DNA from: a virus
Reading direction: 5' to 3' (one strand)
Length of the DNA stretch: 14,223 bases
Virus genome (UHGV): UHGV-0168750
In this document: in pieces, positions 1 through 14,223 of the stretch
How positions within the stretch are numbered: position 1 is the first letter of the stretch
How the letters are laid out: every line of letters begins with the position of its first letter
The notes under the pieces: generated by a model
Database searches by the model: none
Told to the model about the DNA's origin: nothing
Seen by the model: the letters and a program-made list of their open reading frames with translations, nothing else
Made by a program: the position numbers and the translations under genes

Positions 1-48
1 TCTACACGTAAGGAGTCGTCGGCAGCGTCAGATGTGTATAAGAGACAG
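1..48. other. Library artefact: Illumina Nextera-type adapter (P5 tail TCTACAC, 8-nt index GTAAGGAG, read-1/Tn5 mosaic-end adapter)
   Basis: Positions 16-48 read TCGTCGGCAGCGTCAGATGTGTATAAGAGACAG, the Nextera read-1 transposase adapter; 1-7 TCTACAC is the 3' end of the P5 primer and 8-15 GTAAGGAG sits where the i5 index belongs (from memory this is index 505). Exact string match read directly. Confidence 0.9.
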
Positions 49-49
49 G

Positions 50-280
50 CTTATTATTTATACAGCTGAGGAAACACACTGGCTCGGGTTGCTAGACGGT
101 AAATTTGAATCTCGTATATTGAATAAAAACACGATTTGGGCAACGGGCTCAGGTCAAGCTTTTGCTCGTGCAGCCTGGGCAACAGGTATAAGCGAAAAGA
201 ACATTATTCCATTAGTAGGATCAATTGATACCGCCACATCGGAAACGTATGACTTATTTTACAGGAAGCACTTACGATGA
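50..280 (+). CDS. Hypothetical protein, 5'-truncated at the adapter/contig boundary (C-terminal ~76 aa only)
   Basis: Open frame running out of the adapter to TGA at 278-280; the first six codons of the ORF-track call (32-49) are adapter sequence. Stop overlaps the next start (ATGA). Contains a GSGxAFARAA motif. Confidence 0.45.
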   Translation, partial: LIIYTAEETHWLGLLDGKFESRILNKNTIWATGSGQAFARAAWATGISEKNIIPLVGSIDTATSETYDLFYRKHLR

Positions 281-798
281 AGATAAACGCAGTTTTAATT
301 GGCGATGAAATTTACGTTAATACAAAAACGCAATATTTGTATTACGAAGGCATTACTGTAATAGACGATTACTACGGTAAATACGGTTGGTGGATTCCGT
401 CCCCTAATTCTTTACGGTTAGAAGAAGCATTAACTGCCGAAGAGAACAATCTGGAAAAGGAATGGAGTTATATCAGTTCCGTCATTGACGTCAGCGGTCG
501 AATTAAAGATGTCTACTGGGCTAAGGAATCAGGCTGGCGTGTTACACTTCACCAATCTGCACCAGTAAGACTGCTGTACGACCACTCGGACACATCGGAG
601 TTAGCGTTTACCATTGAGACGCTCTCGCTACGTAAAGATTTAGATAACGTGGGTAAAGGGAAGTGGTCTATTGAACGCGTGGAGGAGATTCTCAGTCACT
701 TTAAAGCCAACAACAAATTTAAACGTTGGTGTACATTACCTGAGTTAGTAGAAGAGTTGAAAAAGCGGGATTGCAAACCGCTACCTTTTAACCCGTAG
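277..798 (+). CDS. Hypothetical protein (173 aa)
   Basis: ATG at 277 overlaps the upstream stop (ATGA); uninterrupted 173-codon frame; co-directional operon context. No motif recognised. Confidence 0.6.
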   Translation: MKINAVLIGDEIYVNTKTQYLYYEGITVIDDYYGKYGWWIPSPNSLRLEEALTAEENNLEKEWSYISSVIDVSGRIKDVYWAKESGWRVTLHQSAPVRLLYDHSDTSELAFTIETLSLRKDLDNVGKGKWSIERVEEILSHFKANNKFKRWCTLPELVEELKKRDCKPLPFNP

Positions 799-843
799 TC
801 TTTTTTACAACTGCGGCTATTTTAATGATTAGGAGAAAAGAAA

Positions 844-1308
844 ATGAAATGTTTTGAATCTAAAGAAATTGTTGAGTTGTTTAAACAGCGTGAGAAAACC
901 GCTTTCCGTGACCTGTACGATTCTGATTATCGCCCACTGTTTGCGGTATTGTTGAAACTGGATAAAGAACCCGAAATCGCATTAGCAGAGGTACAGCACC
1001 ACCACGTCAGTTTCGTATTAACCGAAAACATGAGCCGGTGGGTAGATGCTATGCTGATCCGTATTGGGCTCTTGGAAACGCCACACCGTTGGGAAGTGGT
1101 TATTCAGAAATCATTATTCCCACGTGAAGACATTTTCAACAAATATCGTCCGAAACAGTATTACAACCACGACGGGTCGCCAAAACGTGCTTTCCTGGCA
1201 CCGCAACACTTCGTAACCTACGTAACATTGCGTTACAAAGACACCGTGGTGCCGTTTGACACCTACCTGGAAATGCGTGAGATAATTTTAGGGAAGAATC
1301 CGTCATGA
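844..1308 (+). CDS. Hypothetical protein (154 aa)
   Basis: AGGAG at 831-835, 8 nt upstream of ATG 844; stop overlaps the next start (ATGA at 1305-1308). Confidence 0.65.
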   Translation: MKCFESKEIVELFKQREKTAFRDLYDSDYRPLFAVLLKLDKEPEIALAEVQHHHVSFVLTENMSRWVDAMLIRIGLLETPHRWEVVIQKSLFPREDIFNKYRPKQYYNHDGSPKRAFLAPQHFVTYVTLRYKDTVVPFDTYLEMREIILGKNPS

Positions 1309-1787
1309 TTCAATTTTCTGTTGACTCAGAAAGACTGGCGTCGTTTAAAGAGCGTGCTCAGTCTGCAACTAAAAACGGTTACATTGAGAAAGGTGTTCGT
1401 GATACTTGTAAACTAATCAACGACCATCCACATCTGGCAACAATGTGGAGTTGTGAAGGTCACGGTATGTATTCCAAGTCGCCAGGAAATCTGCATATCG
1501 TTTTTGCAGTACATGCCCTCGGGAATCAAATTCCGATGCAGGTTATGTCCGAGCTTGCAAAATCCGATCTTCCCAATTTCTGGAATCTTAGTTTGTGTCG
1601 TCTTTATCTACCCGATGAATATACAGATTTGGTATATCTTGAACCTGATTACGGGTTAAATACCGACGACACTTCTTACTGGGCTTGGAAAGTCGGATAC
1701 ATGTGTCTGATTAATCGTCCCGCATTAGTCGAAACACGTCAAGCACTTTATAAAGCATTTCACACTGTATTAGTTGAGAATAAATAA
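1305..1787 (+). CDS. Hypothetical protein (160 aa)
   Basis: ATG overlapping the upstream stop; stop TAA overlaps the next ATG (TAATG at 1785-1789). Confidence 0.6.
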   Translation: MIQFSVDSERLASFKERAQSATKNGYIEKGVRDTCKLINDHPHLATMWSCEGHGMYSKSPGNLHIVFAVHALGNQIPMQVMSELAKSDLPNFWNLSLCRLYLPDEYTDLVYLEPDYGLNTDDTSYWAWKVGYMCLINRPALVETRQALYKAFHTVLVENK

Positions 1788-2479
1788 TGGCTACCAAACA
1801 AAAGAAACCTCGTAACAAAAAGTATAACCCGAAAGCAGCAGCTAACCGTACCGCACACACCATCGCTGAAAACGCATTAAACCGCATTACTTTTGTCGGT
1901 AGCTCGATTCGCCCGATCGGTCCGTACGCGGGCCGTGGTTTCCAGTTTACAACCTCACCGCGTATGCGTATGGCGGCCACTGATATGCTAATCGGCGGTT
2001 TGTTTGACGAGCCGCGTAACTGGAAGCTCTGGGTTGCCCATCTGTACGAAACTGACAATGGCGTTCAAGCAGAAACCATCGTAGCAACTCTTGATGACTA
2101 TACGTTGAGTGATTTCTGTCAGCACGGTGATAAAATCATTAAGTCACTCCGCGAGACAGAAGAAAACTACTTTGGTTATGCTTTTGTTGCAGCACCAAAC
2201 GAACGTTATGATTTCGACCAGGGAGAAGAACGCTTACTGGAAAACTTCATGCATTCTGGACTGTTAGACAAATCCTTACACCTACCTGAAGAAGAACTGA
2301 TGGTTACGCGTAAGGATATGGTAACGTTACTGTTAGCCGATCGTGGTCGTTTTGATATCACTGAATCGCATGTACGTAAAGTACAGAAACTCGTGGATAA
2401 GGTAGACGAAACTGACCTGGACACTAGCGAAGTGGCAACCCGTATCCAATCGGTGGTCAATCAGGAAGAGGATTATTAA
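1787..2479 (+). CDS. Hypothetical protein (230 aa) with a basic Lys/Arg-rich N-terminus and an acidic C-terminus
   Basis: Long uninterrupted frame; N-terminus MATKQKKPRNKKYNPK; TAATG coupling to the upstream gene. Confidence 0.65.
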   Translation: MATKQKKPRNKKYNPKAAANRTAHTIAENALNRITFVGSSIRPIGPYAGRGFQFTTSPRMRMAATDMLIGGLFDEPRNWKLWVAHLYETDNGVQAETIVATLDDYTLSDFCQHGDKIIKSLRETEENYFGYAFVAAPNERYDFDQGEERLLENFMHSGLLDKSLHLPEEELMVTRKDMVTLLLADRGRFDITESHVRKVQKLVDKVDETDLDTSEVATRIQSVVNQEEDY

Positions 2480-2481
2480 AC

Positions 2482-3003
2482 GTGATAGCGAGACTTGCGA
2501 GTTGGTTTAAGCAACGTCGGGCAAAGGCGGTCGAATGGCCGCCTATTACGCACGATGAAAAGGTGGTTGCTTTTCTGAACTATAACAAAGACTTGAAGAG
2601 ATTGGGCGAAATAATGCGCCTAAAGGAAACCCAAGTCTTTGCTAAGATTTCAAGTAGTGCTTTACGTAAACAAGTATTTCCCCACCTATCCTTTTCAGGG
2701 CAAGTTTATGCAATAACCGCAGAGAAATTTTTATCGATGGCGGGCAATGAAACCCCACGCATACGGTTCTCGGCTACAGATTCATCTGATGCGGTCGGTA
2801 CAGTTGATTTCGGACGATTCTATCGATGCATTAAAGACGTGGGCCATATACATGTTAAACGGGTATCAGAAACATCTGTAGTGATTTATCACCGTACTGA
2901 GAATGATTTGTTAGGGCGTGTTATAACGTTAACGAATTTACATAGTTTTTACGTTGATTTACTCACTGAGTTTTATCCAGAACCATGGTGTTTTATACGA
3001 TGA
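2482..3003 (+). CDS. Hypothetical protein (173 aa), GTG start
   Basis: GTG at 2482 lies 2 nt after the upstream TAA, preceded by AGGAAGAGGA; stop TGA overlaps the next ATG (ATGA at 3000-3003). Confidence 0.55.
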   Translation: MIARLASWFKQRRAKAVEWPPITHDEKVVAFLNYNKDLKRLGEIMRLKETQVFAKISSSALRKQVFPHLSFSGQVYAITAEKFLSMAGNETPRIRFSATDSSDAVGTVDFGRFYRCIKDVGHIHVKRVSETSVVIYHRTENDLLGRVITLTNLHSFYVDLLTEFYPEPWCFIR

Positions 3004-3212
3004 ACAGAGCTAATGGATATATCATCTCGGCAATTGTTTCAACCGTGCTGATTGTGACGATGTTGATGTTTTATGTCCGTGTGTCAGATGACTCACGCAA
3101 AGAAAGCCTTTATCGTGAATGTATGTCGGGAACGACTGTGGACAATCCGCGTTACAGCGAATTGGTAATGGCGTGCACAGAACATGCTAAGCTAATGGGA
3201 GATGGCCGATGA
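3000..3212 (+). CDS. Small membrane protein (70 aa) with one N-terminal transmembrane helix
   Basis: ATG at 3000 in an ATGA overlap; hydrophobic stretch YIISAIVSTVLIVTMLMFYV followed by a charged tail. The ORF-track start at 2985 is rejected because it overlaps the upstream gene. Confidence 0.5.
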   Translation: MNRANGYIISAIVSTVLIVTMLMFYVRVSDDSRKESLYRECMSGTTVDNPRYSELVMACTEHAKLMGDGR

Positions 3213-3406
3213 AGATTTGGTTACCGATTGTAGCTTTTGTTCTTATTGCGGGCGCACTAGCAAGTGCCGAGTGTGACAATCGTGTTTTAGAAAAGAAAAG
3301 CGAATTGTATCAGGATTGCATAAAGGACTACACACCCGGTACAGAGCTTCATGCGCAGGCTGTAAAAAGTTGTGCGCTGATGGCTGAATCGCAGACTCGT
3401 TCCTAA
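3209..3406 (+). CDS. Small secreted or periplasmic Cys-containing protein (65 aa) with a signal-peptide-like N-terminus
   Basis: MKIWLPIVAFVLIAGALASA then ECDN; four Cys in the mature part; ATGA overlap with the upstream gene. No canonical lipobox. Confidence 0.5.
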   Translation: MKIWLPIVAFVLIAGALASAECDNRVLEKKSELYQDCIKDYTPGTELHAQAVKSCALMAESQTRS

Positions 3407-3780
3407 TGCGTATCTGGACGTTACAGCTTGCTAAGTGGCGGTTAGCGAAATCGAAGGGATTTTACGCGGTAGATATTACAGTCAAATCAGGGCGAAAGGA
3501 ACTCGCCCCCGACTGGGATTTCTTAATGGCGTATAAAAACTCCACAAAGGACGCAACTGCTGAAGCCGACTATACCGTAAAGTATCTTTACAAGCTTGAA
3601 CGATTACTGGACTCAGATGCCGAAGTGTTGGTATCGTTACTTAGGCACGAAGACCTGGTGCTGATGTGTTATTGTCCCGCAGGTAAGTTTTGCCATCGAC
3701 ACTTACTGGCTAAGAAACTTCAAGACGTCGGAATGATGTTCGGTTTTGACGTTGAGTTATGTGGAGAATTAACGGACTGA
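3406..3780 (+). CDS. Hypothetical protein (124 aa) with a C-x-C-x6-CHR motif; possibly DUF488/YeaO-like
   Basis: TAATG coupling; motif LVLMCYCPAGKFCHRHLLAKKL near the C-terminus. Family assignment is from memory of the DUF488 pattern, not a search. Confidence 0.5.
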   Translation: MRIWTLQLAKWRLAKSKGFYAVDITVKSGRKELAPDWDFLMAYKNSTKDATAEADYTVKYLYKLERLLDSDAEVLVSLLRHEDLVLMCYCPAGKFCHRHLLAKKLQDVGMMFGFDVELCGELTD

Positions 3781-3807
3781 TTCGATTTTTAGATGTAAAA
3801 TGACCTT

Positions 3808-3852
3808 CTACCGCCCGATTCTATGGGCGGTAGGTGTTTTTATTTTTTTTTT
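3808..3852 (+). terminator. Rho-independent terminator closing the upstream small-gene block
   Basis: Perfect 9-bp stem CTACCGCCC (3808-3816) / GGGCGGTAG (3825-3833), 8-nt loop, then a T-rich run (3835-3852) including ten consecutive T. Confidence 0.65.
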
Positions 3853-3868
3853 GATCTGGGAGGTTTTA

Positions 3869-4429
3869 GTGGCCACTTACGTACCTGATTTAAGCCTGAC
3901 CTCAGCCGAATTAGTGGTCGCTTTAATCAACCACGATAACGGTTCACAGTTGTCTTTAAGAGAAATTCGTATTAGCAACACTGTGGTAAACCCGTCTCCG
4001 ACCACTTCGCGTCGTAACACACTGTCAGAGATTACAAAAATCAGGAAACCTGACGGTGCTTCTGTGGTTGTTTATTACGATCGCTTAGATGCGGAAGAAG
4101 TATTAGCTTCTGAACCTATTTTGATTTCGTTAGACGGTACTGAAGATAACATTCGTGACATTTTAGATGTTGTAAATGAATTCTGCGGAACGAACTTACA
4201 GCCTGACGATTTGCGCGCTTCAGATATCACATTAGGTAACGATCCCATTGCTGTTAACGTTGCTGACGATTCTCCTGCGTGGATGAATGCGTTTATGGTG
4301 ACGTTATTCGATACAACCGAACGAGCATTAGCCAACGAAGAAGACGCGATCTTCTGTATTGGCGATGTTGCTGTTCTTACATTTGAGGTTCCAGATGGCG
4401 ACTCAGCTGAAGAAAACCCGACTACATGA
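3869..4429 (+). CDS. P1a: conserved small protein (186 aa), paralogue of 13013-13528; likely tail-fibre-associated
   Basis: GTG at 3869 preceded by GGGAGG (3858-3863). N-terminus VATYVPDLSLTS..LINHD matches MGQFVPDLSLTS..LINHD of the paralogue; shared motifs KIRxP, YYxRLxAE, CG(T/S)NLQP(D/E)DL, VLTF. The ORF-track start at 3800 lies inside the terminator hairpin. Confidence 0.6.
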   Translation: MATYVPDLSLTSAELVVALINHDNGSQLSLREIRISNTVVNPSPTTSRRNTLSEITKIRKPDGASVVVYYDRLDAEEVLASEPILISLDGTEDNIRDILDVVNEFCGTNLQPDDLRASDITLGNDPIAVNVADDSPAWMNAFMVTLFDTTERALANEEDAIFCIGDVAVLTFEVPDGDSAEENPTT

Positions 4430-4856
4430 ACTTGACAGTTTTACCGGTGACCCACAGGGCGGGGTATTACTGTTTAGTAAAGAGAATAAAGAATACAAAA
4501 TTAACGCCGAACAGTTACTACCAACGAACACCGTAACTACGGTAAACGGTGCTGACGGCACGGCAACGATTAATCCAAATAACGTTACTGACGTTATACT
4601 GGTATTAAACGATCCTGCGACAACCTTAACTATCTCCCCGTTAACGGAAGCCAAAGCAAACGTTCGGGTTGAGTTTTATTTAACCGTTAAGCAAGGAACA
4701 GGGGCGAATAAGATTACTTGGCCGGATAATGTAAAATGGCCACATAACGCAACTCCTGTTTTGTCCTTTACAGCTAATGCGGAAGATACATTAGCGTTCT
4801 ATACGCTTGATGGTGGGACTACGTGGAAAGGTTCCCTCATCGCCGCAGGTTACTAA
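4395..4856 (+). CDS. P2a: small protein (153 aa) carrying the shared N-terminal module (putative virion-docking domain)
   Basis: ATG at 4395 preceded by GAGGT; residues 5-40 KKTRLHELDSFTGDPQGGVLLFSKENKEYKINAEQL align with the N-termini of the long fibre and of 13528-14148. Overlaps P1a by 35 nt. Confidence 0.6.
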   Translation: MATQLKKTRLHELDSFTGDPQGGVLLFSKENKEYKINAEQLLPTNTVTTVNGADGTATINPNNVTDVILVLNDPATTLTISPLTEAKANVRVEFYLTVKQGTGANKITWPDNVKWPHNATPVLSFTANAEDTLAFYTLDGGTTWKGSLIAAGY

Positions 4857-4858
4857 CG

Positions 4859-7800
4859 ATGAGAAAAACTTTTCAACGACACGCTATTTCTTACGCACTG
4901 TCGTTAGCCTACGGGCACCAAACATTCGTTACTCGAAATACGGGGACAACGAATGATGCTCACACAGACCACTTTATTCAGAATGAAGAAGGGGTCTTAG
5001 CTAATAACCGTCACTTTATTGCAGATACGATGGCGGAGTACCAGCCCAATGGTGATGCAACGACCGAAGGTCAATCGCTACACATCCTTGGGTACTGTCA
5101 TCTGTATATTGCAACTAAAGACCCAAGATGGTTAGATGCAGCAAAACATGCATGGGATGCTTACACTACCTACTTTTACGGTGGGCAAGCTATTCCGACT
5201 ACACCTCAGCGTTTTATTTGTAACTGGTTAGTAAACGGAAAAGAGCCGGTACTCGCGCACTATCCGATACACCCAACAGAACCTACACACGGTGGTTACA
5301 AATGTGTACCCGTCAGGTTCACTAACGGTCAGTGCAAAATACCACACGGTGCACCGTTCTGGGGTGAATATCTAGACACCTTTACGTTTGCTCATCGTGG
5401 TCATCCAACGTGGGGTGCTATTAATGCGGACGTACAGATTATCAAGGAGGATAAAGAAGGGTTAATCGATTGGGATGCTGTGTTAACGCATCTGATTACG
5501 AATCCCGATAAACCTTACGAAACGAAAGCCTGGGTTGACTGGCCAACGTTACTGAACAACGCTACTGGCTACACACCGCTGTGGGGTGGTTCTTCATCAA
5601 AAGGACCTAAGCACGATGTCGACTGGATAGTTGCCTGGACAGGTAACAAGATTCAGGATAGCGAGATTATTGAGTCGGGCTTAGCAGACGCCGATAAAGG
5701 TACCGTACAGTTAAAAGATACTCAATTAAACGGTGTCTATTTAATTAACTACGCGGTAAAACTTCCTGTCGAGCACGGCGGTTATGCTTTTAAACGTAAT
5801 GAACCGTGGCACAACCGACCCGTACATACACCATTCTTAGGCTCTAAGAACCAGTACGGTAATGCAGCAGATGCAGAACTGTGGTTTATCGACGCTTGTT
5901 ATTTGCTGTGGCGAATTACAGGTGAAGATAAATACAAACACGCGTTAGACTGTGCGTTTTACACCGCACACGAGTATACGTATATTGATGCCGCCGACAA
6001 GTTCTTTAGACGTTCTACGGCCGCAGAAACACCGTTTACCGATGGTATCTCTTACGACTTCGATTATCCCGATACCGTGAGCGTCGAATACGGTCGCGAT
6101 ACGAATGGCGATATCACTATCCACGCACCTAAAGCTGTACAACACTTTATGGAGCAGCAAGCAGTACGTTTTAGAATCAATAAAGATTCTAAGCTCAGAG
6201 TGACGTATGGTGGTGTGTGTAAAAACGGTGACCCGGTATATTGTCGTGCGATGGTTGACATTAATCCGGTAAAGGCTGACACGGAAGAAGTGAACTGGTA
6301 CGGTTTAACGTTACCCCGTTCTACTTCGTTAAGCGTTAAGCAATACGATATTGACTTAGGTCAACTTGCACGGATTACTACCCCAGAAGGGGAAGACTAT
6401 TTAATCGCAGATGCACGAGCCTGCTCGGATTACGGCGGTTGTACGTGGGAAGAACGGTTTGAAGACAATATCTACGATGGTCGTGCGGGTACCATTGTCG
6501 AAGCTTTATTTCCGAATGACGATGCGGGCTTTATTATCGGTTTCTGGTTAACCGAAGCGGAGAAGGTTAAGCCGGTTTCTATCGTTTATCGTGCGGACGC
6601 AGACTTTAACCTACGTTTAGTTGATTCTGATAACTGGCGTTGGTGGTGGATGTTACCGAACACGAACAACGAATGGCGACAAGTAACCTTAAATTTAGAG
6701 GACGCGACGTTATCGGGATACCAACCTGACCACACTGACGCTGATCCTGAGCCTTCAGCACCTAACTTCGATAAGGTTGACCAGGTTACTATCCTGCCCG
6801 ATTCTGCTGTAGACCACGCTCACTTTGCTTACTATTGCGTGAATGATGTCCCGCCGGTCTTTAATAAAGATGATGGGTATATCCTCACGTTCCGTATCGC
6901 TTTACGCGGTGGGAGTGAGTTTGACGCAAAAGTCGGCGATTGTACCATCAAAGACTATCGTTTAGACTCACTGGCGTATTGTCCTGGGACGATTCCGTTC
7001 TCGAATATTTATTCAGAAGGGTCTGAACAGCTCGGTGCATGGCACGGTATGCCCTACCCAGGTTATCAATATCCGTTTATGTACGCAATACACAAAGATG
7101 ACCGGTATAAACTGTGGTTAGAGAACCAAATACAGTTTATGCATGACTCGCAAATTGCGTATCAAAAACAGATTGGTGAGTTAGGGCCAGGTTGTGCAGC
7201 CTATATCTGGAATCGTTGGGATAACTACAGTTACGGAAAACCAGATACCTGGACAACATTCCATTGGGGTGACGATCACCCCTGGGCAGGCTACCAACCG
7301 CGCGCATTTCATGCTGCCTGTCGGTGTTGGTACGAGTTAACGTTACGAGGCAAATCAGTTCCTGAGACGTTAACAACCTATATCGAGAATTGGGTGAATT
7401 GGTTAGGTGGGTTTGTGGATAGGTTTAATGGCCACACGCCAAACGAGTTCCCCACAGCACCGAATAAGCCGGTTTGGGTAGAAGACGACTTTACAGCGCA
7501 TATGTGTGCGCTGTGGTTAGCGGGTTGTTGCTGGGCGTTACTTGCCGGTGCGACGAACCCTAACTACGAAAAAGTAGTTAATGCCGCAATTAAAGAGCTC
7601 GGTGACGGGTTTACGATTACGTCAATTCCAAACAAACCCATTAATGGTGCTTGGTCGCCTGCGCCACGAGAGTCTTCGGATAACGGAATGGCTTTTGGTT
7701 TCTATACCGGTGAAGCATTACGTGCTTTAGGACTTTATATCACTTATAAAACTTACGGAGCCAACACAAACATTTATCATGACTTAGCAATCCCAGAACA

Positions 7801-7864
7801 CGAAAGCGCGGTATTAGACGTCACCATCGCCTTAGAAGATGACGCATTAAAACCGGAATTATAA
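4859..7864 (+). CDS. Large Trp/Tyr-rich protein (1001 aa); putative virion-associated carbohydrate-active enzyme (depolymerase-like)
   Basis: ATG at 4859 is 3 nt after the P2a stop, in frame with the ORF-track GTG at 4823. Helical segments such as ADAELWFIDACYLLWRITGEDKYKHALDCAFYTAHEY and AHMCALWLAGCCWALLAGATNPNYEKVVNAAIKELGDG recall alpha/alpha-barrel glycosidases or lyases. Existence of the gene is secure; the function is inferred. Confidence 0.7.
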   Translation: MRKTFQRHAISYALSLAYGHQTFVTRNTGTTNDAHTDHFIQNEEGVLANNRHFIADTMAEYQPNGDATTEGQSLHILGYCHLYIATKDPRWLDAAKHAWDAYTTYFYGGQAIPTTPQRFICNWLVNGKEPVLAHYPIHPTEPTHGGYKCVPVRFTNGQCKIPHGAPFWGEYLDTFTFAHRGHPTWGAINADVQIIKEDKEGLIDWDAVLTHLITNPDKPYETKAWVDWPTLLNNATGYTPLWGGSSSKGPKHDVDWIVAWTGNKIQDSEIIESGLADADKGTVQLKDTQLNGVYLINYAVKLPVEHGGYAFKRNEPWHNRPVHTPFLGSKNQYGNAADAELWFIDACYLLWRITGEDKYKHALDCAFYTAHEYTYIDAADKFFRRSTAAETPFTDGISYDFDYPDTVSVEYGRDTNGDITIHAPKAVQHFMEQQAVRFRINKDSKLRVTYGGVCKNGDPVYCRAMVDINPVKADTEEVNWYGLTLPRSTSLSVKQYDIDLGQLARITTPEGEDYLIADARACSDYGGCTWEERFEDNIYDGRAGTIVEALFPNDDAGFIIGFWLTEAEKVKPVSIVYRADADFNLRLVDSDNWRWWWMLPNTNNEWRQVTLNLEDATLSGYQPDHTDADPEPSAPNFDKVDQVTILPDSAVDHAHFAYYCVNDVPPVFNKDDGYILTFRIALRGGSEFDAKVGDCTIKDYRLDSLAYCPGTIPFSNIYSEGSEQLGAWHGMPYPGYQYPFMYAIHKDDRYKLWLENQIQFMHDSQIAYQKQIGELGPGCAAYIWNRWDNYSYGKPDTWTTFHWGDDHPWAGYQPRAFHAACRCWYELTLRGKSVPETLTTYIENWVNWLGGFVDRFNGHTPNEFPTAPNKPVWVEDDFTAHMCALWLAGCCWALLAGATNPNYEKVVNAAIKELGDGFTITSIPNKPINGAWSPAPRESSDNGMAFGFYTGEALRALGLYITYKTYGANTNIYHDLAIPEHESAVLDVTIALEDDALKPEL

Positions 7865-7883
7865 CCCGCTTATAAAAAAAAAT

Positions 7884-7905
7884 GGGGGAGCATTCTACCT
7901 CCCCC
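7884..7905 (+). promoter_or_regulatory. GC-rich hairpin in the intergenic region upstream of the long tail-fibre gene
   Basis: GGGGGAG (7884-7890) / CTCCCCC (7899-7905) with an 8-nt loop, preceded by TATAAAAAAAAA (7871-7882); only a short T run follows, so a weak terminator or RNA stability/processing element. Confidence 0.3.
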
Positions 7906-7938
7906 GATCTTTTAGCTCCCGATAGAGAATTAAATATC

Positions 7939-10900
7939 ATGGCTAAAGCGGTCAAGAAAATACGTTTGCACGATTTACGTCCTTACGCCGGTGATATCGG
8001 TGAAGGCGTTTTGCTTTTTTCGAAAGACGAAAAAGATTATCAATTACCAGTCCGTGAGATCGTTGCTGATATTGACACCGTAAGGAACGCGGTTGCTGAT
8101 GCACAGTCCGCAGCAGCACAATCACAACAGTCGGCCACAGAAGCAACACAAGCAAAAGATTTAGCGGAAACCGCGAAACAGCAGGTTGACACTACCGCAT
8201 CAACTGTTAGCGAACAAGCACAAACGGTAGCAACAAAAGCGGCTGAGGTCGGCACAAAACATGCCGAAGTTTTAGCAGCAAAAACAGCAGTAGACACTGT
8301 TTTACAGTCGGTGAACGAAAAGGCTCAGGCCGTCTCTGCGAGTGAAAAAGCAGTCACAACAGCCGCCGCCGACGTAACGAAGAAAGCAGAAACTGTTACC
8401 CAGCAAGCTGGTCAAGTTCAACAGTCAGTCACTAGCATCACTGAAATTGCGGCAACTGTTGAAGCCAGTAAAGGCGCTGTGGAAGCTACTGCTGTACAAG
8501 TTACGAAAGACAAAGAATCCGCAGAAGGGGCAGCGACGCGTTCAGAAGCTGCTGCACAACGTGCTGAAGACATCGCTGCACAGGGGTTAATTGACGCCAC
8601 TACAGCTAACAAGGGTATCGTTAAACTTAATAATACCCTAACCAGTGATTCAGTAACGGAAGCGGCTACACCGTCGACAGTGAAGCAACTGAACGACGAG
8701 CTGCAATTAAAAGCCAACAAGCACTCACCGAACTTTACGGGGCAGCCGTCAGCACCAACACCTCCGAAAAATTCTAATGATACCAGTATTTCGACTACTG
8801 CGTGGGTACGTGCAGCTATCGCTGAATTAGTCGGTTCTTCTCCTGAAACGTTAGATACCTTAGCGGAATTAGCCGAAGCGCTGGGTAATGATCCTAACTT
8901 CGCAACAACGATTACTGAGAAACTTGCGCAGAAGCAACCTATCAGTCCGTTACTCACTGCAATCGCTGCGGTTACGACAGCGGCAAATAAACTCCCGTAT
9001 TTCACCGGCACTAATAAAGTCGGGTTAGCCGATTTTACAGAAACCGCCAGAACGTTATTAGCGAAAGGTTCAACAACCGAAATCATTGAGTTTTTAGGAT
9101 TAAAAGCCACCGTAGATAAAGCGAATGGCGCATTACAGAAAAACTCTAATGGTGCTGATATTCCAGATAAAGAAACATTTGCCCGCAATATTGGTCTGTC
9201 TCCTGACACTTATCTGCGTTTCCGTGGTGAAATGCCAACTGATGCGGATATCAACACTTTCGCCCCAGATACCAACTACACGGGTACGTGGTCGAAAGCA
9301 ACCTCGACCAACGCGACAATGGCAAAACACTTTCCAGAAGACGGTGCGGTCGGTTATCTGGAAGTGTATAAAGCGGGTAACTATAGCGGTGCACAACGTT
9401 TTACCTGTCGTAATGGTAACGTCTATAACCGTATGTTGTCAGGTGTGTGGAACGGCACTAATGGCCCGTGGTCACCGTGGAGAATGGTAACTACCGGTGT
9501 ACGTCCACTGGCTACATCAATTGACCTGAACTCCTTAGGCGGTGCCGAACACATGGGTAACTGGCGAAACTCGTCCAGTTCGTTGGCTACCTTTGCTAAC
9601 CACTACCCGGAAGAGGGCGGTGCTGCTCAAGGTGTTTTGGAAGTCATGGAAGGCGGTCTTTACGGACGTTTACAACGTTACACTACTCGACGTGGTACGA
9701 TGTATGTTCGTGGTTTGACGGCGACGTGGGATTCTACTAATCCGCAATGGGAAGATTGGATTCAGGTAGGTTATCAAACCGACGGCGCGTATTACAAAGG
9801 AAACTTCGATAACCTGACTAAACCAGGTCGTTTCAGCGTCACTGGAGAAGCCACGAATGGTCCCCTTACAGGTCCTTCGGGTGAAACATTGTTGGGTGTC
9901 TGTGCAGTTACTGTACGTTTAGACGGTACAGGGATCGAACAAACCTACACCACGCACGGTACAGGTGCGGAGTACAAAGGTCGACGTTTCCACCGTATTC
10001 GTACGGGTAATGTCTGGACGCCGTGGCGCGAGATTTACGACTCGAACAGTTTAGCCATGTTGTTAGGGGTCGGCGGCGAACGTGCGAATGTTGATCCTTT
10101 AGACTGGCAAACCTACGACTTTAAACCGGGTGAATTAATCTGTACGCCACTTAATACCATGAAAAACATTCCTGCGGGAATGGATTGGGGTGTTATCGAC
10201 GGTAATTTAATTAACATCCTGGTTGGGCCATCTGATGGCGCTACGTCAGGTCGAAGTATGTTGGTTTGGCGTAGTACGGTGTCTACCGCCAACTATCGCT
10301 TCTTTGCAGTACGTATCGCCGGTGAGAAGGGTAGCCGTACGATTACGCCACGACAAATGCCTGTGTTGAATGCGGCGCACACTTGGACAGAGAAACAGAC
10401 CTTTGCAAAAGGCTTGTCGGGCGAATTAACCGGTAATGCTTCAACCGCAACCAAATTACAAACTGCCCGGAAAATCGGTGGCGTTGGGTTTGACGGTAGT
10501 GGTGATATTAACCTCCCAGGCGTAAACCAACAGGGTAATCAAAACACCACGGGTAATGCCGGGACAGCCACTAAACTTCAAACCGCCAGAAATATTAACG
10601 GCGTGAGATTCGACGGTTCTGGCGATATTAATATCAACACCCTGGTAGGTCGTGGTCGGGTTACAGCTCTAACCGGCTCAGCGAAAGGTACACCTGGTAT
10701 CCAGATGTACGAAGTTTACAATAACGGTTATCCGACCGCTTATGGTAACTTACTACATTTAGGTGGTTCTACAGCTGTAGGCGAAGGCGAACTGTTAATC
10801 GGTTGGTCAGGTACTAACGGCGCACACGCCCCAGTGTTTATCCGTAGTCGTCGCGACAATGCGGAAGCACCATGGTCGGACTGGGCACAGGTATACACCG

Positions 10901-12441
10901 CCCGCGATAGCATCCCAGGGGTAAACGCGACTGGTAATCAAGATACTACCGGTAACGCGGCTACCGCGACGAAGTTGAAAACCGCTCGCAAAATTGGCGG
11001 TGTGAGCTTTGATGGTACTGGGGATATCAATTTACCGGGGGTTAACCAGCAAGGCAACCAGAATACGACAGGTAATGCAGCAACCGCTACCAAGTTACAA
11101 ACCGCAAGAACCATCAATGGTGTTGCGTTTGACGGCACTAAAAACATCGAAATAACGGCTGAAAGTTTAAATCTTGGTCAAACCGTAGAATTGGCCGGTG
11201 GGTCATTGCAGAAAAACCAGAACGGCGCAGATATTCCTGATAAGGGTCGCTTCCTGAGTAACATTAATGTTTACAGCAAAGGCGAGGTGGATGAGAAAAA
11301 AGGAATGCGGCAGTACGTATTTAACGCGCCGTCTAATGCCGTTGGCGGAAAGTGGTATCCAGTTATTTTCCGGCGTTCCACTGGTAGCACCGGCGAACTG
11401 GCTTCCAGAGTAGTTATTACAACTACATCTGCCGGTGGCGATTACGCAATGAATAACTGCGAATTCAATGGAACGGTAATGGCGGGCGGTTGGACTGATC
11501 GCGGTTCATACGCAGCAGGGTATTTTTCGATATATCAGACTAATGAGCGCGCAATCCATTCCATTGTAACAGGTGTGAAAGATGATGATGTGTGCAGCGT
11601 TTTTTACGTCGAAGGTAGGGCTTTCCCTATTCGAGTTTTTGCCGAAGAAGGGTTATCGGTTAGTGTTCCGACCCAGAATTATACCGTCGGTCAAACAACC
11701 TATAAGTGGGGAGCAACTAATCCTGCGACAGAAAGCACGAACGCACAAACCATTTTGGATTTTAACAATGGACGAGGATTTTATTGTTCCCATTCAATAT
11801 TCGCTATTAATAGTATTTTAAGCGGTAATCTGGGTATCGGTACCGCGAATGCTTTAGGTGGGAATTCCATAGTTTTAGGGGATAATGACACCGGTCTTAA
11901 ACAGAATGGGGACGGTATTCTAGATGTCTATGCCAACGGTCGACATGTATACCGTTTTCAAAACGGCATTGCTATTGCTCTTTATGGTGTTCAGGCTGGT
12001 AACGGTAAAAAACTTTCGTTAACTAGCGCAAACAATTCCACGTTGAATGCGGGTCTTAACATTTGGGGTAACTCTTCGCGTCCAACTGTTGTAGAACTCG
12101 GTGATGACGCAGGCTGGCATTTTTATAGCCAACGAAACACCGACAACTCGATATCGTTCGCCGTTAATGGGCAAATTCAACCGGGAAACTGGAGTAATTT
12201 CGATTCCAGGTACCAAGCACGGTCAGGAGTTGTCCAGGATGTTCGTTTCGGTGGTCAAAGTTATCATAACCCCGGGAGTAATACGACCTCTTGGAATTTC
12301 TCCGCTCCAGGTGGTCATTGTCTTACTGGTATTTCTATATCGGATACTGGCAAAAACTCGGCAGATAACGTTAACGGTGTTTATTATCGCCCGCTACAAA
12401 AATTGGTTAATGGTACTTGGTACAACGTCGCGTCGGTATAG
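7939..12441 (+). CDS. Long tail fibre protein (1500 aa)
   Basis: N-terminal shared module [36 protein letters not shown]; Ala/Gln/Thr-rich coiled-coil-like region; tandem ~75-aa domains; four copies of the tail-fibre repeat TGNAxTATKLxTARxIxGVxFDGSGDI; C-terminal [13 protein letters not shown]-type motif; followed by a Tfa chaperone gene. The ORF-track start at 7882 lies inside the hairpin. Confidence 0.85.
9247..10038 (+). repeat. Three tandem ~75-aa domain repeats inside the fibre (a fourth diverged copy at about 10640-10897)
   Basis: Each unit ends in a Trp-rich motif: [38 protein letters not shown], and in the fourth copy [12 protein letters not shown]. Protein-level periodicity; the nucleotide sequences are diverged. 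Confidence 0.45.
10432..10636 (+). repeat. Pair of tail-fibre sequence repeats (~33 aa each) inside the fibre gene
   Basis: [69 protein letters not shown]; the T-A-T-K-L...FDGSxDI pattern is the classical phage tail-fibre repeat shared by T-even and lambdoid side fibres. Confidence 0.7.
10933..11154 (+). repeat. Second pair of tail-fibre sequence repeats
   Basis: [74 protein letters not shown]; same motif as 10432-10636 with many synonymous differences, so an old duplication. Confidence 0.7.
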
Positions 12442-12443
12442 TT

Positions 12444-12974
12444 ATGTTACATTTAAAAAATATTCGTTCAGGAAACCCTAAAACTCCCGAACAGTGGGAG
12501 CTTACCAAGCGCTTAGGCGTCATATGGCTTTACGATGAAACCGGAAAAAATTGGTATGAGGAGCAAAAGAATTTTCAAGCAGATACTATAAAATTCGGGT
12601 ACGATGCGGACGGCATCATACGTTGGAAGGTTAAAGACATAACGTCGATAAACCCTGACAGTTTAAGCGTTGTTGAAGTTCCCGACGTTATTATAAACCG
12701 TCGTGTCGAATGTAACGGCGAGTGGATGTTTAAAGACGGACGCGCAATCAAGCGGATTTATACGCCGGAGGAGCTGGTTCAACGTGCTGAATCTAAAAAA
12801 GCCGTATTGTTGTCCGAGGCAGAAACAGTCATTAAGCCGCTTGAGCGGGCTGTTAAGCTGAAAATCGCAACAGATCTCGAGCGGTTACGGCTGGAAGCCT
12901 GGGAGGGTTATACTGTAATGATCAGTCGCGTCGATACTAATAATCCCGTCTGGCCTGAAAAACCGCTAATATAA
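12444..12974 (+). CDS. tfa: Tail fibre assembly protein (Tfa-type chaperone, 176 aa)
   Basis: ATG 2 nt after the fibre stop. C-terminus [46 protein letters not shown] matches the conserved Tfa motif (lambda Tfa ends ...[48 protein letters not shown], from memory). The ORF-track start at 12417 overlaps the fibre gene and is rejected. Confidence 0.85.
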
Positions 12975-13012
12975 CCAGCTTGAAACTTCTCTGAAAATTG
13001 GAGGTAAGCTTT

Positions 13013-13528
13013 ATGGGGCAATTCGTGCCGGATTTGTCACTGACCTCACCTAACATGGTTATTTCGTTGATCAATCACGACCTTCAGCTTGATCTGCAAG
13101 AAACCGATGTTGAGTTTAGCGAACTAAAATCTAGCGACACGATGGATCGTGACACCACTGCTGTTGTAAAGATTAGACGTCCTGGTAACAGAACGTTACA
13201 AATCTATTACAACCGTTTAACCGCAGAACGTTGGTTAAACCAGCAACCTATTCTGGTGCAAGTAACTGGCGAGGGGTTTAGCACACACGATTTAATCGAC
13301 GCGATTAACGCAGCCTGTGGCAGTAACCTGCAACCCGAAGATCTTCAGGACGATTCATTTACAGTAGGAAAAGACGCTGTAACGTTACAGGTATCACCTA
13401 ACTCCCTAAGTTATAAAGGCCAATTCTCTGTTTTGGTTTTTGGTAACGGCGAAGAAGCCGCGGTAACAAAAGACGACAACTTAATTGTTACCGCAGATAA
13501 TCGTGTCTTAACCTTCGGAGGTCAATAA
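13013..13528 (+). CDS. P1b: conserved small protein (171 aa), paralogue of 3869-4429
   Basis: ATG at 13013 preceded by TGGAGG; N-terminus MGQFVPDLSLTS..LINHD and internal motifs shared with P1a; stop TAA overlaps the next ATG (TAATG at 13526-13530). Confidence 0.65.
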   Translation: MGQFVPDLSLTSPNMVISLINHDLQLDLQETDVEFSELKSSDTMDRDTTAVVKIRRPGNRTLQIYYNRLTAERWLNQQPILVQVTGEGFSTHDLIDAINAACGSNLQPEDLQDDSFTVGKDAVTLQVSPNSLSYKGQFSVLVFGNGEEAAVTKDDNLIVTADNRVLTFGGQ

Positions 13529-14148
13529 TGGCTGAATTGGTAGGAAAGGTACGTGTTCACGAACTGCCGTCGCTTTCAGAAGACATCACGGGTGTAGTAG
13601 TCTTAGCGTCTAAGGAACAAACCGAATATCAACTCCCGATTGAGAATTTAGGGGGTGGCGAGGTTACAGTGAGTCCGTCAGCGAATAACATCCTTAAGTC
13701 TAACAGCGATGGACTGTTTGTTGACGGCGCACATCCTATTATACCGAAAATGGATGCAAAAACCTTATCGGGAAATATGGTGGTAGAAAAAACGCTGACA
13801 GGTGGCGCGGTAATCTGCAAAACAATGGTTGACGTTAATAATAGGCTGGGGATTTCGCAATTATCTGGAGTGTCAATTTATAGCCAGTGCCTGCTGGAAA
13901 ATAAATTGGTTTACCTGGCAGAAGACGGCAGTATTATTGATGCGTACTTCTACATCAGTAATACAAAAACCACTGCCAGTACAATAACGCACACTATTCG
14001 GGTTGTGTTAGCGAAGATACCTTCTAAAGTTATTGATATCACCGATTTGTCTGAAACTGAGGTGCAATACCAGGATGGTAATCTACCTGTTAAGATCGTT
14101 ATTAAACATCTTGTGGGTACAACACTTTCTCAGAATGGGATGAAATAG
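13528..14148 (+). CDS. P2b: protein (206 aa) carrying the shared N-terminal module; putative second short fibre or receptor-binding protein
   Basis: Residues 6-41 GKVRVHELPSLSEDITGVVVLASKEQTEYQLPIENL align with the N-termini of P2a and the long fibre; the C-terminal ~165 aa are unrelated to both. Confidence 0.65.
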   Translation: MAELVGKVRVHELPSLSEDITGVVVLASKEQTEYQLPIENLGGGEVTVSPSANNILKSNSDGLFVDGAHPIIPKMDAKTLSGNMVVEKTLTGGAVICKTMVDVNNRLGISQLSGVSIYSQCLLENKLVYLAEDGSIIDAYFYISNTKTTASTITHTIRVVLAKIPSKVIDITDLSETEVQYQDGNLPVKIVIKHLVGTTLSQNGMK

Positions 14149-14152
14149 TTTT

Positions 14153-14200
14153 AGGTAGTAGGGGCTAAGCCCCTACTACCTTTTTCTTTTTTTATTTTTT
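14153..14200 (+). terminator. Strong rho-independent terminator at the end of the fibre operon
   Basis: Perfect 13-bp stem AGGTAGTAGGGGC (14153-14165) / GCCCCTACTACCT (14169-14181) with a 3-nt loop, then TTTTTCTTTTTTTATTTTTT; begins 5 nt after the P2b stop. Confidence 0.8.
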
Positions 14201-14223
14201 CTCAGATATATATTACCTAGAGG

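What the first reader, a model, noticed from the sequence alone, without database searches (positions are those of the whole stretch)
1..48. Contig begins with an Illumina Nextera adapter and index
Exact match to the read-1 transposase adapter, preceded by an 8-nt index and the last 7 nt of the P5 primer. The left end of the window is therefore not genomic: it truncates the first gene and creates a spurious start at 32. It may also mark a true physical DNA end (for example a phage genome terminus) where untrimmed reads pile up.
Basis: seen in the sequence. Interest (0 to 1): 0.55.

Follow-up and report, generated by a model that had tools for sequence, protein, structure and literature searches.

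The report
Untrimmed Nextera adapter on contig tip
The first 48 bases of this contig are leftover Illumina Nextera library adapter, not biology, and the phage genome continues past that point, so it marks a routine assembly break and not a genome end.

Summary
Window 1-48 is an exact 48-nt suffix of the Nextera P5-i5-read-1 oligo: 7 nt of P5, index 505 (GTAAGGAG) and the 33-nt read-1 adapter. The window is a whole low-coverage SPAdes contig (ENA ERZ1026973 NODE_339, cov 5.3) from a SPN3US-like jumbo phage.

Position 49 is not a genome end.
- A 584-bp contig from the same assembly (NODE_18602) overlaps window 49-77 exactly and carries 457 nt of upstream genome. Merging the two restores an intact 162-aa gene.
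- A contig from another sample is 100% identical over 2,502 nt and also reads through the junction.
- Relatives of about 222 kb carry the intact gene at this spot.

The junction is therefore a Tn5 insertion site in the middle of a gene, in an AT-rich, thinly covered patch. The two contigs overlap by only 29 nt, probably too little for the assembler to join them.

The ATG at 32 lies inside the adapter's mosaic end and is spurious. Transposase libraries lose physical termini, and this phage group is inferred to package by headful, so the terminus idea is not supported. This is an artefact of low interest. In practice, trim positions 1-48 and treat the first gene as 5'-partial.

The parts
1..7 (+). 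Last 7 nt of the Illumina P5 flow-cell sequence (…GATCTACAC)
   Evidence: Exact match to the P5 tail. The primer sequence is given in PMC8225968.
8..15 (+). i5 index GTAAGGAG (Nextera index 505, N505/S505)
   Evidence: The same index flanks both ends of NODE_18602 from the same assembly.
16..48 (+). Nextera read-1 transposase adapter, 33/33 nt: 16-29 is the read-1 primer part TCGTCGGCAGCGTC, and 30-48 is the 19-nt Tn5 mosaic end AGATGTGTATAAGAGACAG
   Evidence: It has no homology to the relative L001, where real gene sequence sits instead. The same string occurs in 28 unrelated GenBank phage records, many of them at record ends.
32..34 (+). Spurious ATG inside the mosaic end, in frame with the truncated gene. 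It gives the artefactual ORF 32..280.
   Evidence: The public gene..280 translates the adapter as LHVRSRRQRQMCIRDR.
49..280 (+). Genuine 3' part of a 162-aa phage gene of unknown function (phrog_23394): third base of codon 86 through the stop codon. The first 257 nt of the gene are absent from the contig.
   Evidence: PHROG match to profile positions 128-174 of 175. It is 82% aa identical to residues 85-162 of the relative's 162-aa protein. Merging with NODE_18602 restores MTTVLV…RKHLR*. There are 56 homologues, most of them 162 aa long.
49..77 (+). 29-nt exact overlap with the genomic 3' end of the neighbouring contig NODE_18602 (same assembly). This is the unjoined link across the contig break.

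Best explanation
Window 1-48 is untrimmed Illumina Nextera adapter (P5 tail, i5 index 505, read-1 adapter with the Tn5 mosaic end) that the assembler built onto the tip of a low-coverage contig.

Shown:
- The string is the adapter.
- The window is a complete SPAdes contig.
- Real phage sequence continues to the left of position 49, both in the same sample and in another sample.
- Position 49 lies within codon 86 of a 162-aa gene.
- The neighbouring contig ends in the same adapter 29 nt further on.

Inferred mechanism:
- A tagmentation fragment beginning at position 49 had an insert shorter than the read length. Read 2 therefore ran through the insert into the reverse complement of the read-1 adapter, the i5 index and P5.
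- The reads were not adapter-trimmed, so the de Bruijn graph extended the contig into the adapter.
- Extension stopped after 48 nt, where the k-mer (probably k=55, holding only 7 genome-specific bases) became shared with other read-through junctions and the graph branched.
- The contig breaks here because coverage is thin (about 4-5x) in a locally AT-rich patch. The two abutting fragments overlap by only 29 nt, less than k.

Consequences: positions 1-48 must be trimmed, the first gene is 5'-partial, the ATG at 32 is false, and 16 adapter-encoded residues have entered a public protein collection.
For: - Exact 48/48 match, with 0.00 expected by chance.
- Index 505 and the P5 context agree with the published primer table.
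- Contig identity ena:ERZ1026973:NODE_339_length_14223_cov_5.27.
- NODE_18602 of the same assembly (584 bp, cov 3.8) has 485 bp of genome flanked by the same adapter and index at both ends. Its last 29 genomic nt equal window 49-77, and the merge restores the intact 162-aa ORF.
- ERZ653968 NODE_2098 is identical to window 49-2550 (0 mismatches in 2,502 nt) and carries 39 nt of real sequence left of position 49. Its own end is a 49-nt read-2-side adapter with index 726, at a point where the window reads on.
- The relative NZ_CP173450.1 has the intact gene, and homology to it starts at window position 49.
- The four adapter tips are 48, 49, 49 and 50 nt long, which is 55 minus 5-7. That is unlikely if read length set the tip length (about 8e-5).
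- The junction sits in a patch of 33-36% GC against a 45% contig mean, the 2nd-4th percentile.
- The same adapter string is present in 28 unrelated GenBank phage records, many at record ends.
Against: Nothing contradicts the artefact reading. Some steps are inferred, not shown, because the reads are not available here: the read-2 read-through, the lack of trimming and k=55. The break of a second sample's contig only 39 nt away is a mild coincidence (roughly 4-8% by a rough estimate). I attribute it to the AT-rich low-coverage patch, or to related libraries, without proof.
Confidence: 0.96

Rival explanations
1. The adapter marks a true physical end of the packaged phage DNA (a cos, DTR or pac-proximal end) at about position 49, where untrimmed reads pile up.
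For: Two assemblies from different ENA analyses break within 39 nt of each other (window start at 49; L003 starts 39 nt upstream). A neighbouring contig of the same sample ends 29 nt downstream. Terminally redundant genomes would still give reads that cross the end.
Against: Sequence crosses the point in the same sample and in another sample. The point is inside codon 86 of a conserved 162-aa gene, just upstream of the tail-gene module and far from any packaging gene seen here. Nextera adapters are inserted by Tn5, which needs DNA on both sides, so such libraries lose termini; PhageTerm found none in Nextera data (PMC5557969; PMC8785237). L003's left end carries no adapter at all. SPN3US-like phages are inferred to use T4-like headful packaging with permuted ends. 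Identical adapter tips occur at three other, unrelated positions in these contigs.
Confidence: 0.02
2. The string is genuine genomic sequence, for example a natural Tn5/IS50 end or a chance similarity.
For: The 19-nt mosaic end derives from Tn5 end sequences, and Tn5 occurs in enterobacteria (own knowledge).
Against: The mosaic end is preceded by the synthetic read-1 primer sequence, a catalogue index and the P5 tail, in the exact order of the commercial primer. None of these belongs to natural Tn5. Relatives and the same phage in other contigs have ordinary gene sequence there. Chance expectation is 0.00.
Confidence: 0.005
3. The adapter is the trace of a chimeric join: the contig originally continued to the left into unrelated DNA through an adapter bridge, and the window was cut there.
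For: Internal adapter bridges exist in some public records; several one search hits lie inside records and not at their ends.
Against: The window equals the full contig NODE_339_length_14223 (and L002 is identical to the window prefix). The adapter is therefore at the contig tip and nothing lies beyond it.
Confidence: 0.005

Closest known systems
Illumina Nextera / Nextera XT i5 index primer 505 plus read-1 transposon adapter (adapter contamination of assemblies)
   Same: The sequence and order match the published primer (P5 tail, GTAAGGAG, TCGTCGGCAGCGTC), followed by the mosaic end AGATGTGTATAAGAGACAG directly abutting the insert. It sits at a contig tip, as in many of the 28 GenBank phage records that carry the same string.
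   Different: Only the last 7 nt of the 29-nt P5 part are present. I attribute the 48-nt tip length to the assembler's k-mer size (inference).
Read-start pile-ups at phage termini as used by PhageTerm (ligation-based libraries)
   Same: An adapter-to-genome junction at a contig end superficially resembles a terminus signal.
   Different: That signal needs adapter ligation to free DNA ends after random fragmentation. Transposase libraries do not give it (PMC5557969). Here the sequence is also continuous across the point.
Seoul-like (SPN3US/Asesino-related) persistent jumbo phages found in bacterial isolate assemblies
   Same: The genuine part of the contig is 84-86% identical to tail-module DNA of ~222 kb circular records from E. 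coli and Enterobacter. Its tail protein is 74-80% aa identical to those of SPN3US and Asesino. The group is described in bioRxiv 10.1101/2024.12.31.630880.
   Different: This is context for the finding and not the finding itself. The contig is a 14 kb metagenomic fragment, and the hallmark genes (chimallin, terminase) are not on it.

Membership tests
Illumina Nextera library adapter (P5/i5/read-1 side) | 19-nt Tn5 mosaic end AGATGTGTATAAGAGACAG directly abutting the insert | tested here: met
   Window 30-48 matches exactly, and genome homology starts at 49.
Illumina Nextera library adapter (P5/i5/read-1 side) | Read-1 primer part TCGTCGGCAGCGTC immediately 5' of the mosaic end | tested here: met
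   Window 16-29 matches exactly.
Illumina Nextera library adapter (P5/i5/read-1 side) | 8-nt index from the Nextera i5 catalogue, preceded by the P5 sequence | tested here: met
   GTAAGGAG is index 505, preceded by TCTACAC, as in the published primer 505.
Illumina Nextera library adapter (P5/i5/read-1 side) | Non-genomic: absent from the same locus in the same organism and in its relatives | tested here: met
   L003, L005 and L001 all carry ordinary gene sequence in place of window 1-48.
Illumina Nextera library adapter (P5/i5/read-1 side) | The same adapter and index recur at other contig tips of the same library | tested here: met
   NODE_18602 of ERZ1026973 has it at both ends with the same index.
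Physical terminus of a phage genome | Sequence does not continue past the end (non-redundant genomes), or the end coincides with a repeat boundary | tested here: not met
   Two contigs read through 48|49. No terminal overlap or repeat was found at the window ends.
Physical terminus of a phage genome | Library chemistry able to capture free DNA ends | tested here: not met
   The adapter is the transposase type. The literature says such libraries lose termini.
Physical terminus of a phage genome | Position compatible with a packaging site (usually intergenic, or near the terminase, cos or pac site) | tested here: not met
   The point is inside codon 86 of a 162-aa gene just upstream of the tail-gene module.
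Physical terminus of a phage genome | Strand-specific pile-up of read starts well above background | not testable with these tools
   Raw reads are not available here. Only k-mer coverage from the contig names (5.3, 3.8, 2.3) is known.
Physical terminus of a phage genome | Phage group known to have fixed ends | tested here: not met
   SPN3US-like phages are inferred to be headful packagers with permuted genomes, from terminase homology (PMC5694885; PMC5690319). This is an inference in the literature, not a direct test on this phage.

The most novel reading that the evidence does not exclude
The clustering of three contig ends from two ENA assemblies within about 70 nt (window 49, L003 39 nt upstream, NODE_18602 ending at 77) might reflect a preferred physical break in the phage DNA. 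That could be a pac-proximal first cut or a fragile or nicked site in a Seoul-like jumbo phage. The alternative is a plain coverage dip in an AT-rich patch.
Probability: 0.02. Interest if true: 0.3.

Novelty: not a real feature. Interest (0 to 1): 0.04.

Why it matters
The value here is data hygiene. Positions 1-48 should be trimmed, and the first gene should be annotated as 5'-partial. The ATG at 32 and the 16 adapter-encoded residues (LHVRSRRQRQMCIRDR) are artefacts, and they have already entered a public protein collection, as has the tail PVSYTHLTLPTTPYV on the neighbouring contig's product. The case also shows that a transposase-adapter junction at a contig tip should not be read as a phage genome terminus. 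NODE_18602 and NODE_339 can be merged across their 29-nt overlap, which recovers the complete gene.

Tried and rejected
- I searched the viral contig collection for the 44-nt genomic sequence right of the junction and found no exact match.
- Megablast of the whole genomic part against GenBank phages found only tail-fibre fragments. A word-11 blastn search found only about 19% of window 49-3000 at 71% identity in SPN3US-like phages. The informative relatives came from E. coli genomes, plasmids and exact-protein look-ups instead.
- I looked for other adapter pieces, circular overlap and TruSeq adapters and found none, except a 13-mer of P7 at 13918. It is in frame in an ORF, with 0.05 chance hits expected, so I dismissed it as chance. 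I could not check it in the relative, because homology to the relative ends near 11148.
- The tRNA and Rfam scans of the window were empty.
- I looked up the adapter-fused 92-aa product to see whether a third contig shares the same tip. Only the source contig carries it. The third contig reported was not displayed and remains unseen.
- I considered and rejected the natural Tn5 end, chance match and internal chimeric bridge readings (see the rival explanations).

Full report
**Observation.**
Window 1-48 reads TCTACAC GTAAGGAG TCGTCGGCAGCGTCAGATGTGTATAAGAGACAG. A script confirmed three things:
- Bases 1-7 are the last 7 nt of P5.
- Bases 8-15 are the i5 index GTAAGGAG.
- Bases 16-48 match the 33-nt Nextera read-1 adapter 33/33, and the whole 48 nt is an exact suffix of the 70-nt P5-i5-read-1 oligo.

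A published primer table lists Nextera i5 index primer 505 as AATGATACGGCGACCACCGAGATCTACAC-GTAAGGAG-TCGTCGGCAGCGTC (PMC8225968). The 33-mer occurs once in the window even with 3 mismatches allowed, and 0.00 matches are expected in 200 dinucleotide-preserving shuffles. As an external control, the same string occurs in 28 unrelated GenBank phage records from hosts ranging from Vibrio to Bacillus, many of them at record ends. That pattern is typical of a laboratory contaminant and not of a biological element. The ATG at 32-34 lies in the mosaic end and opens a mechanical ORF 32..280.

**What the window is.**
An exact-protein look-up with the second gene identified the window as a complete SPAdes contig, ena:ERZ1026973:NODE_339_length_14223_cov_5.27 (the stored locus L002 equals the window prefix). 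Position 1 is therefore a real contig tip, and k-mer coverage is low. The genes form a phage tail and tail-fibre module. The 1001-aa tail protein is 74-80% identical to those of Salmonella phage SPN3US and Erwinia phage Asesino, which are jumbo phages of 240-246 kb. The closest DNA relatives (84-86% identity) are circular records of about 222 kb filed as plasmids of E. coli 98232 and Enterobacter ludwigii.

**Does the genome stop at 49? No, on four lines of evidence.**
- In the E. coli relative the first gene is a complete 162-aa ORF. Homology to the window begins at position 49, and window 1-48 aligns to nothing.
- The full-length 162-aa protein has 56 homologues, many on contigs of 222-226 kb.
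- A contig from another ENA analysis (ERZ653968 NODE_2098, L003) is identical to window 49-2550 with 0 mismatches in 2,502 nt. It carries 39 further nt of genuine sequence to the left of position 49, which matches the relative. L003's own right end is 49 nt of read-2-side adapter (CTGTCTCTTATACACATCTCCGAGCCCACGAGAC, index 726 CCTAAGAC, then ATCTCGT of P7). That adapter starts at a point where the window simply reads on, so each contig crosses the other's adapter junction.
- One homologue, P0054, ended in the peptide PVSYTHLTLPTTPYV, which is a translation of the adapter. Its contig is NODE_18602 of the same assembly as the window (584 bp, cov 3.8). It has 485 bp of genome flanked on both sides by the same P5-505-read-1 adapter (50 and 49 nt). 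Its last 29 genomic nt equal window 49-77. Merging the two contigs restores the intact ORF MTTVLV…RKHLR*.

Window position 49 is the third base of codon 86, so 257 nt of the gene are missing from this contig.

**Mechanism.**
Shown:
- Adapter sits at the contig tip.
- The genome is continuous across the junction in the same sample.
- Coverage is low.
- The overlap with the neighbouring contig is 29 nt.

Inferred from the standard layout of a Nextera library molecule (own knowledge, consistent with the primer table):
- The orientation P5-i5-read1-insert is the reverse complement of what read 2 produces when it runs through an insert shorter than the read.
- The reads were not adapter-trimmed, so the assembler extended the contig into the adapter.

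The four adapter tips seen are 48, 49, 49 and 50 nt long. If read length set these lengths they would scatter between 1 and 70 nt, and such clustering would have a probability of about 8e-5. The lengths equal 55 minus 5-7. That is what a k=55 de Bruijn graph gives when the k-mer's genome-specific part becomes short enough to be shared with other read-through junctions. k=55 is the largest default metaSPAdes k (own knowledge), and this step is an inference. The 29-nt overlap between NODE_18602 and the window is below that k, which would explain why the two were not joined.

The junction lies in a locally AT-rich patch: 33-36% GC against a 45% contig mean, the 2nd-4th percentile of windows. This plausibly explains a coverage dip, and also the mild coincidence that the second sample's contig ends 39 nt away.

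**The terminus idea.**
- Nextera adapters are inserted by Tn5. The PhageTerm authors state that transposase libraries "should not produce suitable data", and they found that termini were lost in Nextera data (PMC5557969). The phage annotation guide gives the same warning (PMC8785237).
- SPN3US and its relatives are inferred to use T4-like headful packaging, in which cutting is not sequence-specific and genomes are permuted (PMC5694885; PMC5690319).
- The junction is mid-gene and sequence is continuous across it.

Together these leave about 2% for a physical end. Only read mapping could exclude it fully.

**Comparison with what is known, and novelty.**
This is ordinary adapter contamination of an assembly. 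All defining features of the Nextera P5/i5/read-1 adapter were tested and met. Of the features of a genome terminus, four were tested and not met, and the read-start pile-up could not be tested. It is not a biological feature.

**Context noticed along the way.**
- The phage belongs to the 'Seoul-like' persistent jumbo phages recently reported from bacterial isolate assemblies (bioRxiv 10.1101/2024.12.31.630880). That explains why its relatives are filed as plasmids.
- Its tail fibre has a swapped distal part resembling P2, P1 and Mu tail fibres, followed by a chaperone gene.

**Verdict.**
Interest is low.

Noticed in passing
L005 (ena:ERZ1026973:NODE_18602) 1-50 and 536-584; L003 (ena:ERZ653968:NODE_2098) 2542-2590: Other contigs of the same phage also end in untrimmed Nextera adapter. 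NODE_18602 has it at both ends with index 505. NODE_2098 has the read-2 side with index 726 (CCTAAGAC). The tip lengths are 48-50 nt throughout, which suggests a k=55 assembly-graph signature and pervasive missing adapter trimming in these ENA assemblies.
   Followed up: partly
window 2-280; L005 250-582: Adapter-encoded peptides are on record in the public protein collection. One is the 92-aa product starting LHVRSRRQRQMCIRDR. The other is P0054, which ends PVSYTHLTLPTTPYV. Both are fusions of a real phage protein with translated adapter.
   Followed up: yes
window 49-11148 versus NZ_CP173450.1 (L001) and NZ_CP134650.1: The contig is a fragment of a SPN3US/Asesino-related ('Seoul-like') jumbo phage. 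Its nearest relatives are circular records of about 222 kb annotated as plasmids of E. coli and Enterobacter ludwigii. Homologues of the first gene sit on many 222-226 kb contigs, some of them from Salmonella isolate assemblies. This matches the 'persistent virulent phages' described in bioRxiv 10.1101/2024.12.31.630880.
   Followed up: partly
window 7882-12974: The 1519-aa tail fibre is mosaic. Homology to the nearest jumbo-phage relative stops near 11148. The stretch 11023-11745 is 79-82% identical to tail-fibre genes of P2-like phages, P1/P7 and relatives. A Tfa-type tail-fibre assembly chaperone follows at 12417-12974. This looks like an exchanged host-range cassette.
   Followed up: partly
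window 3800-4429 and 12998-13528: Two ORFs that look like paralogues both match phrog_2935 and phrog_1037 (virion structural protein; the first also carries PF25613 DUF7941). They flank the tail-fibre block.
   Followed up: no
window 13918-13930: A 13-nt exact match to the P7 flow-cell oligo (GCAGAAGACGGCA) lies in frame inside ORF 13528-14148, with no other adapter context. About 0.05 such hits are expected by chance given the k-mers tested, so I treated it as chance.
   Followed up: partly
window 8-34: The index GTAAGGAG contains a perfect Shine-Dalgarno-like AAGGAG at 10-15, 16 nt upstream of the spurious ATG at 32. Together they could lure a gene finder into calling a complete gene here.
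   Followed up: no
merged sequence around window 49 (about -200 to +100): The contig break lies in a locally AT-rich patch (33-36% GC against a 45% mean, 2nd-4th percentile). Contigs from two ENA analyses end within about 70 nt of each other here, which is probably a coverage dip.
   Followed up: partly
homologues P0055, P0056, P0046 and P0053 of the first gene: There are several variant products in other assemblies. P0055 and P0056 look like a +1 frameshift at an A5 run (GAAAAAGAA). P0046 has a 13-aa deletion between WATG repeats. P0053, on a 73 kb contig, diverges after about residue 108. These could be sequencing errors, real variants or insertions.
   Followed up: no
window 14149-14200; L005 190-235: Strong GC-rich hairpins followed by T-runs, which look like terminators by eye, follow the last ORF of the window (…GGTAGTAGGGGCTAAGCCCCTACTACCTTTTTCTTTTTTT) and precede the true start of the truncated first gene on NODE_18602.
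   Followed up: no

What the first reader, a model, noticed from the sequence alone, without database searches (positions are those of the whole stretch)
277..3003. Five consecutive genes with no recognisable motif upstream of the structural module
The proteins of 173, 154, 160, 230 and 173 aa showed me nothing I could assign to a family. They are translationally coupled and sit on the upstream side of a terminator, consistent with an early or accessory block; this is where host-takeover and anti-defence proteins typically reside. The 230-aa protein has a strongly basic N-terminus and an acidic C-terminus, a pattern seen in nucleic-acid-binding or mimicry proteins.
Basis: inference. Interest (0 to 1): 0.45.

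Follow-up and report, generated by a model that had tools for sequence, protein, structure and literature searches.

The report
Conserved non-virion genes of jumbo phage
The five genes are real, selected, non-structural genes of a giant SPN3US-like ("Seoul-like") phage of Salmonella and E. coli; two resemble a tRNA-modifying enzyme and one is a widespread jumbo-phage protein with an unrecognised fold, but nothing shows them to be anti-defence genes.

Summary
All five ORFs exist at the stated coordinates and evolve under purifying selection (dN/dS 0.01-0.25). None reaches a curated threshold in Pfam, NCBIfam, PADLOC or PDB, but four of the five belong to PHROG families of unknown function.

The window comes from a ~225-kb Seoul-like, chimallin-encoding jumbo phage that turns up in hundreds of Salmonella, E. 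coli and Shigella isolate assemblies.

- **277-798:** always follows, with a start/stop overlap, an HslV-like gene in three phage genera.
- **844-1308 and 1305-1787:** diverged tandem paralogues, homologous to SPN3US gp113/gp114. Their N-terminal ~50 residues are homologous to the TYW3/Taw3 methyltransferase active-centre region (hhalign P 1.4e-7). The 160-aa copy keeps a T-x-W-S-C-x-G-H variant of the motif.
- **1787-2479:** the SPN3US gp115 family, found from Seoulvirus to Pseudomonas phage OBP. It is almost invariant (dN/dS 0.01), has a conserved Lys-rich N-terminal peptide, and gave a confident AlphaFold model with no PDB relative.
- **2482-3003:** a fast-evolving ORFan restricted to this clade.

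SPN3US homologues are absent from the virion proteome. The early-gene and anti-defence reading is unproven. Interest is modest.

The parts
49..280 (+). 3' part of a 162-aa gene cut off by the contig end and adapter. HslV/proteasome-beta-like lead. Context partner of gene 1.
   Evidence: Full-length homologues (L003 8005-8493; Huxley gp125; CR5_121) share invariant M-T-T, D14, K28 and G-S-G. The record for phage pSal-SNUABM-04 gene 116 carries an HslV/proteasome note. hhalign against E. coli HslV gave P 0.006 and score 23, against <=16.4 in shuffles. Pfam and PDB sequence searches were negative.
277..798 (+). Gene 1, 173 aa, phrog_25529. Obligate downstream neighbour of the HslV-like gene.
   Evidence: PHROG E 1.2e-19. 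ATGA overlap with the upstream gene. Homologues directly follow the HslV-like gene in Machinavirus (Huxley gp126) and in CR5 (CR5_122). dN/dS 0.05-0.12.
801..835 (+). Spacer containing a T-run plus TTACAACT (801-812) and AGGAG (831-835). Candidate promoter and start of the transcription unit that holds genes 2-5.
   Evidence: The same motif lies 39-62 nt upstream of start codons in 4 of 13 intergenic regions of L003; only one further copy in L003 falls inside coding sequence. In L010-L012 an extra 131-aa gene is inserted right after this leader. A single window match is not significant on its own.
844..1308 (+). Gene 2, 154 aa. Degenerate paralogue of gene 3; the TYW3-like motif is deleted.
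   Evidence: phrog_7413 E 1.3e-3. Pulled in by jackhmmer seeded with gene 3, E 2e-18. Alignment A3 shows the motif region missing. dN/dS ~0.1.
1305..1787 (+). Gene 3, 160 aa, phrog_7413, homologue of SPN3US gp114. N-terminal ~50 residues are TYW3/Taw3-like, with E30 and T47-M-W-S-C-E-G-H53.
   Evidence: PHROG E 7e-26. 43% identity to SPN3US gp114. Pfam TYW3 E 8.5e-4, 19.2 bits against a gathering score of 27; 7 of 13 family members hit TYW3. The family profile's only PDB hit is 2QG3, the AF_2059 Taw3. hhalign against five archaeal TYW3 sequences: Prob 94%, P 1.4e-7, score 50.9 against <=16.2 in 30 shuffles.
1787..2479 (+). Gene 4, 230 aa, phrog_6965, homologue of SPN3US gp115. Lys-rich N-terminal peptide, alpha/beta core (residues 15-156), low-confidence linker, short acidic C-terminal helix.
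2482..3003 (+). Gene 5, 173 aa, GTG start, pI 9.5. Clade-restricted ORFan and the fastest-evolving gene of the block.
   Evidence: No PHROG, Pfam, NCBIfam, PADLOC or PDB hit. No tblastn hit in 50,697 phage records. Only 73-97% identical relatives, in four IMG/VR jumbo contigs. dN/dS 0.10-0.25.
3000..3780 (+). Three further coupled genes of the same array: 70 aa (TM helix), 65 aa (signal-peptide-like) and 124 aa (DUF488-N3a, homologue of SPN3US gp120).
   Evidence: Overlapping starts and stops at 3000/3003, 3209/3212 and 3406. Pfam PF22751 E 8e-12. 58% identity to SPN3US gp120.
3807..3850 (+). Intrinsic-terminator-like hairpin (11-bp stem, 7 G-C pairs) plus T-run, closing the array.
   Evidence: It lies in the true intergenic gap: the gene call on the related contig L002 (188 aa, from 12082) maps by alignment offset to GTG 3868 in the window as the start of the next gene (DUF7941).

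Best explanation
The region is part of a co-directional array of intracellular (non-virion) genes in a Seoul-like, nucleus-forming jumbo phage. It is not one five-gene unit.

**Gene 1 (277-798)** ends an upstream unit. I infer that it works with the HslV/proteasome-beta-like protein encoded immediately before it, as a partner or regulator.

**Genes 2-5**, together with three downstream genes, probably form one transcript. It would start at the T-run/TTACAACT element (801-812) and end at the hairpin at 3807-3834.

- Genes 2 and 3 are a tandem duplicate of a TYW3/Taw3-like domain. The 160-aa copy keeps the acidic residue, the Cys and the Gly of the TYW3 catalytic centre, with Arg replaced by His. 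I infer that it binds a nucleotide or SAM-like ligand and acts on RNA or DNA. The 154-aa copy has lost the motif and is likely a non-catalytic partner.
- Gene 4 is a highly constrained protein shared by many jumbo-phage genera, with a fold that has no solved relative. Its conserved M-A-K-x-K-K-P-R-N-K-K-Y-x-P arm most likely contacts nucleic acid or an acidic partner during replication or expression inside the infected cell.
- Gene 5 is a young, basic, fast-evolving accessory protein.

**Shown:** gene reality, paralogy, family membership, synteny, selection, absence of the homologues from the SPN3US virion, and the local TYW3 homology.

**Inferred:** every biochemical activity, the transcript boundaries, and the HslV link.
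For: - **ORFs and conservation:**. Purifying selection.
- **SPN3US synteny:** gp114, gp115, gp120 and gp122-124.
- **Non-virion status:** homologues are missing from the SPN3US virion MS list, and gp115 is a core gene of SPN3US/PhiEaH2/CR5 (PMC5105663 supplement).
- **Provenance:** exact-sequence clusters of 40-591 members from Salmonella, E. coli and Shigella assemblies, on 222-227 kb contigs. These match the 'Seoul-like' persistent, chimallin-encoding phages of bioRxiv 10.1101/2024.12.31.630880.
- **Paralogy of genes 2 and 3:**
- **TYW3 link:**. TYW3 defining residues come from PMC5311493 and PMC2034487.
- **Gene 4:** family breadth, N-terminal motif and model; no solved relative.
- **Gene 1 and the HslV-like gene:** adjacency in three genera.
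- **Transcript boundaries:** promoter-like motif and terminator.
Against: - No function has been tested for any of the five families.
- TYW3 similarity covers only ~50 residues, stays below Pfam's gathering score, and changes the essential Arg to His. The AlphaFold model of the 160-aa protein failed (pLDDT 38), so the fold is unverified.
- The HslV-like assignment is weak (P 0.006; Pfam and PDB negative). The adjacency could be inherited synteny rather than a functional link.
- The TTACAACT motif is not significant within the window alone, and no transcript data exist.
- No expression-timing data were accessible.
Confidence: 0.5

Rival explanations
1. One reading: an early or accessory block of host-takeover or anti-defence proteins, with the 230-aa protein acting as a nucleic-acid binder or mimic.
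For: Homologues are non-virion. Function is unknown, the genes are small, and the region shows variable gene content, such as the extra 131-aa gene in L010-L012. Gene 5 is fast-evolving and restricted to the clade. The 230-aa protein has a strongly basic N-terminus.
Against: The 230-aa gene has dN/dS ~0.01 and is 98-100% identical across relatives, and its family spans many genera; this is unlike arms-race genes. Its pI of 5.45 and short, lineage-specific acidic tail do not look like a DNA mimic. Genes 2 and 3 look enzyme-derived. No timing data exist. No library of anti-defence proteins was available to search.
Confidence: 0.2
2. Morphogenetic helpers: non-virion chaperones or assembly factors for the adjacent tail and tail-fibre module.
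For: The array lies immediately upstream of virion and tail-fibre genes (DUF7941 gene, gp124-like 1013-aa protein, 1519-aa fibre) on the same strand. Assembly chaperones are typically absent from virions (established knowledge).
Against: A terminator separates the array from the structural genes. In N1M2 and SXP01 the annotated genes within 3.5 kb of the gp115-family gene are all hypothetical, apart from a small TPR-2 domain protein and a membrane protein in N1M2, with no annotated fibre genes. The tail module is mosaic and variable between close relatives while the array stays constant. A TYW3-like domain is not a chaperone fold.
Confidence: 0.1
3. Genes 2 and 3 are an active class-IX (TYW3-type) SAM-dependent methyltransferase pair that modifies host tRNA or phage nucleic acid.
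For: Profile-profile homology to the TYW3 catalytic-centre segment. The acidic residue, Cys and Gly are retained. Neighbours upstream in related contigs include nucleotide- and DNA-metabolism genes: thymidylate kinase and a Dam-type methylase.
Against: In yeast TYW3 the Arg of the motif is essential (R57A is inactive; PMC5311493), and here it is His. The first Ser of the SS pair is Trp. Homology does not extend beyond residue ~53. The proteins are 40-50 residues shorter than TYW3. To my knowledge bacteria lack the wybutosine pathway, so the natural TYW3 substrate would be absent.
Confidence: 0.15

Closest known systems
Salmonella phage SPN3US gp113-gp115 (Seoulvirus) and their PHROG families phrog_7413 and phrog_6965
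   Same: Same order and orientation, upstream of the gp120 (DUF488) and gp122-124 homologues. 43% identity (gp114) and 62% (gp115). Tandem paralogue pair followed by the 230-aa gene.
   Different: SPN3US lacks detectable homologues of genes 1 and 5 in this locus. It carries gp116-gp119 instead, including the degenerate prohead-protease paralogue gp117, to which gene 5 is not similar. None of these proteins has a known function.
TYW3/Taw3 tRNA-yW N4-methyltransferase (Pfam PF02676; PDB 1TLJ, 2QG3, 2DRV)
   Same: The N-terminal extension and the start of the catalytic motif align without gaps: an acidic residue at the D25 position, then T-x-x-S-C-x-G.
   Different: The essential Arg is His and the first Ser is Trp. 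The similarity ends at about residue 53. The phage proteins are shorter (154-160 aa against ~200). The match is below Pfam's gathering score. TYW3 is described only from archaea and eukaryotes in the papers read here (PMC5311493); the hosts here are enterobacteria, which to my knowledge lack wybutosine.
HslV / proteasome beta-type Ntn peptidase (context gene 49-280 and its partner, gene 1)
   Same: Invariant N-terminal Thr after Met, Asp and Lys at HslV-like positions, a G-S-G motif, similar length, and a collinear hhalign alignment.
   Different: No Pfam or PDB sequence support. Gene 1 itself shows no similarity to HslV, HslU or any other family. No AAA+ partner gene lies in the window.
Uncharacterised jumbo-phage proteins OBP_193, AH04_184, pEt-SU_123, N1M2 gp153 and Wellington gp143
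   Same: Same family as the 230-aa protein. Shared N-terminal K/R peptide, invariant G38 and W79, and the same predicted fold.
   Different: Most are ~210 aa and lack the acidic C-terminal extension. Their genomic neighbours differ.

Membership tests
phrog_6965 (SPN3US gp115 family), 230-aa protein | Full-length profile match | tested here: met
   E 9.1e-81, residues 3-208 on profile positions 2-210 of 211. tblastn 62% identity to SPN3US gp115.
phrog_7413 (SPN3US gp113/gp114 family), 160-aa protein | Full-length profile match | tested here: met
   E 6.9e-26. 43% identity to gp114.
phrog_7413, 154-aa protein | Profile match | tested here: inconclusive
   PHROG E 1.3e-3 over 58 residues. BLASTP against the 160-aa protein finds nothing. 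It is recruited by jackhmmer at E 2e-18.
phrog_25529, gene 1 | Full-length profile match | tested here: met
   E 1.2e-19, residues 3-171.
TYW3/Taw3 (PF02676) | Score at or above Pfam's gathering threshold (27 bits) | tested here: not met
   19.2 bits, E 8.5e-4, residues 11-52 only. Best E among 13 family members was 1.3e-4.
TYW3/Taw3 | Invariant Asp of the N-terminal extension (D25 in SsTaw3; essential) | tested here: inconclusive
   The aligned column is E or D in 13 of 13 phage sequences; it is E30 in the window protein. This is a conservative substitution, not an identity.
TYW3/Taw3 | Signature motif (S/T)xSSCxGR, with Cys and Arg essential | tested here: not met
   The window protein has T-M-W-S-C-E-G-H. 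Thr, the second Ser, Cys and Gly are kept; the first Ser is Trp and Arg is His (nearly invariant His). The 154-aa paralogue lacks the motif.
TYW3/Taw3 | Invariant His at the end of a RAGNYA strand (H73) | tested here: inconclusive
   A partly conserved H/Y (H63) follows the motif, but at a spacing of 10 residues rather than 22, and hhalign confidence is nil there.
TYW3/Taw3 | Three-part fold: N-terminal extension, RAGNYA and SHS2 | not testable with these tools
   The AlphaFold2 model with the only admissible (shallow) alignment failed: pLDDT 38.
TYW3/Taw3 | SAM-dependent methyl transfer | not testable with these tools
   Requires biochemistry.
HslV / T1 Ntn peptidase (context gene 49-280) | N-terminal Thr nucleophile with Asp/Lys and G-S-G, plus a profile match | tested here: inconclusive
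   The residues are present and invariant in 5 homologues. hhalign P 0.006. Pfam and PDB sequence searches were negative.
Virion structural proteins of SPN3US-like phages | Detected in purified virions by mass spectrometry | tested here: not met
   The SPN3US virion table lists gp109, gp123 and gp124 but none of gp113-gp122 (PMC5105663 supplement). This is evidence from homologues, not from this phage.
Known defence-system components (PADLOC-DB) | Profile match | tested here: not met
   No hit for any of the five at E<=0.1.
Known anti-defence proteins | Profile match to a library of anti-defence proteins | not tested

The most novel reading that the evidence does not exclude
Two readings are not excluded.

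(a) The 160/154-aa pair is a phage offshoot of the class-IX TYW3 methyltransferases, working in bacteria that have no wybutosine. That would be a new nucleic-acid modification activity of nucleus-forming jumbo phages.

(b) The invariant Lys-rich N-terminal peptide of the gp115 family is a linear targeting or nucleic-acid-binding signal used inside the phage nucleus. No import signal is currently known for that compartment (bioRxiv 10.1101/2024.03.27.586873).
Probability: 0.12. Interest if true: 0.65.

Novelty: new member of a known kind. Interest (0 to 1): 0.3.

Why it matters
Seoul-like jumbo phages are reported to persist in hundreds of Salmonella and E. coli isolates and to encode the nucleus-shell protein chimallin, yet most of their genes are uncharacterised. 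This analysis gives three concrete, testable handles on the block:

- a TYW3-like motif to mutate;
- a nearly invariant, widely conserved 230-aa protein with a confident model but no solved relative, and a conserved N-terminal peptide;
- a conserved gene pair made of an HslV-like gene and gene 1.

It also corrects the operon anatomy. As it stands, this is incremental annotation of conserved hypothetical genes, not a discovery of a new system.

Tried and rejected
- **Nucleotide search of the whole window against phage records:** only tail-fibre fragments and adapter matches.
- **PDB sequence searches** for four of the five proteins as single sequences (the 154-aa protein only within family profile A3) and for family profiles: nothing significant except the weak 2QG3 hit.
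- **Gene 5 as a homologue of SPN3US gp117** (the degenerate prohead protease): rejected, BLASTP E 68.
- **Gene 1 related to the HslV-like, TYW3-like or gp115 families:** rejected, hhalign P 0.1-0.65.
- **Peptidase_C107 hits in 11 of 62 gp115-family members:** a 34-residue stretch at 12 bits in the two members inspected, treated as spurious.
- **AlphaFold2 of the 160-aa protein:** failed, pLDDT 38, because only near-identical sequences could be supplied. Using a single sequence for the third homologue search was a poor use of that cap.
- **afdb50 fold library:** unavailable.
- **HslU-like AAA+ gene in this lineage:** the IMG/VR scan returned only Huxley itself.
- **Conserved linkage of the gp115 family with DUF488 outside the SPN3US-like clade:** not found.
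- **Other searches:** no Rfam family and no tRNA in the window. The sigma-70 promoter scan was below chance expectation. The SPN3US infection-proteome paper (PMC6384053) is not held. 'SPN3US' plus 'gp115' occurs in no held paper.
Full report
**Observation.** They are genuine genes. The same five, in the same order, occur in two Logan contigs (L002, L003) and four IMG/VR jumbo-phage contigs (L009-L012). Pairwise dN/dS against L002/L003 is 0.05-0.12 for gene 1, ~0.1 for gene 2, 0.08 for gene 3, 0.010-0.015 for gene 4 (59 synonymous against 3 non-synonymous differences) and 0.10-0.25 for gene 5. No protein reaches a curated threshold in Pfam, NCBIfam or PADLOC, and none has a PDB sequence relative. 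Four of the five do fall into PHROG families of unknown function. Rfam and tRNA scans of the window are empty.

**Provenance.** tblastn and synteny place the window in a relative of Salmonella phage SPN3US (Seoulvirus). Gene 3 corresponds to gp114 (43% identity) and gene 4 to gp115 (62%). Downstream, 3406-3780 corresponds to gp120 (DUF488-N3a), 3800-4429 to gp122 (DUF7941), 4359-4856 to gp123 and 4823-7864 to gp124, the tail-associated protein (74%). The exact protein sequences sit in clusters of 40-591 members from Salmonella enterica, E. coli and Shigella isolate assemblies, on contigs of 222-227 kb. This matches the 'Seoul-like' persistent jumbo phages described in bioRxiv 10.1101/2024.12.31.630880, all of which encode chimallin.

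**Anatomy, corrected.**
- Start and stop codons overlap or abut at 277/280 (ATGA), 1305/1308 (ATGA), 1785-1789 (TAATG), 2479/2482 and 3000/3003 (ATGA).
- Genes 1 and 2 are separated by 45 nt carrying a T-run, TTACAACT (805-812) and AGGAG (831-835).
- In the related contig L003, T-rich sequence plus TTACAACT recurs 39-62 nt upstream of start codons in four of thirteen intergenic regions, often just after a terminator hairpin. Only one further copy in L003 lies in coding sequence. The single window copy is not significant by itself.
- In L010-L012 an extra 131-aa gene is inserted directly behind this leader. I therefore read the element as a candidate promoter and a module boundary.
- The only strong intrinsic-terminator-like hairpin is at 3807-3834, after three more coupled genes. 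It lies in the real intergenic gap: the gene call on the related contig L002 (188 aa, from 12082) maps by alignment offset to GTG 3868 as the start of the DUF7941 gene, not ATG 3800.
- The likely units are therefore [... HslV-like gene - gene 1] and [gene 2 - gene 3 - gene 4 - gene 5 - 70 aa - 65 aa - DUF488] followed by the terminator.

**Gene 1.** Its homologues (phrog_25529) occur in Machinavirus phages (Huxley, Machina, pSal-SNUABM-04) and, by iterated search, in Cronobacter phage CR5. In every case the gene directly follows, with an overlap or a 2-nt gap, a ~165-175-aa gene whose product has invariant M-T-T, Asp14, Lys28 and G-S-G. The window holds only the 3' half of that gene (49-280). 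One GenBank record carries an HslV/proteasome note for it. hhalign against E. coli HslV gives a collinear alignment with P 0.006, above 30 column shuffles, but Pfam and PDB sequence searches are negative. Gene 1 shows no similarity to HslV or to the other families in the block. The partnership is inferred from conserved adjacency only.

**Genes 2 and 3.**
- They are diverged tandem paralogues, like SPN3US gp113/gp114 and Wellington gp141/gp142. A full HMMER scan of 1.84 billion representative proteins found only 12 relatives, so the family is small.
- Gene 3 and 6 of 12 relatives hit Pfam TYW3 below threshold. The family profile's only PDB hit is 2QG3 (AF_2059), a Taw3.
- I retrieved five archaeal TYW3 genes. 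hhalign of the phage family against them gives 94% probability, P 1.4e-7 and score 50.9, against <=16.2 for 30 column shuffles and 13.7 for the unrelated gp115 family. The aligned region is residues 5-53 only.
- According to Currie et al. [quoted passage not shown]
- The phage family keeps E/D, T, S, C and G, but has Trp in place of the first Ser and a nearly invariant His in place of Arg. Gene 2 has lost the motif altogether.
- The rest of the protein does not align, and the AlphaFold model was useless (pLDDT 38).
- Conclusion: local homology to TYW3 is well supported. Membership of the TYW3 family and methyltransferase activity are not.

**Gene 4.**
- phrog_6965 matches over its full length (E 9e-81). 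A profile search found 73 homologues in jumbo phages of Salmonella, Erwinia, Cronobacter, Klebsiella, Serratia, Edwardsiella, Aeromonas, Shewanella and Pseudomonas (OBP).
- SPN3US gp115 appears in the SPN3US/PhiEaH2/CR5 core-gene table with no phiKZ counterpart. It is not in the virion proteome table.
- The N-terminal peptide M-A-K-x-K-K-P-R-N-K-K-Y-x-P is among the best-conserved parts of the family (K11 in 59 of 62 sequences, K12 in 56 of 62). Residues 1-25 carry net +8.
- AlphaFold2 with 62 sequences gave pLDDT 83.6 and pTM 0.76. The model has an alpha/beta core (residues 15-156) built of two beta-hairpin-plus-helix units and a further strand-helix, a low-confidence stretch at 188-208, and a short C-terminal helix.
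- The acidic tail is present only in the SPN3US-like subclade (5-7 of 62 sequences) and is modest.
- The near-invariance of the protein argues for a conserved core role rather than an arms-race role. I infer nucleic-acid or acidic-partner binding through the N-terminal arm, but this is untested.

**Gene 5.** It has no homologue in 50,697 phage records and no hit in any family library. It is found only in close relatives, at 73-97% identity. It is basic (pI 9.5) and is the least constrained gene in the block. It is unrelated to SPN3US gp117, which occupies a similar position. It is the only member of the block whose evolutionary pattern fits a lineage-specific accessory or host-interaction gene.

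**Verdict.** The interpretation (an early, anti-defence block) is plausible only in its weakest form: non-structural genes of unknown function. What is new here is:
- the paralogy of genes 2 and 3 and their TYW3-like catalytic-centre remnant;
- the breadth, constraint and unmatched predicted fold of the gp115 family;
- the conserved pairing of gene 1 with an HslV-like gene;
- the identification of the host phage lineage.

None of this establishes a mechanism. Interest is modest (0.3). Novelty: new members of already catalogued families of unknown function.

Noticed in passing
window 1-48: Illumina Nextera i5 adapter...TCTACAC + GTAAGGAG (which I recall as index N505) + TCGTCGGCAGCGTCAGATGTGTATAAGAGACAG. 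The 'MCIRDR' start of ORF 32-280 is therefore an artefact, and real phage sequence begins at about position 49-51. The same ~50 bases match the ends of many unrelated phage records.
   Followed up: partly
window 49-280; L003 8005-8493: Truncated gene for a 162-aa protein with invariant MTT..., D14, K28 and GSG: an HslV/proteasome-beta-like lead. An AAA+ 'HslU-domain' gene lies a few genes downstream in Huxley, CR5 and Wellington, but not in the window.
   Followed up: partly
window 801-812; L003 1580, 2337, 3484, 9019: Recurrent intergenic motif, T-run plus TTACAACT, 39-62 nt upstream of start codons and often right after terminator hairpins. Candidate phage promoter.
   Followed up: partly
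window 3000-3212 and 3209-3406: Two small coupled genes (70 and 65 aa). One product has an N-terminal TM helix and the other a signal-peptide-like N-terminus. By eye they share an E-x-LY-x-(E/D)-C ... C pattern, so they may be paralogous envelope proteins.
   Followed up: no
window 3406-3780: DUF488-N3a protein (PF22751, E 8e-12), homologous to SPN3US gp120, which the SPN3US core-gene table pairs with phiKZ ORF151. Weak PADLOC hits to candidate defence proteins PDC-M45C and PDC-M19A (E ~2e-4).
   Followed up: no
window 3800-3870: The mechanical ORF 3800-4429 begins upstream of, and runs through, the terminator hairpin at 3807-3834. The real start of the DUF7941 virion gene is probably GTG 3868, with GGGAGG upstream, by mapping the L002 gene call (188 aa, from 12082) onto the window.
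   Followed up: partly
window 4449-7754 vs L002/L003: The gp123-like and gp124-like (1013-aa tail-associated) genes are present in the window and in L011/L012 but absent at this position in L002, L003 and L010. The tail module is mosaic between close relatives.
   Followed up: no
window 11071-11793: A segment of the 1519-aa fibre gene is 79-88% identical at the DNA level to tail-fibre genes of P2-like (Peduovirus), P1/P7 and Mu-like phages, indicating horizontal exchange of a receptor-binding region.
   Followed up: no
L010-L012 3971-4366: An extra 131-aa gene is inserted between the homologues of genes 1 and 2, behind the same TTACAACT leader, with an ATGA overlap onto gene 2.
   Followed up: no
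whole window (provenance): Exact copies of all five proteins occur in clusters of 40-591 sequences from Salmonella, E. coli and Shigella isolate assemblies on ~225-kb contigs. This is consistent with the 'persistent virulent jumbo phage' phenomenon (bioRxiv 10.1101/2024.12.31.630880).
   Followed up: partly
SPFM phage records (P0008-P0013): Annotated gp115 homologues in several Salmonella SPFM phages are 139-223 aa and align to only 9-49% of the query, although tblastn finds full-length matches in other SPFM records (SPFM2, 11, 13, 16, 21). This may reflect frameshifts or miscalls in those records.
   Followed up: no

What the first reader, a model, noticed from the sequence alone, without database searches (positions are those of the whole stretch)
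3000..3406. Adjacent pair of tiny envelope-targeted proteins
A 70-aa protein with one N-terminal transmembrane helix is followed, through an ATGA overlap, by a 65-aa protein with a signal peptide and four Cys. The pairing resembles a membrane and periplasmic two-component arrangement (spanin-like, superinfection exclusion or receptor-masking), but both are smaller than typical spanins and the second lacks a lipobox.
Basis: inference. Interest (0 to 1): 0.45.

Follow-up and report, generated by a model that had tools for sequence, protein, structure and literature searches.

The report
Paired tiny periplasmic jumbo-phage proteins
Two real, overlapping genes of an SPN3US-like jumbo phage encode a membrane-anchored and a secreted mini-protein that are diverged copies of a widespread but uncharacterised family of small phage envelope proteins; they are not spanins and their function is still unknown.

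Summary
ORF A (3000-3212, 70 aa) has one N-terminal hydrophobic helix. ORF B (3209-3406, 65 aa) has a Sec-type signal peptide ending ASA|EC. They share an ATGA overlap and are under purifying selection (dN/dS 0.07-0.39). One detail is wrong: B has three Cys, not four, and only two are conserved.

The new point is that A and B look like paralogues. Each carries a helix-loop-helix module with two invariant Cys 17 residues apart. Syntenic relatives are SPN3US gp116 (membrane anchor) and gp118 (signal peptide). In Derbicusvirus phages the counterpart is an overlapping pair of lipoproteins with Asp at +2, an inner-membrane retention signal.

These link to a large family of about 390 clusters of small phage and prophage lipoproteins (PHROG 10627, function unknown). 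With export signals trimmed, A matches that family well (hhalign 92.5%) and B weakly (43%).

The spanin reading fails: there is no lipobox, the periplasmic domains are about 44 aa, and the endolysin-like gene lies 20-30 kb away. Family members elsewhere sit among early or accessory genes and near prophage integrases, never next to lysis genes.

My best guess, which is an inference, is an accessory function at the periplasmic face of the inner membrane, such as superinfection exclusion. Interest is modest.

The parts
3000..3212 (+). ORF A, 70 aa: predicted type II signal-anchored inner-membrane protein with a 44-aa periplasmic tail (orthologue-like to SPN3US gp116)
   Evidence: sequence, hydropathy; 33 homologues, same length; dN/dS 0.07-0.16; signal-trimmed hhalign to the broad family: 92.5%, E 4.8e-7
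3021..3077 (+). Hydrophobic helix of A (residues 8-26, IISAIVSTVLIVTMLMFYV); no -3/-1 cleavage site follows it, so it is taken as an uncleaved anchor
3120..3176 (+). Cys41...Cys59 of A (C-x17-C), invariant in all homologues; core of the helix-loop-helix module
   Evidence: aligned to the family's two invariant Cys
3209..3406 (+). ORF B, 65 aa: secreted periplasmic mini-protein (45-aa mature form), probable paralogue of A (counterpart of SPN3US gp118)
   Evidence: 52 homologues; dN/dS 0.08-0.39; similarity to A, E 3e-4 to 1e-3; AF2: helix-loop-helix, domain pLDDT about 81
3209..3268 (+). Sec-type signal peptide of B (MKIWLPIVAFVLIAGALASA), with predicted SPase I site ASA|EC
   Evidence: -3/-1 rule; homologue gp118 has AHA|AD
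3317..3373 (+). Cys37...Cys55 of B (C-x17-C), invariant. Cys22 (3272-3274) is not conserved.
3197..3201 (+). Shine-Dalgarno GGGAG, 7 nt upstream of the B start; conserved as GGGAGG in relatives
2482..3003 (+). Upstream 173-aa orphan ORF. Its stop overlaps the A start (ATGA 3000-3003). No Pfam or PHROG match, and not homologous to SPN3US gp117.
3406..3780 (+). DUF488-N3a gene, translationally coupled to B (TAATG 3404-3408); last gene of the unit
3807..3852 (+). Intrinsic-terminator-like hairpin (11-bp stem at 3807-3834, then T-run 3837-3852). It closes the unit that holds A, B and DUF488, and is conserved in relatives.

Best explanation
**Shown**
- A and B are two expressed-looking, translationally coupled genes at the 3' end of a transcription unit (...230-aa, 173-aa, A, B, DUF488, terminator) in an SPN3US-related jumbo phage.
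- Each product is an export signal followed by one small helix-loop-helix module with two invariant Cys spaced by 17 residues.
- A keeps its signal as an uncleaved inner-membrane anchor. B has a cleavable Sec signal and is released into the periplasm.
- A is a diverged member of a large family of small phage and prophage proteins, mostly lipoproteins (PHROG 10627, function unknown). B is probably a member too.
- Related jumbo phages keep a pair of such genes at the same place, but with different anchors: TM plus signal peptide in Seoulvirus, and two Asp+2 lipoproteins in Derbicusvirus.

**Inferred**
- The Cys pair is oxidised in the periplasm to staple the hairpin.
- The site of action is the periplasmic face of the inner membrane or the periplasm.
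- Family members in other phages lie among early, accessory or DNA-metabolism genes and next to prophage integrases, not in lysis cassettes. I therefore read the pair as an accessory host-envelope function made before late genes.
- The most likely such function is protection of the infected cell against secondary infection, by blocking passage of incoming DNA or ejection proteins, or a tail-borne wall-degrading enzyme, at the inner membrane or periplasm.
- The pair is not part of outer-membrane disruption at lysis.
For: - Real genes: same lengths and overlaps in 52 and 33 homologue clusters; dN/dS 0.07-0.39.
- Topology: hydropathy and an A-x-A site. The syntenic homologues are SPN3US gp118 with a signal peptide (AHA|AD) and gp116 with a TM anchor. 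In Derbicusvirus they are CR5_125/126, EarlPhillipIV gp126/127 and Phobos gp127/128, which have lipoboxes followed by Asp.
- Paralogy and family membership:
  - blastp A vs B, E 6e-4.
  - hhalign of the syntenic set vs A, 79%, and vs B, 70%.
  - An independent HMM from 140 distant family representatives hits A (E 0.0018) and B (E 0.0026) among 4270 six-frame ORFs, with noise starting at E about 0.8.
  - Signal-trimmed hhalign: A 92.5% (E 4.8e-7), B 42.9% (E 2.5e-4); reversed controls 0.1-2.9%.
- Family size and identity: 390 clusters at E<=1e-3; PHROG 10627; 113 of 141 have a lipobox, and Asp is the commonest +2 residue; the two Cys are invariant.
- Context elsewhere:
  - Of 129 neighbour proteins from about 35 IMG/VR loci (129 proteins, two genes each side), the top PHROG matches are DNA methyltransferase, exonuclease, transposase and helicase. 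No endolysin, holin or spanin is among the 25 listed of 92 matched families.
  - Prophage copies lie near integrase, HNH and Lar-like genes.
  - Pseudomonas and Xanthomonas phage copies lie among small hypothetical genes.
- Separation from late genes: a conserved terminator at 3807-3852. Endolysin-like genes lie 20 kb away in NZ_CP173450.1 and about 30 kb away in SPLA3.
- Fold: AF2 gives a helical hairpin for B and beta-alpha-loop-alpha-beta for the family (pLDDT 77.5).
Against: - No experiment, expression-timing data or annotated homologue exists, so the exclusion function is inference from localisation and gene neighbourhood only.
- B's membership is weak. With signals trimmed, the HMM scores B in the noise (E 1.1-2.2). 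The PHROG library itself does not match A or B at E<=0.01.
- Positive-inside charges around A's helix are ambiguous.
- Holin and spanin genes of this phage clade were not identified by my crude scans, so a lysis-related role cannot be excluded on the ground that those roles are already filled.
- The only functional lead, EexN entry-exclusion lipoproteins, turned out to be a signal-peptide artefact.
Confidence: 0.4

Rival explanations
1. Lysis-timing regulators. The pair would act as periplasmic or membrane-tethered antiholin-like sensors, comparable to T4 RI, binding the periplasmic part of a holin to delay lysis (lysis inhibition).
For: - Same size class and topology as T4 RI: an N-terminal signal or anchor plus a small helical periplasmic domain containing Cys (the T4 RI features are from my own knowledge).
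- T4 rI is also not adjacent to the holin gene, so distance from the endolysin is not decisive.
- phiKZ-like phages show delayed lysis at high multiplicity of infection, and the phiKZ holin has a small periplasmic domain (PMC12894885).
- The hydrophobic segments of A and B are rich in Ala/Gly/Ser/Thr.
Against: - No sequence or profile similarity to any lysis protein.
- Family members in other phages and prophages are not next to holins or endolysins.
- The pair sits in a unit with nucleotide and DNA-modification type genes and is followed by a terminator.
Confidence: 0.15
2. Host-envelope takeover factors. The mini-proteins would bind and modulate a host inner-membrane or periplasmic machine (for example wall synthesis or division, Tol-Pal, or the flagellar stator or rod) for the benefit of the infection, rather than excluding other phages.
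For: - Periplasmic, inner-membrane-proximal localisation.
- Early or accessory gene neighbourhood.
- Breadth of the family across Proteobacteria phages with different receptors.
Against: No candidate target, and no similarity to known inhibitors. With the present data this reading is indistinguishable from the exclusion hypothesis.
Confidence: 0.15
3. Periplasmic inhibitor of a peptidoglycan hydrolase, as T4 Spackle inhibits the gp5 lysozyme. The pair would neutralise the tail-associated or endolysin muramidase of incoming or own virions.
For: - A small secreted helical protein with Cys, similar in outline to Spackle (Spackle features are from my own knowledge).
- The phage clade encodes a GH108 muramidase-like protein.
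- A DUF1311/LprI lysozyme-inhibitor-family structure (3gi7) appeared among Foldseek hits for B, but at a non-significant E of 4.1.
Against: No significant structural or sequence match to Spackle, Ivy, MliC/PliC or LprI.
Confidence: 0.1
4. Miniature two-component spanin, with A as the i-spanin and B as the o-spanin, fusing inner and outer membranes at lysis.
For: - Adjacent genes with a 4-bp overlap; the first has an N-terminal TM and the second is exported.
- No spanin pair was recognised elsewhere in the 50 kb of a close relative that I scanned.
Against: - B has no lipobox.
- The periplasmic parts are about 44-45 aa compact hairpins, too short to bridge the periplasm.
- Lipoprotein homologues have Asp at +2, meaning inner-membrane retention.
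- The pair is 20-30 kb from endolysin-like genes.
- SPN3US separates the two genes with gp117.
- Family members in other phages are not in lysis cassettes.
Confidence: 0.03

Closest known systems
PHROG 10627 (uncharacterised small phage lipoprotein family; includes Cronobacter phage CR5 gp125 and Erwinia phage Phobos gp127)
   Same: Export signal, a linker of 10-15 residues, then [LIF][FY]xxC, a loop and xxV(V)xxCxxxA with two invariant Cys. Syntenic position in SPN3US-like phages. Signal-trimmed hhalign to the family: 92.5% for A and 43% for B.
   Different: A and B have no lipobox (TM anchor and SPase I signal instead). Their loop is shorter (C-x17-C against C-x21-23-C). They lack the PKGPE...NDWxEVV signature and the terminal beta-strands. 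The PHROG HMM does not reach them at E<=0.01.
SPN3US gp116 and gp118 (hypothetical proteins)
   Same: Same genomic neighbourhood, between the 230-aa gp115 homologue and the DUF488 gene. One is TM-anchored (gp116, C-x17-C, 69 aa) and one is secreted (gp118). A resembles gp116 in length, anchor and Cys spacing.
   Different: The two genes are separated by gp117 in SPN3US but overlap in the window. gp118 is 110 aa with C-x21-C and a C-terminal extension. Pairwise BLAST is weak (A vs gp116, E 0.015) or finds nothing (B vs gp118).
T4 Imm and Spackle superinfection-exclusion pair
   Same: The working analogy is one small inner-membrane protein plus one small secreted periplasmic protein made by a virulent myovirus, acting at the envelope (T4 facts are from my own knowledge).
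   Different: No detectable sequence, profile or fold similarity. Imm has two TM segments. Imm and Sp are not paralogues of each other. The function of A and B is untested.
EexN / TrbK entry-exclusion lipoproteins of conjugative plasmids (NCBIfam NF033894, TIGR04359)
   Same: Tiny lipoproteins whose mature part holds two conserved Cys flanking a Pro-Gly loop. Family members score just below threshold against NF033894 (31.3 bits against a cut-off of 33).
   Different: The similarity disappears once signal peptides are removed: 14 bits or nothing, and hhalign 1.3%. The Cys spacing differs (x12), and tblastn finds no match in plasmids. This is an analogy only.
Two-component spanins (lambda Rz/Rz1; phiKZ gp141/gp141.1)
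   Same: Adjacent, overlapping genes; the first product has an N-terminal TM and the second is exported.
   Different: No lipobox, no long coiled-coil periplasmic domain, no outer-membrane sorting in the lipoprotein homologues, and not in a lysis cassette.

Membership tests
Two-component spanin | o-spanin is an outer-membrane lipoprotein (lipobox, no inner-membrane retention signal) | tested here: not met
   B ends its signal with ..LASAEC, which is not a lipobox. Its Cys22 is not conserved. Lipoprotein homologues have Asp at +2.
Two-component spanin | i-spanin has an N-terminal TM plus a long, coiled-coil periplasmic domain able to span the periplasm | tested here: not met
   The TM is present, but the periplasmic tail is 44 aa and predicted to be a compact helix-loop-helix.
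Two-component spanin | Gene pair adjacent, overlapping or embedded | tested here: met
   ATGA overlap at 3209-3212. In SPN3US, however, the homologues are separated by gp117.
Two-component spanin | Located with holin and endolysin in a lysis cassette | tested here: not met
   The GH108 endolysin-like gene is 20 kb away in the close relative NZ_CP173450.1. Annotated endolysins are about 30 kb away in SPLA3. Neighbours of family members elsewhere show no lysis genes.
PHROG 10627-like small phage envelope protein family | Two invariant Cys in a [LIF][FY]xxC ... xxVVxxCxxxA helix-loop-helix | tested here: met
   A has SLYRECM...ELVMACTEHA and B has ELYQDCI...QAVKSCALMA. Both align to the family's two invariant Cys.
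PHROG 10627-like small phage envelope protein family | Significant profile similarity outside the export signal | tested here: inconclusive
   A is met: hhalign 92.5%, E 4.8e-7; mature-only HMM E 0.004-0.046. B is weak: hhalign 42.9%, E 2.5e-4; mature-only HMM in the noise. The PHROG HMM gives no hit for either at E<=0.01.
PHROG 10627-like small phage envelope protein family | Lipoprotein signal (lipobox) and PKGPE...NDWxEVV loop signature | tested here: not met
   113 of 141 family representatives have a lipobox. A and B do not. B keeps only P-G-T-E in the loop.
PHROG 10627-like small phage envelope protein family | Synteny with family members in related jumbo phages | tested here: met
   The pair lies between the gp115 homologue and the DUF488 gene, as do SPN3US gp116/gp118, Asesino gp134 and the Derbicusvirus lipoprotein pair.
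EexN / TrbK entry-exclusion lipoproteins | Match to NF033894 or TIGR04359 above the curated cut-off, in the mature region | tested here: not met
   The best full-length score is 31.3 bits against a cut-off of 33, and only for distant family members. A and B give no hit. Mature-only scoring gives 14.3 bits or nothing. Signal-trimmed hhalign gives 1.3%.
T4 Imm / Spackle superinfection exclusion | Sequence or fold similarity to Imm or Sp | tested here: not met
T4 Imm / Spackle superinfection exclusion | Expression blocks DNA entry or tail lysozyme of superinfecting phage | not testable with these tools
   Needs plating-efficiency and DNA-entry assays with cells expressing A, B or both.
Antiholin (T4 RI-like) | Binds the periplasmic domain of the cognate holin and delays triggering | not testable with these tools
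   The holin of this clade is not identified. No sequence similarity to lysis PHROGs.

The most novel reading that the evidence does not exclude
A and B are the jumbo-phage, lipobox-less representatives of a very large family of disulfide-stapled periplasmic mini-(lipo)proteins of Proteobacteria phages and prophages. The family holds about 390 clusters at 50% identity, is entirely uncharacterised, and has a fold with no solved analogue. On this reading it forms a new class of inner-membrane-level entry or superinfection-exclusion factors. It would be a functional analogue, but not a homologue, of plasmid EexN/TrbK, with SPN3US-like phages needing a heteromeric pair.
Probability: 0.25. Interest if true: 0.6.

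Novelty: new variant of a known kind. Interest (0 to 1): 0.3.

Why it matters
If the function were established, it would annotate hundreds of "hypothetical" small phage and prophage proteins at once. It would also add a new fold to the short list of phage proteins known to act in the periplasm.

For SPN3US-type jumbo phages, which are therapy candidates against Salmonella and E. coli, an exclusion or envelope-modifying pair would bear on cocktail design and on the carrier state suggested by their presence in isolate assemblies.

As it stands, the result is mainly a clean-up. The spanin idea is removed, the two genes are shown to be real and probable paralogues, and they are tied to a catalogued but unstudied family.

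Tried and rejected
1. **Spanin.** Rejected on the absent lipobox, domain length, Asp+2 in the lipoprotein homologues, and distance from the endolysin.
2. **EexN/TrbK entry-exclusion homology.**
   - NCBIfam gave near-threshold hits, and hhalign with full-length sequences gave 94%.
   - After trimming signal peptides the signal vanished.
   - tblastn of a family member against 72,556 plasmids found nothing.
   - Rejected as a signal-peptide artefact.
3. **Structure-based annotation.**
   - Foldseek/PDB on the AF2 model of B gave nothing better than E 2.4.
   - The DUF1311/LprI hit (E 4.1) is not significant.
   - The afdb50 library was unavailable.
4. **Pfam, PHROG and NCBIfam on A and B directly.** No hits.
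5. **tblastn of A and B against 50,697 phage genomes.** Only chance hits.
6. **Homology of the upstream 173-aa ORF to SPN3US gp117 or Asesino gp131.** None.
7. **Literature on SPN3US gp116/gp118.**
   - Only one mention: gp118 as a possible detached end of gp117 (PMC5694885).
   - No expression or mutant data for these two genes in the one paper read for them (PMC5694885); the other papers returned by the searches were not opened for them.
8. **Locating holin and spanin genes of the clade near the endolysin.** Crude hydropathy and lipobox scans found only a 159-163-aa lipoprotein and a 30-aa TM peptide. Unresolved.
9. **The search for related loci on genome contigs with the family alignment.** A degenerate DNA pattern scan gave 49 hits, of which only 5 are true family members.

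Full report
**1. What is in the sequence**

The window is a stretch of a jumbo phage distantly related to Salmonella phage SPN3US.
- The 230-aa protein at 1787-2479 is 62-64% identical to SPN3US gp115 and its Seoulvirus homologues.
- The downstream genes are a DUF488 protein, a virion structural protein, tail-fibre proteins and a 1013-aa tail protein, in the same order as in SPN3US.

ORF A runs from ATG 3000 to TGA 3212 (70 aa). ORF B runs from ATG 3209 to TAA 3406 (65 aa).
- The ATGA overlap at 3209-3212 is real.
- A further ATGA (3000-3003) couples A to the upstream 173-aa ORF.
- A TAATG junction (3404-3408) couples B to the DUF488 gene.
- B is preceded by a GGGAG Shine-Dalgarno at 3197-3201.

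A has a single 19-residue hydrophobic segment (residues 8-26) with no small-x-small site after it. B has a classical n/h/c signal peptide ending ASA|ECD.

There are three, and Cys22 is Y/S/L/N in relatives. The conserved ones are C37 and C55 in B and C41 and C59 in A, in both cases 17 residues apart.

**2. Are they genes?**

Yes.
- The big protein database returned 52 clusters for B and 33 for A, all 73-97% identical and nearly all of the same length. Most sit on 220-230 kb contigs from Salmonella, E. coli and Shigella assemblies or metagenomes.
- In three independent relatives the 70-aa and 65-aa genes keep the same 4-bp overlaps.
- Nei-Gojobori dN/dS is 0.07-0.16 for A and 0.08-0.39 for B, at dS up to 1.8.

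**3. The two proteins are related to each other and to a larger family**

A and B align over the Cys module: blastp E 6e-4 and hhalign E 1e-3.

At the syntenic position other phages carry similar genes.
- SPN3US has gp116 (69 aa, TM anchor, C-x17-C) and gp118 (110 aa, signal peptide AHA|AD, C-x21-C), separated by gp117.
- Erwinia phage Asesino has gp134.
- The Derbicusvirus phages CR5, EarlPhillipIV and Phobos have an overlapping pair of lipoproteins (LAGC|D.., LTAC|D..) with the same [FY]xxC...C module.
- Profiles of these syntenic proteins match the A family (hhalign 79%, E 1.5e-5) and the B family (70%, E 3.9e-5).

An exhaustive profile search of 1.84 billion representatives found 390 proteins at E<=1e-3.
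- They are 70-130-aa proteins, mostly lipoproteins, with the signature DQxxRxxiFxeCLxxiPkGPe...NDWdEVVxxCxxxA.
- They correspond to PHROG 10627, function unknown.

Signal peptides can create false similarity, as the EexN test in section 5 shows, so I repeated the tests with export signals removed.
- The periplasmic part of A matches the family's mature profile at 92.5% probability (E 4.8e-7, both Cys aligned; reversed control 0.1%).
- Mature B reaches only 42.9% (E 2.5e-4; reversed control 2.9%) and is in the noise with a mature-only HMM.

A is therefore a confident, very diverged member. B is a probable one, supported additionally by its similarity to A, by synteny and by the conserved pairing. 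I put B's membership at roughly 0.6.

**4. Where they act**

All versions carry an export signal, but the anchor varies: an uncleaved TM, a cleavable signal peptide, or a lipobox.
- In the enterobacterial Derbicusvirus phages both lipoproteins have Asp at +2. By established Lol-sorting rules this retains lipoproteins in the inner membrane.
- Asp is also the commonest +2 residue across the family (24 of 113).
- Together with the invariant Cys pair, this places the module in the periplasm, at or near the inner membrane.

**5. What they are not**

*Spanin.*
- B lacks a lipobox.
- The periplasmic parts are about 44 aa.
- The homologous lipoproteins are inner-membrane-retained.
- The nearest endolysin-like gene is far away. 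A GH108 gene lies 20 kb downstream in NZ_CP173450.1, a 79.8%-identical relative. Annotated endolysins lie about 30 kb downstream in SPLA3.
- The experimentally defined phiKZ lysis cassette (gp141/141.1/142/143/144; PMC12894885) has no counterpart here.

*Outer-membrane receptor masking.* This is unlikely for the same localisation reasons. In addition, a conserved intrinsic terminator (stem 3807-3834, T-run to 3852) separates the A-B-DUF488 unit from the tail-fibre module.

*EexN/TrbK entry-exclusion lipoproteins.*
- NCBIfam gave near-threshold hits to family members.
- Full-length hhalign against ten real EexN sequences that I collected from plasmids gave 94%.
- The signal vanished once signal peptides were trimmed.
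- I reject homology and keep only the analogy.

**6. What they most likely do**

Gene neighbourhood is the only functional evidence.
- In 71 IMG/VR loci the family gene lies in runs of small genes. Its +/-2 neighbours (129 proteins) match DNA methyltransferases, exonuclease, helicase and transposase. No lysis family appears among the 25 listed of 92 matched families.
- In bacterial genomes the five true members lie in prophage accessory regions near integrase, HNH and Lar-like genes.
- In Pseudomonas and Xanthomonas phages they lie among small hypothetical or nucleotide-metabolism genes.
- In this phage the unit upstream contains thymidylate kinase, an HTH protein, an acetyltransferase and a Dam-type methylase.

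This is the signature of an accessory, probably pre-late, host-interaction gene.

A periplasm-facing, inner-membrane-proximal accessory protein of a virulent myovirus is most simply a superinfection-exclusion or envelope-protection factor. The working analogy is T4 Imm plus Spackle. The conserved pairing of two paralogues suggests they act together.

I give this reading about 0.4. The rivals are:
- lysis-timing control (0.15);
- modulation of a host envelope machine (0.15);
- inhibition of a wall hydrolase (0.1);
- spanin (0.03).

All steps beyond topology and family membership are inference.

**7. Novelty and verdict**

The family is catalogued (PHROG 10627) but unstudied. A and B are lipobox-less, short-loop variants that standard libraries do not recognise.

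This is a new variant of a known but uncharacterised kind. Interest is modest (0.3). It would rise if the family proved to be a general inner-membrane exclusion system.

Noticed in passing
window 3800-3871: The mechanically listed ORF 3800..4429 begins inside the terminator hairpin. The real start of the DUF7941-type virion structural gene is GTG 3869, behind the Shine-Dalgarno GGGAGG at 3858-3863. Hairpin, T-run and start are conserved in L003 and L006.
   Followed up: yes
whole window; NZ_CP173450.1 (L152); contigs listed: This phage clade has no relative at about 85% nucleotide identity or more among 50,697 deposited phage genomes. It does occur as a 221,873-bp circular 'plasmid' in a complete E. 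coli genome, and on 220-230 kb contigs in many Salmonella, E. coli and Shigella isolate assemblies. This suggests a carrier state or pseudolysogeny, or phage DNA co-purified with isolates.
   Followed up: partly
NZ_CP173450.1 55523-55719 (L152 48523-48719): The RefSeq (PGAP) annotation of the close relative calls the B homologue but leaves the A homologue unannotated; there is a gap where the 70-aa gene lies.
   Followed up: partly
window 11071-11793 (inside the 1519-aa tail-fibre gene 7882-12441): A segment is 79-82% identical at the nucleotide level to tail-fibre genes of P2-like phages (Peduovirus) and of P1/P7. This points to exchange of a receptor-binding region between this jumbo phage and temperate coliphages.
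   Followed up: no
window 3869-4856 and 12998-14148: The module 'DUF7941 virion structural protein plus small tail-fibre protein' occurs twice, flanking the large tail and tail-fibre genes. The N-termini are paralogous (..VPDLSLTS.. and ..RVHELPS..).
   Followed up: no
L001 8002-8816 (SPN3US gp117/gp118): PMC5694885 suggested that gp118 might be the detached C-terminal part of the protease paralogue gp117. gp118 has a canonical Sec signal peptide (AHA|AD) and belongs to the small Cys-pair periplasmic family, which makes that suggestion unlikely.
   Followed up: partly
L009 7757-7924 and 9996-10214; L011 8902-9105 and 12072-12284: Erwinia phage Asesino (gp133, gp138) and Salmonella phage SPAsTU carry small proteins with two TM segments (55-72 aa) in the same region, next to the gp118 homologue. 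They are possible holin-like or other membrane proteins and are absent from the window.
   Followed up: no
L152 26248-26727; L092 48524-49015: A conserved 159-163-aa lipoprotein (LASC|A / LAGC|V, not Asp+2) lies within about 2 kb of the endolysin-like genes in both the close relative and SPLA3. It may be worth testing as an outer-membrane lysis component.
   Followed up: no
window 3406-3780: A DUF488-N3a gene is translationally coupled to B. It is conserved next to the small-protein locus in Seoulvirus, Erskinevirus and Derbicusvirus. Its function is unknown.
   Followed up: no

What the first reader, a model, noticed from the sequence alone, without database searches (positions are those of the whole stretch)
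3406..3780. Cys-x-Cys-x6-Cys-His-Arg protein, possibly DUF488/YeaO-like, closing the early block
The motif LVLMCYCPAGKFCHRHLLAKKL and the overall size fit my recollection of the DUF488 family, whose function is unknown. The Cys/His cluster could bind a metal. A conserved domain of unknown function carried by a phage next to membrane-targeted genes is a reasonable anti-defence or host-modulation candidate.
Basis: partly seen in the sequence, partly recalled or inferred. Interest (0 to 1): 0.45.

Follow-up and report, generated by a model that had tools for sequence, protein, structure and literature searches.

The report
Jumbo-phage DUF488-N3a cysteine enzyme
This is a real, well-conserved small gene of a giant (phiKZ/SPN3US-type) phage that belongs to an already catalogued family of predicted cysteine-dependent phosphate-handling enzymes (DUF488-N3a); its chemistry has never been tested, but it probably acts on NAD/ADP-ribose-derived molecules.

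Summary
The ORF at 3406-3780 (+, 124 aa) is real and under purifying selection. The motif is there, but the spacing is C88-x-C90-x5-C96-H97-R98, not x6. The protein scores above the curated cut-off for Pfam PF22751, "active DUF488-N3 subclade" (45.9 bits against 27). It falls just below the cut-off of the general DUF488 model. E. coli YeaO belongs to the same N3 subclade but to its inactive branch, and it lacks all three Cys and the Arg.

The window comes from an SPN3US/Asesino-like jumbo phage. The gene is the ortholog of SPN3US gp120, phiKZ gp151 and PhiPA3 gp174. A confident AlphaFold model (pLDDT 96) has a rhodanese-phosphatase-type fold, and its closest solved structure is the RapZ C-terminal domain. 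The Cys/His/Arg residues sit at the strand-loop-helix junction where this superfamily has its active site, and they are invariant in 115 relatives.

Family members are fused to NADAR, SLOG and NAD-binding ligase domains. This points to processing of ADP-ribose or nucleic-acid phosphates. Published knock-down of phiKZ gp151 raised phage yield about ten-fold.

I could not test whether the site binds a metal. Verdict: a new member of a known but biochemically uncharacterised family, of moderate interest.

The parts
3406..3780 (+). CDS, 124 aa. DUF488-N3a protein, ortholog of SPN3US gp120, phiKZ gp151 and PhiPA3 gp174.
   Evidence: ORF. Pfam PF22751, 45.9 bits against a cut-off of 27. PHROG 2450, E = 1e-42. 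Homologs at 97%, 88% and 58-60% identity. dN/dS 0.11. AF2 model with pLDDT 96.4.
3667..3699 (+). Codons for C88-Y-C90-P-A-G-K-F-C96-H97-R98. Predicted active-site loop between strand 83-88 and helix 97-112.
   Evidence: Invariant in 115 homologs. Secondary structure from the AF2 model. Same strand-loop-helix position as the C-x5-R-S motif of RapZ-C.
3478..3516 (+). Codons for T25-V-K27-S-G ... A34-P35-D-W37. Second conserved patch, a probable substrate- or phosphate-binding loop after strand 2.
   Evidence: T25 and P35 are invariant; K27, S28, G29 and W37 are at least 90% conserved in 115 homologs. The role is inferred.
3807..3852 (+). Intrinsic-terminator-like hairpin (3807-3834) plus T-run (3837-3852) that ends the transcription unit containing the gene.
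   Evidence: 11-pair stem with 7 G-C pairs. An equivalent hairpin lies before the virion-structural module in SPN3US (L002 6788-6827).
2985..3212 (+). Upstream 75-aa ORF with an N-terminal transmembrane-like segment. It overlaps the next ORF by ATGA.
   Evidence: Present at similar size in relative L001. No family match.
3209..3406 (+). Upstream 65-aa ORF with a signal-peptide-like N-terminus. Its stop overlaps the DUF488 start (TAATG), indicating translational coupling.
   Evidence: A 65-aa ortholog is present in L001.
3869..4429 (+). Downstream virion structural gene (DUF7941), first gene of the tail-fibre module. Probable true start is GTG 3869, preceded by GGGAGG at 3858-3863.
   Evidence: PHROG and Pfam matches start at residue 28-30 of the ATG-3800 ORF. 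The L001 ortholog is 186 aa, which equals 209 minus 23. The terminator overlaps codons 3-12 of the ATG-3800 reading.

Best explanation
The gene encodes a small stand-alone enzyme of the rhodanese-phosphatase superfamily, in the RapZ-C / DUF488 / DUF4326 clade and the 'active DUF488-N3' subclade.

Shown: the family membership, the fold, the invariance of the motif and its position at the superfamily's active-site junction, and the fusion partners.

Inferred: the loop C88-Y-C90-PAGKF-C96-H97-R98, sitting between a beta-strand and the N-terminus of a helix, forms an anion-binding cradle. One cysteine (C88 or C90) attacks a terminal phosphate or phospho-ribosyl group. R98, helped by K27 and T25, holds the phosphate. 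H97 acts as a general acid/base. The remaining cysteines act as back-door or resolving thiols, or possibly as metal ligands.

Inferred from domain fusions: the substrate is an NAD+/ADP-ribose-derived nucleotide, or an ADP-ribosylated or phosphorylated nucleic-acid end. The biological role is tuning NAD/ADPr-centred phage-host conflict or the phage's own infection programme.
For: Family: PF22751 at 45.9 bits against a cut-off of 27. All 115 relatives match PF22751, 32 also match DUF488 and 27 weakly match DUF4326.

Active site: T25, P35, C88, C90, C96, H97 and R98 are invariant in 115 sequences. The motif lies at the end of strand 83-88 and the start of helix 97-112. RapZ has ...AIG-C-TGGKH-R-S... 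at the same junction. YeaO and the second copy in the tandem protein P0043 keep the fold but lose the Cys/Arg residues. This matches Pfam's active/inactive split.

Context: fusions to NADAR (P0103 at E = 6e-36, P0117 at E = 2e-12), to a YAcAr SLOG domain (P0125), to a DprA-like SLOG domain (P0143, below cut-off) and to Nlig-Ia (P0121 and P0162, below cut-off). Four more fusions carry a domain whose only PDB sequence hits are NADAR 8bau and 8bat.

Literature: DUF4326, which has the same fusion partners, was predicted to process terminal phosphates on the ribose of ADPr (PMC9503650; PMC7824862). Phage NADAR (T4 gp30.3, AdfN) counters DarTG1 (PMC11825919). ASO knock-down of phiKZ gp151 raised PFU about ten-fold and changed phage transcription at 30 min (PMC12571901).
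Against: No biochemical activity has been shown for any DUF488 or DUF4326 protein in the literature I could search.

Invariance of three Cys plus His would also suit a metal site.

Gene neighbourhoods in the window and in four distant phage contigs show no NAD/ADPr partner genes. Fusions are a minority of the family. About 21 of the top 150 cluster representatives are longer than 200 aa, and only some of their partner domains are identified.

The phiKZ phenotype came from one of two ASOs and could be polar on gp150.
Confidence: 0.55

Rival explanations
1. Metal-binding, non-catalytic protein. C88, C90, C96 and H97 chelate Zn (or Fe), and the domain acts as a ligand- or RNA-binding adaptor or sensor. 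RapZ-C works this way: it binds a sugar phosphate and the sRNA GlmZ without catalysis.
For: Three Cys plus one His are invariant across 115 sequences, which is a typical metal-ligand set. The best structural match, RapZ-C, is a binding domain and not an enzyme (PMC9841335 is listed). From memory, not verified here, the sister family DUF4326 shares C-x-C...C-H but lacks the Arg; 27 of 115 members weakly match DUF4326. The phiKZ knock-down changes phage transcription, which would fit a regulator.
Against: The inactive N3i sister (YeaO) and the second copy of P0043 keep the fold without the cysteines, so these residues are not needed for folding. C96 and H97 are adjacent residues, which is awkward for joint chelation. 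The invariant R98 and the K27/T25 patch are what a phosphate-binding catalytic pocket needs. Repeated fusion to enzymes that cut ADPr linkages suggests a sequential enzymatic step. The geometry was not measured.
Confidence: 0.2
2. Sulfur- or redox-transfer enzyme, either rhodanese-like (persulfide carrier) or arsenate-reductase-like (Cys relay). The three cysteines would form a thiol-disulfide cascade acting on a small molecule or on a modified nucleic acid.
Against: No sulfur-metabolism, thiouridine or arsenic genes are fused to the domain or lie near it. The fusion partners all concern NAD/ADPr. The invariant Arg and His favour phosphate chemistry.
Confidence: 0.1
3. Virion or tail-assembly accessory protein, with the position next to the tail-fibre module reflecting a structural role.
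For: The gene lies directly upstream of the DUF7941 structural gene and the tail-fibre and tail genes. This order is conserved in SPN3US and Asesino.
Against: A terminator separates it from the structural module. In the phiKZ record its neighbours gp146, gp149 and gp153 are marked structural but gp151 is not. In phiKZ the gene sits elsewhere, near RNase H gp155 and a vRNAP subunit. Conservation of enzyme-like residues is not expected of a scaffold protein. In other phages it sits in unrelated contexts.
Confidence: 0.03

Closest known systems
Pfam PF22751, DUF488-N3a ('active DUF488-N3 subclade'; rhodanese-phosphatase superfamily, defined by Burroughs & Aravind 2023, a paper I could not read here)
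   Same: The score is above the curated cut-off. The Cys...Cys-His-Arg motif is intact. The protein is a single domain of about 120 aa. The fusion partners (NADAR, SLOG, Nlig-Ia) are seen within the same homolog set.
   Different: The phage clade is a divergent branch. It scores only 38-46 bits, and the model covers residues 26-107 only. E. coli YeaO scores 87 bits on the same model.
phiKZ gp151 (PHIKZ151), PhiPA3 gp174 and SPN3US gp120: orthologs in nucleus-forming jumbo phages
   Same: 40-58% identity over the full length with an identical motif. The PhiPA3 gp174 model superposes at TM 0.89. In the SPN3US/Asesino group the position upstream of the tail-fibre and tail-protein genes is the same.
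   Different: The immediate neighbours differ. The two small membrane ORFs here replace SPN3US gp117-119, and SPN3US has an extra gene, gp121, before the terminator. phiKZ gp151 lies in another context. Only phiKZ gp151 has a phenotype on record.
E. coli YeaO (DUF488-N3i, the inactive subclade)
   Same: Same N3 subclade, size and predicted fold. YeaO matches PF22751 at 87 bits, and hhalign aligns residues 17-107 of the window protein to YeaO 28-114.
   Different: YeaO has Y, A, N, H, A where the phage protein has C88, C90, C96, H97, R98. Its best match is PF22752 (138.9 bits). It is presumably non-catalytic.
RapZ C-terminal domain (PDB 5o5q, 5o5s)
   Different: 11% identity and no significant sequence or profile match. 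RapZ has a single Cys and a shorter loop. It is an RNA and sugar-phosphate-binding adaptor and is not known to be an enzyme.
DUF4326 (PF14216), a phage and giant-virus domain fused to Macro, NADAR and SLOG
   Same: Sister family with the same kinds of fusion partners. It has weak cross-matches: 27 of 115 members at E up to 0.01, phiKZ gp151 at 18.7 bits, SPN3US gp120 at 16.9 bits. BFVD DUF4326 models are structural hits. It is predicted to process terminal phosphates on ADPr ribose (PMC9503650).
   Different: The window protein gives no DUF4326 hit at all. All cross-matches are below the 25-bit cut-off.
Cys-based protein and lipid phosphatases (PTP, DSP, PTEN, LMW-PTP; C-x5-R)
   Different: The loop is 2-4 residues longer (C-x7-R or C-x9-R) and contains extra Cys and His. 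Similarity is only marginal, and there is no WPD-type acid loop.

Membership tests
DUF488-N3a (PF22751) | Score at or above the Pfam gathering cut-off (27 bits) | tested here: met
   45.9 bits, E = 8e-12. 115 of 115 relatives match.
DUF488-N3a (PF22751) | Intact Cys...Cys-His-Arg motif, which separates the 'active' from the 'inactive' N3 proteins | tested here: met
   C88, C90, C96, H97 and R98 are present and invariant. YeaO (N3i) lacks them.
DUF488-N3a (PF22751) | Rhodanese-phosphatase-type Rossmannoid fold with the motif at the strand-loop-helix junction | tested here: met
DUF488-N3a (PF22751) | Catalytic activity implied by the name 'active' | not testable with these tools
   No biochemical data for any member were found in the searchable literature.
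DUF488 general model (PF04343) | Score at or above the gathering cut-off (22.2 bits) | tested here: inconclusive
   The window protein scores 19.0 bits, below the cut-off. The ortholog SPN3US gp120 scores 28.3 bits, above it. 32 of 115 relatives match at E up to 0.01.
YeaO-type (DUF488-N3i, PF22752) | Best match to the N3i model and a degenerate motif | tested here: not met
   The window protein has no PF22752 hit at E up to 10. YeaO scores 138.9 bits on it and has Y, A, N, H, A at the motif positions.
DUF4326 (PF14216) | Score at or above the gathering cut-off (25 bits) | tested here: not met
   No hit for the window protein. Orthologs score 16.9-18.7 bits.
PTP/DSP Cys-phosphatases | C-x5-R(S/T) signature | tested here: not met
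   The spacing is C90-x7-R98 or C88-x9-R98. RapZ-C has C-x5-R-S.
Cys3His metal site | Three S-gamma and one His N within ligand distance (about 3.5-4 Å between ligands) in the structure | not testable with these tools
   The AF2 model coordinates are not exposed to any tool. Only secondary structure and pLDDT are returned.
Known anti-phage defence or anti-defence families (PADLOC, NCBIfam) | Significant match to a curated model | tested here: not met
   PADLOC gives only weak hits to candidate-system components: PDC-M45C at 19.5 bits and PDC-M19A at 18.9 bits. NCBIfam has nothing relevant.

The most novel reading that the evidence does not exclude
DUF488-N3a proteins of jumbo phages are a new class of cysteine-dependent enzymes. 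They would remove or transfer a phosphate on ADP-ribose-derived immune signals, or on ADP-ribosylated or phosphorylated DNA/RNA ends. They would work downstream of, or in parallel with, NADAR, Macro and SLOG enzymes, which cannot handle phosphate-linked ADPr. They would thereby set the outcome of NAD+-based host immunity, or restrain the phage's own programme, as hinted by the higher yield when phiKZ gp151 is knocked down.
Probability: 0.3. Interest if true: 0.65.

Novelty: new member of a known kind. Interest (0 to 1): 0.35.

Why it matters
DUF488 proteins, including E. coli YeaO, are widespread, and no activity has been demonstrated for any of them. The phage 'active N3' branch is large: 4,886 clusters at 50% identity at E up to 1e-3. 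It is conserved across the phiKZ, PhiPA3, SPN3US and Erwinia jumbo phages. It is repeatedly fused to ADP-ribose-processing domains, and in phiKZ it has a measurable knock-down phenotype. This makes it a small, tractable protein for finding the missing chemistry of the RapZ-C/DUF488/DUF4326 clade, and possibly a new step in NAD/ADP-ribose-centred phage-host conflict. For genome annotation, the gene should be labelled 'DUF488-N3a family protein (predicted Cys-dependent phosphoesterase)' and not 'YeaO-like'.

Tried and rejected
- The defining paper (Burroughs & Aravind 2023, NAR Genom Bioinform lqad029, PMC10034599) is not held. Statements about it rest on the Pfam model names and on my memory of its abstract.
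- PDB sequence searches found no solved relative, either with the single protein (0 hits) or with the family profile (only chance hits such as RecQ1 at E = 0.27).
- Foldseek against PDB found nothing below E = 0.05. The AFDB50 library was unavailable.
- hhalign of the family profile against the RapZ sequence was not significant, so the RapZ link is structural only.
- Gene neighbourhoods of four distant members showed no recurrent partner. Pfam and PHROG annotation of the window's other ORFs found no NAD/ADPr genes.
- NCBIfam gave only an irrelevant weak hit. PADLOC gave only weak hits to candidate systems.
- The shared fusion-partner domain (phrog_652) did not reach significance against NADAR by hhalign to a single NADAR sequence or by Pfam. 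Only the marginal PDB NADAR hits and a weak Phage_30_3 hit support the NADAR-like reading.
- The NARP3 paper turned out to be unrelated.
- I rejected a sequence or ORF artefact (homologs and dN/dS), a virion structural role (terminator, phiKZ annotation) and YeaO orthology (motif absent in YeaO).
- The expression class (early or late) could not be established.

Full report
**Observation.** The window contains an ATG-initiated ORF at 3406-3780 on the + strand that encodes 124 aa. No competing ORF of 60 aa or more lies on either strand. The spacing is C88-Y-C90-P-A-G-K-F-C96-H97-R98 (nt 3667-3699), so the motif is C-x-C-x5-C-H-R and not x6. The start codon overlaps the stop of the upstream 65-aa ORF (TAATG). 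That ORF in turn overlaps the 75-aa ORF before it (ATGA), so the three genes are translationally coupled. Against its closest relative (97% aa and 96.5% nt identity, locus L001) the gene shows 9 synonymous and 4 non-synonymous differences, dN/dS about 0.11. This is a real gene under purifying selection.

**Where the window comes from.** There is no close DNA match among GenBank phages apart from a mosaic tail-fibre segment. The 1013-aa tail protein at 4823-7864 is 74-80% identical at the amino-acid level to the tail proteins of Erwinia phage Asesino and of Salmonella phage SPN3US and its relatives, which have genomes of 240-246 kb. In those genomes the homolog of our gene sits in the same place, 1.5-2 kb upstream of the tail protein. 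The ortholog is SPN3US_0120 (gp120), labelled 'DUF488 family protein' in RefSeq. tblastn finds the gene in 294 phage records, nearly all of them jumbo phages. These include phiKZ (PHIKZ151), PhiPA3 (gp174), 201phi2-1, Phabio, Ea35-70 and Serratia, Vibrio, Klebsiella and Xanthomonas jumbo phages. The window is therefore a piece of a new SPN3US/Asesino-like jumbo phage.

**Family membership.** hmmscan gives Pfam PF22751 'DUF488-N3a, active DUF488-N3 subclade' at E = 8e-12, 45.9 bits against a cut-off of 27. The general DUF488 model PF04343 scores 19.0 bits, just below its cut-off of 22.2. PHROG 2450 (unknown function) matches at 1e-42. NCBIfam offers nothing useful. The SPN3US ortholog passes both models, and phiKZ gp151 passes N3a. 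In a 115-member alignment, all members match PF22751, 32 also match DUF488 and 27 weakly match DUF4326. An exhaustive profile search finds 4,886 clusters at 50% identity at E up to 1e-3, and 1,228 at E up to 1e-10. Most are stand-alone proteins of 120-130 aa, so this is a large, mostly phage-borne family.

**Comparison with YeaO.** E. coli YeaO matches the inactive model PF22752 (N3i) best, at 138.9 bits. It also matches DUF488 (110.5 bits) and N3a (87.3 bits). hhalign aligns the two proteins over about 87 residues. It places YeaO residues Y, A, N, H, A opposite C88, C90, C96, H97, R98. The phage protein is thus the catalytically intact sister of YeaO within the same N3 subclade and is not a YeaO ortholog.

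**Conservation.** In 22 close homologs the invariant residues are T25, K27, A34, P35, W37, C88, C90, C96, H97, R98, L100 and G120. In 115 diverse homologs with mean column identity of 11%, T25, P35, C88, C90, C96, H97 and R98 remain invariant. K27, S28, G29, W37, Y89, F95 and H99 are at least 90% conserved.

**Structure.** AlphaFold2 run on the 22-sequence alignment gives mean pLDDT 96.4 and pTM 0.89. The fold is alpha/beta with elements E2-7, H8-17, E20-23, H37-44, H50-78, E83-88, H97-112 and E117-121. The motif spans the end of strand 83-88, an eight-residue loop and the first turn of helix 97-112.

[quoted passage not shown] The paper itself is not held.

RapZ carries ...LTVAIG-C-TGGKH-R-S... 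(C-x5-R-S) at the equivalent strand-helix junction. By pattern, the GK and HR residues line up with PAGKFCHR. This makes C90 (with a two-residue insertion) or C88 (the last residue of the strand) the counterpart of the superfamily's nucleophilic Cys. That assignment is an inference. hhalign to the RapZ sequence is not significant.

**Metal site or active site.** I could not measure the Cys/His geometry, because the model coordinates are not exposed. Three points argue against a purely structural metal site.
- The inactive N3i proteins, such as YeaO, keep the fold without the cysteines.
- The second copy in the tandem protein P0043 has lost C90, C96 and H97, while the first copy keeps them.
- The invariant R98 and the T25/K27 patch are what a phosphate pocket needs.

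Points that keep a metal site possible are the strict invariance of all three Cys plus His, and the apparent sharing of C-x-C...C-H with DUF4326 (from memory; only weak cross-matches were seen here). A Cys relay, as in LMW-PTP or ArsC enzymes (established knowledge), is a third option.

**Context.** Inside the window, nothing near the gene relates to NAD or ADP-ribose. Upstream lie two small, paralog-like ORFs with hydrophobic N-termini. Downstream, a strong terminator-like hairpin at 3807-3834 followed by a T-run separates the gene from the virion-structural and tail-fibre module. SPN3US has an equivalent 17-bp hairpin after gp121, immediately before the same module. The gene does close a transcription unit, but whether that unit is early is not established. 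Neighbourhoods of four distant members show no recurrent partner.

**Domain fusions.** The informative context comes from fusions among the top 150 cluster representatives.
- N3a + NADAR: P0103 at E = 6e-36 and P0117 at E = 2e-12.
- YAcAr SLOG + N3a: P0125.
- DprA-like SLOG + N3a: P0143, below the cut-off.
- Nlig-Ia, the NAD+-binding domain of NAD-dependent ligases, on either side of N3a: P0121 and P0162, both below the cut-off.
- Four more proteins (P0046, P0072, P0086, P0096) share a partner domain (phrog_652 and phrog_11222). Its only PDB sequence hits are the two NADAR entries 8bau and 8bat (E = 0.05-0.1). The alignment runs through the LSNF...F-S-x-E core, and one member gives a weak Phage_30_3 hit. 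This is suggestive and not significant.

**Literature.**
- T4 gp30.3 is AdfN, a NADAR that neutralises DarTG1 (PMC11825919).
- NADARs reverse guanine ADP-ribosylation of DNA and RNA but not phosphate-end ADP-ribosylation (PMC11833690).
- The Aravind laboratory noted the same fusion pattern for DUF4326. [quoted passage not shown]
- DUF488 also sits beside a YAcAr/YpsA SLOG gene in Methanoperedens plasmids.
- PADLOC gives only weak hits to components of unvalidated candidate defence systems.

**Experimental data on an ortholog.** In the antisense-oligomer screen of phiKZ (Gerovac et al., Nature 2025, PMC12571901), PHIKZ151 is listed as a non-core, uncharacterised gene. One of its two ASOs increased PFU by about an order of magnitude. 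The authors read this as counter-regulation of infection or altered host vulnerability. Knock-down also had strong effects on phage transcription at 30 min. Caveats are that only one ASO worked, that the effect could be polar on gp150, and that no complementation was reported. In the phiKZ record gp151 is not flagged as a virion protein, whereas its neighbours gp146, gp149 and gp153 are.

**Interpretation.** The best-supported reading (confidence 0.55) is a small cysteine-dependent phosphoesterase or phosphotransferase of the rhodanese-phosphatase superfamily. It would act on a phosphate or ribosyl-phosphate group of an NAD+/ADP-ribose-derived nucleotide or of a nucleic-acid end, and would be used by jumbo phages to tune NAD/ADPr-centred conflict or their own programme. 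The family, the fold, the motif position and invariance, the fusions and the phiKZ phenotype are shown. The nucleophile, the substrate and the biological role are inferred. The rivals are a Cys3His metal-binding, non-catalytic adaptor (0.2), a sulfur or redox relay (0.1) and a structural role (0.03).

**Novelty and interest.** The family is already catalogued (a Pfam entry from 2023) and orthologs are annotated as DUF488 in RefSeq. This is therefore a new member of a known kind, from an unsequenced relative of SPN3US and Asesino. Its value is as a tractable entry point to an uncharacterised enzyme clade, which I rate as moderate interest (0.35).

Noticed in passing
window 1-49 (adapter core 16-48): The window starts with the Illumina Nextera/Tn5 read-1 adapter TCGTCGGCAGCGTCAGATGTGTATAAGAGACAG. 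It matches the extreme ends of unrelated phage records (Vibrio, Acinetobacter, lambda-like). This is an assembly artefact at a contig end. The ORF 32-280 starts inside it, so its start codon is spurious.
   Followed up: partly
window 3800-3871: The ATG at 3800 of the next ORF is probably a false start. Its codons 3-12 are the terminator hairpin, and its 'hydrophobic N-terminus' (FIFFLIW) is the translated T-run. GTG 3869, preceded by GGGAGG at 3858-3863, gives a 186-aa protein, the same length as the ortholog in L001. The PHROG and Pfam (DUF7941) matches begin just after it.
   Followed up: partly
window 2985-3212 and 3209-3406: Two tandem small ORFs (75 and 65 aa) have an N-terminal transmembrane or signal segment and a similar two-cysteine ectodomain pattern (E-x-LY-x-x-C ... 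C-x-x-x-A/M). They look like paralogs, match no family, and replace SPN3US gp117-119 at this position.
   Followed up: no
window 11071-11793 (inside the 1519-aa ORF 7882-12441): This segment of the large tail-fibre gene is 79-88% identical at the DNA level to tail-fibre genes of P2-like (Peduovirus) and P1/P7-like phages. The rest of the window has no DNA match. It appears to be a horizontally exchanged receptor-binding module in a jumbo phage.
   Followed up: no
L006 (Vibrio phage ICP1_2006_A, HQ641351.1) 1412-1650: ICP1-type phages carry only a remnant of the N3a gene. A 49-aa ORF holds the CYCKAGDFCHRH motif, and a 31-aa ORF in another frame covers part of the middle. The N-terminal TVKSG/AP-W part is missing, so the gene is apparently decaying in that lineage.
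   Followed up: partly
P0043 (244 aa, metagenomic homolog): This is a tandem duplication of the domain. The first copy has an intact motif (KCYCDSDDFCHRF). The second (KCYGEITAQHSPRF) has lost C90, C96 and H97. It pairs an 'active' and an 'inactive' copy within one polypeptide.
   Followed up: no
P0046, P0072, P0086, P0096 (fusion partners; phrog_652 and phrog_11222): An unannotated phage domain of about 150 aa is fused on either side of N3a. It has the motifs H-x-N-x-YS, LG-x-x-LSNF, F-x-S-x-EA-YY and HYY-YG. Its only PDB sequence hits are NADAR structures (E = 0.05-0.1), and one member gives a weak T4 gp30.3 (AdfN) Pfam hit. It is probably a divergent NADAR family not yet covered by Pfam.
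   Followed up: partly
window 1305-1787: This 160-aa ORF (PHROG 7413, unknown function) has a sub-threshold Pfam hit to the tRNA-yW methyltransferase TYW3 (19.2 bits against a cut-off of 27) over residues 11-52.
   Followed up: no

What the first reader, a model, noticed from the sequence alone, without database searches (positions are those of the whole stretch)
4395..13653. One ~35-aa N-terminal module shared by three otherwise different proteins
The N-termini of P2a (4395-), the long fibre (7939-) and P2b (13528-) align: KKTRLHELDSFTGDPQGGVLLFSKENKEYKINAEQL / [36 protein letters not shown] / GKVRVHELPSLSEDITGVVVLASKEQTEYQLPIENL. Downstream of it the three proteins are unrelated (153 aa, 1500 aa, 206 aa). 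This is the signature of a common docking domain, implying up to three different distal appendages competing for or co-occupying one attachment site. The nucleotide sequences of the three modules are diverged, so this is maintained by selection rather than recent duplication.
Basis: partly seen in the sequence, partly recalled or inferred. Interest (0 to 1): 0.8.

Follow-up and report, generated by a model that had tools for sequence, protein, structure and literature searches.

The report
Shared N-terminal anchor on jumbo-phage fibres
Three different tail proteins of a giant (SPN3US-like) phage start with the same 41-residue segment, which is most likely the handle that fastens interchangeable host-recognition proteins to the virus particle; this is a familiar design in phages, but it had not been described for this group.

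Summary
The first 41-44 residues of P2a (4395-), the long fibre (7939-) and P2b (13528-) align without gaps. Identity is 41-46% and pairwise BLASTP E is 3e-10 to 8e-7. Nothing downstream is similar. The DNA is saturated at synonymous sites.

A profile search of 1.84 billion proteins finds the module in only about 19 clusters. It always starts at residue 1 and precedes at least seven unrelated bodies: small fibres, 1300-1550-aa fibres, a NanS-p-like esterase, a beta-propeller protein and others.

The window is a complete metagenomic contig of an SPN3US/Asesino-like chimallivirus. Cultured relatives carry one copy of the module; this lineage carries 2-4.

Each short DUF7941 gene (P1a, P1b) is followed directly by a module gene. 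The same cassette occurs three times in Klebsiella phage Eowyn. In Goslar, the homologue of the window's 1001-aa tail protein is fused to a DUF7941-like N-terminus. In a T7-like podovirus, the T7 fibre docking domain sits where the module sits.

Best reading: the module is a lineage-specific virion anchor for modular receptor-binding proteins. Its partner is probably a short DUF7941 protein. That partner is inferred, not shown. This is a new member of a known kind, of moderate interest.

The parts
3807..3834 (+). Terminator-like hairpin (11 bp stem) that closes the upstream unit. The ATG at 3800 lies just upstream of it and the ORF from that ATG reads through it.
   Evidence: sequence
3869..4429 (+). 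P1a: a short DUF7941 protein (186 aa) made of the N-terminal globular domain plus a linker-like tail, without the C-terminal domain. It starts at GTG 3869, preceded by the Shine-Dalgarno sequence GGGAGG. It overlaps the start of P2a by 35 nt.
   Evidence: Pfam PF25613, E 6e-19, profile positions 3-153 of 276. Start. Orthologue of SPN3US gp122.
4395..4517 (+). Module copy 1: residues 1-41 of P2a.
4395..4856 (+). P2a (153 aa): the module plus a ~110-aa beta-sandwich C-domain that is common at the C-terminus of phage fibres. Orthologue of SPN3US gp123.
   Evidence: phrog_9017, E 2e-40. tblastn. AF2 C-domain pLDDT 85-94. BFVD matches at rmsd 1.3-2.7 A over ~110 residues.
4859..7864 (+). 1001-aa tail protein (glycosidase-like). 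Orthologue of SPN3US gp124 and Asesino gp141, and homologous to residues 277-1188 of Goslar gp92. It carries no module.
7883..7906 (+). Terminator-like hairpin between the tail protein gene and the long fibre gene. The spurious ATG at 7882 lies immediately before its stem.
7939..8061 (+). Module copy 2: residues 1-41 of the long fibre. It is followed directly by an Ala/Gln-rich coiled-coil-like stretch.
7939..12441 (+). Long tail fibre (1500 aa). The module plus the coiled-coil-like stretch (residues 1-216) replaces the P2-gpH-type N-domain seen in Goslar gp90. The distal part is related to P2, P1 and Mu fibres.
   Evidence: Pfam Phage_fiber_2 only. DNA 79% identical to Peduovirus fibres at window 11202-11793. 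BLASTP to Goslar gp90. Goslar gp90 has PF12571.
12444..12974 (+). Tail fibre assembly protein (Tfa) for the long fibre.
   Evidence: Caudo_TAP, E 2e-29; phrog_136
12998..13528 (+). P1b: the second short DUF7941 protein. Gene callers start it at ATG 13013, giving 171 aa. It is a paralogue of P1a. Its stop overlaps the ATG of P2b by 1 nt, and its last Gly codons (GGAGG) form the Shine-Dalgarno sequence of P2b.
   Evidence: Pfam E 5e-17. 37% identity to P1a, E 4e-39. Junction. Gene call.
13528..13650 (+). Module copy 3: residues 1-41 of P2b.
13528..14148 (+). P2b (206 aa): the module plus a C-terminal domain of unknown function. The only family match is to the C-terminal end of phrog_33169.
14153..14181 (+). 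Strong terminator-like hairpin (13 bp stem followed by a T-run) that closes the cassette.

Best explanation
The 41-44-residue N-terminal module is a virion-attachment (anchor) segment that this lineage of chimalliviruses places in front of interchangeable receptor-binding proteins. The lineage comprises SPN3US/Asesino-like phages and, in diverged form, Eowynvirus.

Shown:
- The module is a distinct, gapless sequence family under protein-level selection.
- It is always at residue 1 and sits on unrelated bodies.
- The bodies are acquired horizontally, with the junction right after the module.
- One bearer (SPN3US gp123) is a non-head virion protein.

Inferred:
- The module consists of a flexible basic arm (residues 1-15, KKxRLHEL) plus a beta-hairpin (VLLFSK / KEYKLP). 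It becomes ordered only on binding a partner.
- The most likely partner is the short DUF7941 protein encoded immediately upstream and translationally coupled to it (P1a for P2a and probably the long fibre; P1b for P2b).
- P1 in turn joins the DUF7941 assembly that the Goslar and phiKZ work places at the periphery of the baseplate.
- P2a itself is an adaptor that carries the 1001-aa glycosidase-like protein.

On this reading a virion of this phage displays three recognition devices (tail protein via P2a, long fibre, P2b) on paralogous sockets rather than on one shared site.

My probabilities: anchor function about 0.75; DUF7941 as the partner about 0.45.
For: 1. Family and position. Pairwise E values are 3e-10 to 8e-7. 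The profile search of 1.84e9 proteins returns about 19 clusters with the module at residues 1-44 of proteins of 133 to 1494 aa with unrelated bodies. There is no Pfam family.

2. Grafting. The body of P0015 is 50-52% identical to the Stx-phage NanS-p esterase from residue ~45. The distal part of the fibre is related to P2, P1 and Mu fibres. Residues 248-517 of the fibre align to Goslar gp90 313-582, but gp90 starts with PF12571 instead of the module.

3. Positional analogy. phiR8-01 g043 is the T7 tail-fibre N-domain plus a P2a-type C-domain, followed by a homologue of the 1001-aa protein.

4. Virion presence. SPN3US gp123 and gp124 are in purified virions and are not flagged as head proteins (PMC5694885 Table S1).

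5. Link to DUF7941.
- Every short DUF7941 gene seen is followed at once by a module gene. This holds in 8 isolates and about 10 metagenomic genomes, with a 1-35 nt overlap or a gap of a few nt (3 nt in L017/L018/L019/L021, 6 and 12 nt in Eowyn).
- The same holds in Eowyn, with 3 short DUF7941 genes and 3 module-bearing proteins.
- Natural deletion variants lose P2a and the tail protein but keep P1a intact in front of the long fibre.
- The P1 tail and the module are inherited together and separately from the P1 globular domain. NTD/tail/module identities are 75/37/48, 81/33/48 and 50/66/60%.
- Goslar gp92 is a DUF7941-like N-terminus (hhalign E 7e-5) fused to the homologue of the 1001-aa protein (39% identity over 969 aa). 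This is a Rosetta-stone fusion.

6. DUF7941 biology. These proteins form head-to-tail filaments, and phiKZ gp127 is seen at the outer baseplate (preprint 10.64898/2026.04.21.720040).

7. AF2. Module residues 16-45 are predicted as a beta-hairpin at pLDDT 65-69, residues 1-15 score below 50, and the P2a C-domain scores 85-94.
Against: - No physical interaction has been shown or confidently predicted. The AF2 fusion models gave no usable information on a P1-module contact: the P1 part scored pLDDT 27-57 and no contacts are returned.
- SPN3US gp122, the P1a orthologue, was not detected in purified virions. This is weak evidence, because gp123 itself had only 7 spectra.
- The same study classed the DUF7941 paralogues as head proteins because they were present in a tailless mutant. 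That conflicts with a baseplate location.
- There are more module genes than short DUF7941 genes in several genomes: 3:2 in the window, and L020, whose P1a region lies off the contig, shows three module genes and one P1. In L020 a class-B2 module follows a P1b whose tail is of the other type. Pairing is therefore not strictly one-to-one.
- Adjacency and co-inheritance of the P1 tail and the module could reflect physical linkage only.
- Pfam itself does not call DUF7941 in Goslar gp92.
- The module shows no sequence similarity to any part of DUF7941.
Confidence: 0.6

Rival explanations
1. The module is an anchor, but it plugs directly into a conserved baseplate or peripheral-baseplate protein encoded elsewhere in the genome. 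The short DUF7941 proteins are then either assembly chaperones for these fibres or independent fibre components that merely share the locus.
For: - SPN3US gp122 (P1a orthologue) was not detected in virions, while gp123 and gp124 were.
- Module genes outnumber short DUF7941 genes.
- Goslar pairs a short DUF7941 (gp91) with a long fibre that has an ordinary gpH-type N-domain and no module. P1-like genes therefore do not need a module next to them.
- No sequence relation exists between the module and DUF7941.
Against: - The P1-then-module adjacency is strict across two chimallivirus genera, despite 25-45% sequence identity and heavy mosaicism.
- P1a is retained when P2a is deleted.
- The P1 tail is co-inherited with the module.
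- Goslar gp92 fuses a DUF7941-like domain to the cargo of P2a.
Confidence: 0.25
2. The module is not a docking element. It is an N-terminal oligomerisation or folding nucleus, or a recognition tag for a chaperone or for sorting inside the infected cell, shared by proteins that must be trimerised or delivered to the assembly site.
For: - In the long fibre it directly precedes a coiled-coil-like stretch.
- AF2 predicts only a small hairpin of moderate confidence.
- Chimalliviruses do sort proteins between compartments (background).
Against: - It occurs on bodies that have their own oligomerisation and chaperone systems: Tfa, Gp38_N, S74 and DUF4376 genes sit next to them.
- It takes the place of bona fide docking domains: the T7 fibre N-domain in phiR8-01 and PF12571 in Goslar gp90.
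- Six of the invariant positions are polar or charged (K7, R9, H11, D19, K29, Y34). This is more typical of an interface than of a core.
Confidence: 0.1
3. The similarity is a chance or compositional match, a shared translation-initiation or RNA element, or a decaying relic of a recent duplication with no function.
For: The segment is short (41 aa). Each pairwise comparison taken alone is only moderately strong.
Against: - There are three mutually consistent gapless alignments, all starting at residue 1.
- There are 23 distinct homologues with the same invariant positions.
- Profile hits reach E 1e-22 in a library of 1.84e9 proteins.
- The DNA is saturated at synonymous sites while the protein is conserved. 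This excludes both an RNA-level element and a recent duplication.
Confidence: 0.03

Closest known systems
N-terminal domain of T7-type tail fibres and tailspikes (Pfam PF03906, Phage_T7_tail)
   Same: It is strictly N-terminal, fastens fibres or spikes with exchangeable distal parts to the tail, and marks the boundary of horizontal exchange. In Yersinia phage phiR8-01 it sits in front of the same P2a-type C-domain, followed by the same large tail protein.
   Different: It is about 150 aa against 41-44 aa. There is no sequence similarity (no Pfam hit for the module). Its partner is the adaptor/nozzle junction of podoviruses (established knowledge). No separate partner gene is encoded next to each fibre.
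Anchor and branching domains of multi-tailspike phages: CBA120 TSP1-4 N-terminal domains, K1-5/SP6 adaptor, G7C gp66-gp63.1, and the conserved N-termini of Klebsiella phage depolymerases (from my knowledge of the literature, not tested here)
   Same: Several receptor-binding proteins in one virion share or combine N-terminal attachment segments while their enzymatic or binding bodies differ. The weak best Foldseek hits of the P2a model are to the N-terminal parts of such spikes (Solidus gp83, CBA120 TSP4 residues 1-335; none reaches E 1e-3).
   Different: Those systems use larger folded domains that bind one another in a branched tree. Here a 41-aa segment recurs on every protein. The deletion variants show that the site is not on P2a or on the tail protein.
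DUF7941 proteins of chimalliviruses, including DUF7941-receptor-binding fusions (Goslar gp86, gp92, gp161; preprint 10.64898/2026.04.21.720040)
   Same: They occur in the same virus family and the same locus type. Recognition domains are tied to the DUF7941 assembly. Goslar gp92 carries the homologue of the window's 1001-aa protein behind a DUF7941-like N-terminus.
   Different: In Goslar the link is covalent. In the window it is split into a short DUF7941 protein plus a module-bearing protein. The module has no detectable similarity to any part of DUF7941. No module was found in the Goslar, phiKZ or RAY regions scanned.
N-terminal baseplate-binding domain of P2 gpH / P1 gpS type fibres (Pfam PF12571, Phage_tail_fib)
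   Same: It is the usual proximal end of fibres whose shaft and tip are homologous to the window's long fibre. It is present on Goslar gp90.
   Different: It is absent from the window's fibre. There the module plus a coiled-coil-like stretch takes its place.

Membership tests
DUF7941 (PF25613), for P1a and P1b | Score above Pfam's gathering threshold (27 bits) | tested here: met
   69.0 and 62.6 bits, E 6e-19 and 5e-17
DUF7941 (PF25613), for P1a and P1b | Full architecture: N-terminal globular domain, linker and C-terminal globular domain | tested here: not met
   Only profile positions 3-153 of 276 are matched. The proteins end after a ~30-aa tail. This is the short form, like Goslar gp23 and gp91.
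DUF7941 (PF25613), for P1a and P1b | Head-to-tail oligomerisation and location at the peripheral baseplate | not testable with these tools
   Known only from the Goslar preprint. The SPN3US mass-spectrometry study assigns the paralogues to the head.
DUF7941, for the module itself | Sequence similarity of the module to the DUF7941 N-domain, linker or C-domain | tested here: not met
Phage_T7_tail (PF03906) | Pfam match at the N-terminus of the module-bearing proteins | tested here: not met
   No hit at E up to 10. phiR8-01 g043 does match, E 6e-9.
Phage_tail_fib (PF12571, P2 gpH-type N-domain), for the long fibre | Pfam match at the N-terminus | tested here: not met
   Only Phage_fiber_2 is found, at residues 221-261. 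Goslar gp90 matches PF12571 at E 3e-41.
Functional class: N-terminal anchor of modular receptor-binding proteins | Strictly N-terminal and shared by proteins with unrelated bodies in one genome | tested here: met
Functional class: N-terminal anchor of modular receptor-binding proteins | Bodies exchanged horizontally, with the junction at the end of the anchor | tested here: met
   NanS-p-like body from residue ~45. Fibre bodies with Tfa, S74 or Gp38_N ends. Alignment to gp90.
Functional class: N-terminal anchor of modular receptor-binding proteins | The bearers are virion components | tested here: inconclusive
   Only the SPN3US orthologue of P2a (gp123) and gp124 are documented. There are no data for the long fibre or P2b of this uncultured phage.
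Functional class: N-terminal anchor of modular receptor-binding proteins | Physical binding of the segment to a virion component | not testable with these tools
   Only single-chain AF2 without contact output is available.
Caudo_TAP (PF02413), for ORF 12444-12974 | Score above the gathering threshold and position after a fibre gene | tested here: met
   102.7 bits against a cut-off of 22.1

The most novel reading that the evidence does not exclude
The module and the short DUF7941 protein form a two-part plug-and-socket system that is specific to a branch of the nucleus-forming jumbo phages. Each cassette encodes its own socket (the DUF7941 N-domain plus a tail that co-evolves with the plug) and a plug-bearing recognition protein. 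The socket then polymerises into the DUF7941 filament network. One virion can thereby mount one to four different fibres, spikes or esterases, at copy numbers set by the network rather than by six-fold baseplate symmetry. This would be the first molecular account of how chimalliviruses attach their host-recognition proteins.
Probability: 0.4. Interest if true: 0.65.

Novelty: new member of a known kind. Interest (0 to 1): 0.45.

Why it matters
How nucleus-forming jumbo phages (Chimalliviridae) recognise hosts is largely open. The peripheral baseplate is unresolved in both the phiKZ and the Goslar structures, and the role of the abundant DUF7941 proteins has only just been proposed.

A short, portable N-terminal handle gives three things:
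1. A sequence signature for finding the receptor-binding proteins of these phages in genomes and metagenomes. None of the module-bearing proteins is recognisable from the module today, because it has no Pfam family.
2. A concrete, testable pairing: P1a with P2a or the fibre, and P1b with P2b.
3. A practical graft point for retargeting SPN3US-like therapeutic phages of Salmonella, E. coli, Shigella and Klebsiella.

The principle itself, a conserved N-terminal anchor with a variable body, is well known. A specialist would not be surprised by it.

Tried and rejected
1. Module as a homologue of the DUF7941 linker or C-domain. A MAFFT alignment placed the paralogues' linkers under the module. hhalign and hmmsearch show no similarity. 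The placement was an artefact of global alignment, and the idea is rejected at sequence level.

2. AF2 of a P1b-P2b fusion without an alignment. Mean pLDDT was 31.7, which is useless.

3. AF2 of P1+module fusions with 29 rows that included other loci.

4. AF2 of the P1a-P2a fusion with the 19 permitted rows. Only the P2a part was confident and no contact output is given, so it cannot test docking.

5. Word-indexed protein searches. With the module the search returned only short fragments. With P1a and with the P2b C-domain it returned only close relatives, so it gave no new architectures.

7. Pfam scan of the isolated modules gave no family.

8. Search for the module in phiKZ (118-168 kb), Goslar (60-109 kb) and RAY (6-26 kb) found none.

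9. tblastn of the 710-aa module-bearing protein (P0016) against phages gave no match.

10. Literature search for a description of the module, or of SPN3US gp123 or gp124 function, found none.
Full report
**What the window is.** The 14,223-base window is a complete metagenomic contig (ENA ERZ1026973, NODE_339). All real genes are on the + strand. Its closest cultured relatives are the jumbo phages Erwinia phage Asesino and Salmonella phage SPN3US: the 1001-aa protein is 74-80% identical to theirs. These phages belong to the nucleus-forming Chimalliviridae. At DNA level nothing in the phage collection matches except parts of the long fibre gene, which resemble the fibres of P2-, P1- and Mu-like temperate phages.

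The gene order from 3800 onward is as follows:
- hairpin 3807-3834
- P1a, 3869-4429
- P2a, 4395-4856
- a 1001-aa glycosidase-like 'tail protein', 4859-7864
- hairpin 7883-7906
- long fibre, 7939-12441
- fibre assembly protein, 12444-12974
- P1b, 12998-13528
- P2b, 13528-14148
- hairpin 14153-14181

**Check of the observation.** The first 41-44 residues of P2a, the long fibre and P2b align without a gap. BLASTP gives 45%, 46% and 41% identity, with E 3e-10, 1e-8 and 8e-7, and finds no other significant segment between any pair. A module HMM hits exactly these three places in the six-frame translation of the window. The module DNA is 46-53% identical, and third codon positions are at 27-32%. Most identical residues use different codons.

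**How wide the family is.** A profile of the module was searched against 1.84 billion representative proteins. It returned 25 proteins at E<=1e-3. In about 19 of them the module occupies residues 1-44. Two others are scrambled sequences, and six are weak multi-segment hits in long repetitive proteins.

The bearers are:
- P2a-type proteins of 153-156 aa
- P2b-type proteins of 205-207 aa
- fibres of 1306-1555 aa with Tfa-, S74- or Gp38_N-type ends
- a 273-aa protein
- a 706-aa SASA esterase plus DUF6645, whose body is 50-52% identical to the NanS-p esterases of Stx prophages from residue ~45
- 709/710-aa Ig plus beta-propeller-like proteins
- a 188-aa protein
- a 133-aa protein

There are 23 distinct module sequences. 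They align without gaps and share the pattern MAxxV[KG]KxR[LVI]HEL...GD...V.L.SK[DE].KEY. Pfam has no family for the module.

**Copy number.** Deposited SPN3US-like phages carry one copy, on the P2a orthologue. They also lack the block from the long fibre to P2b. Metagenomic genomes of 220-227 kb of the window's lineage carry two to four copies, all in this one cluster.

**What the neighbours say.** P1a and P1b are paralogues (37% identity, E 4e-39). Both match the N-terminal half of Pfam DUF7941 above threshold. A 2026 preprint on phage Goslar reports several things about DUF7941 proteins:
- they are specific to chimalliviruses;
- they are very abundant in virions;
- they form head-to-tail filaments, in which the linker of one protomer docks on the N-domain of the next;
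- in phiKZ they are anchored at the outer baseplate;
- some are fused to carbohydrate-binding or hydrolase domains.

In every genome examined, each short DUF7941 gene is followed at once by a module gene. The overlap is 1-35 nt or the gap a few nt (3 nt in L017/L018/L019/L021; 6 and 12 nt in Eowyn). In the window, the ribosome-binding sites of P2a and P2b lie inside the last codons of the P1 gene before them.

Natural variants found in several samples and in three near-complete genomes have deleted P2a together with the 1001-aa protein. They leave a small remnant and keep P1a intact directly before the long fibre. The attachment site of the other module-bearing proteins therefore cannot be on P2a or on the tail protein, and P1a has a role beyond P2a.

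Comparisons of P1 proteins show that the C-terminal tail travels with the downstream module rather than with the globular domain. NTD/tail/module identities are 75/37/48% and 81/33/48% in two cases and 50/66/60% in a third. The modules fall into three classes that follow locus position: P2a, fibre and 273-aa; P2b; esterase and propeller types.

**Independent replicates.** Klebsiella phage Eowyn belongs to a different genus. It has three short DUF7941 genes (Pfam E 1e-20 to 2e-24) interleaved with a tail spike, a 591-aa protein and a tail fibre. Residues 1-41 of those three proteins are the three best matches of the window-derived module HMM among 182 six-frame segments. Each match is end-to-end from residue 1, with E 7e-5, 4e-3 and 1.3.

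In Goslar, gp92 carries the homologue of the window's 1001-aa protein (39% identity over 969 residues) behind an N-terminus that the preprint calls DUF7941. I could align that N-terminus weakly to a DUF7941 N-domain profile (hhalign E 7e-5), although Pfam itself does not call it. This is a Rosetta-stone fusion. What is one chain in Goslar is P1a, P2a and the tail protein in the window.

In the autographivirid podovirus phiR8-01, the T7 tail-fibre N-terminal docking domain stands in front of the same P2a-type C-domain, followed by the same large protein. In Goslar gp90, a fibre homologous to the window's fibre starts with the P2 gpH-type N-domain. In the window, the module plus a coiled-coil-like stretch takes that place. 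Twice, then, the module occupies the slot of a known docking domain.

**Structure prediction.** A fusion of P1b and P2b without an alignment was uninformative. A fusion of P1a and P2a with the 19 rows the tool permitted gave a poor P1 part, a confident P2a C-domain (pLDDT 85-94), a beta-hairpin of moderate confidence in module residues ~24-37 (VLLFSK / KEYKIN, pLDDT 65-69), and a disordered arm for residues 1-15. The C-domain matches the C-terminal ~110 residues of many predicted phage fibre proteins at 1.3-2.7 A rmsd. No solved structure matches significantly; the weak best hits are the N-terminal parts of tailspikes. These runs cannot test a P1-module contact.

**Experimental data from the literature.** In purified SPN3US virions, gp124 (the tail protein) and gp123 (the P2a orthologue) were detected and not assigned to the head. 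gp122 (the P1a orthologue) was not detected (PMC5694885). gp123 gave only 7 spectra, so a sub-stoichiometric gp122 could have been missed. The same paper classes the 20 DUF7941 paralogues as head proteins because they appear in a tailless mutant. That is at odds with the baseplate model of the Goslar preprint and is a real uncertainty for any model that routes attachment through DUF7941.

**Interpretation.** The module is best explained as a lineage-specific N-terminal anchor for interchangeable receptor-binding proteins (about 0.75).
- The partner is most likely the adjacent short DUF7941 protein (about 0.45). The main rival is a direct baseplate socket, with P1 acting as a chaperone or bystander (about 0.25).
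- P2a is most likely an adaptor for the 1001-aa protein rather than a distal appendage.
- The two P1 paralogues and the three module classes argue for cognate sockets rather than competition for a single site, but this is inference.

Conserved N-terminal anchors on variable receptor-binding proteins are a well-known principle in T7-like phages, K1-5/SP6, the Ackermannviridae and Klebsiella phages. This is therefore a new member of a known kind. Its interest lies in giving a handle on the unresolved host-recognition apparatus of chimalliviruses.

Noticed in passing
L007 4791-5004 (also L008-L010, L014 9669-9863, L021 4857-5021); equivalent to window 4395-7864: Natural deletion variants of this phage lineage have lost P2a and the 1001-aa tail protein in one event. 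What remains is a short remnant that joins the first ~20 codons of P2a to the last ~30 codons of the tail protein. P1a and the long fibre stay intact in the near-complete genomes.
   Followed up: partly
L007 5081-5305, L008 809-1033, L009, L010: In four contigs from two studies the long fibre ORF stops after 74 codons because one base is missing at an A-run (GCAAAAATTTAG against GCAAAAGATTTAG in the window). The downstream sequence continues in another frame. This could be a real frameshifted lineage, a slippery site or a recurrent assembly error.
   Followed up: no
window 3807-3834, 7883-7906, 14153-14181: Three G+C-rich hairpins followed by T-runs bracket the two gene blocks: P1a-P2a-tail protein, and fibre-Tfa-P1b-P2b. 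The second block is absent from SPN3US and Asesino and looks like an inserted cassette. The mechanically listed ORFs from ATG 3800 and ATG 7882 read through two of these hairpins.
   Followed up: partly
window 11071-11793 (within the long fibre gene): This is the only stretch with nucleotide-level similarity to deposited phages. It is 79% identical to the fibre genes of P2-like Peduovirus P22H4 and 9W, and 80-82% identical to the S gene of P1, P7 and JL22 over 167 nt. This indicates exchange of fibre segments between a lytic jumbo phage and temperate enterobacterial phages.
   Followed up: no
window 10420-11160 (fibre residues ~830-1075): The fibre contains several tandem copies of a ~40-70-residue unit ([19 protein letters not shown].I.GV.FDG..DI.LPGVNQ). 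Goslar gp90 has the same repeats, with up to 78% identity per unit.
   Followed up: no
proteins P0029, P0031, P0032, P0034, P0041, P0045, P0046, P0048 (relatives of P1a and P2b): Near-identical copies of these genes are deposited under Salmonella, Shigella and E. coli isolate assemblies, some on contigs of 150-225 kb, and one cluster has 339 member sequences. This lytic-type jumbo phage therefore travels with bacterial isolates often, which suggests a carrier state, pseudolysogeny or contamination.
   Followed up: no
L017 10001-12121 (P0015): A relative carries, behind the module, a homologue of NanS-p, the 9-O-acetyl-sialic-acid esterase of Stx prophages, plus DUF6645. A jumbo phage appears to have recruited a prophage-encoded mucin or sialic-acid esterase as a virion appendage.
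   Followed up: partly
L001 15394-24874 and L002 18048-25001: SPN3US and Asesino carry tandem arrays of 7-10 full-length DUF7941 paralogues about 9 kb downstream of the P1-P2a-tail protein trio. The SPN3US proteomics paper calls them head proteins, while the Goslar preprint calls the family baseplate fibres. The two assignments conflict.
   Followed up: partly
window 844-1308 and 1305-1787: These two adjacent ORFs (154 and 160 aa) both match phrog_7413, with E 1e-3 and 7e-26. They are probably tandem paralogues of unknown function.
   Followed up: no
L025 1201-1686 (Escherichia phage EC001) and L026/L027 (STsAS, pEa_SNUABM_29): Some cultured Seoulvirus members have strongly diverged modules: KKQTFESL...GMFLFIKDGKAYQYP in EC001, and a two-residue insertion with the loss of VLLFSK in STsAS. 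In EC001 the tail of the upstream DUF7941 protein is diverged as well.
   Followed up: partly

Follow-up and report, generated by a model that had tools for sequence, protein, structure and literature searches.

A short DUF7941 gene recurrently precedes a docking-module gene in the host-recognition locus of a jumbo phage

The window analysed here, a 14,223-nt stretch of the virus genome UHGV-0168750, contains two copies of a two-gene cassette in which a short gene (P1) is followed by a gene (P2) whose product begins with a docking module. This arrangement raises the question of what P1 is, and whether it attaches the module-bearing proteins to the virion. The block at 3869-14148 is the host-recognition locus of a ~225 kb jumbo phage related to SPN3US (Chimalliviridae); the window shares synteny with SPN3US and Asesino, its relatives come from contigs 222-226 kb in length, and the hallmark chimallin gene lies outside the window. 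A hairpin marks where the receptor-binding-protein block begins on the left (Table 1). As originally described, the two cassettes bracket the genes for a tail-associated protein (the 'enzyme' of the original prediction), a long tail fibre and a tail-fibre assembly chaperone. The block layout recurs in an independent assembly, L004, at 98% nucleotide identity.

Rechecking of the coordinates also bore out the two different P1/P2 junctions that had been described. P1a starts at a GTG (3869) preceded by a GGGAGG Shine-Dalgarno sequence and stops at a TGA (4427-4429), and P2a starts at ATG 4395 and ends at 4856, so that the two genes overlap by 35 nt. P1b runs from ATG 13013 to a TAA at 13526-13528 and joins P2b, which starts at ATG 13528 and ends at 14148, through a TAATG junction. 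Each P1 gene is translationally coupled to its module gene. An alternative P1a start at ATG 3800 was rejected because the GTG has the Shine-Dalgarno sequence and the interval 3800-3868 holds the terminator hairpin; it is also disfavoured by homologues, which start with MATYVPD. The P1a counterpart called in L004 likewise has 186 aa.

Table 1. Features of the receptor-binding-protein block, in window coordinates.
Feature	Coordinates	Strand	Evidence or remarks
Strong intrinsic-terminator-like hairpin with T-run	3807-3834	+	11-bp stem, 7 GC pairs; upstream of P1a
P1a, short DUF7941 protein, 186 aa	3869-4429	+	PF25613; phrog_2935, phrog_1037
P2a, module plus C-terminal domain, 153 aa	4395-4856	+	phrog_9017 'tail fiber protein', E=1.9e-40; module HMM
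Tail-associated protein ('enzyme'), 1001 aa	4859-7864	+	phrog_2871 'tail protein', 1474 bits
GC-rich hairpin between enzyme and fibre genes	7883-7906		Terminator-like on both strands
Long tail fibre, 1500 aa from ATG 7939	7939-12441	+	Module HMM; Pfam PF03406
Tfa / Caudo_TAP tail-fibre assembly chaperone	12444-12974	+	PF02413, E=2.3e-29; phrog_136, E=1.6e-62
P1b, second short DUF7941 protein, 171 aa	13013-13528	+	PF25613, 62.7 bits
P2b, module plus receptor-binding-type C-terminal domain, 206 aa	13528-14148	+	Module HMM; phrog_33169 C-terminal match
Strong intrinsic-terminator-like hairpin closing the block	14153-14181	+	13-bp stem, 8 GC pairs

P1a and P1b are paralogues, as had been proposed, with 38% identity over 172 aa (BLASTP E=3e-40) and a Smith-Waterman score of 310, against 32 +/- 5 (maximum 57) for 1000 shuffles. 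No significant nucleotide similarity was found between the two cassettes, and the duplication is therefore old. A recent repeat or an assembly artefact was rejected on the same ground and because the layout recurs in independent assemblies.

The docking module is ~42 aa long, with the consensus MAxxVKKKRLhDLxxYxGDxxxGxLLFSKdxKdYqLP. The original prediction placed it in two genes, a count that has to be corrected to three: P2a (nt 4395-4520), P2b (nt 13528-13653) and the 1500-aa fibre, which carries the module (nt 7939-8064) if started at ATG 7939. Pairwise module scores are 81-100, as compared with 19 +/- 4 for shuffles. The likeness of P2a to P2b is confined to the first 41 aa (46% identity, E=1e-8). 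A profile built from 14 modules had no match in the PDB at E<=10 and none in Pfam better than E=0.1. By sequence, therefore, the module matches no described anchor domain of receptor-binding proteins, such as the T7 gp17 N-terminus or the T4 gp10-like domains; more distant links would be visible only to structure comparison. A word-indexed search of a large protein collection with the module returned four fragments. Matches found by tblastn in Felixounavirus (E 0.4-1) lie inside a small early hypothetical protein and were set aside as chance.

Behind the module, the three proteins differ. P2a ends in a ~100-aa C-terminal domain that is present in 520 phage records; domains of this type are widespread at the ends of small tail-fibre proteins. 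The fibre continues into a coiled-coil, Phage_fiber_2 repeats and a tip like those of phages P2, P1 and Mu, and at 11071-11793 its gene matches tail-fibre genes of Peduovirus and P7 with 79-88% nucleotide identity. The 1001-aa protein lacks the docking module and has no sequence match in Pfam or the PDB; its gene is deleted together with the P2a body in the relatives L005 and L016. P2a, with its adaptor-type C-terminal domain, probably carries this module-less protein. The P2b slot is hypervariable among relatives, where the gene after P1b encodes a 206-aa protein or a 706-aa SASA esterase (L005/L006), or is replaced by genes for 133-aa and 348-aa proteins (L016). An order of P1, P2, enzyme, P1 and GDSL esterase is found independently in L011.

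P1 had been taken for an uncharacterised family recognisable by a YVPDLSLTS motif. This view was not borne out, as P1 is a member of Pfam family DUF7941 (PF25613) and a homologue of the N-terminal domain of PhiKZ gp127. P1a matches the Pfam model with 69.5 bits (E=4.2e-19, residues 7-148) and P1b with 62.7 bits (E=4.9e-17), where the curated cut-off is 27 bits. DUF7941 is the sole Pfam match of either protein, and neither is matched by PF02413 or chaperone models. A P1 profile search recovered 1061 clusters at 50% identity, and the tblastn matches of P1 are all in jumbo phages. A family profile that includes P1b matches PhiKZ gp127 (PHIKZ127; PDB 9XQD chain 0, 9xqd_0) with E=1.6e-6 over residues 16-152. 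Foldseek likewise pairs the P1b model with 9xqd_0 (E=1.9e-5, probability 1.0), at a TM of only 0.34-0.37 because the model itself is weak (pLDDT 64); a confident model of family member P0068 (pLDDT 86) reaches a TM of 0.67 to the same chain. The N-terminal globular domains of P1a and P1b thus have the fold of the gp127 N-terminal domain.

DUF7941 proteins are reported to be exclusive to chimalliviruses and were described in 2026 as virion proteins of the Chimalliviridae that oligomerise head-to-tail into filaments at the outer baseplate, with gp22 filaments seen by EM and some members fused to receptor-binding proteins (bioRxiv 10.64898/2026.04.21.720040). In PhiKZ, gp127 caps the gp139 band of the outer baseplate (PMC13250141). 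P1 spans positions 3-153 of the 276 in the Pfam model and so lacks the DUF7941 C-terminal domain, an optional part of the family. Its architecture, an N-terminal domain and a tail, is that of Goslar gp23. In P1a the globular domain covers about aa 1-148 and the acidic C-terminal tail aa 149-186; in P1b the corresponding parts are about aa 1-142 and aa 143-171. The acidic P1 tails (26-38 aa) carry family-wide 'h-x-h-D-x-G' repeats, and those of P1a and P1b show a 'D-x-h-h-x-h-x-D-x-x-h-h-T-F' pattern common to short and to tandem members of the family. In DUF7941 proteins this part, the linker or tail behind the N-terminal domain, is the one proposed to dock on the next protomer. Many members consist of 2-3 N-terminal domains joined covalently in tandem with a ~170-aa period, which lends indirect support to head-to-tail oligomerisation in the family. 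Over their last 30 aa the tails have a mean net charge of -3.6, and the N-termini of the modules are basic. The suggestion that the module core (LLYSEDGxxYQhP) mimics the DUF7941 tail repeat (hxLDDGSxFxL) was dropped as speculation, the weak HMM matches of the core that lie in P1 tails being individually insignificant.

The original prediction saw in the two cassettes a repeatable adaptor-plus-appendage unit. The part of this claim that stands is that a short P1 gene followed by a module gene is conserved across relatives, with the body exchanged while P1 stays. A short P1 gene lies directly before a module gene twice in the window, in L004, L005/L006, L016, L017, L009, L010, L012 and, twice, L011, as well as in SPN3US, Asesino, pEa_SNUABM_29 and, four times, Eowyn. 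In 6 of 7 independently sampled representatives the module begins at residue 1 of the gene after the short DUF7941 gene (E 2e-22 to 1.5e-4), and the pairing was present in every lineage sampled save one distant case. Each of the 25 credible module records in the phage database (28 matches at E<=1 minus the three chance matches in Felixounavirus) is also one of the 33 P1-containing records, and in the database contexts examined the module adjoins P1. This pairing of genes seems to be undescribed.

The part of the claim that did not stand is its generality, as the adjacency is limited to the short DUF7941 subfamily and P1 and module genes are not matched one to one. At the level of the whole family, P1 homologues do occur without an adjacent module gene, an outcome that the original prediction had named as speaking against it; examples are SPN3US gp138-154, Goslar gp31/33/34, RAY gp8/9/11 and an L004 pair encoding 282-aa and 165-aa proteins. 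Module genes also occur without a preceding P1 (the window fibre, Eowyn gp225, gp233 and gp237, and L009 genes for 646-aa and 588-aa proteins). The window has P1 and module-bearing genes in a 2:3 ratio, Eowyn in a 5:7 ratio. A DUF7941 domain fused to the module was found in 0 of 201 family members. In a mirror-tree comparison, P1 and module identities correlate along lineages (r=0.64) with no paralogue-specific pairing.

The closest known counterpart of the first cassette is in SPN3US (Seoulvirus), where gp122-gp123-gp124 are orthologous and syntenic with P1a, P2a and the 1001-aa protein. As in the window, a DUF488 gene is followed by P1 (gp122), a small module-bearing 'tail fiber' protein (gp123) and a ~1000-aa tail-associated protein (gp124). 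P1a has 42-45% identity to its positional counterparts in SPN3US and Asesino, the value for gp122 being 42%. SPN3US has one cassette, whereas the lineage of the window adds the module-bearing long fibre, the Tfa gene and the second P1+P2 cassette. The gp122 protein has already been proposed as a candidate member of SPN3US paralog family B (PMC5694885), and in our HMM search the family B proteins gp138-145, gp148, gp151 and gp154 are DUF7941 proteins. The SPN3US papers assign family B to the head and do not note the shared N-terminal module or the gene pairing.

Other DUF7941 proteins share parts of this organisation. Goslar gp22/gp23 and PhiKZ gp126/gp127 belong to the same Pfam family and have the same N-terminal fold as P1, and they have been proposed to act in host recognition at the periphery of the baseplate (bioRxiv 10.64898/2026.04.21.720040; PMC13250141). 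Unlike P1, the members at Goslar-, RAY- and PhiKZ-type loci have 280-310 aa; their genes lie beside baseplate spoke or wedge genes, with no module-bearing neighbour. In Goslar gp86, gp92 and gp161 the DUF7941 N-terminal domain is fused to carbohydrate-binding, glycoside-hydrolase or LRR domains, and many family representatives, P0124, P0197 and P0117 among them, are long fusions of this type. These fusions share with the window the logic of linking a DUF7941 unit to a receptor-binding or enzymatic body. They differ in that the window uses separate genes and a receptor-binding protein with its own 42-aa module, which is absent from the fused proteins examined.

What is directly observed is that P1 belongs to DUF7941, that the two genes are paired in a conserved way and that bodies are swapped as units behind the module. 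The reading of them that we consider most likely, with about an even chance of being right, is that P1 is a small connector that plugs module-bearing receptor-binding proteins into the DUF7941 network. One face of P1, either the N-terminal domain acting as a 'socket' or the C-terminal tail acting as a 'plug', would join the head-to-tail network at the outer baseplate, and the other face would be where a receptor-binding protein docks by its N-terminal module. The cassette would then be the split-gene equivalent of the fused Goslar proteins, and a new receptor-binding protein could be mounted simply by placement behind the module. The physical contact between P1 and P2 that this requires is inferred. 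Among the points in favour of the connector are the acidic P1 tails and the basic N-termini of the modules, and the published SPN3US proteomics, in which gp123 and gp124 are detected in wild-type virions and are not assigned to the head. Counted against the connector are the P1-to-module ratios, the absence of fusions, P1 and module similarities that lack pair-specific co-variation beyond shared ancestry, the non-detection of gp122 in wild-type SPN3US virions and the head assignment in SPN3US. Thomas et al. placed family B in the head since its members are present in a tailless mutant, which conflicts with the baseplate-filament model.

Several of these points would be accounted for if P1 and the module proteins were co-located yet independent, P1 being a further subunit of the DUF7941 filament or baseplate and the module docking on another baseplate protein, much as PhiKZ has separate fibre sockets of the gp131 type. 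That the genes are neighbours would in this case be due to nothing more than a common late operon and a hot spot of recombination. The unequal gene ratios, the module genes without a P1 before them, the many DUF7941 genes without a module neighbour and the lack of fusions and of a co-variation signal are all in keeping with such independence. So is the structure of PhiKZ, in which the fibres are attached elsewhere than at gp127 (PMC13250141). We nevertheless regard independence as rather unlikely. The two genes remain direct neighbours, in many cases with stop and start codons that overlap or abut, in lineages in which P1 is only 20-35% identical. This order survives complete replacement of the downstream body, and the module and the short P1 co-occur in the same genomes only.

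A role for P1 as a non-structural or transiently bound assembly factor, a dedicated chaperone for module proteins that is lost from the mature virion, is less probable still. Genes of chaperones and their clients are typically coupled as tightly as these, and SPN3US gp122 was undetected by mass spectrometry in wild-type virions in which gp123 and gp124 are present; it was seen in 47(am1) particles only (PMC5694885), a sighting that itself speaks against a chaperone. The gp123 protein gave only 7 spectral counts in SPN3US virions, and gp122 may therefore simply be below the detection limit. DUF7941 members are, moreover, abundant in the virions of SPN3US and Goslar (for Goslar, bioRxiv 10.64898/2026.04.21.720040), the N-terminal domain of gp127 forms part of the PhiKZ baseplate, and P1 retains the conserved connector tail of the family. 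P1 also has no Caudo_TAP similarity, and the true chaperone gene of the locus lies downstream of its fibre. Programmed frameshifting within the 35-nt overlap, by which P1a and P2a would be joined into a Goslar-like fusion, was rejected as highly improbable. The P1a frame does extend into P2a, and fused DUF7941 proteins are known elsewhere, but the junctions vary freely among relatives: TAATG in P1b/P2b, ATGA in SPN3US, a 17-nt overlap in Asesino, 167 nt in L016, gaps of 2-24 nt in L009-L013 and Eowyn, and 270 nt between Eowyn gp234 and gp235. No X_XXY_YYZ slippery heptamer was seen on reading the overlap sequence, and P2a has its own ATG where every module begins.

Going beyond the connector reading of P1, the module may be a dedicated 'plug' for DUF7941 within a general non-covalent plug-and-socket system of SPN3US-, Asesino- and Eowyn-type jumbo phages, a proposal that we put forward tentatively and at somewhat less than even confidence. 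If true, arbitrary receptor-binding proteins and enzymes could be hung on the DUF7941 filament or baseplate network, and new specificities could arise by cassette duplication, by body replacement or by invertase switching behind the module. Such a system would supply the connection, missing so far, of the proposed 'DUF7941 fibre cloud' to unfused tail fibres, and could be used to re-target jumbo phages. In the 2026 structures of PhiKZ and Goslar, resolution is poorest for the fibres and the periphery of the baseplate, and the proposal that DUF7941 proteins are host-recognition filaments is very recent. If the order of a short DUF7941 gene and then a gene made of the 42-aa module and any receptor-binding body is a conserved rule, it would reveal the receptor-binding repertoire of chimalliviruses directly from sequence and predict the small protein that tethers each receptor-binding protein. 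It would also suggest a design for host range in which P1 and the module are kept and the body is swapped. The finding further bears on the dispute over whether DUF7941 proteins reside in the head (SPN3US proteomics) or the baseplate (PhiKZ, Goslar).

A conserved N-terminal anchor that mounts interchangeable receptor-binding proteins on a virion partner is known from G7C gp66/gp63.1, the CBA120 tailspikes TSP1-4, the SP6/K1-5 adaptor and RaK2/phiK64-1. These branched and adaptor-based systems have no sequence relationship to the module system of the window. In the invertible tail-fibre segments of phages Mu and P1 (Gin and Cin), the anchor is likewise constant and the body is swapped. The window itself has no invertase. 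L009 has a resolvase gene lying between 25-nt inverted repeats, one of which is at codons 43-50, just past the module, and the body is apparently swapped there by an invertase switch that works like Gin or Cin, with the anchor kept and the body exchanged.

P1a and P1b, two short genes of the window, are paralogues, and each is directly followed by a gene (P2a and P2b, respectively) that begins with a conserved N-terminal docking module of ~42 amino acids. This part of the original prediction is borne out by alignment of the P1 proteins, which are 38% identical (E=3e-40) with a Smith-Waterman score of 310, versus 32 ± 5 for shuffled sequence. Similarity between P2a and P2b is confined to the first ~41 residues (E=1e-8), and pairwise scores among the modules of P2a, P2b and the long tail fibre, a further module carrier in the block, are 81–100, versus 19 ± 4 for shuffles. 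Direct comparison of the two cassettes revealed no nucleotide similarity, and an independent assembly (L004) has the layout of the window at 98% identity, from which the duplication is judged to be both old and genuine. The predicted coordinates of the four genes and both of their junctions were correct when re-read in the window, where every long ORF lies on the + strand.

Features of the duplicated-cassette block in the window
Feature	Position	Strand	Remarks
Terminator-like hairpins (strong)	3807-3834 and 14153-14181		frame the whole block
P1a	GTG 3869 to 4429	+	GGGAGG upstream of start
P2a	ATG 4395 to 4856	+	35-nt overlap with P1a
1001-aa "tail protein" (enzyme)	between cassettes	+	phrog_2871
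1500-aa fibre	between cassettes	+	Phage_fiber_2; begins with the module if start is ATG 7939
Caudo_TAP chaperone	12444-12974, between cassettes	+	lambda/P2-type tail-fibre assembly gene, directly after fibre
P1b	13013 to 13528	+	
P2b	13528 to 14148	+	TAATG junction with P1b

A start at 7939 is preferred for the fibre over ATG 7882, the start chosen by gene callers, because it is favoured by the module alignment. The space between the 1001-aa gene and the fibre gene contains a GC-rich hairpin (7883-7906, GGGGGAG...CTCCCCC) that has a T-run on either side and overlaps ATG 7882.

The P1 proteins belong to DUF7941. Both match this Pfam family well over the cut-off, spanning profile positions 3-153 of 276, and both hit PHROGs with the annotation 'virion structural protein'. 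A profile built from 12 family members matched one solved chain, PHIKZ127 of the PhiKZ outer peripheral baseplate (PDB 9XQD, E=1.6e-6). The same chain (9xqd_0) is the sole significant Foldseek match (probability 1.0) of an AlphaFold2 model of P1b that is of moderate confidence only (pLDDT 64), and is matched at TM 0.67 by the confident model (pLDDT 86) of another family representative, P0068. P1 is a short gp23-type member, with the N-terminal domain and a tail and without the C-terminal domain. The earlier statement that P1 had no known characterised family is outdated, since DUF7941 is treated in a preprint on phage Goslar, in the PhiKZ atlas (PMC13250141) and, under another name, in SPN3US proteomics. 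The Goslar preprint (bioRxiv 10.64898/2026.04.21.720040) describes DUF7941 as chimallivirus-specific, with each virion carrying gp22 and gp23 in copy numbers from hundreds to thousands; in AlphaFold 3 predictions the protomers join head to tail, each inserting its linker or C-terminal domain onto the N-terminal domain of its neighbour, purified gp22 makes filaments, and in gp86, gp92 and gp161 the DUF7941 unit is fused to carbohydrate-binding, hydrolase or LRR domains.

The SPN3US study (PMC5694885) defined a 20-member 'paralog family B' and proposed gp122 as an extra member. By HMM, gp138-145, gp148, gp151 and gp154 of SPN3US are DUF7941 proteins (E 1e-13 to 1e-28); judged by these profile matches, paralog family B (115-133 kb, gp138-gp154) is the DUF7941 family. 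Thomas et al. place family B in the head, as its members persist in a tailless mutant, whereas the 2026 PhiKZ and Goslar work places DUF7941 at or beyond the baseplate; the two placements disagree.

An exhaustive profile search recovered 1061 DUF7941 clusters at 50% identity. Of the best 150, from which architectures were taken, roughly one in two is short (140-200 aa). Many join two or three N-terminal domains covalently in tandem, repeating every ~170 aa (among P0063-P0158, for example P0068), and in some a DUF7941 unit at the N-terminus precedes a large body of up to 1778 aa. The tandems have the look that would be expected of a head-to-tail chain fused into a single polypeptide. Short and tandem members end in C-terminal tails whose final 30 residues average a net charge of -3.6 and which contain 2-3 short repeats of h-x-h-D-x-G-S-x type, a pattern to which the tails of P1a (...EEDAIFCIGDVAVLTFE...) and P1b (...KDDNLIVTADNRVLTFGGQ) conform.

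The conserved pairing of short P1 genes with module-bearing genes is the robust and apparently new part of the finding. A module HMM places the module at the N-terminus of P2a, the fibre and P2b in the window and L004, of the gene immediately after P1 in SPN3US and Asesino, and, in the Shigella-type relative L005, of the fibre as well as of a SASA esterase of 706 aa. Five short P1 genes in Eowyn are interspersed among seven genes for tail fibres or tailspikes, each of which starts with a recognisable module variant (K-K-L-t-D-L-P-x-Y ... G-x-L-L-Y-s-E-x-G-x-d-Y-q-l-P); in the phage database this variant was found in Eowyn-type genomes only. An independent two-cassette layout is found in L011, where a first P1 is followed by a 168-aa protein and a 1013-aa enzyme, and then a second P1 by a GDSL esterase. 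For seven short representatives sampled from the exhaustive search, the next gene has the module at residue 1 in six (E 2e-22 to 1.5e-4); in the most distant of the seven the match is not significant. A tblastn search of the phage database with the module returned 28 records at E<=1, three of them chance Felixounavirus matches, and the remaining 25 all fall within the 33 P1-holding records, the module lying directly 3' of P1 in the contexts examined. No match to the module was found in Pfam or the PDB; it forms a constant, autonomous element at the N-terminus of receptor-binding proteins (RBPs) that have nothing else in common. The proposed repeatable unit of P1 plus module gene recurs across relatives.

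Widespread P1 homologues lacking a module-bearing neighbour had been named as evidence against such a unit, and at the level of the family they exist: SPN3US gp138-154, Goslar gp31, gp33 and gp34, RAY gp8, gp9 and gp11, and a 282-aa plus 165-aa DUF7941 pair adjoining an endolysin gene. The pairing rule holds only in the short subfamily of SPN3US-, Asesino- and Eowyn-type phages and their metagenomic relatives.

With an about even chance of being right, P1 may be a small two-faced connector tying module-bearing RBPs to the DUF7941 network. One face would join the head-to-tail network at the baseplate periphery, where a likely partner would be the above DUF7941 pair of 282-aa and 165-aa proteins, which is gp127/gp126-like and lies 7 kb downstream. 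The other would hold the module, either through binding of the basic module to the acidic P1 tail or by seating it in a socket of the P1 N-terminal domain. The cassette would in effect be the split-gene counterpart of the DUF7941-RBP fusions of Goslar.

The connector reading is put no higher because SPN3US gp122 was missing from the proteins detected in wild-type virions, among which were gp123 (7 spectra) and gp124 (73 spectra) (PMC5694885), P1 to module-gene ratios are 2:3 and 5:7, none of 201 family proteins is a DUF7941-module fusion, and no paralogue-specific co-variation of P1 and module was seen. Rival readings are independent co-location of P1 and module-bearing genes, which is rather unlikely, and P1 as an assembly factor that is not kept in virions, which is more doubtful still. 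A P1a-P2a frameshift fusion is contradicted by the variable junctions and is highly improbable. The original observation is confirmed and its interpretation partly supported. P1 is a member of a very recently characterised family, and P1a-P2a-enzyme are orthologous to SPN3US gp122, gp123 and gp124 ('tail-associated protein') in the original numbering. The searchable literature yielded no description of the short-DUF7941/module-gene pairing, of repeated duplication of the unit or of free exchange of RBP bodies behind the module (by an invertase in one case).

Such exchange is evident in the slot after P1b, which is filled in the window, L004 and L017 by a protein of 206 aa, in L005 and L006 by the 706-aa SASA esterase and in L016 by two proteins, one of 133 aa with the module and one of 348 aa. 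P1b itself is 69-95% identical across relatives. L005 (4652-4877) and L016 (4502-4727) have lost the P2a body together with the entire 1001-aa protein (window 4449-7759) and keep P1a, the first ~18 module codons and a 43-aa ORF before the module-bearing fibre; this joint loss fits P2a and the enzyme being one functional pair. The C-terminal ~100 aa of P2a (aa ~50-153, window 4545-4853) recur in 520 phage records (Vequintavirinae, Vibrio, Erwinia and others), where they terminate small tail-fibre proteins that are often encoded beside glycosidases or sialidases; this domain may be a widespread adaptor for enzyme-type RBPs.

In an Eowyn-like contig, L009 (Logan SRR28229723), two 25-nt inverted repeats (1400-1424 and 2200-2224, 92% complementary) enclose a gene for a serine resolvase/invertase (1457-2008). 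One repeat occupies codons 43-50 of a module-bearing 646-aa RBP gene, immediately after the module, and the other sits at the 5' end of an RBP segment that lies on the opposite strand and has no promoter. The AAACC..GGTT core of the repeats resembles the hix/gix sites of Hin and Gin. The element is probably a Gin/Hin-type invertible host-range switch in a jumbo phage, with the module constant and the body swapped, as expected if the module is the virion-attachment part. A few kb downstream of the RBP locus in L011, 9312-10534 has Acb3 and Tad3 anti-defence Pfam matches.

Megablast of the window found no close phage, the sole match being a piece of the fibre tip. The distal part of the long fibre (11071-11793) is 79-88% identical in nucleotides to tail-fibre genes of Peduovirus (P2-like), P7 and RCS47, which points to recent exchange of the fibre tip and chaperone between temperate phages and the jumbo phage. 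Spurious megablast matches to the ends of many unrelated phage records are due to a Nextera transposase adapter (TCGTCGGCAGCGTCAGATGTGTATAAGAGACAG) at about 15-47; the contig end at 1-50 is a sequencing artefact left untrimmed. By protein searches the locus belongs with SPN3US-type jumbo phages, SPN3US and Asesino sharing the order DUF488 gene, P1 homologue, ~156-aa 'tail fiber protein' and ~1000-aa 'tail protein'. A 144-aa gene lies between DUF488 and P1a in L004, L005 and L006 and is absent from the window, and a mosaic boundary lies at 3780/3781, the window and L004 being 98% identical from 3781 on and only 82% before. Close relatives of P1b (69-95% identity) are on 222-226 kb contigs from metagenomes and from Salmonella and Shigella isolate assemblies; the phage database searched has no close relative. 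Near-identical contigs of this size lie inside Salmonella enterica and Shigella flexneri isolate assemblies (P0016, P0018, P0019, P0029, P0038), which suggests that cultured isolates bring the phage along with them, for instance by pseudolysogeny or in a carrier state.

What the first reader, a model, noticed from the sequence alone, without database searches (positions are those of the whole stretch)
4395..7864. Possible split enzymatic tailspike: small docking-module protein followed by a large enzyme-like protein that lacks the module
The 1001-aa protein starts 3 nt after the P2a stop and has no docking module. It is Trp/Tyr-rich with helical repeats reminiscent of alpha/alpha-barrel carbohydrate-active enzymes (for example DNWRWWWMLPNTNNEW and AHMCALWLAGCCWALLAGATNP). 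One reading is a two-component depolymerase in which P2a supplies the anchor and the large protein the catalytic or receptor-binding part. It could alternatively be a single gene split by a real or artefactual frameshift, though the two frames differ and P2a has its own C-terminal domain.
Basis: inference. Interest (0 to 1): 0.75.

Follow-up and report, generated by a model that had tools for sequence, protein, structure and literature searches.

The report
Phage tail adaptor plus barrel-enzyme pair
Two adjacent phage tail genes, a small anchor protein and a 1001-residue protein folded like a sugar-cutting enzyme, are real, separate genes. They belong to a gene pair found in more than 500 phages (phi92 gp140/gp141, rV5 gp43/gp42) whose function has never been tested.

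Summary
P2a (4395-4856, 153 aa) and the large protein (4859-7864, 1001 aa) are separate genes in different frames, 2 nt apart. P2a shares a ~42-aa N-terminal module with two other tail proteins in the window; the large protein lacks it.

The split is not a frameshift. An independent metagenome assembly has an identical junction. The same small-plus-large pair sits adjacent in about 520 phage genomes: jumbo phages, rV5 and phi92 relatives, Rosemountvirus, 7-11-like podophages and a siphophage.

Only the C-terminal beta-sandwich of P2a is conserved across lineages. Its N-terminus changes with the phage type: Tail_spike_N, phage_tail_N, a long lineage-specific N-terminal region, or the window's module. 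In other lineages the large protein is fused directly to the P2 baseplate protein gpI, to Prophage_tail or to a Gp77 adaptor domain.

Best reading: a portable adaptor-plus-enzyme tail module. Binding and catalysis are untested.

It is a new member of a known but uncharacterised family. Interest is moderate.

The parts
4395..4856 (+). P2a, 153-aa small tail protein (adaptor candidate). It overlaps the upstream DUF7941 gene by 35 nt.
   Evidence: ORF and translation. phrog_9017 'tail fiber protein' E=1.9e-40. Homologues: Asesino gp140, SPFM11_00233 annotated 'Phi92_gp140', SPN3US_0123.
4395..4520 (+). N-terminal ~42-aa docking module of P2a (MATQLKKTRLHELDSFTGDPQGGVLLFSKENKEYKINAEQLL).
   Evidence: Shared with the fibre (45%, E=3.8e-10) and the 206-aa protein (46%, E=1e-7). 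Low pLDDT (~50) in the monomer model, with a beta hairpin at residues 24-37. Found by tblastn only in 22 SPN3US/Asesino-type jumbo-phage records.
4533..4853 (+). C-terminal beta-sandwich domain of P2a (residues ~47-153). This is the only part conserved across phage lineages. It contains an Asp-box-like TLDGGTTWKG.
4859..7864 (+). Large 1001-aa tail protein, an (alpha/alpha)6 barrel with two inserted beta-rich regions.
4859..5194 (+). Barrel segment 1 (residues 1-112): helices 2-26, 69-86 and 89-106. Boundaries are approximate, taken from the secondary-structure string.
   Evidence: DSSP of the model. D66, E70 and Q72 are invariant at the start of helix 69-86 in 17 homologues of 30-80% identity.
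5060..5077 (+). TTEGQS motif (residues 68-73) with invariant E70, a candidate catalytic acid.
   Evidence: It resembles TTSEGQS in E. coli BcsZ (GH8), where the Glu is residue 55. That this Glu is the GH8 catalytic acid is recalled knowledge, not tested here. The pattern occurs in 2 of 20000 shuffles of the protein, but it was chosen post hoc.
5195..5830 (+). Insertion 1 (residues ~113-324), a beta-rich domain between barrel helices.
   Evidence: DSSP strands 147-318. Its invariant residues are almost all Gly or Pro, with two Ala and one Leu, so they look structural.
5831..5992 (+). Barrel segment 2 (residues 325-378): helices 337-354 and 357-372, with the AADAELW motif (5864-5884).
   Evidence: D338, E340 and D345 are invariant. 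The motif resembles ASDGDVW of BcsZ, from residue 114. That this corresponds to the GH8 signature is recalled knowledge.
5993..7015 (+). Insertion 2 (residues ~379-719), all-beta region, probably sandwich domains. It contains DNWRWWWMLPNTNNEW.
   Evidence: DSSP strands 398-698. Polar invariants are D380, R384, D395, R413, D589, Q622, N662 and D694. phrog_23426 matches residues 494-667.
7016..7861 (+). Barrel segment 3 (residues 720-1001): helices 751-772, 812-829, 836-855, 880-895, 902-916 and 947-966.
   Evidence: DSSP. Invariants are Y733, Q737, Q765, W784, R786, R815, W845, E952 and Y960.
3869..4429 (+). DUF7941 protein directly upstream of P2a. It is a candidate acceptor for the docking module (inference).
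   Evidence: PF25613 E=6e-19. The gene call starts at 3869. It precedes the small gene only where the small protein carries this module: Asesino gp139, SPFM11_00232 and, by size and position, SPN3US_0122 (not scanned against Pfam). It is absent upstream in rV5, GAP31, GAP52 and the phi92-like phage.
7939..8064 (+). Copy of the docking module at the start of the long tail fibre (ORF 7882-12441).
13528..13650 (+). Copy of the docking module at the start of the 206-aa protein, again just after a DUF7941 gene (13013-13528).

Best explanation
P2a and the 1001-aa protein form a portable two-gene tail module, an adaptor and a payload.

The N-terminal ~42 residues of P2a are the same anchor used by this phage's long fibre and by a third tail protein. 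They plug P2a into a common acceptor on the tail or baseplate. That acceptor may be the DUF7941 protein encoded just upstream (inferred).

The conserved C-terminal beta-sandwich of P2a holds the large protein (inferred from gene linkage and domain conservation).

The large protein is a globular (alpha/alpha)6 barrel, probably monomeric. Invariant acidic and aromatic residues sit at the start of several helices inferred to be the inner barrel helices, which is where glycoside hydrolases of this fold bind and cut sugar chains. Displayed on the virion, it most likely binds, and probably cleaves, a surface or envelope polysaccharide during adsorption.

Shown here: the gene structure, the homology, the fold, the conserved pairing and the exchangeable N-termini. 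Shown in the literature: virion presence of the homologues.

Inferred: the P2a-large contact, the acceptor, the oligomeric state, catalysis and the substrate.
For: Separate genes and no artefact:
- Different frames, own stop and start codons.
- A second metagenome assembly is identical through the junction.

Linkage:
- The large protein occurs in 535 phage records and the P2a C-domain in 520, with near-identical taxon counts.
- The small gene abuts the large gene, from an 8-nt overlap to a 3-nt gap, in Asesino, SPFM11, SPN3US, GAP52, rV5, GAP31, PaulScherrer, ciri and a siphophage contig.

Exchangeable anchors on a constant C-domain:
- Tail_spike_N in rV5-type phages.
- phage_tail_N in a siphophage.
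- A long lineage-specific N-terminal region in 7-11-like podophages.
- The window's module in the jumbo clade.

Covalent alternatives to the adaptor:
- The large domain is fused to P2 gpI inside a V-W-J-I baseplate operon.
- It is fused to a C-terminal Gp77 fibre-tail adaptor domain.
- It is fused to Prophage_tail and, below Pfam's cut-off, to Phage_min_tail.

Fold:
- pLDDT 90.2 and pTM 0.87.

Conserved pocket candidates:
- D66, E70, Q72, D338, E340, R815 and E952 are invariant down to 30% identity.
- The TTEGQS motif resembles the BcsZ segment TTSEGQS.

P2a C-domain fold:

Virion presence of homologues:
- rV5 gp42 and gp43 were detected by mass spectrometry, and the gp43 N-terminus resembles the P22 tailspike N-terminus (PMC3606486).
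- S144 ORF16 and ORF17 (21 and 111 kDa) were detected by mass spectrometry (PMC7432712). Their equivalence to this pair is inferred from size and gene order.
Against:
- No natural small-plus-large fusion was found among 120 homologues.
- Pairwise identities of the two proteins correlate only moderately (r=0.60 over 21 non-independent pairs).
- No sequence link to any glycoside hydrolase family: no Pfam, NCBIfam or PDB hit, and hhalign against BcsZ gives probability 0.2.
- The barrel fold is also used by epimerases, terpene cyclases and thioester proteins.
- Conservation is unusually high for a host-range determinant (46-60% identity between unrelated phage families). That could equally indicate a structural role.
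- Residue positions in the pocket could not be checked in 3D.
Confidence: 0.55

Rival explanations
1. The large protein is a non-catalytic structural or lectin-like tail component. The barrel would be a rigid hub or sugar-binding platform at the tail periphery, perhaps organising the fibres encoded next to it, and it would cut nothing.
For: - Strong conservation across phages of very different hosts.
- In Vequintavirinae it sits inside the baseplate gene block, followed by fibre genes.
- It is fused to the wedge protein gpI in a P2-like element.
- It has no sequence match to any enzyme family.
- The fold also occurs in non-enzymes such as complement C3, TEP1 and CD109.
Against: - Invariant Asp, Glu, Arg and aromatic residues cluster at the start of several helices inferred to be the inner barrel helices, as in active (alpha/alpha)6 enzymes.
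- The TTEGQS motif resembles the BcsZ segment around Glu55, recalled as the GH8 catalytic acid.
- Distant relatives are fused to Prophage_tail (Tal-type) proteins, which usually carry envelope-degrading enzymes; that generalisation is recalled knowledge.
Confidence: 0.27
2. P2a is an independent short receptor-binding or structural tail protein. It is co-transcribed with the large protein but does not bind it, and the large protein attaches to the virion by its own surfaces.
For: - P2a has a complete fold of its own, and PHROGs label it 'tail fiber protein'.
- The large protein can be anchored without it when fused to gpI.
- Co-evolution signal is only moderate.
Against: - Near-perfect co-occurrence and strict adjacency in about 520 genomes across myo-, podo-, sipho- and jumbo phages, although the pair moves between genome neighbourhoods.
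- Only the C-domain is conserved, while the N-terminal anchor is swapped.
- Where the small gene is missing, the large protein carries a covalent anchor instead.
Confidence: 0.12
3. One gene was broken by a sequencing or assembly frameshift, or by a recent real frameshift.
For: The genes are 2 nt apart in different frames, and coverage of the contig is low (~5x).
Against: - An independent assembly from another sample is identical across 4300-4960.
- Homologues in about 520 phages keep two genes.
- P2a ends at the conserved C-terminus (...GxLIxAGY).
- The large protein begins at the family's usual N-terminus, aligned from residues ~6-10.
- The N-terminal helix 2-26 appears to be part of the barrel (inferred from the DSSP string).
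Confidence: 0.01

Closest known systems
The phi92 gp140/gp141-type pair: rV5 gp43/gp42, SPN3US_0123/0124, Asesino gp140/gp141, PaulScherrer bas60_0024/0025 (PHROG 9017 or 7760 with PHROG 2871; VOG5264 with VOG1347)
   Same: Full-length homology of both proteins, with the same order and tight spacing. PaulScherrer's large protein is already annotated 'lateral tail fiber protein with several glycosidase domains'. The rV5 proteins are mass-spectrometry-confirmed virion components.
   Different: This copy is 79.5% identical to the nearest deposited phage and has no near DNA match. It is followed by an extra fibre, chaperone, DUF7941 and short-protein cassette that Asesino, SPFM11 and SPN3US lack. 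The small protein's N-terminus differs from the rV5 and phi92 versions.
Branched receptor-binding complexes built on adaptor domains (CBA120 TSP2/TSP4, G7C gp66 with gp63.1)
   Different: The payload here is an (alpha/alpha)6 barrel, probably monomeric (inferred), not a trimeric beta-helix tailspike with its own N-terminal head. The fold match is modest and the contact is not shown. How the CBA120 and G7C complexes work is recalled knowledge.
(alpha/alpha)6-barrel glycoside hydrolases: GH126/GH8-like CPF_2247 (3REN), GH8 endoglucanases (BcsZ, CelA), GH105/GH88, GH76
   Different: There is no significant sequence similarity. The barrel is interrupted by ~210-aa and ~340-aa beta-rich insertions. 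No activity is known.
Tail proteins with enzyme extensions (siphophage Tal/Prophage_tail, P2 gpI-type wedge proteins)
   Same: Relatives of the large protein occur as C-terminal extensions of gpI (P0085) and of Prophage_tail (P0289).
   Different: In the window the enzyme-like protein is a free polypeptide and needs a separate anchor.

Membership tests
phi92 gp141 / rV5 gp42-type tail protein (PHROG 2871, VOG1347) | Full-length sequence homology to family members | tested here: met
   phrog_2871 E=0, residues 6-983. 79.5% identity to Asesino gp141, with 521 phage records covering at least 80% of the query.
phi92 gp141 / rV5 gp42-type tail protein (PHROG 2871, VOG1347) | Immediately preceded by a small gene with the conserved C-terminal domain (PHROG 9017/7760, VOG5264) | tested here: met
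   P2a matches phrog_9017 at E=1.9e-40 and phrog_7760 through its C-domain. Adjacency is seen in all loci inspected.
phi92 gp141 / rV5 gp42-type tail protein (PHROG 2871, VOG1347) | Component of the virion | not testable with these tools
   Known only for homologues: rV5 gp42/gp43 and, by inference from size and order, S144 ORF16/ORF17.
Glycoside hydrolase family 8 (and clan relatives GH48, GH126) | Significant sequence match to the family profile or a family member | tested here: not met
   No Pfam hit for the full protein or the barrel-only construct. No PDB hit by phmmer or by profile. hhalign against BcsZ gives probability 0.2.
Glycoside hydrolase family 8 (and clan relatives GH48, GH126) | (alpha/alpha)6 barrel fold | tested here: met
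Glycoside hydrolase family 8 (and clan relatives GH48, GH126) | Catalytic Glu in the SEGQ-type motif, plus the Asp-rich signature | tested here: inconclusive
   TTEGQS (E70) and AADAELW (D338, E340) are invariant and resemble BcsZ TTSEGQS and ASDGDVW. No residue-level structural superposition was available, and the catalytic role of BcsZ E55 is recalled knowledge.
Glycoside hydrolase family 8 (and clan relatives GH48, GH126) | Glycosidic bond cleavage | not testable with these tools
   Needs biochemistry.
Classical tailspike depolymerase | Right-handed beta-helix catalytic domain (trimeric) | tested here: not met
Classical tailspike depolymerase | Particle-binding N-terminal domain on the same chain | tested here: not met
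   No match to the window's module. The N-terminal helix 2-26 appears to be part of the barrel, inferred from the DSSP string.
Adaptor of branched receptor-binding complexes (gp10-like / XD-type docking domain), for P2a | N-terminal anchor shared with other fibres of the same phage | tested here: met
   45-46% identity over 41-42 aa with two other tail proteins of the window.
Adaptor of branched receptor-binding complexes (gp10-like / XD-type docking domain), for P2a | Docking domain with the fold of known attachment domains | tested here: inconclusive
Adaptor of branched receptor-binding complexes (gp10-like / XD-type docking domain), for P2a | Binds a second tail protein | not testable with these tools
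The claim is inferred from gene linkage only.

The most novel reading that the evidence does not exclude
The family would be a new, sequence-orphan glycoside hydrolase family, with a GH8-like catalytic Glu in TTEGQS. It would be an (alpha/alpha)6 enzyme, probably monomeric, that many unrelated phages (jumbo, rV5/phi92, Rosemountvirus, 7-11-like, siphophages, P2-like elements) mount on their tails through a dedicated adaptor with an exchangeable anchor. Its high conservation would mean that it attacks a conserved envelope or matrix glycan of Gram-negative bacteria, for example a beta-linked polymer such as cellulose or a common-antigen-type chain, rather than a serotype-specific capsule.
Probability: 0.3. 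Interest if true: 0.65.

Novelty: new member of a known kind. Interest (0 to 1): 0.4.

Why it matters
Phi92- and rV5-type phages are known for multi-tool tails, yet which gene makes which part is still unclear (PMC8594841). This gene pair is one of the most conserved parts of those tail loci, and it also occurs in therapeutic-candidate Salmonella, Erwinia and Cronobacter phages.

It has no Pfam or NCBIfam model, no solved structure and no tested function. A confident enzyme-like fold, a short list of candidate catalytic residues and an adaptor with swappable anchors give direct experiments. If the protein is active, it would be a broadly conserved phage enzyme against a common bacterial surface sugar, on a natural plug-in scaffold for engineering tails.

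For this window itself, the result is mostly a clean annotation of an ordinary member of that family.

Tried and rejected
- **Near DNA match in phage genomes.** None was found.
- **Sequence-family assignment of the large protein.** Pfam, NCBIfam, PDB by phmmer and PDB by profile all gave nothing. A barrel-only construct and the two insertions on their own also gave nothing.
- **hhalign of the family profile against E. coli BcsZ (GH8).** Both the full profile and the barrel-only profile were not significant.
- **Lead that this is the Vequintavirinae/N4 'glycan deacetylase' NGR receptor-binding protein.** Rejected. N4 gp64 shows no similarity to the window protein or to rV5 gp42. The NGR-binding fibre is phi92 gp142, the next gene.
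- **Natural fusions of the small and large proteins.** None was found among 120 homologues.
- **Mirror-tree style correlation.** It is weak (r=0.60).
- **Foldseek against AFDB50.** The library was unavailable.
- **BFVD search.** It returned only unannotated relatives.
- **Exhaustive HMMER search of 1.84 billion representatives.** It found only 246 clusters, with no short cellular enzyme-like relatives among the 150 listed. Pfam scans of distant members gave tail-protein fusions and one sub-threshold GH76 hit, but no bridge to a glycoside hydrolase family.
- **Literature searches for phi92 gp141 and SPN3US gp123/124.** They found no functional study.

Full report
**What is in the sequence**

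The window is a phage tail-fibre region from a metagenome contig (ENA ERZ1026973, NODE_339). P2a runs from ATG 4395 to TAA 4854-4856 and encodes 153 aa. The large protein starts at ATG 4859, 2 nt after that stop and in another frame, and ends at 7864, encoding 1001 aa.

The first 42 residues of P2a recur in two other proteins of the window. They appear at the start of the long fibre, from its internal ATG at 7939 (45% identity, E=3.8e-10). They also appear at the start of the 206-aa protein at 13528 (46%, E=1e-7). The large protein has no such module; its best match is E=0.27.

The large protein is rich in Trp (3.6%) and Tyr (5.8%). The spacer is 2 nt rather than 3. One of the two quoted 'helical' motifs (DNWRWWW..., residues 591-606) lies on beta strands.

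**Not an artefact and not a broken gene**

A second assembly from another sample (ERZ28629076) carries the same genes. It is identical to the window throughout the overlap, apart from 31 mismatches confined to its first ~40 bases, and the junction is included in the identical part.

The two-gene arrangement is also the rule elsewhere. tblastn finds the large protein in 535 phage records and the P2a C-terminal part in 520, with almost the same counts per host genus.

In every locus opened, the small gene directly abuts the large one. These loci are:
- Asesino gp140/141, SPFM11_00233/234 and SPN3US_0123/0124;
- GAP52 gp101/100, rV5 (222 aa and 865 aa) and GAP31_221/222;
- PaulScherrer bas60_0024/0025 and ciri_66/65;
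- a siphophage-like contig.

The SPFM11 small protein is annotated 'Phi92_gp140', so the pair corresponds to phi92 gp140/gp141.

**The large protein**

PHROGs place it in phrog_2871, 'tail protein', at E=0. Pfam, NCBIfam and PDB sequences give nothing, even with a 61-sequence profile or a barrel-only construct.

An AlphaFold2 model built on 61 homologues is confident: pLDDT 90.2 and pTM 0.87. About twelve long helices lie in three sequence blocks, residues 1-112, 325-378 and 720-1001. Two beta-rich insertions separate them, at ~113-324 and ~379-719.

No full-length solved relative exists.

Across 17 homologues down to 30% identity, 89 positions are invariant. They include D66, E70, Q72, D338, E340, D345, R815 and E952 at the start of several helices inferred to be the inner barrel helices. 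That is where this fold places its active site, which is established knowledge for (alpha/alpha)6 glycosidases.

Two motifs resemble segments of E. coli BcsZ:
- TTEGQS (residues 68-73) resembles TTSEGQS of BcsZ, in which I recall Glu55 as the catalytic acid.
- AADAELW (residues 336-342) resembles ASDGDVW, which I recall as part of the GH8 signature.

The first pattern arises in 2 of 20000 shuffles, but it was picked after the fact. hhalign against BcsZ is not significant. I therefore claim a glycosidase-like fold with a conserved candidate pocket. I do not claim membership of GH8.

**P2a**

Alignments of small proteins from different lineages show that only the C-terminal ~95 residues are conserved. 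Invariant positions include Q100, G103, N105, W109, P110, W115, P121, D131, D139, G141, W144 and G146, and there is an Asp-box-like turn.

The N-terminus differs by lineage:
- Tail_spike_N (PF18668) in rV5-type proteins. The rV5 paper noted similarity to the P22 tailspike N-terminus.
- phage_tail_N (PF08400) in a siphophage contig, where the small gene follows the gpJ-like hub gene after one 83-aa ORF and precedes a 1473-aa large homologue.
- A long, lineage-specific N-terminal region in 7-11-like podophages.
- The window's module in SPN3US/Asesino-type jumbo phages only (22 records).

**Other ways the large protein is anchored**

- In a P2-like element it is fused behind the wedge protein gpI (Tail_P2_I), within a V-W-J-I operon.
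- One relative ends in a Gp77 fibre-tail adaptor domain.
- One distant relative carries a Prophage_tail N-terminus. Another has a Phage_min_tail match that falls below Pfam's cut-off.
- No small-plus-large fusion was seen.

The pair also moves between genome neighbourhoods:
- the baseplate block in rV5, GAP31 and phi92-like phages;
- after the head and connector genes in Rosemountvirus and GAP52;
- the fibre cluster in jumbo phages.

**Virion presence**

rV5 gp42 and gp43 were found in the virion proteome. In phage S144 a 21-kDa and a 111-kDa 'tail protein' pair was detected by mass spectrometry, and HHpred hinted at hydrolase activity for the larger one. Its equivalence to this pair is inferred from size and gene order.

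**Interpretation**

The best-supported model is a portable adaptor-plus-payload module. The N-terminal module of P2a docks on the tail, and its conserved C-domain holds a globular barrel protein. That protein binds, and probably cleaves, a surface polysaccharide.

Gene structure, homology, fold, linkage and anchor exchange are shown. The physical contact, the copy number, the catalysis and the substrate are inferred. The main rival is that the barrel is structural or lectin-like. The high conservation across phages of unrelated hosts fits that view as well as it fits a conserved substrate.

**Leads rejected**

The 'glycan deacetylase' receptor-binding protein of Vequintavirinae and N4, which targets the NGR glycan, is a different protein. 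It corresponds to phi92 gp142, encoded by the next gene. N4 gp64 is unrelated to the window protein.

**Novelty**

The family is small at the 50% identity level: 246 clusters out of 1.84 billion representatives. [quoted passage not shown] The alpha/alpha toroid fold is a known but rare fold among predicted phage depolymerases, about 1%.

I found no functional or structural study of the family. The window therefore holds a new member of a known, uncharacterised kind. The 'split gene' framing is not right.

Noticed in passing
window 3869-4429 and 13013-13528: Two DUF7941 (PF25613) paralogues each sit directly upstream of a gene whose product starts with the ~42-aa docking module. DUF7941 precedes the small gene only in the jumbo-phage clade that uses this module (Asesino, SPFM11 and, by position, SPN3US). 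It is absent there in rV5, GAP31, GAP52 and the phi92-like phage. It is therefore a candidate acceptor for the module.
   Followed up: partly
window 7882-12441: The 1519-aa fibre ORF starts at ATG 7882. The docking module begins at the internal ATG 7939 ([13 protein letters not shown]), matching the 'MA' starts of P2a and the 13528 protein, so the true start may be 7939.
   Followed up: partly
window 7882-14148: The cassette of fibre, Caudo_TAP chaperone (12444-12974), second DUF7941 and 206-aa module protein follows the large gene here. In Asesino, SPFM11 and SPN3US small hypothetical genes follow instead. This looks like a mosaic insertion of extra receptor-binding genes.
   Followed up: partly
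window 13528-14148: This 206-aa protein has the docking module plus a C-terminal part that matches only the last ~160 positions of an 842-position PHROG of unknown function (phrog_33169). It may be a short fibre or tip protein.
   Followed up: no
window 3406-3780: A DUF488-type protein is encoded just upstream of the DUF7941 gene, and SPN3US has a DUF488 gene upstream of its own pair, two genes before the DUF7941-type gene. This shows shared gene order with Seoulvirus-type jumbo phages.
   Followed up: no
window 8418-9209 (minus strand): A 263-aa antisense ORF lies inside the Ala/Thr-rich N-terminal part of the fibre gene. It is most likely a composition artefact rather than a gene.
   Followed up: no
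window 10400-11500 (fibre residues ~840-1200): The fibre contains repeated segments of the type [23 protein letters not shown] (Phage_fiber_2-like), in at least four copies.
   Followed up: no
L006 5001-8294; L015 8001-13509: The barrel protein occurs fused to P2 gpI in a P2-like baseplate operon. It also occurs as a 1473-aa version behind a phage_tail_N small protein in a siphophage-like tail operon. The same module is thus reused across tail types.
   Followed up: partly

Follow-up and report, generated by a model that had tools for sequence, protein, structure and literature searches.

The window, that is, the whole 14,223-nt stretch of virus genome UHGV-0168750 that was analyzed, carries a long tail fibre gene followed by a gene for a tail fibre assembly chaperone, as well as two genes for shorter proteins that share the N-terminal module of the long fibre (Table 1). 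A Nextera transposase adapter lies at nt 16 to 48, so the window is a raw short-read contig. The fibre is encoded in a single open reading frame (7882 to 12441) with start candidates at 7882 (ATG) and 7939. We consider 7939 the better start, since the upstream ATG sits in a terminator-like hairpin, all paralogues open with "MA..", and the majority of relatives are annotated at 1,500 aa; throughout, residue 1 of the long fibre corresponds to nt 7939. The hairpin separates the fibre gene from the gene for a 1,001-aa tail protein that is 74 to 80% identical to SPN3US gp124 and Asesino gp141. Neither SPN3US nor Asesino has a long fibre at the corresponding position. The fibre of P0001 is 99% identical to the product of 7939-12441 over its full length, one relative is a circular 221,873-bp replicon within a complete E. 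coli genome, and Seoul-like phages of this type occur mostly as ~222-kb contigs assembled from isolates of E. coli, Salmonella, and Shigella. The jumbo-phage lineage that carries this fibre has been described (bioRxiv 10.1101/2024.12.31.630880).

Table 1. Features of the fibre locus; positions are counted from the first nucleotide of the window
Feature	Position	Strand	Basis or remark
Short fibre paralogue, 153 aa, with docking module	4395-4856	+	Homologue of SPN3US gp123
GC-rich hairpin (GGGGGAG-loop-CTCCCCC), then T-run	7883-7906	+	Resembles a terminator on both strands
Long tail fibre gene	7939-12441	+	1,500 aa plus stop; matched by PHROG tail-fibre families
N-terminal docking module, aa 1-45, lineage-specific	7939-8073	+	Common to ORFs 4395-4856 and 13528-14148, SPN3US gp123, and Asesino gp140
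Heptad coiled-coil rod, aa 45-220	8071-8598	+	Hydrophobic periodicity, composition
Phage_fiber_2 repeat (aa 221-262), then P2 gpH/Mu S-like shaft (aa 263-435)	8599-9243	+	PF03406, alignments
Knob-like domains K1 to K3 in tandem, with WxxW at the end of each	9244-10041	+	K1, 9244-9492; K2, 9523-9771; K3, 9802-10041
K4, beta-rich domain without WxxW	10084-10356	+	Modelled with pLDDT 82-92
First pair of 40-aa repeats	10429-10668	+	Form TGNAxTATKLxTARxIxGVxFDG
K5, fourth domain with WxxW (here WSDW, aa 979)	10669-10899	+	Modelled with pLDDT 81-91; beyond first repeat pair
Second pair of 40-aa repeats	10948-11187	+	Left crossover in fourth unit
Exchangeable cassette: fibre C terminus, chaperone, and intergenic spacer	11079-12999	+	Homology lost and regained versus L003
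Module of ~210 aa, aa 1084-1295	11188-11823	+	Exchanged independently
Conserved 38-aa linker, aa 1296-1333	11824-11937	+	Second junction
Distal shaft with gp34-like 13-aa motif, then Mu S/P2 gpH-type receptor-binding tip	11938-12438	+	Profile and BLAST matches
Tail fibre assembly chaperone, 176 aa	12444-12974	+	Caudo_TAP, PF02413; starts 3 nt past the fibre stop codon
DUF7941 gene	about 13013-13528	+	Precedes 13528-14148
Second short protein, 206 aa, with docking module	13528-14148	+	Docking-module alignment

The original prediction placed a docking module at the N terminus of the fibre, and local alignments bore this out. Residues 1 to 45 were 28 to 41% identical to the two shorter window ORFs, SPN3US gp123, and Asesino gp140, with z-scores of 15 to 22 and with the observed score reached in none of 1,000 shuffles. 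The motif of ~40 aa (MA..KK.RLHEL...GD...GVLLFSK...EY) has 11 invariant positions over the five proteins. A P2-type baseplate attachment domain was absent from the N terminus, where there was no Pfam match either, and the alignment with P2 gpH starts only at residue 219. The Ala/Gln/Thr-rich, coiled-coil-like rod that had been proposed for 8090 to 8600 proved equally real, given that these three residues make up 51% of the segment from 51 to 221, which has no proline, and that its hydrophobic periodicity peaks sharply at 3.5 residues (power of 4.10 versus a maximum of 2.53 in 500 shuffles). The rod would be ~26 nm long if it formed a continuous alpha-helical coiled coil.

The PF03406 repeat (residues 221 to 262; E value, 3.3e-9) and the P2 gpH/Mu S-like shaft (residues 221 to 435 together) that come next were additional to the elements described earlier. 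The proximal shaft aligned with residues 84 to 188 of Mu S (5YVQ_A), and a 21-aa shaft motif is duplicated at 11182 to 11243 (direct repeat D3). Beyond the shaft, a run of four or five tandem domains of ~75 aa had been expected. A tandem set with WxxW ends was indeed found (K1 to K3), but its period is ~90 aa rather than 75, K4 is unrelated, and K5 is separated from the others. WxxW occurs four times (residues 511, 604, 693, and 979). Homology between K1 and K2 is clear in hhalign (probability, 99.4%; E value, 2e-21), K3 and K5 bear a weak sequence resemblance to them, and K4 had no detectable sequence similarity to K1, K2, K3, or K5, despite always accompanying K1 to K3 in P2-like gpH. In an AF2 monomer model of residues 612 to 1000 (mean pLDDT, 80), as well as in a low-confidence model from which K1 and K2 were assigned as knobs (mean pLDDT of 48.5 overall and 52 to 79 in K1/K2), the tandem domains of ~80 to 90 aa are predicted to adopt the five- or six-stranded antiparallel sheet of knob-domain fibres, a class taken here to comprise R-type pyocin, Phi11 gp45, phage K gp144, and T4 gp34. 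The structures matched by the knob region are the set with knob-like domains in PMC6116203. The two pairs of tail-fibre repeats that had been noticed at first reading are also genuine, being four 40-aa units with a 120-nt spacing within each pair (starts at 10429, 10549, 10948, and 11068).

Two further elements, the 210-aa module (residues 1084 to 1295) and the conserved 38-aa linker (residues 1296 to 1333), had been missed at first reading. Unrelated sequence stands in place of the module in L006/P0008. Within the linker, 34 aa matched the beginning of chain 6F45, from S16 gp37 (E value, 3e-4); this was the sole gp37 match, and no distal tip of the gp37 type was found. The Gly/Asn-rich C terminus with a T-even-like 13-aa motif (residue 1388) was confirmed, with Gly plus Asn amounting to 27% of the region versus 18% of the whole protein and with an alignment to T4 gp34 (E value, 5e-8). 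In T4, the fibre is built from four proteins, of which gp34 forms the half next to the baseplate and has no receptor-binding role. A 35-aa motif was aligned with gp34 (PDB 4UXE, 5NXF, and 5NXH), and the similarity covers only ~50 aa. The 13-aa motif was also present in a P2-like prophage gpH and in a P1-like Sv segment and thus does not separate fibre families. The gp34-like match is a shaft motif and not the receptor-binding tip.

The tip matched Mu S (5YVQ_A; E value, 1.5e-16) and the short fibre 9CUY (E value, 1e-14), and it is with these, not with gp37, that the last ~100 to 160 aa align. The last 205 aa were 57.6% identical to P2 gpH over 100% of the segment, and residues 1075 to 1500 (426 aa) were 79.8% identical, as one block, to gpH of the P2-like E. 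coli prophage PEC301, whose gpH gene has a gene for a homologous chaperone behind it. The chaperone encoded in the window matched PF02413 above the curated cut-off (E value, 2.6e-29), is homologous to Mu U along its whole length (5YVQ_B, residues 1 to 174; E value, 9.5e-71), and is 63 to 66% identical to P1 U and P2 G. In 5YVQ, Mu U was co-crystallized with the Mu S tip. The combination of a T-even-type tip with a lambda/P2-type chaperone, as originally proposed, is therefore not supported, the last 426 aa being 80% identical to a P2-like gpH. Given that the tip is homologous to Mu S and P2 gpH and the chaperone to Mu U, the two form a matched P2/Mu-type pair rather than a T-even/P2 hybrid.

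A true T-even long fibre, namely, a gp34/gp37-like fusion with a T4/T2-like tip in which Caudo_TAP stands in for gp57A/gp38, would account for the local similarity to T4 gp34 and, at its N-terminal end, to the S16 gp37 fragment, for the match between the knob region and the gp34 structure, and for the S74 ends and gp38-like genes carried by near relatives of the fibre. We consider this very unlikely. The gp34 match covers a short stretch that recurs in P2-like and P1-like fibres, the distal end goes with Mu S, 9CUY, and, at 80% identity, P2-like gpH, and the window has no homologues of gp35, gp36, gp37, gp38, or gp57A.

Segment-by-segment searches returned a different best relative for each part of the fibre: no tblastn match in the phage collection for residues 1 to 225, P2-like gpH and Goslar gp90 for 221 to 440 (52 to 56% identity), P2-like (peduovirus) gpH for 436 to 815 (the K1-K4 block; 61 to 63% identity, 100% coverage), P1-like S, Goslar gp90, and the SSU5 fibre for 816 to 1075 (the repeats-K5-repeats block; 74 to 76%), Peduovirus P22H4 gpH and the HdSG1 fibre for 1076 to 1295 (77%), and Mu-like phages and P2 gpH for 1296 to 1500 (58 to 61%). 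Outside this jumbo-phage lineage, no single known fibre matched over the full length. By these comparisons, the fibre is a mosaic in which a lineage-specific anchor and rod are joined to a body and tip of P2/P1/Mu type. The idea of such a mosaic as a site of host-range switching was supported by the segment-specific relatives and by the joint exchange of the C terminus and its partner gene.

This joint exchange was observed among 121 fibres of the lineage, which have three to six repeat units each and fall into five tip classes, each class with its own downstream partner. P2/Mu-type tips were followed by the 176-aa Caudo_TAP chaperone (TAP), S74-type tips by two gp38-like genes (relatives L003 and L008), and the collar-type tip by a 302-aa double TAP. 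Compared with L003, where the cassette is replaced by a fibre end of the S74 type plus two gp38-like genes, homology was lost at ~11079 and regained at the GGAGGTAA ribosome-binding site (13000). DNA breakpoints fell at about 11078 to 11105 (fourth repeat), in the linker (11823 to 11936), and at the ribosome-binding site of the next gene (13000). At the linker junction, homology to L006 restarts at 11823 and homology to L008 stops at 11936; between comparators, identity varies block by block.

The P2-like distal part could also be an assembly artefact, with reads of a P2- or P1-like prophage of the same isolate joined to the jumbo-phage contig at the shared 40-aa repeat, and both the adapter at the start of this raw short-read contig and the position of the left junction, within a repeat that prophage fibres have too, would fit such an origin. 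We regard it as extremely improbable, given that the same architecture, at 84 to 99% full-length protein identity, is shared by at least nine further cluster representatives, which come from different samples and one of which is on a 222,841-bp contig, and that at its right border the cassette leads back into jumbo-phage genes, in frame, at the ribosome-binding site. Moreover, the GC content of the cassette equals that of the phage backbone, and its DNA is only 82 to 84% identical to any E. coli prophage, so it was not assembled from reads of such a prophage. Host-range alternatives could otherwise be generated by site-specific DNA inversion (Cin/Gin of P1, P7, and Mu) instead of cassette replacement. 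Positions 11071 to 11237 are 80 to 82% identical to the Sc/Sv junction in the invertible C segments of P7 and P1-like phages, and the best plasmid match lies within an invertible segment adjoining a recombinase gene. In contrast to Mu S and P1 S, however, there was no invertible segment or recombinase gene in the window, the downstream genes were all on the plus strand with no inverted second tip or chaperone, and the inverted repeats amounted to two chance-size pairs of 16 to 18 nt, so that inversion has next to no likelihood here. ORF 7939-12441 very probably specifies the long, putatively trimeric fibre with which a jumbo phage of the Seoul-like group (SPN3US-related, chimallin-type) binds its receptor; its body and tip are of P2/P1/Mu type, and the tip is subject to cassette exchange.

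In order to put this fibre into perspective, we compared it with known systems. Various gpH proteins of P2-like phages are collinear with the shaft, the K1-K4 block, the module at 1084 to 1295, the linker, and the tip of this fibre, and, as in P2 gpH/gpG, a chaperone gene of ~175 aa lies directly downstream. No single P2-like gpH has all the modules of this fibre, however, and instead of the P2 attachment domain, the N terminus here consists of the Seoul-like docking module and a 175-aa coiled coil. The carriers also differ, a 222-kb jumbo phage of the nucleus-forming type versus a 33-kb temperate phage in the case of P2. With the S/U pairs of Mu and P1, the fibre shares a tip that aligns with the end of Mu S, a chaperone that aligns with full-length U, and a repeats-K5-repeats block that is 61 to 75% identical to P1-type S, although the fibre here resembles the tip of Mu S over no more than the last ~100 aa and is three times as long as Mu S.

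The chimallivirus Goslar, also an E. coli jumbo phage (Escherichia phage Goslar), likewise encodes a long fibre similar to P1 S, with a Caudo_TAP gene behind it (gp90/gp89), and the shared blocks of gp90 are the shaft plus K1 (53%) and repeats-K5-repeats (73%). In contrast, the N terminus of gp90 (MSTAYITVVTDKGAERI...) is not similar to the docking module or the coiled coil of the Seoul type; it presumably resembles that of P2 gpH. The Goslar tip and chaperone are unrelated to those described here, with no BLAST match past residue 1079 and none to TAP. The R1 and R2 pyocin fibres (PDB 6CL5, 6CL6, and 6CU2) are P2-related and have a chaperone downstream as well, but they are only 9 to 19% identical to the fibre here and have two knobs and a lectin-like foot, versus four or five globular domains among 40-aa repeats and a Mu S-type tip.

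We propose that the fibre, as a putative trimer, would be plugged into the baseplate by its N-terminal module of ~45 aa, which two nearby short fibres would also use, and that the 175-aa heptad coiled coil would keep the remaining fibre away from the baseplate. This remainder is of P2/P1/Mu type and consists of a shaft, knobs arrayed with 40-aa repeats, and a tip of the Mu S/P2 gpH type. The tip probably depends on the downstream Caudo_TAP chaperone, which would fold it and may remain bound, like U on Mu S. Homologous recombination at short conserved sites (the 13-aa repeat core, the linker GNLGIGT...DVYAN, and the ribosome-binding site of the next gene) would swap the distal fibre and its partner gene as one cassette, changing specificity; single knob domains are also exchanged among lineage members. 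By analogy with P2, P1, and Mu, the likely receptor would be the LPS core, which is not readable from a tip that is ~58% identical to P2 gpH and matches Mu S only over the last ~100 residues.

The tip may not be the only determinant of specificity, or even the main one, if the knobs, and K3 especially, bound surface saccharides laterally and the tip had a secondary or orienting role. Lineage members carry three allele classes of K3, with identities of at least 95%, about 75%, and 37%, while identity in the flanking K4 is 81 to 100%. A precedent is found in the R-type pyocin fibre, whose second knob ranks with its most variable parts and has been proposed as a binding site ~100 Å from the tip (PMC6116203). 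However, the models reveal no identifiable binding site, and the tip, which varies together with its partner gene, is a strongly exchanged unit, so we treat lateral binding as possible rather than probable. Binding by knobs and exchange of tips are mutually compatible ideas.

The tail-fibre mosaicism at this locus is clear but ordinary, and the system is of an already known kind; its main value lies in the graft points that it naturally maps out for a persistent lineage of jumbo phages. More speculatively, and with considerable doubt on our part, the fibre scaffold might act as a universal socket for three mechanistically distinct systems of tip maturation, all grafted at the same two points, namely, the TAP-dependent P2/Mu tip, the S74 end with gp38-like adhesin genes, and the collar tip with double TAP, donated by temperate P2-like and P1-like phages and by T-even-like phages of the same hosts. 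S74 is a chaperone domain that is self-cleaving in known fibres. If the scaffold is such a socket, gene flow from resident prophages would reach phages thought to be genetically isolated inside the phage nucleus, and tip class would both follow and make possible the jumps between E. coli, Salmonella, and Shigella in the course of persistent infection.

Separate searches with six successive segments of the long fibre bore out the original prediction of a mosaic: the best relative changed with each segment (see the table), and no record covering 80% of the fibre was found. P2 gpH/gpG, Mu S/U and P1 S/U are the nearest known systems for all of the fibre distal to aa 221. The GC content was 0.50-0.51 over 9500-11000, against ca. 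0.44 in the flanks, which fits a foreign, E. coli-like origin of the central fibre body. At the DNA level, megablast of the fibre and of the whole window against the phage collection returned only short fibre fragments, with no sequenced phage near.

Features of the fibre and its surroundings, and best relatives of the fibre segments (residues counted from nt 7939)
Feature	Residues (aa)	Nucleotides	Remarks
DUF7941 gene, first pair		3800-4429	
Short docking-module protein, first pair		4395-4856	
Docking module	1-45		Common to ORFs 4395-4856 and 13528-14148, SPN3US gp123 and Asesino gp140; z = 15-22 vs shuffles
Coiled coil	45-220		51% Ala+Gln+Thr, proline absent; hydrophobic period 3.5 residues, reached by 0/500 shuffles
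Phage_fiber_2 repeat	221-262		One 41-aa repeat, sole Pfam match in the fibre, E 3.3e-9
P2 gpH/Mu S-like shaft	263-435		
K1 and K2	436-518; 529-611		Clear homologues, hhalign probability 99.4%, E 2e-21
K3 and K5	622-701; ~911-987		Share only the C-terminal strand with K1/K2 at sequence level
K4	716-806		Sequence unrelated to other K domains
40-aa repeats (four units, starts)	831, 871, 1004, 1044	10429, 10549, 10948, 11068	
Linker GNLGIGT...DVYAN		11824-11937	38 aa
Gly/Asn-rich C-terminus	1296-1500		Gly+Asn 27% vs 18% overall; predicted T-even-like motif at aa 1388
Chaperone gene		12444-12974	176 aa
DUF7941 gene, second pair		12998-13528	
Short docking-module protein, second pair		13528-14148	
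Intrinsic-terminator-like hairpin		14154-14200	Strong; GGTAGTAGGGGCTAAGCCCCTACTACC, then T-run; 3' of 206-aa gene, at end of fibre gene cluster
Segment 1	1-225		No relative in phage collection
Segment 2	221-440		P2-like gpH, a Mu-like Yersinia phage, Goslar; 52-56% identity
Segment 3	436-815		gpH of P2-like phages (peduoviruses), full coverage; 61-63% identity
Segment 4	816-1075		P1-like S protein, Goslar gp90, SSU5; 74-76% identity
Segment 5	1076-1295		Peduovirus P22H4, siphovirus HdSG1; 77% identity
Segment 6	1296-1500		Mu-like phages, P2 gpH; 58-61% identity

The sizeable ORFs of the window are all on the + strand. Directly upstream of the fibre, 4823-7864 encodes a protein of 1001-1013 aa with 74-80% identity to SPN3US gp124 and Asesino gp141, both tail-associated, and the window therefore belongs to the tail region of an SPN3US-related jumbo phage. 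This protein (phrog_2871), annotated as a glycosyl hydrolase in some related phage records, had no Pfam or NCBIfam match and may be a depolymerase or tail-spike-like enzyme. The long fibre is absent after gp124 and gp141 in SPN3US and Asesino, and literature searches found no description of it. Relatives occur as ca. 220-226 kb contigs in E. coli, Salmonella and Shigella assemblies, and one (NZ_CP173450.1), with 81.6% identity to window positions 46-11148, is a circular 221,873-bp "plasmid" in the complete genome of a urinary E. coli isolate. They match the "Seoul-like persistent jumbo phages" of bioRxiv 10.1101/2024.12.31.630880, a preprint from which the term "tail fiber" is absent, and the circular deposit fits the persistent carriage reported for these phages. 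The window, probably a whole short-read contig, opens with an Illumina Nextera transposase adapter (TCGTCGGCAGCGTCAGATGTGTATAAGAGACAG at 16-48; the observation covers 1-49), which explains 92-95% megablast matches to the ends of unrelated phage records and means that the first ORF (32-280) begins within adapter sequence.

The fibre ORF extends over 7882-12441 and has two candidate starts. We preferred 7939 to 7882 because the ATG at the latter falls within a terminator-like hairpin (7883-7906), because the paralogues begin with "MA" and because 1500 aa is the called length in most relatives. The proposed docking module and the Ala/Gln/Thr-rich, coiled-coil-like rod behind it were both upheld, the former by its recurrence in other proteins of the window and of related phages and the latter by its composition and periodicity. 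A hendecad reading of the rod was ruled out, since its period differs from the 3.67 residues of a hendecad, and NCBIfam returned only sub-threshold SMC/Rad50 matches to the fibre, in keeping with a coiled coil. The window also contains a duplicated gene pair, a DUF7941 gene followed by a short protein with the fibre docking module; the long fibre itself is preceded by the 1001-aa tail protein and not by DUF7941, and L005 has a third DUF7941 gene further downstream (L-numbers are DNA records of relatives in the same lineage). These repeated pairs suggest several fibre sets with one common attachment mode. In L003 (4466-4903) and L006, an insert of ca. 440 bp with a 144-aa gene, absent from the window (3780/3781) and L005, separates the 124-aa gene from the DUF7941 gene.

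For the fibre body, four or five tandem domains of ca. 75 aa ending in Trp-x-Pro/Asp-Trp motifs had been proposed, along with two pairs of tail-fibre repeats; the repeats were found as described, in four units. The WxxW motifs, at aa 511, 604, 693 and 979, are spaced so that the unit is ca. 90 aa rather than 75. Given that BLASTP of the fibre against itself gave only the identity match, we compared the domains as profiles. K3 and K5 were weakly linked to K1 and K2 by hhalign and iterated HMMs (iterated HMM E 0.02-0.08), and neither method linked K4 to the other domains. A first AF2 model (aa 425-1000), built on a shallow lineage-only alignment, was poor (pLDDT 48.5); in it, K1, K2 and K3 each had five strands with closely similar spacing. 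A second (aa 612-1000), using diverse homologue segments, reached a pLDDT of 80, with K3, K4 and K5 at 76-92. Foldseek matched both models to the same structures, namely, the phi812 receptor-binding protein, R1/R2 pyocin fibres, the Phi11 and 80alpha receptor-binding proteins and T4 gp34. A paper on pyocin fibres (PMC6116203) names precisely these structures as carriers of "Knob" domains, five- or six-stranded antiparallel sheets in tandem, so that the tandem-domain claim was right in spirit. Three tandem domains, predicted to be knob-like, are followed by a fourth of another sequence type, and one more WxxW domain sits between the repeat pairs. That the knobs act as additional binding sites is plausible and compatible with a mosaic fibre that carries exchangeable tips. 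A motif starting TV(D/E) is present twice in the fibre (9109-9170 and 11182-11243). A representative-library search returned mostly proteins with only the 40-aa repeats in common; in some unrelated fibres (among P0123, P0137, P0165 and P0204), "40-aa repeat + K5-type domain" occurs twice per protein, and this unit is thus itself duplicated as a module elsewhere.

The C-terminus had been likened to T-even long fibres and the whole described as a T-even-like tip combined with a lambda/P2-type chaperone. A resemblance exists, T4 gp34 aligning with a 35-aa stretch around the motif (E 5e-8), but the match is limited to ca. 50 aa, P2-like and P1-like fibres contain a near-identical motif, and gp34 is the proximal half-fibre. 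As judged by the tests for that family, a true T-even fibre is unlikely. The last ca. 100-160 aa of the fibre aligned with Mu S (5YVQ_A, E 1.5e-16) and with the short fibre 9CUY, and aa 1075-1500 as a whole showed 79.8% identity to gpH of a P2-like E. coli prophage. The 176-aa downstream protein is a Caudo_TAP (E 2.6e-29) and a full-length homologue of Mu U (5YVQ_B, E 9.5e-71), a chaperone that was crystallised together with the Mu S tip. The tip is therefore matched by a chaperone of its own P2/Mu type, and the cross-family hybrid was not borne out. The LPS core is the receptor of Mu and P1. P2 likewise binds LPS, using gpH, and its fibre assembly requires gpG (PMC9594776). By analogy, our best guess for the receptor here would be the LPS core, and at 58% identity it is only a guess.

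Protein searches found one fibre that was 99% identical and seven others at 84-92% over the full length, while most relatives shared only the first 71-90%. The 121 fibres of the lineage, which have 3 to 6 repeats, fell into five tip classes, and tip class and downstream gene co-varied. Two classes (72 and 36 members) have S74-type tips followed by two gp38-like genes (PF05268/PF21721), 10 members, including the window's fibre, have the P2/Mu-type tip followed by a 176-aa Caudo_TAP, a further class has 2 members, and one fibre has a collar-type tip followed by a 302-aa double TAP. The consecutive gp38-like genes (L003 13371-14717, L008 4947-6249), one of 260 aa (Gp38_N + GP38) and the other of 167 aa (Gp38_N only), form the T2/S16-type adhesin arrangement, here in a chimallin-type jumbo phage.

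DNA comparisons located the junctions. Homology to L003, L006 and L009 stops at 11105; identity to L003 is perfect to 11078, followed by only synonymous differences through the core of the fourth repeat, and homology to L003 is regained precisely at the GGAGGTAA ribosome-binding site (13000). L006 shares the tip but has another middle module, and its homology returns at 11823, while L008 shares the middle module but has another tip, and its homology stops at 11936; the 38-aa linker is therefore the second junction. Exchange extends into the conserved part of the fibre: K3 has three alleles (at least 95%, ca. 75% and 37% identity) between neighbours that stay at 81-100%, and DNA identity taken block by block is incongruent from one relative to another. 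An assembly chimera is an unlikely source of this pattern, as the same architecture was present in independent samples, once on a 222,841-bp contig, and the cassette was at most 82-84% identical to any E. coli prophage. Host-range alternatives generated by inversion of a DNA segment are excluded within the window, which lacks a recombinase and an inverted tip and whose only inverted repeats, two of 16-18 nt, are not meaningful. TAP-dependent, S74+gp38 and collar-type tips are carried interchangeably on one scaffold in a persistent jumbo-phage lineage.

The fibre would function like a P2/Mu-type fibre yet is not a straightforward member of that group: in place of the defining N-terminal attachment domain it has a Seoul-like docking module followed by a coiled coil. 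Among jumbo phages, the combination of a P1-like fibre with a TAP has a precedent in Goslar gp90/gp89, although that fibre differs from the present one in both the N-terminal sequence, which resembles the P2 gpH N-terminus, and the tip. The classical comparisons of P2, P1, Mu, lambda and T-even phages established long ago that fibres are mosaic, that crossovers fall at conserved motifs and that a tip is transferred together with its chaperone. Newer examples of such co-transfer include that of PMC10579305. Since this is textbook phage biology, nothing here is new in kind. What the window and its relatives add are natural graft points at the nucleotide level (the repeat core, the linker GNLGIGT...DVYAN and the ribosome-binding site of the next gene), at which tips relying on three different folding or adhesin systems have been swapped on one scaffold. 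For fibre retargeting along the lines of the engineered P2:S16 chimeras (PMC9594776), this graft map is a ready design guide. Host-range modules of Seoul-like "persistent" jumbo phages are documented as well, and the comparison raises the testable question of by what route genes are exchanged between a nucleus-forming-type phage and temperate phages of the same host.

Follow-up and report, generated by a model that had tools for sequence, protein, structure and literature searches.

A short peptide repeated in a long phage tail fibre is probably the core of a joint box between exchangeable fibre modules

The long tail fibre specified by virus genome UHGV-0168750 carries one 13-amino acid peptide at two widely separated points, and the question raised by this locus is whether such a peptide marks the places where fibre modules are exchanged or serves the folded protein as a hinge or ligand contact, both of which had been put forward in an initial annotation. 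The analysis covered a stretch of 14,223 nucleotides, referred to here as the window. Sequence comparisons indicate that the motif is very probably the core of a joint box of about 38 amino acids, belonging to the P1 S/Mu S/P2 H superfamily and marking the seam at which a proximal shaft meets an exchangeable distal cassette. Fibre genes that are not otherwise related have this short island of conservation in common, and their similarity passes from one partner to another there.

The features of the region are collected in Table 1. Translation of the fibre probably begins at the ATG of position 7939, which makes the protein 1500 amino acids long, and MAKAVKK are the first residues in most of 120 homologues of the fibre, which come from ~220-kb elements of E. 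coli, Salmonella and Shigella. A Pfam scan of the fibre gave a single match to PF03406 (Phage_fiber_2 repeat), at aa 240–280, and no Pfam model, PF03406 included, covering either copy of the motif. The C-terminus is similar to Mu fibre protein S (PDB 5yvq; E-value 2e-13), this tip being the sole part of the fibre with a strong match to that protein; together with the 54% identity to a P2-like H protein and the Tfa gene downstream, this places the distal end in the chaperone-dependent class of Mu S and P2 H. The chaperone gene is cognate to cassette B. The neighbouring genes that were scanned specify Tfa, virion structural proteins and a tail protein.

Table 1. Coordinates of the tail-fibre gene, its modules and the two joint boxes in the window
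Feature	Position	Strand	Remarks
Tail-fibre gene	7882..12441	+	1519-aa ORF (ORF list and translation); both motif copies in frame inside
Proximal shaft (aa 138-408)	8293..9105	+	Like constant part Sc of P7/P1 fibre protein S
Joint box 1 (aa 401-439)	9082..9198	+	IIEFLGLKA, TVDKANGA, 13-aa core, tail ETFARNIGL; 63% identical to Mu_3F6 S 166-203
Motif copy 1, 13-aa core (aa 418-430)	9133..9171	+	From sequence; counterpart at same position in 120/120 homologues
Cassette A (aa 431-878)	9172..10515	+	Three knob-like beta domains and one further domain; homologous to the part of P2_4C9-type gpH after its own motif copy
Distal shaft (aa 781-1108)	10222..11205	+	Like variable part Sv of P7 S; TATKLQTAR...FDG repeats and globular insert
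Joint box 2 (aa 1095-1130)	11164..11271	+	14-aa upstream part, 13-aa core, tail GRFLSNINV
Motif copy 2, 13-aa core (aa 1109-1121)	11206..11244	+	Holds 29-nt core CAGAAAAACCAGAACGGCGCAGATATTCC, identical in P7 and Mu_3F6
Cassette B (aa 1122-1519)	11245..12438	+	Distal receptor-binding cassette of P2_2H4 gpH type; blastp and prophage matches
Tail-fibre assembly chaperone gene (Tfa)	12417..12974	+	phrog_136, tail fiber assembly protein, E 1e-62

That the motif occurs at two points in the fibre was borne out. The two cores agree at 12 of 13 positions, while among 100 shuffles of the protein the best pair of 13-mers reached at most 9 identities (mean 7.3), and a profile of the box run over all six frames of the window found exactly two places, with domain E-values of 3e-25 and 6e-26. 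The longer stretches named in the annotation lie at aa 416–440 (nt 9127–9201) and aa 1107–1132 (nt 11200–11277); the repeat is longer than was first seen, with 20 of 38 residues identical (53%) between aa 406–443 and aa 1097–1134. At the DNA level the copies share only 30 of 39 nucleotides in the core (77%) and 59 of 114 in the box, so this is a repeat of protein rather than of DNA. As had also been noted, the copies bracket a region of tandem domains and repeats, with knob-like domains and TATKLQTAR...FDG repeats lying between them. The peptide consensus of the box is TVxxAxG[AS]LQKxxNGADIPxKxxFxxN[IV]. The codons for NGADIP show synonymous differences among nine copies, which argues that the peptide is also under selection; this conservation through synonymous change makes a structural role of the peptide likely.

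Box 1, judged from its alignments, joins a shaft like the Sc of P1/P7 to a knob cassette of the P2_4C9 type. In BLASTP comparisons aa 138–408 of the fibre match P7 S 182–457 with 41% identity, and the match stops where cix, the crossover site of P7, is annotated (aa 454). By the same kind of comparison IIEFLGLKA is the homologue of the peptide encoded by gix and cix. On the distal side, aa 383–878 match P2_4C9 H 169–668, and the motif of P2_4C9 H, MQKDQNGGDIPDK, immediately precedes the cassette, whose counterpart in that protein is 59% identical to the one in the window. A TBLASTN search with cassette A found it in 232 phage records, at ~59% identity in P2-like phages. The H proteins of P2_4C9 and P2_2H4 have aa 1–204 and the motif in common and are divergent thereafter. 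Natural chimeras were also found: in P0148 a left half of the copy-1 type and a right half of the copy-2 type meet inside one motif, and in P0107 and P0110 the allele changes within SNGADIPDK. Mean identity to the window over aa 411–450, the region of copy 1, is 98–99% among the 120 homologues, and within this close family the evidence at box 1 is limited to five divergent alleles and two recombinants.

Both boxes mark limits of similarity to other fibres. The limit is sharpest at the second, which by its alignments joins a shaft like the Sv of P7 to a receptor-binding cassette of the P2_2H4 type. BLASTP aligned aa 781–1128 with P7 S 429–689 (48%) and aa 1109–1519 with P2_2H4 H 340–748 (54%); homology to P7 Sv thus extends to aa 1128 and that to P2_2H4 H sets in at aa 1109. 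MEGABLAST against P7 covered nt 3190–3356 of the fibre gene and stopped within motif 2. Counted in bins of 15 nt, P7 DNA has 10–12 identities per bin upstream of the core, 14–15 in it and a mean of ~6 (range 2–9) past it, and P2_2H4 DNA has the opposite pattern. In Mu_3F6 and Yersinia phages the match is confined to ~40 nt, at 95%. The 29-nt core CAGAAAAACCAGAACGGCGCAGATATTCC is identical in the window, P7 and the Mu-like phage Mu_3F6, within unrelated flanks, the partner changing on either side; the upstream part of the box aligns with Mu NLGLQETVNQASGS, minus two codons. Many E. coli prophages match the window from nt 11204 on.

The same boundary is visible in the close family. Identity to the window is at least 70% through aa 1101–1120 in 67 of the 120 homologues and beyond that in 15–16, and in 52 of the 120 the module changes directly after box 2. 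In a further 53 the switch lies ~17 aa upstream of box 2, and the same downstream cassettes are also joined without the motif (P0015, P0064 and p98232), so the box is a frequent seam and not an obligatory one.

The initial annotation had named a motif private to this fibre as the refuting case, and the motif is far from private. It was found in 124 phage records of Punavirus, Muvirus, Peduoviridae, lambdoid and 9g-like phages, and the box profile matched 409 protein clusters at E ≤ 1e-3; with the 29-nt core, these records and clusters make the box a short sequence common to otherwise unrelated fibre genes. Two to four copies are present in 67 of the best 149 of the 409 clusters. The profile was used in place of a word-indexed homology search, which with a 45-aa motif query gave one candidate. 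The 104 motif-bearing proteins fall into 11 upstream and 27 downstream flank clusters, of which 40 combinations were observed. Internal BLAST alignments start (39%) and end (27%) within −35..+20 of the core more often than at random positions (15%), an enrichment that is partly built in, every protein of the set having been chosen for its motif. The boundary position proposed for the motif thus recurs in P7, Mu-like and P2-like phages, BIS20 and the 52 close homologues, and with partners switching at the boxes, the suggestion of a junction for module exchange is supported.

In Mu-like phages the gix invertase site directly adjoins the box, and one reading would make both copies crossover sites for a DNA invertase of the Gin/Cin/Pin type, in use now or until recently, so that programmed inversion would switch the region between or after them in this element. 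In Mu_3F6, gixL encodes FIQNLGLQE between two copies of the motif. A Mu-like prophage of DEC13D (locus L006) has the order invertase gene, gix site (24/26), motif and cassette B, and is identical to the window at 92 of 100 nt from the start of the motif, gix and the invertase gene lying directly upstream; cassette B is there an invertible Sv' cassette. The cix site of P7 corresponds in position to aa 404–408 of the window, and the pix repeat of e14, TTGGTTTGGGAGAAGG (PMC12529663), would translate to GLGE, several profile matches having LGLGE just before the motif. Crossover sites or site-like DNA thus stand at the boundary in Mu_3F6, DEC13D and P7 but not in the window, whose best gix/cix-like matches (16–17/26) equal the shuffled expectation (mean 16.6, maximum 18–19) and lie away from the boxes; the DNA of box 1 is not gix/cix-like. 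No serine invertase or resolvase gene is evident among the ORFs of the window, and no inverted pair of sites flanks opposed cassettes: the copies are direct, the long ORFs around the fibre are all on the + strand, and there is no minus-strand fibre cassette. Breakpoints at box 2 also fall in the motif core and not 35–60 nt upstream, where a crossover site would be. With gix/cix-like DNA at chance level this reading was rejected for the window and is very improbable; no inversion system is active there and the joints are fixed, the link to invertases remaining only as a peptide vestige (FLGLK, NLGQ).

Alternatively, the motif could owe its retention chiefly to a structural role in the fibre, whether as a repeating unit of the shaft, as a neck or hinge, or as a turn that binds an ion at the three-fold axis. 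Its boundary position would then be a by-product, since any conserved linker resembles a boundary. Such a role would agree with a peptide retained through synonymous change in copies that share only 77% of their core nucleotides, and in some fibres, such as P0132, 3–4 copies follow in tandem every ~48 aa, as genuine shaft repeats do. In AlphaFold2 monomer models of aa 395–745 and aa 1085–1330 (mean pLDDT 52 and 58) the core appears both times as a loop flanked by short helices and lies outside a confident beta domain starting ~18 aa later, but the models are of low confidence at the motif itself (pLDDT 30–38 at both copies). Foldseek of the aa 1085–1330 model against the PDB found nothing at E ≤ 0.001. 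PDB entries 5yvq, 9ki1 and 8ju3 contain the sequence, and in the Mu gp49 structure paper the N-terminus alone was modelled. Such a role would leave unexplained both the 29-nt identity among the window, P7 and Mu_3F6 and the reciprocal switch of partners; as the main reason for the motif it is unlikely, and it is compatible with a module joint, not exclusive of it. Chaperones of the Tfa family bind the C-terminal tip in Mu (PDB 5YVQ). That the motif contacts a ligand or receptor, or docks the assembly chaperone, has no direct support, just a marginal galectin-like similarity after copy 1 (E ~1e-3), and is scarcely credible: the motif lies 400–1100 residues from the fibre tip, which is where the Mu family chaperones bind and where the only strong match to Mu S is found, it precedes at least 27 unrelated types of downstream cassette, and the phages that have it (P1, Mu, P2, lambdoid and 9g-like siphoviruses) differ in their receptors. 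Ligand contact was rejected since the motif is common to fibres with unrelated distal cassettes, and the hinge or contact offered in the initial annotation found no support, the receptor-binding cassettes after the motif being of several kinds and the models being of low confidence there.

For the joint box, a mechanism may be proposed at two levels. Islands of near-identity of some 29–40 nt would let recombination splice cassettes in frame, and the box, as a context-independent piece of the trimeric shaft, would allow chimeras joined at it still to fold, so that selection could keep such recombinants. In Mu-type phages, where the box abuts the crossover site, every invertible cassette begins with it. 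Cassette B is served by the chaperone gene downstream. A variant, rather doubtful, is that the box is a universal trimeric adaptor, independent of context, in which the peptide is selected as well as the DNA. It would be used twice here to string two complete host-range cassettes together, a lateral knob cassette of the P2_4C9 type and a distal one of the P2_2H4/Mu type, for dual receptor recognition. If true, NGADIP would be a general splice point for chimeric or multi-cassette fibres in P1-, P2-, Mu- and lambda-type phages.

Mosaic joints have been described in P2 H, P1 S, Mu S, lambda Stf and p15B Min (Haggard-Ljungquist 1992, Sandmeier 1992, 1994; as cited in PMC3945230 and PMC8986868), and host-specificity segments of tail fibres are, as these two papers cite Sandmeier 1994, bounded by invertase sites or site-like sequences. 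The window resembles these enterobacterial joints in having short conserved sequences at the borders of host-specificity segments in otherwise unrelated fibre genes, and a C-terminal cassette that travels with its own chaperone gene. It differs in that the fibre is much longer (1500 aa) and lies in a ~220-kb phage-plasmid-like element, in having two joints in series, each before the distal gpH part of a different P2-like phage, and in that no site-like DNA is kept in the boxes. At the Mu Sc/Sv junction (G segment, gix), Mu_3F6 S 166–203 (FIQNLGLQE and the start of Sv) corresponds residue for residue to box 1, which also stands at the end of the P7 Sc, as at the P1/P7 junction (C segment, cix). 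In a Mu-like prophage of E. coli, cassette B follows gix and is truly invertible. Unlike both junctions, the window is without an invertase, an inverted partner cassette or recognisable crossover DNA. In BIS20, a Salmonella phage (Eganvirus/186-like), a tail-fibre hotspot has been reported at which nucleotide homology falls from 74% to 49% at nt 789 (PMC8986868). This boundary (aa 263) lies inside the BIS20 copy of the motif (aa 252–274); in the available text of that paper the hotspot is located statistically and is not tied to a named peptide motif. A full-text literature search for the literal NGADIP returned no relevant paper, and the P2-S16 chimera paper, silent on the motif, places its fusion points elsewhere (PMC9594776).

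No new mechanism is revealed: fibre genes are known to be mosaics with an established link to invertase sites, and joints of this kind have been described since the early 1990s. What the joint box adds is a precise peptide and nucleotide address, the consensus and CAGAAAAACCAGAACGGCGCAGATATTCC, for a seam mostly described in general terms, at which distal cassettes would be swapped among P1-, P2-, Mu-like and lambdoid phages and the large phage-plasmids of E. coli, Salmonella and Shigella. It helps to annotate fibre modules and to predict host-range cassettes in prophages, and it guides the choice of splice points when chimeric fibres are engineered.

Both peptides singled out by the initial annotation were confirmed, in frame, within the 1519-aa tail-fibre ORF, whose C-terminal end has a match in Mu fibre protein S, a protein of solved structure. 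The two 13-residue cores, each containing NGADIP, are identical at 12 positions; in the shuffled fibre protein the best 13-mer pair never exceeded 9/13 identities. The repeat extends past the 13 residues noted earlier, with 20 of 38 residues identical between aa 406–443 and aa 1097–1134, and a profile of this box matched the six-frame translation of the window at copies 1 and 2 only. The nucleotide identity between the copies is low (cores 30/39, boxes 59/114), so the repetition is at the level of protein rather than DNA. Among nine copies from seven sources the codons of NGADIP vary synonymously (AAT/AAC, GGT/GGC/GGA, GCT/GCA/GCG, ATT/ATC, CCA/CCT/CCG/CCC), which shows that the peptide itself is under selection.

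Features of the tail-fibre region of the window
Feature	Residues (aa)	Position (nt)	Strand	Basis or match
Tail-fibre ORF (1519 aa)		7882–12441	+	ORF list and translation
P7 S Sc-like part	138–408			41% identity
Pfam tail-fibre repeat	240–280		+	Pfam match
P2_4C9 gpH-like	383–878			59% identity to P2_4C9 gpH residues 169–668
Box 1, Mu_3F6 fibre-like	401–438			63% identity to Mu_3F6 residues 166–203
Core, copy 1	418–430	9133–9171	+	
P7 Sv-like	781–1128			48% identity; ends at copy 2
Core, copy 2	1109–1121	11206–11244	+	
P2_2H4 gpH-like	1109–1519			54% identity; begins at first residue of copy 2
Tail-fibre assembly chaperone (Tfa) gene		12417–12974		Follows the fibre gene

Of complete records, the nearest is an E. 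coli plasmid of 221,873 bp (NZ_CP173450.1; 81.6% identity over window 46–11148), similarity to which ends just 5′ of copy 2. A protein search with the fibre returned 2058 relatives, the best 120 being fibres of about 1500 aa, many of them on 219–226 kb contigs of E. coli, Salmonella and Shigella. The window appears to be part of a family of ~220–226-kb elements with phage tail and virion genes, which look like large phage-plasmids. In 117 of the 120 homologues the fibre starts MAKAVKK, corresponding to the ATG at nt 7939, 19 codons inside the listed ORF; a longer N-terminus, starting upstream of that ATG, is found in 3. Just 5′ of the fibre gene, a 1013-aa protein (4823–7864) matches phrog_2871 (tail protein; 1477 bits), with no match in a Pfam search. 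Two paralogous genes match phrog_2935 (virion structural protein), one (3800–4429) ahead of the tail-protein and fibre genes and the other (12998–13528) just 3′ of the chaperone gene.

Pairwise protein comparisons with P7, Mu_3F6, P2_4C9 and P2_2H4 revealed a mosaic fibre (see table). The alignment to the constant part (Sc) of P7 S stops at P7 residue 457, three residues beyond the annotated cix crossover (aa 454). In the Mu_3F6 fibre the gixL site, TTATCCAAAACCTCGGTTTACAGGAA, encodes FIQNLGLQE, and with the remainder of residues 166–203 the variable part begins. P2_4C9 gpH carries its own motif copy, MQKDQNGGDIPDK, directly before the same knob-domain cassette as in the window. The gpH proteins of P2_2H4 and P2_4C9 have residues 1–204 and the motif in common and different cassettes thereafter; the window fibre holds both cassettes, each behind one motif copy. 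The knob-like region (aa 431–745, window 9172–10116) comprises three tandem, beta-rich domains of ~100 aa each, with 59% identity to the central part of gpH from many P2-like phages and no match in a Pfam search. The first of these domains resembles galectin-1 only marginally in sequence (E about 1e-3), with no single stretch reaching significance.

Among the close relatives the motif is present at the copy 1 position in 120/120, and aa 411–450 is the best-conserved stretch around it (98–99% mean identity). Five homologues have a diverged knob allele, the divergence beginning at the copy 1 motif: identity is 0.81 upstream of it, 0.57–0.69 downstream in 5/5, and 0.41–0.42 over aa 661–740 in 4/5. 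Two fibres, P0107 and P0110, join the left half of this allele to the common allele's right half, with the switch within SNGADIPDK. A second motif copy occurs in 68 of 121 proteins, at four different positions. All 120 homologues show high identity to the window fibre until about aa 1090, where 53, which lack the second copy, diverge as the last TATKLQTAR...FDG repeat ends. Over aa 1101–1120, 67 are still similar, and after aa 1121 only 15–16; 52 therefore switch cassette immediately after copy 2. Cassettes found behind copy 2 are also joined without the motif, in the homologues P0015 and P0064 and on the plasmid p98232; the box is a frequent rather than an obligatory seam. A second conserved island (window 11818–11961, aa 1313–1360), common to 60/120 homologues with differing flanks, matches T4 gp34 structures (4uxe, 5nxf; E about 1e-7) and looks like another module seam. 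The distal end of the fibre (window 11150–12441 compared with homologues P0009–P0121) takes at least five alternative forms, most of them terminating in a Peptidase_S74-type intramolecular chaperone domain (PF13884), whereas the window has a Tfa-dependent end; on p98232 the fibre gene is followed by one annotated as a receptor-recognizing protein, not Tfa.

The box is widely distributed. A 26-aa motif query matched 124 phage records, including P1/P7/D6/SJ46, Mu/D108/SfMu, P2-like, lambdoid, 9g-like siphoviruses and Yersinia phages. Among 1.84 billion cluster representatives, a 38-column profile picked out 409 proteins at E<=1e-3, of which 87 also passed E<=1e-10. The best 149 of the 409 contain one copy (82 proteins), two (57), three (8) or four (2), the usual tandem form being copy, crossover-site peptide, copy (LxKxxNGADIPxKPLF[IL]QN[VL]GLxET[VI]...). 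In the same 149, the first copy comes no more than 45 residues after the ORF start in 27 ORFs, several ORFs start at the box or just before it, as would be expected of promoterless alternative cassettes, and in proteins of over 300 aa a median of 293 residues follows the last copy. Clustering of the flanks of 104 proteins gave 11 upstream and 27 downstream types in 40 observed combinations. Of the internal alignment starts in an all-against-all BLAST, 39% fell within −35 to +20 residues of the core, as did 27% of the internal ends (15% for random positions), with sharp peaks immediately on either side of the box, an enrichment that is partly built in because every protein was picked for having the box. 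The profile match P0148 is a natural chimera with one motif, its left half of copy 1 type and its right half of copy 2 type; an Sc-like region lies upstream and cassette B, the distal receptor-binding cassette of the window fibre (aa 1122–1519), downstream.

The joint at copy 2 was also resolved in DNA, using megablast of the window against phage genomes and a tally of identities per 15-nt bin around the N codon of NGADIP. The P7 match (fibre nt 3190–3356) stops within the motif and the P2_2H4 match (fibre nt 3321–3912) begins at it; in Mu_3F6 and several Yersinia phages the match is limited to ~40 nt of the motif (95%). Identities to P7 are 10–12 per bin upstream, 14–15 in the core and on average about 6 (range 2–9) after it, and those to P2_2H4 are 2–6 upstream and 11–15 from the core on. 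A stretch of 29 nt, CAGAAAAACCAGAACGGCGCAGATATTCC, shows no difference between the window, P7 and Mu_3F6, and the similarity of many E. coli prophage fibres starts at nt 11202–11209. Since similarity changes partner inside the motif core, and not at the place 35–60 nt upstream expected of a crossover site, we infer that in the window lineage short-homology exchange, or selection of joints made there, would account for the joint rather than invertase action. The association with DNA invertases is evident elsewhere. The sole match of a short-query search, P0001, sits at a contig end in E. coli DEC13D; its neighbours, a resolvase-family gene, com and mom, are those of a Mu-like prophage at its right end. 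There TTATCTAAAACCTCGGTTTGCAGGAA, 72 nt from the invertase gene, matches Mu_3F6 gixL at 24/26 positions and is followed by a 23-residue peptide and then a cassette identical at 92/100 nt to window 11206–11305; cassette B is thus, elsewhere, a real invertible cassette opening with gix and box. The e14 P segment has the inverted repeat TTGGTTTGGGAGAAGG (PMC12529663), which by our translation would encode GLGE, and LGLGE directly precedes the motif in several profile matches. In the window the motif copies are direct repeats, neither an invertase gene nor a minus-strand cassette is present, and a gix/cix scan gave at best 16–17/26, the level of shuffled sequence, away from the boxes. The best cix-like match is a near-palindrome, TTATCCAGAACCATGGTGTTTTATAC (2973–2998; 17/26), no better than the best in shuffled sequence. 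The invertase link of the window is only vestigial.

The initial annotation had offered a hinge or ligand contact as the alternative to a module-exchange junction. Two AlphaFold2 monomer models place both copies in a loop between short helices and are poor there (pLDDT 30–38); in the second, a confident beta domain begins about 18 residues after copy 2, and a PDB structural search with it gave no significant neighbour. The PDB entries of Mu S and S′ contain the motif sequence; a structural paper on the Mu fibre built the N-terminus only (PMC11915804). In four-copy fibres the motif behaves like a true shaft repeat: the profile match P0132 (450 aa) has four tandem copies with a period of about 48 aa and the unit GKAANTVAAGDDSRIxGAxQKxxNGADIxDxSAFRKNVGIGGAGxLDVGK, to which copies reading NLADVPDK or NLSDVPDK are related. 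A functional site of the hinge or contact kind found no support, and the module-exchange junction is supported for both copies, most sharply at copy 2, where the partner switches in the motif core.

That unrelated enterobacterial phages exchange tail-fibre segments has long been known, and so have the invertase sites or site-like sequences that lie where host-specificity segments begin and end (Haggard-Ljungquist 1992; Sandmeier 1992, 1994; cited through PMC3945230 and PMC8986868). In the BIS20 fibre gene a homology break is reported at nt 789 (PMC8986868), which corresponds to aa 263, within the BIS20 motif copy at aa 252–274. Compared with these known mosaic joints, the window differs in that its crossover-site DNA has not survived, in that its fibre is very long and comes from a ~220-kb element, and in having two successive joints, each preceding a cassette that corresponds to the distal gpH module of a different P2-like phage.
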